Below are positions 1 to 21,680 of a stretch of 21,680 nt of DNA, piece by piece (position 1 is the first letter of the stretch; every line of letters starts with the position of its first letter). The stretch lies in NCBI GenBank assembly GCA_018400815.1, contig JAGYLS010000024.1:1-21680 (forward strand), in the 5' to 3' direction. This DNA comes from Candidatus Oleincola secundus (GTDB lineage Bacteria > Atribacterota > Phoenicimicrobiia > Phoenicimicrobiales > Stramentimicrobiaceae). A model generated the notes under the pieces. The model worked only from the letters and a program-made list of their open reading frames with translations. It was not told the origin of the DNA and did no database searches. The position numbers and the translations under genes are program-made.

Positions 1-57
1 TAGAAGATATTTAAATATAATAATAAATTTATTAAATATTTAATATGAAAAGAGCAT

Positions 58-2220
58 ATGAATAAAAAAAGCCATAAGAAAAAAAGAAAGAATAGAACTC
101 AACCTCAACCTTTTTTTGTTAAAGTAGTATTTATCTCCTTATTTTTGTTTATTCTATCCTTTGTAGTGTCATTTGCTTTTCTTGTTTCTTTTTCCAGCCA
201 AAAAATGGTTGATCTGGTCCAAACAAGCAATTTTATCAATCCTGTCACCAGCAAAGTATATGATATTAACGGAAAGTTAATAACAGAATTCTTTCAAGAA
301 AACAGAACACCTATTTCCCTGGATCAACTCCCAAATCATCTTATTAGTGCCTTTATTGCTATTGAAGATAGTAACTTTTATCAACACTATGGCATTAGTA
401 TCCGTGGCATTATCAGGGCATTAATTGAAAATATAAAAGAAGGAAGAATAGCCCAGGGTGGAAGTACAATAACCCAGCAACTTGCAGTTAACACTTTCTT
501 GACAAGAGAAGAATCTCTCAGTCGAAAAATACAGGATGCCTTACTGGCCTTACAGATCGAAAGAACTTTTACAAAGAATGAGATTCTTGAGATGTATCTT
601 AACCTTATTTACTTTGGTCATGGAGCCCATGGCATTGCCTCAGCATCAGAACTATATTTTTCTAAACCTGCCTTAGAACTTTCCCTTGCTGAAAGTGCTT
701 TAATCGCTGGTATTCCCCGAAGGCCTAATTATTATTCTCCCTTTAATAATATAGAAGCTTCTTTAAATAGAAAAAATGTTATTCTAAAAAGAATGTTTAA
801 TTTGGGCTATATTAATGAAAATGAATACAATCAAGCGAAAGAAGTAAAAATTGAATTTAACCATAATCGAGATGATTTAGAAGTCGCACCTTATTTTTCT
901 AGTTACATCCGCACCAAATTGCTGGAACAGTACGGGGTTAATATGGTTTTTAAAGGCGGATTAAAAATTTACACTACACTTGATCTGGAACTACAAAAAA
1001 AAGCTGAGGATGCATTCCTGAAAAGCAATAAAGAAGGAGCAATTATTGCCATTGAGCCTCAAACCGGTCATATCAAGGCTATGATAGGTGGTAAAAATTA
1101 TGAAGAAAGTGAATTCAATAGAGCTACCCAGGCACATAGGCAGCCCGGATCTGCCTTTAAAACTTTTGTTTATCTAACCGCTATTGAAAAGGGACTTTCC
1201 CCCAGTCTTGTTCTGGAAGATGCTCCTATTGTATATGAGAACGGCTGGTCACCGGAAAATTATGAAAAAGAATTTAGAGGTTTCGTCACACTTAGAGAGG
1301 CTTTTGAAGACTCCATAAATATCATTGGGGTAAAATTACTAGAAAGAGTGGGCGTTAGGGATGTAATTCAAAATGCCCAGAAAGCCGGGATAAAAAGCTC
1401 TTTAAGACCTGATCTGTCTTTGGCATTGGGAACTTCAGAAGTAACACCGCTGGAAATGGCTTCGGCTTATGCAACTATAGCTAATATGGGAACCTATGTA
1501 GAACCAATTTCTATACTTAAAATAGAGGATCATGATGGTAAGGTCCTGGAACAAAACAGGTCAATTAGCAAGAAAGTATTTTCAGAGGAAGTTTGCTATA
1601 CACTTATTAAATTAATGGAAGGAGTTATTCAGAGAGGAACAGGATGGAATGCACAAATTAAACGACCTGCTGCCGGAAAAACGGGAACAACCAATGAATG
1701 TATTGATGCCTGGTTCGTTGGGTTTACACCTGAATTAGCCTGTGCAGTTTATGTAGGAAATGATAATCGGGAAACACTGGGCAACAAAATGACCGGTGGT
1801 GTAGTAGCAGCTCCAATATGGCATGATTTTATGATAAGTGCACTTCAGGGACAACCAATAAAAGATTTTCCAAGACCTAAAAATGTCCACGAAATTACCG
1901 TTTGTGCCAAAACTGGTTTGTTGCCAGGTGAACAATGTGGAAAAACAGTAAAAGTAACATTTATTTCGGGAACAGAACCTCAGCAAGTTTGCCAGGGAGA
2001 CTCATCTCTGTCATCACAAATAATCGTTGAACCGTCAAAACCTTCCCAGGAAGAGCTTCCGGTTATTGAAGGCAAAAAGAAATTTCCTTTGCTTGGTGAA
2101 ATAGAAACTCTAAAGCAAGAAGAACAGCAGAAAGAAACTCCTCAAGTAGAAGAAAAGAAAGAAGAGACATTGCAATCATTAGTGGAAGAACTCAAAAGGA
2201 GATTAGAACAGAGGGATTAG
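58..2220 (+). CDS. Class A penicillin-binding protein (PBP1A family, transglycosylase-transpeptidase)
   Basis: Basic N-terminus then a TM helix. Transglycosylase motifs EDSNFYQH and QGGSTITQQL; transpeptidase SxxK (PGSAFK), SxN (SIN) and KTG (AGKTGT); Cys-containing, acidic C-terminal tail. Confidence 0.95.
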   Translation: MNKKSHKKKRKNRTQPQPFFVKVVFISLFLFILSFVVSFAFLVSFSSQKMVDLVQTSNFINPVTSKVYDINGKLITEFFQENRTPISLDQLPNHLISAFIAIEDSNFYQHYGISIRGIIRALIENIKEGRIAQGGSTITQQLAVNTFLTREESLSRKIQDALLALQIERTFTKNEILEMYLNLIYFGHGAHGIASASELYFSKPALELSLAESALIAGIPRRPNYYSPFNNIEASLNRKNVILKRMFNLGYINENEYNQAKEVKIEFNHNRDDLEVAPYFSSYIRTKLLEQYGVNMVFKGGLKIYTTLDLELQKKAEDAFLKSNKEGAIIAIEPQTGHIKAMIGGKNYEESEFNRATQAHRQPGSAFKTFVYLTAIEKGLSPSLVLEDAPIVYENGWSPENYEKEFRGFVTLREAFEDSINIIGVKLLERVGVRDVIQNAQKAGIKSSLRPDLSLALGTSEVTPLEMASAYATIANMGTYVEPISILKIEDHDGKVLEQNRSISKKVFSEEVCYTLIKLMEGVIQRGTGWNAQIKRPAAGKTGTTNECIDAWFVGFTPELACAVYVGNDNRETLGNKMTGGVVAAPIWHDFMISALQGQPIKDFPRPKNVHEITVCAKTGLLPGEQCGKTVKVTFISGTEPQQVCQGDSSLSSQIIVEPSKPSQEELPVIEGKKKFPLLGEIETLKQEEQQKETPQVEEKKEETLQSLVEELKRRLEQRD

Positions 2221-2236
2221 TATTCATACAAAATAG

Positions 2237-2468
2237 TTTTATTTAACTAATAGTTAAATAAATGGGTTTTACCATAAAAAGATTAAGAGTAGCTAGATAA
2301 CAATTTTTCACCTGAAGTCCAAAGTTGGAAGTACTATTGCTTAGAAATATTATATTTAGTTAAAGGTTAAATAAAAAATCGAAAGAAAAAGAGCTAAAAA
2401 GTGGAAAAAAGTTAAACCTCTTTTAGGGATTCTTAAAGCCACCCGCTATGCGGGTGCGATATTTACTA
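2237..2468 (+). mobile_element. ~232-bp repeated element, copy 1 (probable non-autonomous IS200/IS605-type MITE)
   Basis: Aligns by eye with the reverse complement of 19556-19800 over its whole length. Subterminal hairpin CACCCGC-TAT-GCGGGTG at 2440-2456; the other end has a collapsed palindrome TTTATTTAACTA-A-TAGTTAAATAAA. No transposase ORF. The repeat is directly visible; the family assignment is inference. Confidence 0.6.
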
Positions 2469-4831
2469 GAAATAAACTATGGTAACCCCTTCTCCTCCTT
2501 CACGGGAGTCACCATAACGATATGACTTAACATAAGATAACTGGCTTAGTAATTGAGCAACATTTTCCCTCAAAATACCCTTACCCTTGCCATGAATTAT
2601 ATATACCGGAGAAACATTTAACAAAAAAGCGTCATCAAGATATTTTTCCAGTCTAATTTGTGCATCCCTTACAGTCATTTGGCGTATATTAATTTTGTGA
2701 CTAAATTTCGATTTTTCTCTAACCGATTTCTTTGTAAGAGTAACTTGATATATAGTCTATTTTGTCAGAATTAACTTTCTTTATCTGCGTTTTATTTGTT
2801 CTTTTAATATCATCAAAAGGAATTGTGAGTTTAAGATGATTAATTTGGATTAAACATTGGTTCTTTTTTTTATTTTTTCAATAATTACTCCTTCTCTATT
2901 AAGACTTTTAATTAATACAAAATCACCTTCATTGAATTGTTCTTCTTTTTCTGAGAAGGTTTATGTTTATTTATATTCTTTTCTATTTCTTTGCTCAATC
3001 GTTTTAAAGAATTCTGTTCTTCTGTAAATTTTCCTTATCAGGTCTTTTGTTTTTATAGAATTAATAATTTCCTTAGCTCTCTTTTCTGTAGAAGAAATAA
3101 TTTCTTCTGCTTCCCGATATGCATCAGTACAATCTTTTTTTCTCACTTTCAAATGTACCAATTTTTGTTTCAAGCTCTTTTTTTTAATTCTACAATTTCC
3201 CTCTTTTCCCTTTCAGAGTACTCTAAGTTAACCGTCATTAGATTTCTATCTTTCTCCATCTTTTTAATCAGGTTTTCTAAATCCAGTTTTTCTTTTTCTA
3301 AATACTTCTGCGCATCTTTTATCACCCTATCAGACATCCCTAACTTTTCTGCAACAGAGAAGGCACAACTTTTTCCGGGAAGTCCAATTGTGATTTCATA
3401 AGTGGGCTGTAGTGTATCTTCGTCAAATTCCACTCTGGCATTCATCACTCGGTCAGTCAAATAAGCGTAAGCTTTAATACTATCATGATGTGTAGTACTC
3501 AAAACCTTTCCTCCCTTGGACCTTAGTGAATCAAGAATCGCCATGCTTAGAGCAGAACCCTCTGAAGGATCGGTACCAGCGCCTAATTCATCCAACAAAA
3601 CCAATGAACTTTCATCAGCCAAATCCAACACTTCAATAATCTGTTTCATATGGGCAGAAAATGTGCTTAGGTTTTGTTCTATGCTCTGTTCATCACCAAT
3701 ATCTGCAAATATTTTACTAAAAACAGCAATTTCACTATCTATACCAGCAGGAATATGTAATCCGGATTGGGTCATCAGATGTAATAATCCAACTGTTTTT
3801 AAGGTAACAGTTTTTCCTCCAGTATTAGGTCCGGTAACTACCAATACATCAAACTCTTTTCCTAATTCAATATTGATTGGAACAACAGAGGTTTTTAGAA
3901 GCGGATGCCTTGCTTTCTTTAAATAAATAATACCTCTGTTATTGACCTTTGGCTCAATTGCTTTCATCTGAAGACTTAGCTTGGCTTTTGCATTTATAAA
4001 GTCCAAATTGCCTAATTCTTGATATGAATTTAAAATATCTACGCTATTCTGACCAACTAAAGCAGTTAGTTTTTGCAGTACCTTATATTCTTCTTTTTTT
4101 TCTTCCTGGTATAGCTCTCTTAGCTCATTATTAAGTTTTACTATTGGTAATGGTTCAACAAAGACAGTAACTCCGCTTTCAGACTTATCATGAACAATTC
4201 CAGGGAATTTACCTTTTTCTTGCTGCTTTATAGGCAAAACAAACCTGCCCTGGCGCATAGTAATAATATCATCCTGGATAAAAGTACGGTTTTGGGGATC
4301 CCTAACCATATGTTCCAGCTTATCACGAATATTTTTTTCTGTACTGCGAATCTGCTGTCGTATTTTCTTTAAAACCGTGCTAGCTTCATCAAGAATCTCA
4401 GCTTCTTCATCAATGCACTTTTTTATCTCTTTTTCCAGCAACCTAAAGACTTTTAATTTATCAATTTTGCTTTTGATAAGGGGATATTTTTCATCAGATA
4501 TTTTGTTAAAAAAATCTTTTATTAAATAAAAACATTCTAATACTCTACTAATAATTAAGAGTGTTTTTGCAGTCAAGATGCTACCATGTATCTCAGAATG
4601 TTTTATATCACCTTCAATATCGTCCAAAGCTATAAATGGTGGACTGCCTTCTATTTCTAAAATGTTTTTCATCTCCGTAGTTTCTCGCTGCCATTCCTGA
4701 ATAAGCAAAAAATCTGACGTAGGAGTTAATTTTTTTAGAAACCTTTCGCCTGGAGAAGTATAAACTTCTCTTTTTAACAATTCTTTTATTTTAGGGTACT
4801 CTAATATTGTAAAAAGGTGTTTATTCATCAC
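2466..4831 (-). CDS. mutS2: MutS2 (endonuclease / ribosome-splitting factor); 3' part broken by about 6-7 frameshifts, so either assembly error or pseudogene
   Basis: The 553-aa ORF has Walker A TGPNTGGKT, DIGDEQSIEQNLSTFS and LLDELGAGTDP. Downstream fragments in changing frames give a coiled coil (DAYREAEEII), KOW (FNEGDFVLIKSLNREGVII) and Smr domain (IIHGKGKGILR...EGGEGVTIVYF, stop at 2466-2468). Confidence 0.9.
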
Positions 4832-4848
4832 TACTCAACCGCTTTATT

Positions 4849-5391
4849 TTAAGCACTAATATTTTGATAAAATCTTTCTTTTAAAAATTCAATCTCAAAC
4901 TGAAAATGGCCTGGCAACCATTCCTTCAATGAATTATAAACAATAATTATTCCATTAAGAAAATGTTCTGCTAAAACTGATTGTTTTATTTGATATTGAA
5001 TCTCTAAAGGCAAGGGGAAAAAATTAACTAAGAATAACAATAATCCAACAATAATTGTCCCCCTAATAAATCCAAATAAAGTACCACCAAGGTTATTAAT
5101 CCAATTCAATAACAACAAGGCAGTAATATGGCTCAATAAATTTTCTAGCAATCGGAAGAAAATAATAACAGCAATAAAAATAAGAATAAAACTTATAATA
5201 TTTGATAAGGCTTGATTCCATTTAAATTGTTTTATCAAAAATAAACTTAAATCAGCATACCAGAAAATAGCAATAAAAATAGCGGAAATCAATCCAAAAA
5301 GTGTAAGTATTTCTGCAATAATACCTCTCTTAAAGCCCAAAAAAACATTGAATAAGATAATAACAAGAATGATTAAATCAACCCAGTTAAT
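4849..5391 (-). CDS. cvpA: CvpA (colicin V production) family membrane protein, probable ATT start
   Basis: Hydrophobic ORF with GFKRG and NNLGGTLFGFIRG motifs. The frame extends upstream of the called TTG (5340) as NWVDLIILVIILFNVFL, the typical CvpA N-terminus. It is preceded only by ATT codons (5391, 5394), in-frame stops and SD AGGGGG. Confidence 0.85.
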   Translation of the reverse strand: MNWVDLIILVIILFNVFLGFKRGIIAEILTLFGLISAIFIAIFWYADLSLFLIKQFKWNQALSNIISFILIFIAVIIFFRLLENLLSHITALLLLNWINNLGGTLFGFIRGTIIVGLLLFLVNFFPLPLEIQYQIKQSVLAEHFLNGIIIVYNSLKEWLPGHFQFEIEFLKERFYQNISA

Positions 5392-5434
5392 AATTTTTTA
5401 CTATCCCCCTGATTTCTTTAATTCTATAGAAGGT

Positions 5435-7879
5435 TTATTGCCTTAATTCTGCCTGGAAACAATTCCTTAATTGTATTTTAACACTTTCCATCATTTTGTC
5501 GACTTCTTCATCAGTTAAAGTTCTATCTTCTGCTTGAAAAATAATTGAGAAAGCTACGCTCTTGTATCCTCTTTCAATTTGTTTACCCCTGAATATATCA
5601 AACAATTCTACCTTTTTTATTATTTGGGAATTGACTCCTAATATTGTCTTATTTATTTGATCAACGCTAACTTGTTCAGCAACAATAATCGCTATATCTC
5701 TATTTATAGAGGGATACTTGGGCAATGGTTTAAAGGTAATATTTTGGTCAATATGAGAATACAATAAAGACAAATCGATTTCAAAAAGAAAAATCTCTTC
5801 AGGAATATCCATAATATCTGAAATATTTTGAGATATTTTCCCGAATATACCTACTTCCTGATTATTTACTTCAATTAATCCATTTTTTTCTGTATCAAAT
5901 GTGGGAAAAGTACCATGAATATAGGAAATGTCTTTATCTTTTAACCCTATATTATCAAAAACTGTTTCTAAAATTCCTTTTAAATAAAATATATCCCACT
6001 TTTCTGTTTTCCCCCATATATTACCCCTGCCAGTTTTGCTTATTGCTCCGGCCACCTTTAATTTTTCCAAAGGCAGTTTGTTATTCTGTTTATTTTGCTT
6101 TTGCAGAAACACCTTGCCGATTTCAAATACTTTAATTTCTTCAACTTTATGATTGATATTCCACTGAATTGCCTTAAGTATACCCGGAATCAAAGTGGTT
6201 CGCATTACAGTTTGGTCCTGAATTAATGGATTTAATAAACAAACCGTTTCACGTAAGGGGTGAGAATTAGGCAAATTCATCCAGTCAAAATAGATAGGTG
6301 TTACCATGCTATAACTAATTGTTTGGTGCATCCCACAACCTACAAGAATATTACTAATTTTGTCAACCATTTTTTGTCTCTCGCTTATACCTTTTTGAAC
6401 AACAGTTGATTTAAATAAAGTAGAAGGTATTTTATCATACCCATATATTTTGGCAATTTCTTCGATAATATCAACATCTCTTTGTATATCTCCTCTAAAA
6501 GTTGGCGGTATTACTTTTAGGGAAGAGCTATCCTGATAGGTAATATTGAATTCTAATCTTTTTAGTAATTCACTTATTTCATTTCTTGATTCATGGTCAG
6601 ATTGGGCAACTTTTATACCCATTATTTTTTTTACTTTGGTAAAATTTAATTTAATTTCCTTTTTACTACACCTATTTTCACTACGCTGGTCAATAACTCC
6701 GGCAAGAATATTGCCTGATGTTATCCGGTTAGTTAAGGAAGCTGCCCTGTTTAATGCATAAATTTGTCCATCAGGATCAATTCCTTTTTCGAACCGATTC
6801 GAAGCATCTGTTCTTAGAGAGAAATAACGGCTAGTCCTCCTGTTATTTACCGAATTAAAATAAGCTGATTCTAAAAAAACATCCTTGGTATAATCTTTTA
6901 TCTCGGAATTCTCGCCACCCATTACTCCAGCCAGTGCAATAGCTTTTTCCTTGTCGGCGATAACGAGATTTTCTTCTGTCAATTCCCTTTCAACACCATC
7001 TAAGGTATTAAACTTTTCACCCGATTTCGCCCTTCTGATAATAATTTTTTTCCCATGAATATAATCCAAATCAAAGGCATGAAGCGGTTGTCCTGTCTCC
7101 ATCATAACATAATTGGTAACATCAACTACATTGTTGATTGGCCTAACTCCTAATAAAAATAGTTTCCATCTTAGCCAAAAAGGAGATTCCTTTATTTTTA
7201 CTCCCTGTACAATCCTGCCGGCATATCTGGGACATAGATTCTTGTCTTCCACCTGTATAAAAATTTTTTCGGTTATATTTACATCTACTTCTAAAATATT
7301 TATTTCAGGAATATGCAATTCTTTGCCGCTGAAAGCAGCTATTTCTCTGGCAATACCTATAATACTCATTAAATCAGGGCGATTTGAAAATATTTCAAAG
7401 TCAAATATAACGTCATTTCCTATGTCCCCAAGGCTAGCTAACTCTTCGCCCAGAGGATATTTATTATCTAAAATAAGAACACCTGGTGATTTGCTTTTCT
7501 CCAACCCCAATTCAGAGGCAGAGCAAATCATACCTTTAGACAATACTCCCTGTATCTTTTTTTCTGTAATTTTCCCCAAGCCAGGTAAAATTGCCAATTC
7601 TGTTGCAAAAGGGATATAATCACCGACTTTCATGTTCTTTGCACCACAGACTACTTCTAATTCCCTATTTTTTATATCTACCCGGCAAATAGACAAATTA
7701 TCATTCTGGTTATGGGATTTAATTTCTTTTATTTCTCCTACTACAACCCCTTCTATACCATCAAAAACTGCTTTCTTGTGTTCGGCAACAATGCCATTCA
7801 TAGAAAGCCTATCTGCTAATTCATCGGGTGATAATTCAATATCAACATATTCTTTCAGTAAATTATATGAAACTTGCAT
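5435..7879 (-). CDS. pheT: Phenylalanyl-tRNA synthetase beta subunit
   Basis: VVCGAKN and SKGMICSASELGL (OB fold), NRPDLMSIIGIARE, INNVVDVTNYVMMETGQPLHAFD, C-terminal FDX-ACB domain (RDIA...DRTLTDEEV); follows pheS. Confidence 0.98.
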   Translation of the reverse strand: MQVSYNLLKEYVDIELSPDELADRLSMNGIVAEHKKAVFDGIEGVVVGEIKEIKSHNQNDNLSICRVDIKNRELEVVCGAKNMKVGDYIPFATELAILPGLGKITEKKIQGVLSKGMICSASELGLEKSKSPGVLILDNKYPLGEELASLGDIGNDVIFDFEIFSNRPDLMSIIGIAREIAAFSGKELHIPEINILEVDVNITEKIFIQVEDKNLCPRYAGRIVQGVKIKESPFWLRWKLFLLGVRPINNVVDVTNYVMMETGQPLHAFDLDYIHGKKIIIRRAKSGEKFNTLDGVERELTEENLVIADKEKAIALAGVMGGENSEIKDYTKDVFLESAYFNSVNNRRTSRYFSLRTDASNRFEKGIDPDGQIYALNRAASLTNRITSGNILAGVIDQRSENRCSKKEIKLNFTKVKKIMGIKVAQSDHESRNEISELLKRLEFNITYQDSSSLKVIPPTFRGDIQRDVDIIEEIAKIYGYDKIPSTLFKSTVVQKGISERQKMVDKISNILVGCGMHQTISYSMVTPIYFDWMNLPNSHPLRETVCLLNPLIQDQTVMRTTLIPGILKAIQWNINHKVEEIKVFEIGKVFLQKQNKQNNKLPLEKLKVAGAISKTGRGNIWGKTEKWDIFYLKGILETVFDNIGLKDKDISYIHGTFPTFDTEKNGLIEVNNQEVGIFGKISQNISDIMDIPEEIFLFEIDLSLLYSHIDQNITFKPLPKYPSINRDIAIIVAEQVSVDQINKTILGVNSQIIKKVELFDIFRGKQIERGYKSVAFSIIFQAEDRTLTDEEVDKMMESVKIQLRNCFQAELRQ

Positions 7880-7911
7880 CTCATTTTTCTCCCCTCATAA
7901 GTATTACCATC

Positions 7912-8925
7912 CTATTTAAACTGAGTTAGAAAACGTAAATCATTTTCAAAGAATAAACGAATATCATTAATACCATATTTCAGCATGGCAATTCTCTCTA
8001 CACCCATCCCAAAGGCAAAACCGGTTAGTTTTTCAGAATCATAACCTGCCATTTCCAATACATTCGGATGTACCATTCCTGCTCCCATTATCTCAAGCCA
8101 TCCAGTGTGTCCGCATGAACGGCAACCTTTCCCATTACATAGGCCGCACGATACATCAACCTCTGCACCTGGTTCCACAAAAGGAAAATAACCTGGTCTG
8201 AACCTTACTTTTCTGTCTTTGCCGAAAACTTGCTTGCAAAATTCGGTAATTACCCCTTTAAGATCGCTTAGCGAGATATCTTTATCAACTGCTAGGCCCT
8301 CTATCTGGTGAAACATAGGTGTATGAGTACTATCAATAGAATCTCTACGGTAGCATTTCCCAGTTGAAATTATCCGGACGGGTGCCGGTTGTTTCTCCAT
8401 GGTTCTTACCTGCATAGGGGATGTTTGGGTTCTAAGCAATACTTCAGGGTTAATATAAAAAGAATCCTGGTCATCTCTAGCCGGATGGTCTTTGGGAATA
8501 TTTAAACCTTCAAAATTATAGTAGTCTAACTCAATCTCAGGTCCGTCAACAAAACGAAATCCCATTCCCAAAAATATTTCCTGAGTCTGCCGAAGAATCA
8601 ACTCTATGGGATGAACAGTGCCCATTCCAAAATTCCTACCGGGGATAGTAATATCAAATATTTCTTTCGATTTGCCAACCTGTTTTGAAAAGTTTTTTTC
8701 TTTCTCGGAAATAATATGCTGAATTTCCTGTTTTGTCTTGTTTAATAATTGACCAATTTTTGGTCTATCTTCTTTTGGTATTAATGCAATTTCTTTCAGC
8801 ATCTGGGTAACATAGCCTTTTCGACCTATGTATTCATTTTTTACTCTTTCCAATTCATCTCTATGCTCTATTGGATCAATTCGTTGATTAAATTGCTCTT
8901 TTAGCTGTGCTATTTTTTCTTTCAA
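7912..8925 (-). CDS. pheS: Phenylalanyl-tRNA synthetase alpha subunit
   Basis: HPARDDQD, LRTQTSPMQVR, FHQIEGL, YFPFVEP, GFAFGMGVERIAM; TTG start after SD AGGGAGG. Confidence 0.98.
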   Translation of the reverse strand: MKEKIAQLKEQFNQRIDPIEHRDELERVKNEYIGRKGYVTQMLKEIALIPKEDRPKIGQLLNKTKQEIQHIISEKEKNFSKQVGKSKEIFDITIPGRNFGMGTVHPIELILRQTQEIFLGMGFRFVDGPEIELDYYNFEGLNIPKDHPARDDQDSFYINPEVLLRTQTSPMQVRTMEKQPAPVRIISTGKCYRRDSIDSTHTPMFHQIEGLAVDKDISLSDLKGVITEFCKQVFGKDRKVRFRPGYFPFVEPGAEVDVSCGLCNGKGCRSCGHTGWLEIMGAGMVHPNVLEMAGYDSEKLTGFAFGMGVERIAMLKYGINDIRLFFENDLRFLTQFK

Positions 8926-8941
8926 GGTATATACCTCCCTA

Positions 8942-8997
8942 TAAAAAAAGAAGTTTACAATTTTTCCCCTTTAAAGGGACGAAAATTATAAACTTCT
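8942..8997 (-). terminator. Intrinsic terminator (attenuator) of the pheS T-box
   Basis: Minus-strand hairpin AGAAGTTTATAATTTT..CCCT-TTAA-AGGG..AAAATTGTAAACTTCT followed by a U run; overlaps the 3' strand of the antiterminator. Confidence 0.85.
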
Positions 8998-9180
8998 CCG
9001 CGTTACCACCCTTTTTGACTTGTTTTAATTCAAGTCCTAACTCAATTCTTTTTTAACGGAAAGACCCGTCCAAACCTACTTTGTAATTTTCAGTCGGCAC
9101 ACTAAAAGTGAAATTCAATAAAATTATTATCAGTTGAGAAAATTTTTAACTAATAATAATTTTATCTACTATCTTTTTTA
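8942..9180 (-). ncRNA. Phe T-box riboswitch (transcriptional) upstream of pheS
   Basis: T-box AGGG-TGGTAAC-GCG (8999-9012) pairs with CGT-CCCT. Stem III GACTTG/CAAGTC; IIA/B with CCGTTA and pseudoknot partner AAAGA; Stem II with GAA/AGTA. Specifier loop AGTA...GAAT-TTC-A, with UUC (Phe) at 9110-9112. Confidence 0.92.
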
Positions 9181-9195
9181 TTTACTTTTTTATTT

Positions 9196-9224
9196 AGTTT
9201 AAATATTGCTAAATTTTTTAACAA
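9196..9224 (-). promoter_or_regulatory. Candidate sigma70 promoter for the pheS leader
   Basis: TTGTTA-17 bp-TAAACT just upstream of T-box Stem I; AT-rich context lowers specificity. Confidence 0.5.
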
Positions 9225-9262
9225 AATCTCCGAACAAAATAATTTATTGATTGGTAAAATTA

Positions 9263-9619
9263 TTATTTATCACCTGATATAGCCATTTTTGATAGCTGGG
9301 AAAAGGCTTTTTCATGATGAACAGCAATCTCTGCCAATATTTTTCGATTTAACTGAATATTAGCGTCCTTCAACCCTTTTATTAACTTACTATAGGAAAG
9401 GCCTTCTTTTTTCGCTGCAATACCAATTCGAGTAATCCAAAGTCTTCGAAAATCCCTTTTCCTTGCCTTTCGATCACGATAAGCATAAGATAGTGATTTT
9501 CTCACTGCATCTTTGGCAGTTCGAAGCAATTTACTCTTTCCACCCCAGTATCCTTTGGCAGATCTTAATATCTTTTTTCTTCTATTTCTCGAGGCCACAC
9601 TATTGCTTGCTCTTGGCAT
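9263..9619 (-). CDS. rplT: 50S ribosomal protein L20
   Basis: AKGYWG, AYRDRKARKRDFRRLWITRI, LNRKILAEIA; follows infC-rpmI. Confidence 0.98.
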   Translation of the reverse strand: MPRASNSVASRNRRKKILRSAKGYWGGKSKLLRTAKDAVRKSLSYAYRDRKARKRDFRRLWITRIGIAAKKEGLSYSKLIKGLKDANIQLNRKILAEIAVHHEKAFSQLSKMAISGDK

Positions 9620-9709
9620 ATCTATTTCTCCTCATTTAATCTCTTATTTCATTTAATTATTTTTATTTTTCTATTTATATATTTATAATCTGTACAATCT
9701 TATCAAATT

Positions 9710-9907
9710 TTATTGATAAGGCAATAAACGTTTAATTCGCTTGCTATCACTTTTGTCGATCAAAGTTAATTTGGCCAATTGTCTTTTTCTCTTTGGCGAT
9801 TTTTTGGTCAATATATGACTTTTATAAGCTTTTGAGCGTTTTATTTTCCCTGTTCCTGTAATTTTAAAACGTTTAGCTGCACCACGATGCGTCTTCATTT
9901 TCGGCAT
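9710..9907 (-). CDS. rpmI: 50S ribosomal protein L35
   Basis: [35 protein letters not shown]. Confidence 0.98.
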
Positions 9908-9945
9908 ATTCGCTTATCCTCCGTTATAAGATAGTATTACTTATC

Positions 9946-10467
9946 TCAAGTATTTTTGTTAGAAATAAGAATTAAAGTCATATTTCTTCCTTCTAATTTC
10001 GGCTTTTTTTCAACCTTAGAGATCTCATTCGTTTCTGATATTACTCTCTCTAGAAGTTCTCGACCTGCATCAACAAATTTCATCTCCCGGCCTCTGAACA
10101 TTACAGTTACCTTAACACGATTCCCGTCCTGTAGAAACTTATGAATATTTTTTGTTTTAAATTCATAATCATGCTCTCCAATGTTAGGTCTCATTTTTAT
10201 CTCTTTTAGACTGGTTGTTTTTTGCCTCTTTTTACCCTGTTTTACCCTTTTTTCAGTGGTATAACGATACTTTCCATAATCCATAATACGGCAAACAGGT
10301 GGGGTTGCATCAGGAGAAACTTCTACCAGATCAAGGTTATTTTTTTTTGCTTCTTCTAATCCTGTTTCTCGATCGACCAAGCCAAGTTGCTCTCCATTAT
10401 GATTAATTAAACGTATTTTCTTGGCTTTGATTTCACGATTCACGCGAAATGTAGATTTTGACTTTAT
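9946..10467 (-). CDS. infC: Translation initiation factor IF-3, probable ATA start
   Basis: LDLVEVSPDATPPVCRIMDYGKY, VKVTVMFRGRE. SD AAGGAGG lies 8 nt before an in-frame ATA (10465-10467); the called GTG at 10443 has no SD. Confidence 0.95.
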   Translation of the reverse strand: MKSKSTFRVNREIKAKKIRLINHNGEQLGLVDRETGLEEAKKNNLDLVEVSPDATPPVCRIMDYGKYRYTTEKRVKQGKKRQKTTSLKEIKMRPNIGEHDYEFKTKNIHKFLQDGNRVKVTVMFRGREMKFVDAGRELLERVISETNEISKVEKKPKLEGRNMTLILISNKNT

Positions 10468-10533
10468 TTCAAATTCCTCCTTTTATATTCCGTTTTTTTT
10501 TATTTAGAATAGTATAAAATTCCCTGCTAAAAG

Positions 10534-10562
10534 ACTATAGCATATTGTTTTTTTTTAGTCAA
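10534..10562 (-). promoter_or_regulatory. Sigma70-type promoter for infC-rpmI-rplT
   Basis: TTGACT-17 bp-TATAGT with an extended -10 TG. Confidence 0.75.
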
Positions 10563-10609
10563 CATTGTTATTATTTATTTAATTGACCCAAAATACTAAA
10601 AATATGGTT

Positions 10610-12523
10610 TCAAGGTAAATATTTTTCAATAATTTCCTTGTTGAGTTGACTGATAAACTGCTCCATTGTTGAAGGTCCCAAATCACCTTTCCCTTGTTTT
10701 CTGATATTTATCATATTTTTGCCAACTTCTTTATCACCAAAAATTAACATATAAGGAATTTTTTGCATTTCTGCATTCCTTATCTTTGCACCTATTTTCT
10801 CATTATTTTCATCCAGCTCAACCCTGATATTGCAATCAGAAAACATCTTTTCCAATTTTTTGCCATACTCAATATGGCGATCTGCTATAGGCAATAAACG
10901 AACTTGAACCGGAGCAATCCAAGTAGGCAGGGAACCGGCAAATTGTTCAATAAGAATTCCAATAAAACGTTCCAGGCTTCCCAGAATCGTTCTATGCAAC
11001 ATTACCGGTTGTTCCTTTTCTCCCTTGGGATTAATATAATAAAGTTCAAACAGTTCCGGCATAAGAAAATCCAATTGAATAGTACCACATTGCCAACTTC
11101 TTCCCAGACAATCTTTTAAATGAAAATCAATTTTTGGACCATAAAAAGCTCCATCACCTTCATTAATTTTATAAGGTAAACCTTTATCATCTAATGCTTC
11201 TTTCAAGCTATTGGTTGCTTTTTCCCAGACATCATCTGAACCCATAGCATTTTCTGGTTTGGTACTCAATTCAATGTTATAATCAAATCCAAATGTCCGA
11301 TAAAAGAAACCTTCAAAGTCAATAAGTTTCTGCACTTCTTCTTTAATCTGTGAAGGTCTCATATATATATGGGCATCATCCTGAGTAAAGGAACGAACGC
11401 GAAATAAGCCGTGCAAAACTCCGGACAATTCATGTCGATGCACCAATCCTAATTCTGCTATTCTTAAAGGTAGTTCTCTATAACTATGCAATCTATTCTT
11501 ATATACCAAAATACCGCCAGGACAATTCATTGGTTTAACGGCAAAATCTTGTTCATCTATTTTGGTAAAATACATATTCTCTTTATAGTGATCCCAGTGT
11601 CCTGATTTTATCCAAAGCGATTTATTGAGAATAATCGGTGTTTTTATTTCCTGATATCCCTGTTTACGATGCTCTTCCCTCCAAAAATCTTCCAATAAAT
11701 TACGAATAATCATTCCCTTAGGATGAAAAAACGGAAATCCAATTCCTTCTTCTTGAAAGCTATATAAATCAAGATCTTTACCAATTTTTCTATGATCTCT
11801 TCTTTTAGCCTCTTCTATCATCTTTAAATAATGACTTAAGGCCTCGCTTGAATCGAAAGAGATTCCGTATATTCTCTGTAGCATTTTATTTTTCTCATTA
11901 CCTCGCCAATAGGCTCCTGCAAGGCTTAGTAGCTTAAAAGCCTTAACTTTTCCAGTTGAAGGAATATGAGGTCCGCGGCATAAGTCAATAAAGTCACCCT
12001 GTTGGTAGATGGTGACTTCCTCATCAGGAATTTCCTGCAATAATTCTATCTTATAGACTTCCCCCCTTTTCTTAAATAGACCAATAGCTTCTTCCTTTTT
12101 TAAAGTCTTTTTTTGAAAGGGAAGATTTTTCCTTACTATCTCCTTCATCTTTTTTTCGATAGCCTTAAAATCATCGGGAGTGAAAGTATGCTCTGTATCA
12201 AAATCATAATAGAACCCCTCCTCTATAGCGGGGCCAATGGCTAGCTTTGTATCAGGGAATAAAGCCTGAACTGCTTGGGCCATAATGTGCGAGGAACTGT
12301 GAAAAAATATTTCCTTACCCTCACTGGAATCAAATGTAATAACTTCTATTTTGTCGCCTTCTTCAGCTTTATCAGAAATATCCTTTTTTAGTCCATTTGC
12401 TTTTACGGCCAGTGCCTTCTTGGCTAATTGGGGATCATTTAATTTTATAATATCATCAAAAGTCGATTCTGCATCAACTATTACCTTTTTATCATTCCAC
12501 AAAATCACCTTTTTGTCTTTCAT
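10610..12523 (-). CDS. thrS: Threonyl-tRNA synthetase
   Basis: HSSSHIMAQA, DLCRGPH, RDHRKIG, KPMNCPG, GLFRVRSFTQDDAH, GAFYGPKID, WQCGTIQLDF; SD GGAGG. Confidence 0.98.
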   Translation of the reverse strand: MKDKKVILWNDKKVIVDAESTFDDIIKLNDPQLAKKALAVKANGLKKDISDKAEEGDKIEVITFDSSEGKEIFFHSSSHIMAQAVQALFPDTKLAIGPAIEEGFYYDFDTEHTFTPDDFKAIEKKMKEIVRKNLPFQKKTLKKEEAIGLFKKRGEVYKIELLQEIPDEEVTIYQQGDFIDLCRGPHIPSTGKVKAFKLLSLAGAYWRGNEKNKMLQRIYGISFDSSEALSHYLKMIEEAKRRDHRKIGKDLDLYSFQEEGIGFPFFHPKGMIIRNLLEDFWREEHRKQGYQEIKTPIILNKSLWIKSGHWDHYKENMYFTKIDEQDFAVKPMNCPGGILVYKNRLHSYRELPLRIAELGLVHRHELSGVLHGLFRVRSFTQDDAHIYMRPSQIKEEVQKLIDFEGFFYRTFGFDYNIELSTKPENAMGSDDVWEKATNSLKEALDDKGLPYKINEGDGAFYGPKIDFHLKDCLGRSWQCGTIQLDFLMPELFELYYINPKGEKEQPVMLHRTILGSLERFIGILIEQFAGSLPTWIAPVQVRLLPIADRHIEYGKKLEKMFSDCNIRVELDENNEKIGAKIRNAEMQKIPYMLIFGDKEVGKNMINIRKQGKGDLGPSTMEQFISQLNKEIIEKYLP

Positions 12524-12541
12524 TGACTACCTCCAAAAAAT

Positions 12542-12576
12542 AAAAAAACTCACGTTACCTGACATGAGATTTTTTT
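12542..12576 (-). terminator. Terminator-like hairpin immediately upstream of the thrS RBS (possible operator, see findings)
   Basis: Minus strand A7-T-CTCATG-TCAGGTAA-CGTGAG-T7, followed by A-T6-GGAGG. Confidence 0.6.
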
Positions 12577-12618
12577 AACCTATGAACATTAACGTACTGT
12601 AAGATTGTCCTTTCCAAG

Positions 12619-12650
12619 TTATGTTTCAATTAGTAAAAATTGAAACATAA
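12619..12650. repeat. Perfect 12-bp inverted repeat
   Basis: TTATGTTTCAAT-8 nt-ATTGAAACATAA, abutting the repeat fragment at 12648. Confidence 0.7.
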
Positions 12651-12708
12651 AACCATTTATTTAACCATTACCATCTTCTTAGAAGGTGGTTTTTTATGGT
12701 TAAATAAA
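12648..12708 (-). repeat. Fragment (terminal hairpin only) of the ~235-bp repeated element
   Basis: Nearly identical to 19739-19799: TTTATTTAACCAT...ATGGTTAAATAAA outer stem with inner hairpin ACCATCTTC-TTA-GAAGGTGGT. Confidence 0.85.
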
Positions 12709-12774
12709 GATATTTTATGTTTTTATTTTATGAACAATAATAATAACAAATACCAAAAAAATATCAGAAATAAA

Positions 12775-12849
12775 TGGTGGGCGGTACTGGGATTGAACCA
12801 GTGACCTCTTCCGCGTCAAGGAAGCATTCTTCCACTGAACTAACCGCCC
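12775..12849 (-). tRNA. tRNA-Val(GAC)
   Basis: Cloverleaf GGGCGGT/ACCGCCC-A-CCA; anticodon arm CTTCC-TTGACGC-GGAAG; GGTTCAATCC T-arm. Confidence 0.95.
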
Positions 12850-12865
12850 ACTTATTTTTTATTTG

Positions 12866-12939
12866 TGGAGGCGGCACTCGGATTTGAACCGAGGATGAAG
12901 GATTTGCAATCCTCTGCCTTCCCACTTGGCTATGCCGCC
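12866..12939 (-). tRNA. tRNA-Cys(GCA)
   Basis: GGCGGCA/TGCCGCC-T-CCA (U73); anticodon loop TTGCAAA. Confidence 0.95.
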
Positions 12940-12957
12940 TCATAAAATAGAAAAAAA

Positions 12958-13032
12958 TGGAGCGGAAAACGGGATTTGAACCCGCGACCCTCGCCTTGGC
13001 AAGGCGATGCTCTACCACTGAGCTATTTCCGC
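12958..13032 (-). tRNA. tRNA-Gly(GCC)
   Basis: GCGGAAA/TTTCCGC-T-CCA; anticodon arm TCGCC-TTGCCAA-GGCGA. Confidence 0.96.
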
Positions 13033-13046
13033 ACAATTTTAAAGCA

Positions 13047-13122
13047 TGGTGCCGAGACCCAGAGTTGAACTGGGGACACGTGGATTTTCAGTCCACTGCT
13101 CTACCGACTGAGCTATCTCGGC
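13047..13122 (-). tRNA. tRNA-Phe(GAA)
   Basis: GCCGAGA/TCTCGGC-A-CCA; anticodon arm GTGGA-CTGAAAA-TCCAC. Confidence 0.96.
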
Positions 13123-13150
13123 AGATTGTATTTAAAAAAATCATTTTCGA

Positions 13151-13229
13151 TGGCGGGGTCGACGGGATTTGAACCCGCGATCTCCTGCGTGACAGGCAGG
13201 CGTGTTAAACCGAGCTGCACTACGACCCC
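13151..13229 (-). tRNA. tRNA-Asp(GTC)
   Basis: GGGGTCG/CGACCCC-G-CCA (G73); anticodon arm CCTGC-CTGTCAC-GCAGG. Confidence 0.95.
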
Positions 13230-13242
13230 ATATTAAAAATAA

Positions 13243-13318
13243 TGGTAGGCGGAACAGGGCTTGAACCTGTGACCCCTGGCTTGTAAAGCCAGTGCTCTCC
13301 CAACTGAGCTACCCGCCC
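13243..13318 (-). tRNA. tRNA-Val(TAC)
   Basis: GGGCGGG/TCCGCCT-A-CCA; anticodon arm CTGGC-TTTACAA-GCCAG. Confidence 0.95.
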
Positions 13319-13346
13319 AAATGAACTCCGTAAACCGGCAAGCTCT

Positions 13347-13375
13347 ATTATAACATCTCTTTTTTTCTTTGTCTA
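13347..13375 (-). promoter_or_regulatory. Sigma70-type promoter of the tRNA operon
   Basis: TAGACA-17 bp-TATAAT with an extended -10 TG, about 28 nt upstream of the first tRNA. Confidence 0.75.
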
Positions 13376-13497
13376 TAAAAAAACTTGCCAAAACTTTATA
13401 AAATATAGATTGTTTATTTTAAAATATTTATTTTAGTTTTTTACTGAATAAAATCAGGTTGATTTTATTTTTTTTAGAACAATTGTCCGGATATAAG

Positions 13498-13971
13498 CTA
13501 AAAGGGAATGTCCTCTTCATTGCTGTCTTCTTCAATATGACTATTTTCTTGTCCAGAATTATCTTCAACAGAATCTTCCTGGGATTGATTATTTTTACGG
13601 TACCCATCTTCCGAGCTATTTGTGGTATCCTTCAAATAATCTAAGAATTGAACACTACGTGCATTAATTTCATAAGTTACCCTTTTATTTCCTTCTCTAT
13701 CTTGCCAGGAATTAGACCTGAGCTCTCCATTAATAGCAACTCTTTTTCCCTTTTTTAGAAACTGTGAACAATGTTCGGCCTGCCTTCCCCAAGCAGATAC
13801 ATTTATGAATAATGTGTCTTCCACATTGTTGCCTTCTTGATTTCTAAAACTCCTGTTAACAGCCAAGCCAAATTTGCATACAGCCGTCCCAGAAGGAGTA
13901 TATCTCAGCTCTGGGTCTCTTGTTAAACGACCTATGCCAACAAAAGAATTCAAATCACCAAAAGATGCCAT
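13498..13971 (-). CDS. ssb: Single-stranded DNA-binding protein
   Basis: GRLTRDPELRYTPSG OB fold; acidic tail ending in EEDIPF; SD AGGGAGG. Confidence 0.96.
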   Translation of the reverse strand: MASFGDLNSFVGIGRLTRDPELRYTPSGTAVCKFGLAVNRSFRNQEGNNVEDTLFINVSAWGRQAEHCSQFLKKGKRVAINGELRSNSWQDREGNKRVTYEINARSVQFLDYLKDTTNSSEDGYRKNNQSQEDSVEDNSGQENSHIEEDSNEEDIPF

Positions 13972-14018
13972 AAAATTTCCTCCCTTTATAGAATAGTAAC
14001 ACTAGAATAGTATTTATA

Positions 14019-16517
14019 TCAATGAACTACGATATTTAACAATTTACCTGATACATATATAATCTTATCAATTTTTTTATTATTAATCCACTTTTTAACT
14101 TTTGGTAATTTTAATACTTTTTCTTTAATATCCTCTTCGGAAATATCTGATAATATTTTTATCTTATCCCTTAATTTACCGTTTATTTGTACAACGATGA
14201 GTATTTCCTCTTCTTTCAATGCTTCAATGTTATATTCTGGCCACGGTTCTAAATACAGACTTTTTTTGTATCCAATTTCGTGCCATAATTCTTCACAAAA
14301 ATGTGGAGCAATGGGATTAAGCAATTTGATAGTTGTCTCTATAGCATCTTTAAAAACCAATTTATGTGCCTGACTCATCTGGGAAACTTTCAAATCAAAA
14401 CTATATAAGCTATTTACCAATTCCATAATAGCACTTATAGCAGTATTGAAATGGAACCGCTCTTCAATATCCTCAGTTACCTTTTTTATAGTTTGATGTA
14501 TTTTTCTTTTTAAATCCTTAATATCCTTATTCATAGTATCAGTATTGTTTGAAATGCTGGTATGCTCTTTTTCCTGAAACAGTTTGTGATATTGATATAC
14601 AAGTCGCCAGACACGATTTAAAAAACGAGAGGCGCCTTCAATCCCCTTGTCGCTCCACTCCATGTCAACTTCAGGAGGGCTGGCAAAAAGTATCATCACT
14701 CTGGTCGCATCAATACCATACTGGTTGAATATCTCACCCGGGGTAACTACATTTCCTTTAGACTTTGACATAGCAGCACCATCTTTGCACACCATCCCCT
14801 GTGTAAATAGTCTCTTAAATGGTTCTTTAAAACGAAGGTACCCCATATCATTTAGAGCTTTGACAAAAAAACGGGAATAAAGTAGATGCAAAATTGCGTG
14901 TTCCACACCACCAATATATTGATCAACCGGCATCCAGTAATGTAATTCTTCATCATCAAAAGGTTTATCAGGCAAATTTGGAGAACAAAAACGTAAATAA
15001 TACCAGGAAGAACAAACAAAAGTATCCATGGTATCTGTTTCTCTTCTTGCTTTTCCTCCACAGTTAGGACAAGTGGTATAAAGAAATTCCTTACTAGATA
15101 ACAATGGTGATAACCCTGTAGGTTTAAAATTAACATCTTCCGGTAAATAAACAGGCAAATCAGTTTCAGGTACAGGGACAATTCCGCATTTCTCACAATA
15201 GATTATAGGTATCGGCGCACCCCAATATCGTTGTCTTGATATTAACCAATCTCTTAACCGGTAATTGATTTGTTTTTTTCCTAAATTTTTATCTTCCAGG
15301 TATTTAGTAATGACTTCTTTTGCTTTTAAGCTATGCAAACCATTGAATTCACCAGAATTTACCATTACCCCTTCTCCGTCATAAGCTTCTTTTAAAGTTT
15401 CGCCTGAAAGTGCTGCATTTTCAGGTTGAATAACCACCTTTACAGGAAGGTTATATTTTCGAGCAAATTCTAAATCTCGTTGATCATGTGCCGGTACTGC
15501 CATAACCATTCCGGTTCCATACTCCATCAAAACATAATTAGCAACCCATATGGGAACTTTTTCCTGATTAAGCGGATTAATGGCAAATTGTCCGGTAAAG
15601 CATCCTCTTTTTTCAGTTGTAGCTAAATCTTTTTCAGATACATTTTCCTTGGCAATTTCATTTCTGAATTGCTTAACTTGTTTTTCGTATGATGTTCCCC
15701 TAATAAGTTGTTCAACCATGGGATGTTCAGGAGAAAGAACAAAAAACGTTACTCCAAAAAGTGTATCCGGTCGTGTAGTAAAGACTGGTATAGTTTCATC
15801 TCTTCCGGAAATCTTAAATTCTACTTTAGCGCCTTCACTTCGGCCTATCCAGTTCTTCTGCATAGTTAGCACTCGTTCAGGCCACTCCTCAAGTATATCC
15901 ATATCATCCAAGAGTTGTTGAGCATAATCAGTAATTTTGAAAAACCACTGGGATAATTCCTTTTTTGTTACCTCAGCACCACATCTCTCGCATCTACCAT
16001 TTACAACCTGCTCATTTGCAAGAACAGTTGCACAAGATGGGCACCAATTAACCACAGCCTTCTTCTTATAAGCAAGTCTATTTTTATATAGTTGTAAAAA
16101 TATCCATTGAGTCCATTTATAATATTCAGGGCTACAAGTTGAAATCTCCCGATTCCAATCATAGGTTATTCCCATTGACTGAAGGGTATTTTTCATTTTC
16201 TGTATATTGTTCTTTGTCCATATTGCCGGATGGATCTGATTCTTGATAGCAGCATTCTCGGCAGGTAAACCGAAAGAATCCCAGCCCATAGGATGTAAAA
16301 TATTAAATCCACGACTTTGTTTATAACGTGCCACAACGTCACCTATAACATAGTTCTTAACATGTCCCATGTGTGGCTCTCCGGAAGGATAAGGGAACAT
16401 TTCCAACACATAATATTCTTTTTTATTTTTATCAACATTACTTTCAAAAAAATTCTGACTATGCCAGTATTTCTGCCATTTAGTTTCAACATCCTTAAAA
16501 TCGTATGTTTCTTTCAT
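14019..16517 (-). CDS. leuS: Leucyl-tRNA synthetase
   Basis: [13 protein letters not shown] (HIGH), FTTRPDT and VPAHDQRD editing domain, [19 protein letters not shown] (KMSKS), C-terminal VQINGKLR. Confidence 0.98.
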
Positions 16518-16541
16518 CCTGATTGTCTCCCTTAAAAATAG

Positions 16542-16586
16542 AAAAACCCGTCACCTGTAATTGATAAATACATTACAAGGGACGAG
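16542..16586 (-). terminator. Intrinsic terminator (attenuator) of the leuS T-box
   Basis: Minus-strand CTCGTC-CCTTGTAAT...ATTACAGG-T-GACGGG followed by TTTTT; mutually exclusive with the antiterminator. Confidence 0.85.
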
Positions 16587-16623
16587 ATTTCCCGTGGTAC
16601 CACCCTTTTTTAGTAGATATTTA

Positions 16624-16699
16624 TGGTGGAGCTGGCGGGAATCGAACCCGCGACCTCCTCCACGCCAAGGAGGCACTCTCCCGACTGAGCTACAGCCCC
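16624..16699 (-). tRNA. tRNA-Ala(GGC), nested within the leuS T-box leader
   Basis: 76-nt cloverleaf GGGGCTG/CAGCTCC-A-CCA with the G3:U70 Ala determinant; anticodon arm CCTCC-TTGGCGT-GGAGG; canonical D- and T-arms. Confidence 0.96.
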
Positions 16700-16890
16700 A
16701 TCTACCCTCTTTGTTCATTTAACGTCTAAAAACGACCTGAGTTACTTTCTAAAAAATTTTTAACTCAGGTATTAAACAGGTGAGCTTTTTGAGATAATGT
16801 ATCAGTTTCCACCATTACTGACTCTCTGCTATCATTACAACTCAATAAATTTCCTGTACTCTATTTTGCTAATTTTAAAAAACTTTTATC

Positions 16891-16919
16891 ATTATAATTA
16901 ATGTAATTTGAAAAGTCAA
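16891..16919 (-). promoter_or_regulatory. Sigma70-type promoter for the T-box/tRNA-Ala/leuS transcript
   Basis: TTGACT-17 bp-TATAAT, near consensus. Confidence 0.85.
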
Positions 16920-16986
16920 TCAATGTGTTTAATATAGTTGCTATTTAATAAAATTGCTAAAAGATAATAAAAACCAACAATGAATG

Positions 16987-17033
16987 AATAAGTGCAGGTC
17001 ATCTTAAAATTAATTAATGTTCCTGCACTCATT
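16987..17033. terminator. Hairpin downstream of the small ORF, possible terminator
   Basis: AATAAGTGCAGG...CCTGCACTCATT, a 12-bp inverted repeat whose one mismatch becomes G-U on the minus strand. Confidence 0.45.
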
Positions 17034-17090
17034 TTAATTTTTAACATTTAATACTTTTAATATTTGAGGATATATTTTTATAAGTCTGAT

Positions 17091-17174
17091 TTATTCATCT
17101 CCTAGCCACCAAATGACTCCCACAATAGCTGCTATTATTGCCGCAATCCAATACCATTCTAAACCTTCAAACAT
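17091..17174 (-). CDS. 27-aa single-pass membrane peptide MFEGLEWYWIAAIIAAIVGVIWWLGDE (below the ORF-track cutoff)
   Basis: ATG preceded by strong SD AAGGGAGGTG; hydrophobic core flanked by Trp; higher GC than the flanks; own candidate promoter and a downstream hairpin. Confidence 0.8.
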   Translation of the reverse strand: MFEGLEWYWIAAIIAAIVGVIWWLGDE

Positions 17175-17215
17175 TTCTTTTCCACCTCCCTTATTATCAT
17201 ATTTATCTTGTTTTT

Positions 17216-17244
17216 ATTATAGTAACAAGACCTCTTTAAAACAA
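17216..17244 (-). promoter_or_regulatory. Candidate promoter of the small ORF
   Basis: TTGTTT-17 bp-TATAAT, overlapped by repeated TCTTGTT/AACAAGA motifs. Confidence 0.55.
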
Positions 17245-17297
17245 GACTTTTTAAAAAATAATTTATATACAAATTATTTTAATGATATTATTCTTGT

Positions 17298-19400
17298 CTA
17301 TGATTCTGATTCATTCTCTTTTTTAGCTTTTTCTACAATTTCCTGGGCAATTTGGGAAGGAACTTCCTCATAATGTGAAAATTTCATCGTAAAGGTACCT
17401 CTACCCTGGGTAATAGAACGCAAATCAATAGAATATCTGAATATTTCCGCTTGAGCAACCTGTGCACGAATAATTTGTCTACCTTTTTCTGATTCTTCCA
17501 TTCCCATAATCTTTCCTCGTTTACTGTTTAAATCCCCGATAATATCTCCCATATAATCTTTTGGAACAGTTACTGCCAGCTCATAAATTGGTTCTAAAAG
17601 AATAGGATTTGCCTGAGCAGCTCCTTTTTTGAATGCCATAGATCCAGCAACCTTAAAAGCCATTTCCGATGAATCAACGGTATGGTAACTTCCATCATAT
17701 AATGTTGCCTTAATATCTACGGTGGGATAGCCTGCAAATACTCCTTTTTTCATGGCTTCTATAATACCTTTTTCGACTGCCGGACGATATTGTTTTGGTA
17801 TTACACCACCAACTATCTTATCTAAAAACTCAAAACTCTTTCCTCGTTCTTGGGGCTCAAACTCTACAAAACAATGTCCATATTGCCCCCGACCTCCGGA
17901 TTGTTTTTTATATTTTCCTTCTGCCTGTATCTTTTTACGTATTGTTTCTTTGTAGCCAACTTTTGGTGTACTCTTTTCTATTTCCACACCAAATTTCGTT
18001 TCCATTGTTTCAATAACTACATCCAAGTGAGATTCTCCCATACCAGCAATAATAGTCTCTCCGGTGTCTTCATCCCGATAAACTTGAATAGTTGGTTCCT
18101 CTTCTACAATACGGTTAATAGCAATACTAAGCTTATCCTCGTCACCCTTACTCTTGGGAAATATTGCAAATTTCATAATTGGCTCAGGATAGTCAATCCT
18201 ATTGAATTCAATGGGATGTTCTTTATCACATAGAGTATCCCCGGTGTTTGTTTTCTTTAGCTTAGCAATAGCACCAATACCTCCGGGTATTACTTTAGAA
18301 ACAGGGGCCTGTTCTTTCCCCTGCATTCTGTAAATTTTGGCAACCTTATTTTCAATATCATGAGTTGCATTGTAGACAGAAGAATCTGAACTTAATTCTC
18401 CAGAGAAAACTCTAAAATAGGTTAAGTTCCCCACATAGGGATCTGCTACAGTCTTAAATACCAGGGCAGAAAACGGTGTTTCATTCAATGAGCGTTTTAT
18501 CTTTATATTCTTTTGCTCTTTTAAATCTTTTACTTCAATTTCCGGTAAATCAACCGGACTTGGAAAATAATCTTTTATAAAATCAAGTAGCAATTCAATG
18601 CCGATATTCTTAGTAGCTGAACCGCATAATACTGGAAAAACTTTTCTTTCTATCATTCCACCTCTTAGGCAAGAAAGAATTTCTTCCTGGCTCAGCTCTT
18701 CTCCGTCAAGATATTTCATCAATATTTCATCATCGTATTCTGTAACTGCTTCTATCATCTTTTGACGGTATTCATTTGTTTTTTCTTTTAGGTCATCCGG
18801 AATATCTTTCTCCTCAAACTGACTTTTGCCTTCAGAGCCTGGTTTAAAATAATATGCTTTCAACTTTAACAAGTCAATAACTCCTTCAAAAGTCTCCTCT
18901 GATCCTATTGGCAGCTGTATTGGAACTGCATTTTGTCCGAAATAATCTTTAATCATCTGACTAGTCCGATTAAAATCAGCTCTTTCCCTGTCCATTTTAT
19001 TAATAAAGAAAATACTTGGTAATTTAAATTCTTCGGAATAATCCCAGACTTTCTCAGTCTGAACTTCCACACCAGATACACCACAAACAACTATTAACGC
19101 AGTATCCACTACACGTAAAGTTGTTTTTGTATCGATTATAAAATCGAGATATCCCGGTGTGTCAATAATATTAAAAGTTGAGTCTTTCCAATTAAGATAA
19201 GCTAAGGAAGAATTTATAGTTATACCCCTCTTGGTTTCTTTTGGATCATAGTCAGAAACGGTATTGCCTTGTTCTATCTTTCCTAACCGAGTTATCATAT
19301 TCGAGTCATAAAGCATTGCTTCAGTCAGGGAGGTCTTACCGGAATCTCCATGACCAACAACTGCAAAAGTTCTTACCTTGTCAACATCATTTTTAGTCAC
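17298..19400 (-). CDS. fusA: Elongation factor G paralogue (EF-G2-like)
   Basis: G1 GHGDSGKT, RGITI, DTPGYLDF, NKMD, domain IV KKQSGGRGQYG, DGSYHTVDSSEMAF. GTG start with SD AAGGAGG; located outside the str operon. Confidence 0.92.
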   Translation of the reverse strand: MTKNDVDKVRTFAVVGHGDSGKTSLTEAMLYDSNMITRLGKIEQGNTVSDYDPKETKRGITINSSLAYLNWKDSTFNIIDTPGYLDFIIDTKTTLRVVDTALIVVCGVSGVEVQTEKVWDYSEEFKLPSIFFINKMDRERADFNRTSQMIKDYFGQNAVPIQLPIGSEETFEGVIDLLKLKAYYFKPGSEGKSQFEEKDIPDDLKEKTNEYRQKMIEAVTEYDDEILMKYLDGEELSQEEILSCLRGGMIERKVFPVLCGSATKNIGIELLLDFIKDYFPSPVDLPEIEVKDLKEQKNIKIKRSLNETPFSALVFKTVADPYVGNLTYFRVFSGELSSDSSVYNATHDIENKVAKIYRMQGKEQAPVSKVIPGGIGAIAKLKKTNTGDTLCDKEHPIEFNRIDYPEPIMKFAIFPKSKGDEDKLSIAINRIVEEEPTIQVYRDEDTGETIIAGMGESHLDVVIETMETKFGVEIEKSTPKVGYKETIRKKIQAEGKYKKQSGGRGQYGHCFVEFEPQERGKSFEFLDKIVGGVIPKQYRPAVEKGIIEAMKKGVFAGYPTVDIKATLYDGSYHTVDSSEMAFKVAGSMAFKKGAAQANPILLEPIYELAVTVPKDYMGDIIGDLNSKRGKIMGMEESEKGRQIIRAQVAQAEIFRYSIDLRSITQGRGTFTMKFSHYEEVPSQIAQEIVEKAKKENESES

Positions 19401-19436
19401 CCTCGTTCCTCCTTGAAATTATAAATTATCAAAACT

Positions 19437-19465
19437 ATTCTATCAAAGAATATTAAATATGGCAA
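19437..19465 (-). promoter_or_regulatory. Candidate sigma70 promoter for the EF-G paralogue
   Basis: TTGCCA-17 bp-TAGAAT with an extended -10 TG. Confidence 0.65.
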
Positions 19466-19555
19466 AAGATAGTTAAAATAGAAAATTATTCAGAACTTAT
19501 TTGCCTATACTATCCTTAAATATTGACTTTACTATATTTATCAAATATTTTTCAT

Positions 19556-19800
19556 TAGTAAATATCGCACCCGCAAAGCGGGTGGCTTTAAGAACCCCTA
19601 AAAGAGGTTTAACTTTTTAGCTCTTTTTTCTTCGATATTTTATTTACACTTTAGCTATAATATTTCTAAGCAATCGTACTTCCAACTTTGGACTTCAGGT
19701 GAAAAATTGTCATCTAGCTACTCTTAATCTTTTTATGGTAAAACCATTTATTTAACCATTACCACCTTTAAAGAAGGAGGTTTTTTATGGTTAAATAAAA
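19556..19800 (-). mobile_element. ~245-bp repeated element, copy 2 (most complete; probable IS200/IS605-type MITE)
   Basis: Inverted copy of 2237-2468. Hairpin CACCCGC-AAA-GCGGGTG at 19568-19584, then AACCCC-TAAAA-GAGGTT; long terminal hairpin at 19747-19799. Confidence 0.6.
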
Positions 19801-19803
19801 CCG

Positions 19804-20673
19804 CTAAATAGTCCACAAATATCCTAATCTTTCAAAAACATTCCTTACCTTATCAAGATAATTTGGTAATTGCACTTCTTGCACCTTGGGTTCAACTATT
19901 AAAGCACCATCATATTTTATTATTTTCAAAAAATAAATCAACGAAATCCATGGAAACAAACCCTCTTCGGGTAATAAGTGTAAATCTTCCTTACCGTTAT
20001 TGTCGTGTACATGTACATGCAATAAATTTTTCTGCCAGTTAATGGGTTCTTTCTCTAGGCTTAGCTTGCCTCTTTCATTACCTTGTTGATTGAGAAGATA
20101 ATGCCCAGTGTCAAGGCATACGCCTAAATGTTCTGATGATATATTTTCTATAATCTGCTGAATTTCTGTCCACCGGTCTCCCAACCTTCCGGGAAGGGTG
20201 TTTTCAAGCGCAATTTTTATATTCCATTGTTTACAAAATTCAGCAATTTCCTTTAAACTGCTAACACAGTGATTCATTCTAATCTTCCTATCATCCGAAT
20301 TATTGTACTTTCCCCCCGGATGAATAACAACCAATTCAGCATTTAATCTAAATGCCACCATAATTGCTTTTTCTATTTCTCTGATTGATTTTACCCTATC
20401 GTATTCTTCCGGATGGGATATATCGACACCATTCATAGGCATATGGACAGATTTGACGGATATATTAAAATATTCAATTCTTTTTTTCAGTTTATCAATT
20501 AATTCAGGATCTTGACATTCAAAATGACCAATATGAGGCCTGATTTCAATATTTCTAATATCTGCATCATCCAAATAAGGTAATAATTTTTCTATATACT
20601 CATGGTAATAAACCATGGTTGATATACCAAAGTTTAAATTCATATGTTTTTTATCCCTAATTTTATTAATCAC
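19804..20673 (-). CDS. Sugar phosphate isomerase/epimerase family (xylose isomerase-like/AP endonuclease 2 TIM barrel)
   Basis: Metal-binding motifs SVHMP, IHPG, IALEN, VCLDTGH, HVHVHDNNG..DLHLLP, IVE. The start may instead be the ATG at 20643. Confidence 0.85.
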   Translation of the reverse strand: MINKIRDKKHMNLNFGISTMVYYHEYIEKLLPYLDDADIRNIEIRPHIGHFECQDPELIDKLKKRIEYFNISVKSVHMPMNGVDISHPEEYDRVKSIREIEKAIMVAFRLNAELVVIHPGGKYNNSDDRKIRMNHCVSSLKEIAEFCKQWNIKIALENTLPGRLGDRWTEIQQIIENISSEHLGVCLDTGHYLLNQQGNERGKLSLEKEPINWQKNLLHVHVHDNNGKEDLHLLPEEGLFPWISLIYFLKIIKYDGALIVEPKVQEVQLPNYLDKVRNVFERLGYLWTI

Positions 20674-20702
20674 TACTGTATTATACGTATTAATTATTTT
20701 CC

Positions 20703-21680
20703 CTATTCTGACTCCTTTGAAGATAAATATTCCAGGTATTTTTCTGCAAAAAATGCAGCACTCGCACCTTCACCACAGGCAGTAACAACTTGACGAAGTA
20801 CCTTAGCTCGAACATCTCCGCAGGCAAACATTCCCTCTACCGCTGTCATCATACACTCATCAGTTAAGATATACCCTTTTTCGTTAATAATCTTATCCTT
20901 GAGAGAGCCTAATGAAGGATGGGTTGGTGAATAACCGGTAAAAATGAAAACTCCCTGACAGGGAAAAATAATTTCTTGTTCATTTGTGACATTTTTTAAT
21001 TGCACTGCTTCTACCTGGTCATTTCCCTTAATTTCCCTCACGATTGAGTGCCAGATAAAATTTATTTTCGGATTCGCAAAAGCACGTTCCTGAAGTATTT
21101 TCGCAGCTCTTAACTCACCCCGGCGATGGACAACATGAACTTTACTGGCAAACTTAGTCAAAAATAAGGATTCCTCTATAGCTGCATCCCCTCCTCCAAC
21201 GACAATAATTTCTTTTCCACGGAAAAAGGCTCCATCACAGGTTGCACAGTAGGAAACACCTCTTCCTCTAAATTTATCCTCCCCGGGAACTCCCAATTGA
21301 CTGGCCTGGGCACCTGATGCAATAATGATTGATTTAGATTGAAAAATATTAGTATTTGTCTTAACCTGAAAATGTTTTTCTTCTTCCTTGTCTCCTTGAT
21401 CAATTTCCAATACCGTATCATTTGTTATTTCCAATCCGAATCCTCTTGCTTGTTTTTCAAATCTTTGCATTAGATCAGGACCCAAAATACCTTCCGGAAA
21501 ACCAGGGTAATTTTCAATCACTTCAGTTAAGATGGCTTGCCCTCCAGGCAATCCCTTTTCTAACAATAATACATTAATCCGGGAACGACTAAGGTAAATA
21601 CCTGCTGTCAATCCGGCAGGACCGCCTCCTACAATAATTGTTTCATATATTTCATTATGTTTTAAATCTTGTTTATTCAT
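20703..21680 (-). CDS. trxB: Thioredoxin-disulfide reductase
   Basis: GGGPAG FAD motif, GRGVSYCATCDG redox centre, GGGDAA NADPH motif, VHRR, FACGDVR; start lies at the window edge. Confidence 0.95.
   Translation of the reverse strand: MNKQDLKHNEIYETIIVGGGPAGLTAGIYLSRSRINVLLLEKGLPGGQAILTEVIENYPGFPEGILGPDLMQRFEKQARGFGLEITNDTVLEIDQGDKEEEKHFQVKTNTNIFQSKSIIIASGAQASQLGVPGEDKFRGRGVSYCATCDGAFFRGKEIIVVGGGDAAIEESLFLTKFASKVHVVHRRGELRAAKILQERAFANPKINFIWHSIVREIKGNDQVEAVQLKNVTNEQEIIFPCQGVFIFTGYSPTHPSLGSLKDKIINEKGYILTDECMMTAVEGMFACGDVRAKVLRQVVTACGEGASAAFFAEKYLEYLSSKESE

Follow-up and report, generated by a model that had tools for sequence, protein, structure and literature searches.

A tRNA-Ala(GGC) gene in the Stem III loop of a leucine T-box upstream of leuS in Candidatus Oleincola secundus and its relatives

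Background

Upstream of the leuS gene of Candidatus Oleincola secundus, standard annotation gives two overlapping calls, a T-box riboswitch and a tRNA gene, and leaves them unconnected. The question raised by this locus is whether both belong to a single RNA and, if so, what a tRNA for alanine does inside a switch for leucine. The window, i.e., the whole stretch of 21,680 nt that was analysed, covers positions 1 to 21,680 of contig JAGYLS010000024.1 (GenBank assembly GCA_018400815.1, phylum Atribacterota), and all coordinates refer to it. A tRNA nested in a T-box was not found in the T-box literature searched, and is absent from the extracts of Wels 2008 (PMC2494555), of TBDB (PMC7778990), of the reviews PMC10424219 and PMC7583486, and of the papers on T-box variants PMC11404447 and PMC9177973; older comparative surveys or their supplements may mention it.

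Organization of the leuS leader

The features of the locus are listed in Table 1. The initial annotation had laid out a single minus-strand unit, and every part of it was found where it had been placed. The T-box model RF00230 matched 16575-16870 over its full length (model positions 1-219) with 96.6 bits (E 1.9e-20), above the gathering threshold of 93 with the insert included, and the alignment itself put a 76-nt insertion into the Stem III loop. The loop is an 81-nt stretch containing a complete tRNA gene, to which RF00005 was aligned at 16627-16699 with 67 bits; the location of a tRNA-Ala(GGC) in Stem III of a T-box was thus borne out by RF00230, RF00005, and ARAGORN. Matches to the tmRNA model covered the tRNA only and were below the cut-off, and the tmRNA of this genome lies on another contig, so that this identity was rejected.

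Table 1. Coordinates of the leuS leader and gene within the window
Feature	Position	Strand	Basis and remarks
Sigma-70-type promoter, TTGACT-17 nt-TATAAT	16891..16919	-	Consensus match only, 11/12 positions
T-box Stem I	16770..16864	-	RF00230 alignment; AG bulge 16827-16822, GGUG apical motif 16813-16810, specifier loop
Leu specifier codon CUC	16782..16784	-	RF00230 alignment; read by tRNA-Leu(GAG)
Stem II (16769-16736) and Stem IIA/B (16735-16720)	16720..16769	-	RF00230 alignment
Purine string 5' of Stem III (RRRxG discriminator motif)	16706..16711	-	Sequence and RF00230 alignment
Stem III 5' arm, (G)GTAGAT	16700..16706	-	Doubles as tRNA 5' leader, positions -7 to -1
tRNA-Ala(GGC) gene, 76 nt, with G3-U70, A73, and encoded CCA	16624..16699	-	ARAGORN; forms the Stem III loop
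AU-rich 3' trailer, 5 nt, from CCA to Stem III 3' arm	16619..16623	-	Probable 3' processing site
Stem III 3' arm, ATCTAC(T)	16612..16618	-	Followed by discriminator AA from 16611
Antiterminator: helix A1, 7-nt bulge UGGUACC (16602-16596), helix A2	16578..16606	-	RF00230 alignment and folding
Intrinsic terminator hairpin and U-tract	16534..16586	-	5' arm is the antiterminator 3' strand, CTCGTCCC
leuS, leucine-tRNA ligase, 832 aa	14019..16517	-	TIGR00396, 1121 bits, cut-off 548

The helix that encloses the tRNA (GTAGAT/ATCTAC) is extended by a G16706-U16612 wobble, and its predicted pair probabilities were 0.75-0.96. In unconstrained thermodynamic folding the acceptor stem of the nested tRNA reached a probability of only ~0.3, and a fold other than the cloverleaf was favoured. 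The discriminator motif given as 5'-RRRxG-Stem III-AA-3' in extracts of a review (PMC7583486) is present in the leuS T-box, and its helix covaries. The specifier CUC agrees with the downstream leuS, and the cognate tRNA-Leu(GAG) is encoded in the genome with an ACCA end that is complementary to the UGGU of the antiterminator bulge (16602-16599). Folding energies were -15.9 kcal/mol or lower for the terminator versus -7.5 for the antiterminator, with one strand common to both. The leuS terminator was not reported by a simple terminator scan, which allows loops of 3-8 nt; the loop here is 10 nt long.

The promoter in Table 1 was the top of 13 promoter-like sites in 16400-17300, where shuffled sequences averaged 4.5 sites. 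A separate promoter between Stem I and the tRNA was also considered and rejected, as no better site was found there. Judged by its sequence and structure, the T-box is a member of the class I family and looks to be in working order.

Distribution of the nested arrangement

Among 30 leuS loci (this genome and 29 relatives), 29 carried a tRNA-Ala(GGC) followed by an antiterminator; the thirtieth stops at a contig end and matches by the nesting pattern. The exact nesting pattern was present in 45 of 86 genomes of the phylum Atribacterota, the other carriers being 18 of 21 members of the same family and 26 of 30 members of the sister family, with 0 of 34 in the remaining five families. Since identical junctions recur in 44 other genomes of the phylum, misassembly at the tRNA borders was excluded, and the one-off insertion that absence from relatives would have indicated does not describe this locus. 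Outside the phylum, the pattern was found in 40 of 201 sampled genomes of Bacillota (sample centred on a Desulfotruncus genome) and in 28 of 201 of Chloroflexota (centred on a Ktedonobacteraceae genome), with two matches to a reversed-pattern control in each; both counts are lower bounds, a locus with a variant bulge (L314) having been missed.

A scan of species genomes, with a pattern that required TCCACCA and was thus biased toward alanine tRNAs, gave at least 120 loci, and 22 of the matches listed were nested tRNA-Ala(GGC) genes. The carriers among the matches listed comprised Bacillota-titled entries (Desulfotruncus, Syntrophomonas, Thermosyntropha, Peptococcaceae, Clostridia, and others), Chloroflexota (Chloroflexia, Ktedonobacteria, and Limnocylindria), and two poorly named bins. 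leuS was within the locus in 15 of these 22; in the others the first gene reached was ilvE, a GNAT gene, or an acyl-CoA ligase. An Rfam T-box was confirmed in 17 of 19 nested loci tested from other phyla (9 above the cut-off). The CUC specifier motif was found in 58 of 65 nested loci, and the seven without it comprised four with CUC in a variant context, one cut by a contig end, and two damaged loci; it was also present in 20 of 20 further nested loci, 19 of them with leuS nearby.

No other tRNA species was found nested in a T-box. A pattern that excluded U70 gave 66 metagenome matches and the general pattern gave five matches on viral contigs, none of them a T-box, in searches that depended on an encoded CCA and the exact bulge motif and may therefore miss rare cases. 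Both crude T-box features occurred in 1 of 71 matches to alternative patterns versus 53 of 65 positives, and that single match had no Rfam T-box.

The nested gene is the only tRNA-Ala(GGC) found among 46 tRNA calls of this 86%-complete genome; the possibility of a second copy had been raised in the initial annotation. The gene was single in 80 of 80 genomes of the phylum with a match and in 61 of 66 nested genomes of the two other phyla. GCC makes up 21.5% of 23,517 alanine codons in the long ORFs of the genome. A tRNA-Ala(UGC) was not found and is probably unassembled, which leaves the need of this genome for the GGC isoacceptor unsupported. The phyletic pattern suggests that the arrangement is old and probably of single origin.

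Two further features of the nested loci were recorded. In the Chloroflexota loci L052, L060, L274, L279, L280, and L281 a free tRNA-Ala(CGC) lies 330-750 nt upstream of the nested tRNA on the same strand. Position 32 was U or A, with U38, in 65 of 65 nested copies and C32 with G38 was present in 9 of 9 non-nested Bacillota copies, a contrast that is only a hint, as the search for non-nested copies (L310-L319) excluded A32.

Selection on the tRNA and the enclosing helix

An alignment was made of 40 of the 65 nested loci, omitting near-duplicates, some further relatives, two damaged loci (L179 and L188), and six with longer arms (L046, L052, L060, L131, L141, and L160). Pairing in the four stems of the nested tRNA was complete (100%), compensatory changes were seen at 10 of 21 pairs, and 40 of 40 sequences had G3-U70. 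The mean identity of the nested tRNA was 0.96, compared with 0.94-0.99 for neighbouring free tRNAs, and U was found at position -1 in 62 of 65 nested loci versus 33 of 46 tRNA genes of the genome.

Covariation of the enclosing stem, a point raised in the initial annotation, was found across the aligned nested loci. The basal five base pairs of Stem III were 81.7% paired versus 68.7 +/- 1.6 in shuffles, with 29 two-sided changes versus 6.4 and 0 of 500 shuffles as high, a test that is inflated by related sequences; controls with a slid register were 14-51% paired. When arms were swapped between loci of the other phyla, pairing fell from 4.3 to 2.8 (0 of 20000 permutations as high, again inflated by related sequences). 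Within the phylum of the window the same swap was not significant (5.82 vs 5.74, 3577 of 20000 permutations as high) because the enclosing stem is nearly invariant there. Support for the duplex from shuffled 3' flanks was weak for individual loci, with 20 of 60 below p 0.05. Taken over the aligned sequences, this pattern indicates that both the tRNA and the helix around it are under selection.

Loss of the T-box with retention of the tRNA

The T-box is gone, and the tRNA and leuS are kept, in 33 relatives and one Bacillota genome (L316). In the five other families the tRNA lay just upstream of leuS without a T-box in 32 of 32 genomes having the tRNA, preceded at a distance of 12-25 nt by a -10 hexamer and followed by a terminator. 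Across the 34 T-box-less loci, leuS was downstream in 33, a -10 hexamer was within 30 nt of the tRNA in 32, and a terminator starting with the motif of the antiterminator strand (CUCGUCC) was found in 28. The 5' arm of this terminator, CTCG(T/C)C(C/T), equals the 3' strand of the T-box antiterminator in 27 of the 32 genomes and in G037, a member of the sister family; the remaining five have close variants, and the motif follows 0 of 45 other tRNA genes of the Candidatus Oleincola secundus genome. The T-box-less relatives thus show a riboswitch loss that leaves behind a recognisable terminator relic.

Bacillota locus L316 has the same relic form, and in L312, a locus without leuS from another Bacillota genome, the upstream gene at which the tRNA is located appears to be the same. 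Intermediate states were also seen: G032 (one assembly) appears to keep the promoter, tRNA, and antiterminator with Stem I to Stem IIA/B gone, G014 has a decayed Stem I and a T-box score of 47.5 bits, and in G003 a promoter lies 45 nt before the tRNA. A leuS leader with a T-box and without the tRNA was not seen among the fetched leaders of this phylum. In all five T-box-less genomes that were tested, 5-6 T-boxes remain at other loci.

The T-box-less state is better explained by loss than by gain, in view of the relic motif and of the nested loci in two other phyla. Because the T-box is gone while the tRNA and leuS remain, the tRNA appears as the persistent part of the arrangement. The number of independent losses, like the single origin, would follow from taxonomy groups and the relic motif. 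In loci L167-L176, L284-L306, and L316 the tRNA and leuS are separated by a strong terminator and there is little space for a promoter, and the relic raises the question of how leuS is expressed behind it.

Proposed transcription and maturation of the nested tRNA

The locus is probably best explained as a class I leucine T-box that doubles as the transcription unit of tRNA-Ala(GGC), the tRNA being a constitutive passenger. Polymerase would start near 16884 and would always transcribe the tRNA, which would be made in both states of the switch because it is upstream of the on/off terminator. Stem III would close round the tRNA, as sensing would need only Stem III's base and the flanking purines. 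The tRNA would thereby occupy the one loop in which a T-box can accommodate extra length, given that the discriminator uses the two ends of Stem III and no other part of it (extracts of PMC11404447). Uncharged tRNA-Leu(GAG) would still bridge the specifier and the UGGU bulge and decide on read-through into leuS. The nested tRNA would not be a cis ligand, a role that was rejected because its anticodon is wrong and its 3' end runs on into the transcript. After the decision, either a cut in the AU-rich trailer by an enzyme of the RNase Y or E/G type or the opening of Stem III would free the 5' leader; RNase P would then cut at 16700/16699, and trimming to the encoded CCA would give the mature tRNA-Ala, in the same way from terminated and read-through transcripts. 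The nesting would be kept because the tRNA depends on the promoter and terminator of the T-box, while the T-box could be deleted from around the tRNA.

The proposal in the initial annotation that the leader transcript is a tRNA-Ala precursor irrespective of leuS induction is well supported by this comparison of genomes, in that no other tRNA-Ala(GGC) gene was found here, the gene is single throughout the phylum genomes with a match, and the tRNA retains a promoter and the old terminator after loss of the T-box. RNase P RNA, RnpA, RNase Y, and RNase E/G were above cut-off in 5 of 5 genomes tested, and no RNase J was above cut-off in the same five. Fifteen RNA runs share part of the stretch (word share at most 0.33), of which four were examined, all as assembled contigs. 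One RNA contig spans 16149-16705 and another 16603-16754; the upstream intergenic region has similar depth and DNA may be present, and the contig ends at 16705-16707 fall where a tRNA common to many organisms begins.

Excision most likely follows the decision, with the trailer cut or Stem III opening first, given that transcriptional T-boxes decide once and within a short window (extracts of PMC7583486), that transcription reaches the terminator U-tract just 78 nt after completing the tRNA, and that Stem III is predicted to conceal the leader. In family f1, which includes this genome, pairing is predicted for leader positions -1 to -7 (mean unpaired probability 0.04-0.25), the hiding is partial in family f2, and in other phyla the mean is 0.41-0.79. 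As a consequence of the pairing in family f1, the ordering step has to be assumed. The strict pairing of an alanine tRNA with a leucine switch in three phyla is explained by a passive passenger only through single origin.

Processing might instead itself be the regulation, which is unlikely. RNase P and 3' cutting would then dismantle the switch, as a timer, as a release of tRNA-Leu, or as the source of a new 5' end and altered stability for leuS mRNA; in the reverse form, bound uncharged tRNA-Leu would clamp Stem III, hide the leader, and delay tRNA-Ala maturation in leucine starvation. Sequestration of the leader in Stem III, as predicted for family f1, fits these ideas, since pairing of the leader inhibits RNase P (extracts of PMC9433436) and a helix masking the tRNA 5' leader controls it in designed theophylline-aptamer riboswitches (extracts of PMC8925977), but the sequestration is lineage-specific. 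tRNA-Ala(GGC) and a Leu specifier stay combined in all three phyla, and leuS mRNA would necessarily acquire a new 5' end whenever the tRNA was excised from a read-through transcript. Against this, the distance from the finished tRNA to the U-tract would leave little time for a cut before the decision, 13 other T-box loci of the genome contain no tRNA, and several lineages retain the tRNA with their T-box lost or broken, so that maturation of the tRNA does not need the T-box. The timer form has the further difficulty that the cuts would fall in the Stem III loop, whose base helix would keep both halves joined, and would not by themselves split the sensor; an RNase P timer is thus less likely than the passenger model. 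It is rather unlikely that the riboswitch is coupled in both directions, with bound uncharged tRNA-Leu locking Stem III and gating the release of tRNA-Ala, and excision dismantling the switch and resetting the 5' end and lifetime of leuS mRNA. If it were, leucine status would control the maturation of an alanine tRNA, a tRNA-to-tRNA signalling of a kind not found in the literature searched.

A structural role of the nested tRNA within the switch, as a fast-folding scaffold, a pause signal, or a cis competitor through its ACCA end, is quite improbable. This end is complementary to the UGGU bulge 22 nt downstream, the insert adds the time of transcribing ~80 nt between Stem I and the antiterminator, and T-box domains are noted to carry unexplained insertions in extracts of PMC7583486. 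The same extracts state that one extra 3' base turns a tRNA into a mimic of the charged form, as which a 3'-extended tRNA would act; moreover, the nested tRNA retains all identity and decoding features, is conserved beyond the needs of a scaffold, and survives alone after loss of the T-box.

Very improbable is a vestigial T-box on its way to the T-box-less state, with leuS expressed through leaky read-through or from its own promoter: T-boxes are decayed or deleted in the close relatives G014, G032 (antiterminator only), G037, and G003, but here the score exceeds the gathering threshold even with the insert, the specifier, discriminator motif, bulge, and both alternative hairpins are intact, and the nested pattern is retained in 44 relatives. 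Integration and assembly breaks are common at tRNA genes, but an assembly artefact, a one-off insertion, or an integrative-element remnant is refuted by the comparative data, as the same junctions recur in the carriers of all three phyla (45/86, 40/201, and 28/201 genomes), the enclosing stem shows compensatory changes, the five viral pattern matches are not T-boxes, and the neighbours of the locus are leuS and an EF-G gene.

Comparison with known systems

The locus resembles class I T-boxes (RF00230, e.g., the Bacillus subtilis glyQS, tyrS, and leuS leaders) in its Stem I specifier, Stem II, Stem IIA/B, discriminator, UGGN bulge, alternative terminator, and downstream aminoacyl-tRNA synthetase gene, and differs from them in its Stem III loop, where an entire and apparently functional gene for a tRNA of another amino acid resides. 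In mixed tRNA-mRNA operons, e.g., thrU-tyrU-glyT-thrT-tufB of Escherichia coli, tRNAs lie before or between genes. As in that operon, a tRNA would be cut from a transcript that continues into a protein gene, and the T-box-less relatives, with promoter, tRNA-Ala, terminator, and leuS, resemble mixed operons; the tRNA of the nested loci lies instead inside a riboswitch fold. The thrS T-box leader of B. subtilis is cleaved near its terminator, where RNase J acts. An endonucleolytic cut would likewise give the synthetase mRNA a new 5' end here, although the thrS leader is not known to release a tRNA and RNase J was not above cut-off in the genomes tested.

Extra structured elements in the 3' sensing domain are also described for stem Sa of staphylococcal glyS and for Stem III/helix A2 insertions of translational T-boxes (extracts of PMC9177973 and PMC7583486). 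Those insertions are not genes and their excision is not expected, whereas the element here would be a separate gene product that outlives the T-box. As in the synthetic RNase P riboswitches in extracts of PMC8925977, a helix is predicted to hide seven leader nucleotides beside the tRNA in family f1; the synthetic devices are designed and switched by a ligand, and the masking here is a prediction that is not conserved outside family f1.

This gene inside a riboswitch is conserved in at least three bacterial phyla. The arrangement is a natural experiment on whether Stem III matters only at its ends, and on the order in which co-transcriptional switching, RNase P action, and 3' processing occur on one RNA. 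It also suggests a use for an otherwise discarded terminated leader, and marks Stem III as a possible site for cargo in RNA engineering.

Other T-boxes and neighbouring features

The leuS T-box ranked second of 16 T-box matches in the genome, and in 10 other aligned T-boxes of the genome the Stem III loops were much shorter and contained no tRNA. A second T-box in the window, at 8972-9190 on the minus strand with 74.4 bits (below the cut-off), precedes pheS-pheT and is without the usual Stem I apical motifs. In T-boxes L001 and L005 (contigs C24 and C132), Stem IIA/B is separated from Stem III by a related insertion of 32-38 nt, and a second discriminator domain, which is partial, comes after the T-box. 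Another T-box is followed 40 nt downstream by a match resembling the guanidine-I riboswitch (L008:1751-1872 on the plus strand, 51 bits, cut-off 63), and L008 is possibly a tandem of two riboswitch classes.

Co-occurrence of RNase Y and RNase E/G with no RNase J above cut-off was noted in this genome, G001, G006, G008, and G029. At 17091-17174 on the minus strand, upstream of the leuS promoter, lies an ORF for a hydrophobic peptide of 27 aa with a strong ribosome-binding site; it had no match in an NCBIfam search, and a similar ORF is visible in G014 (L188). Downstream of leuS, six tRNA genes at 12775-13318 on the minus strand are located between ssb and thrS in an order that is kept in relatives, and the nearby thrS has no Rfam T-box match. 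MutS2 is usually ~780 aa long, and the MutS2-like ORF at 3170-4831 on the minus strand (553 aa) looks short and may be frameshifted.
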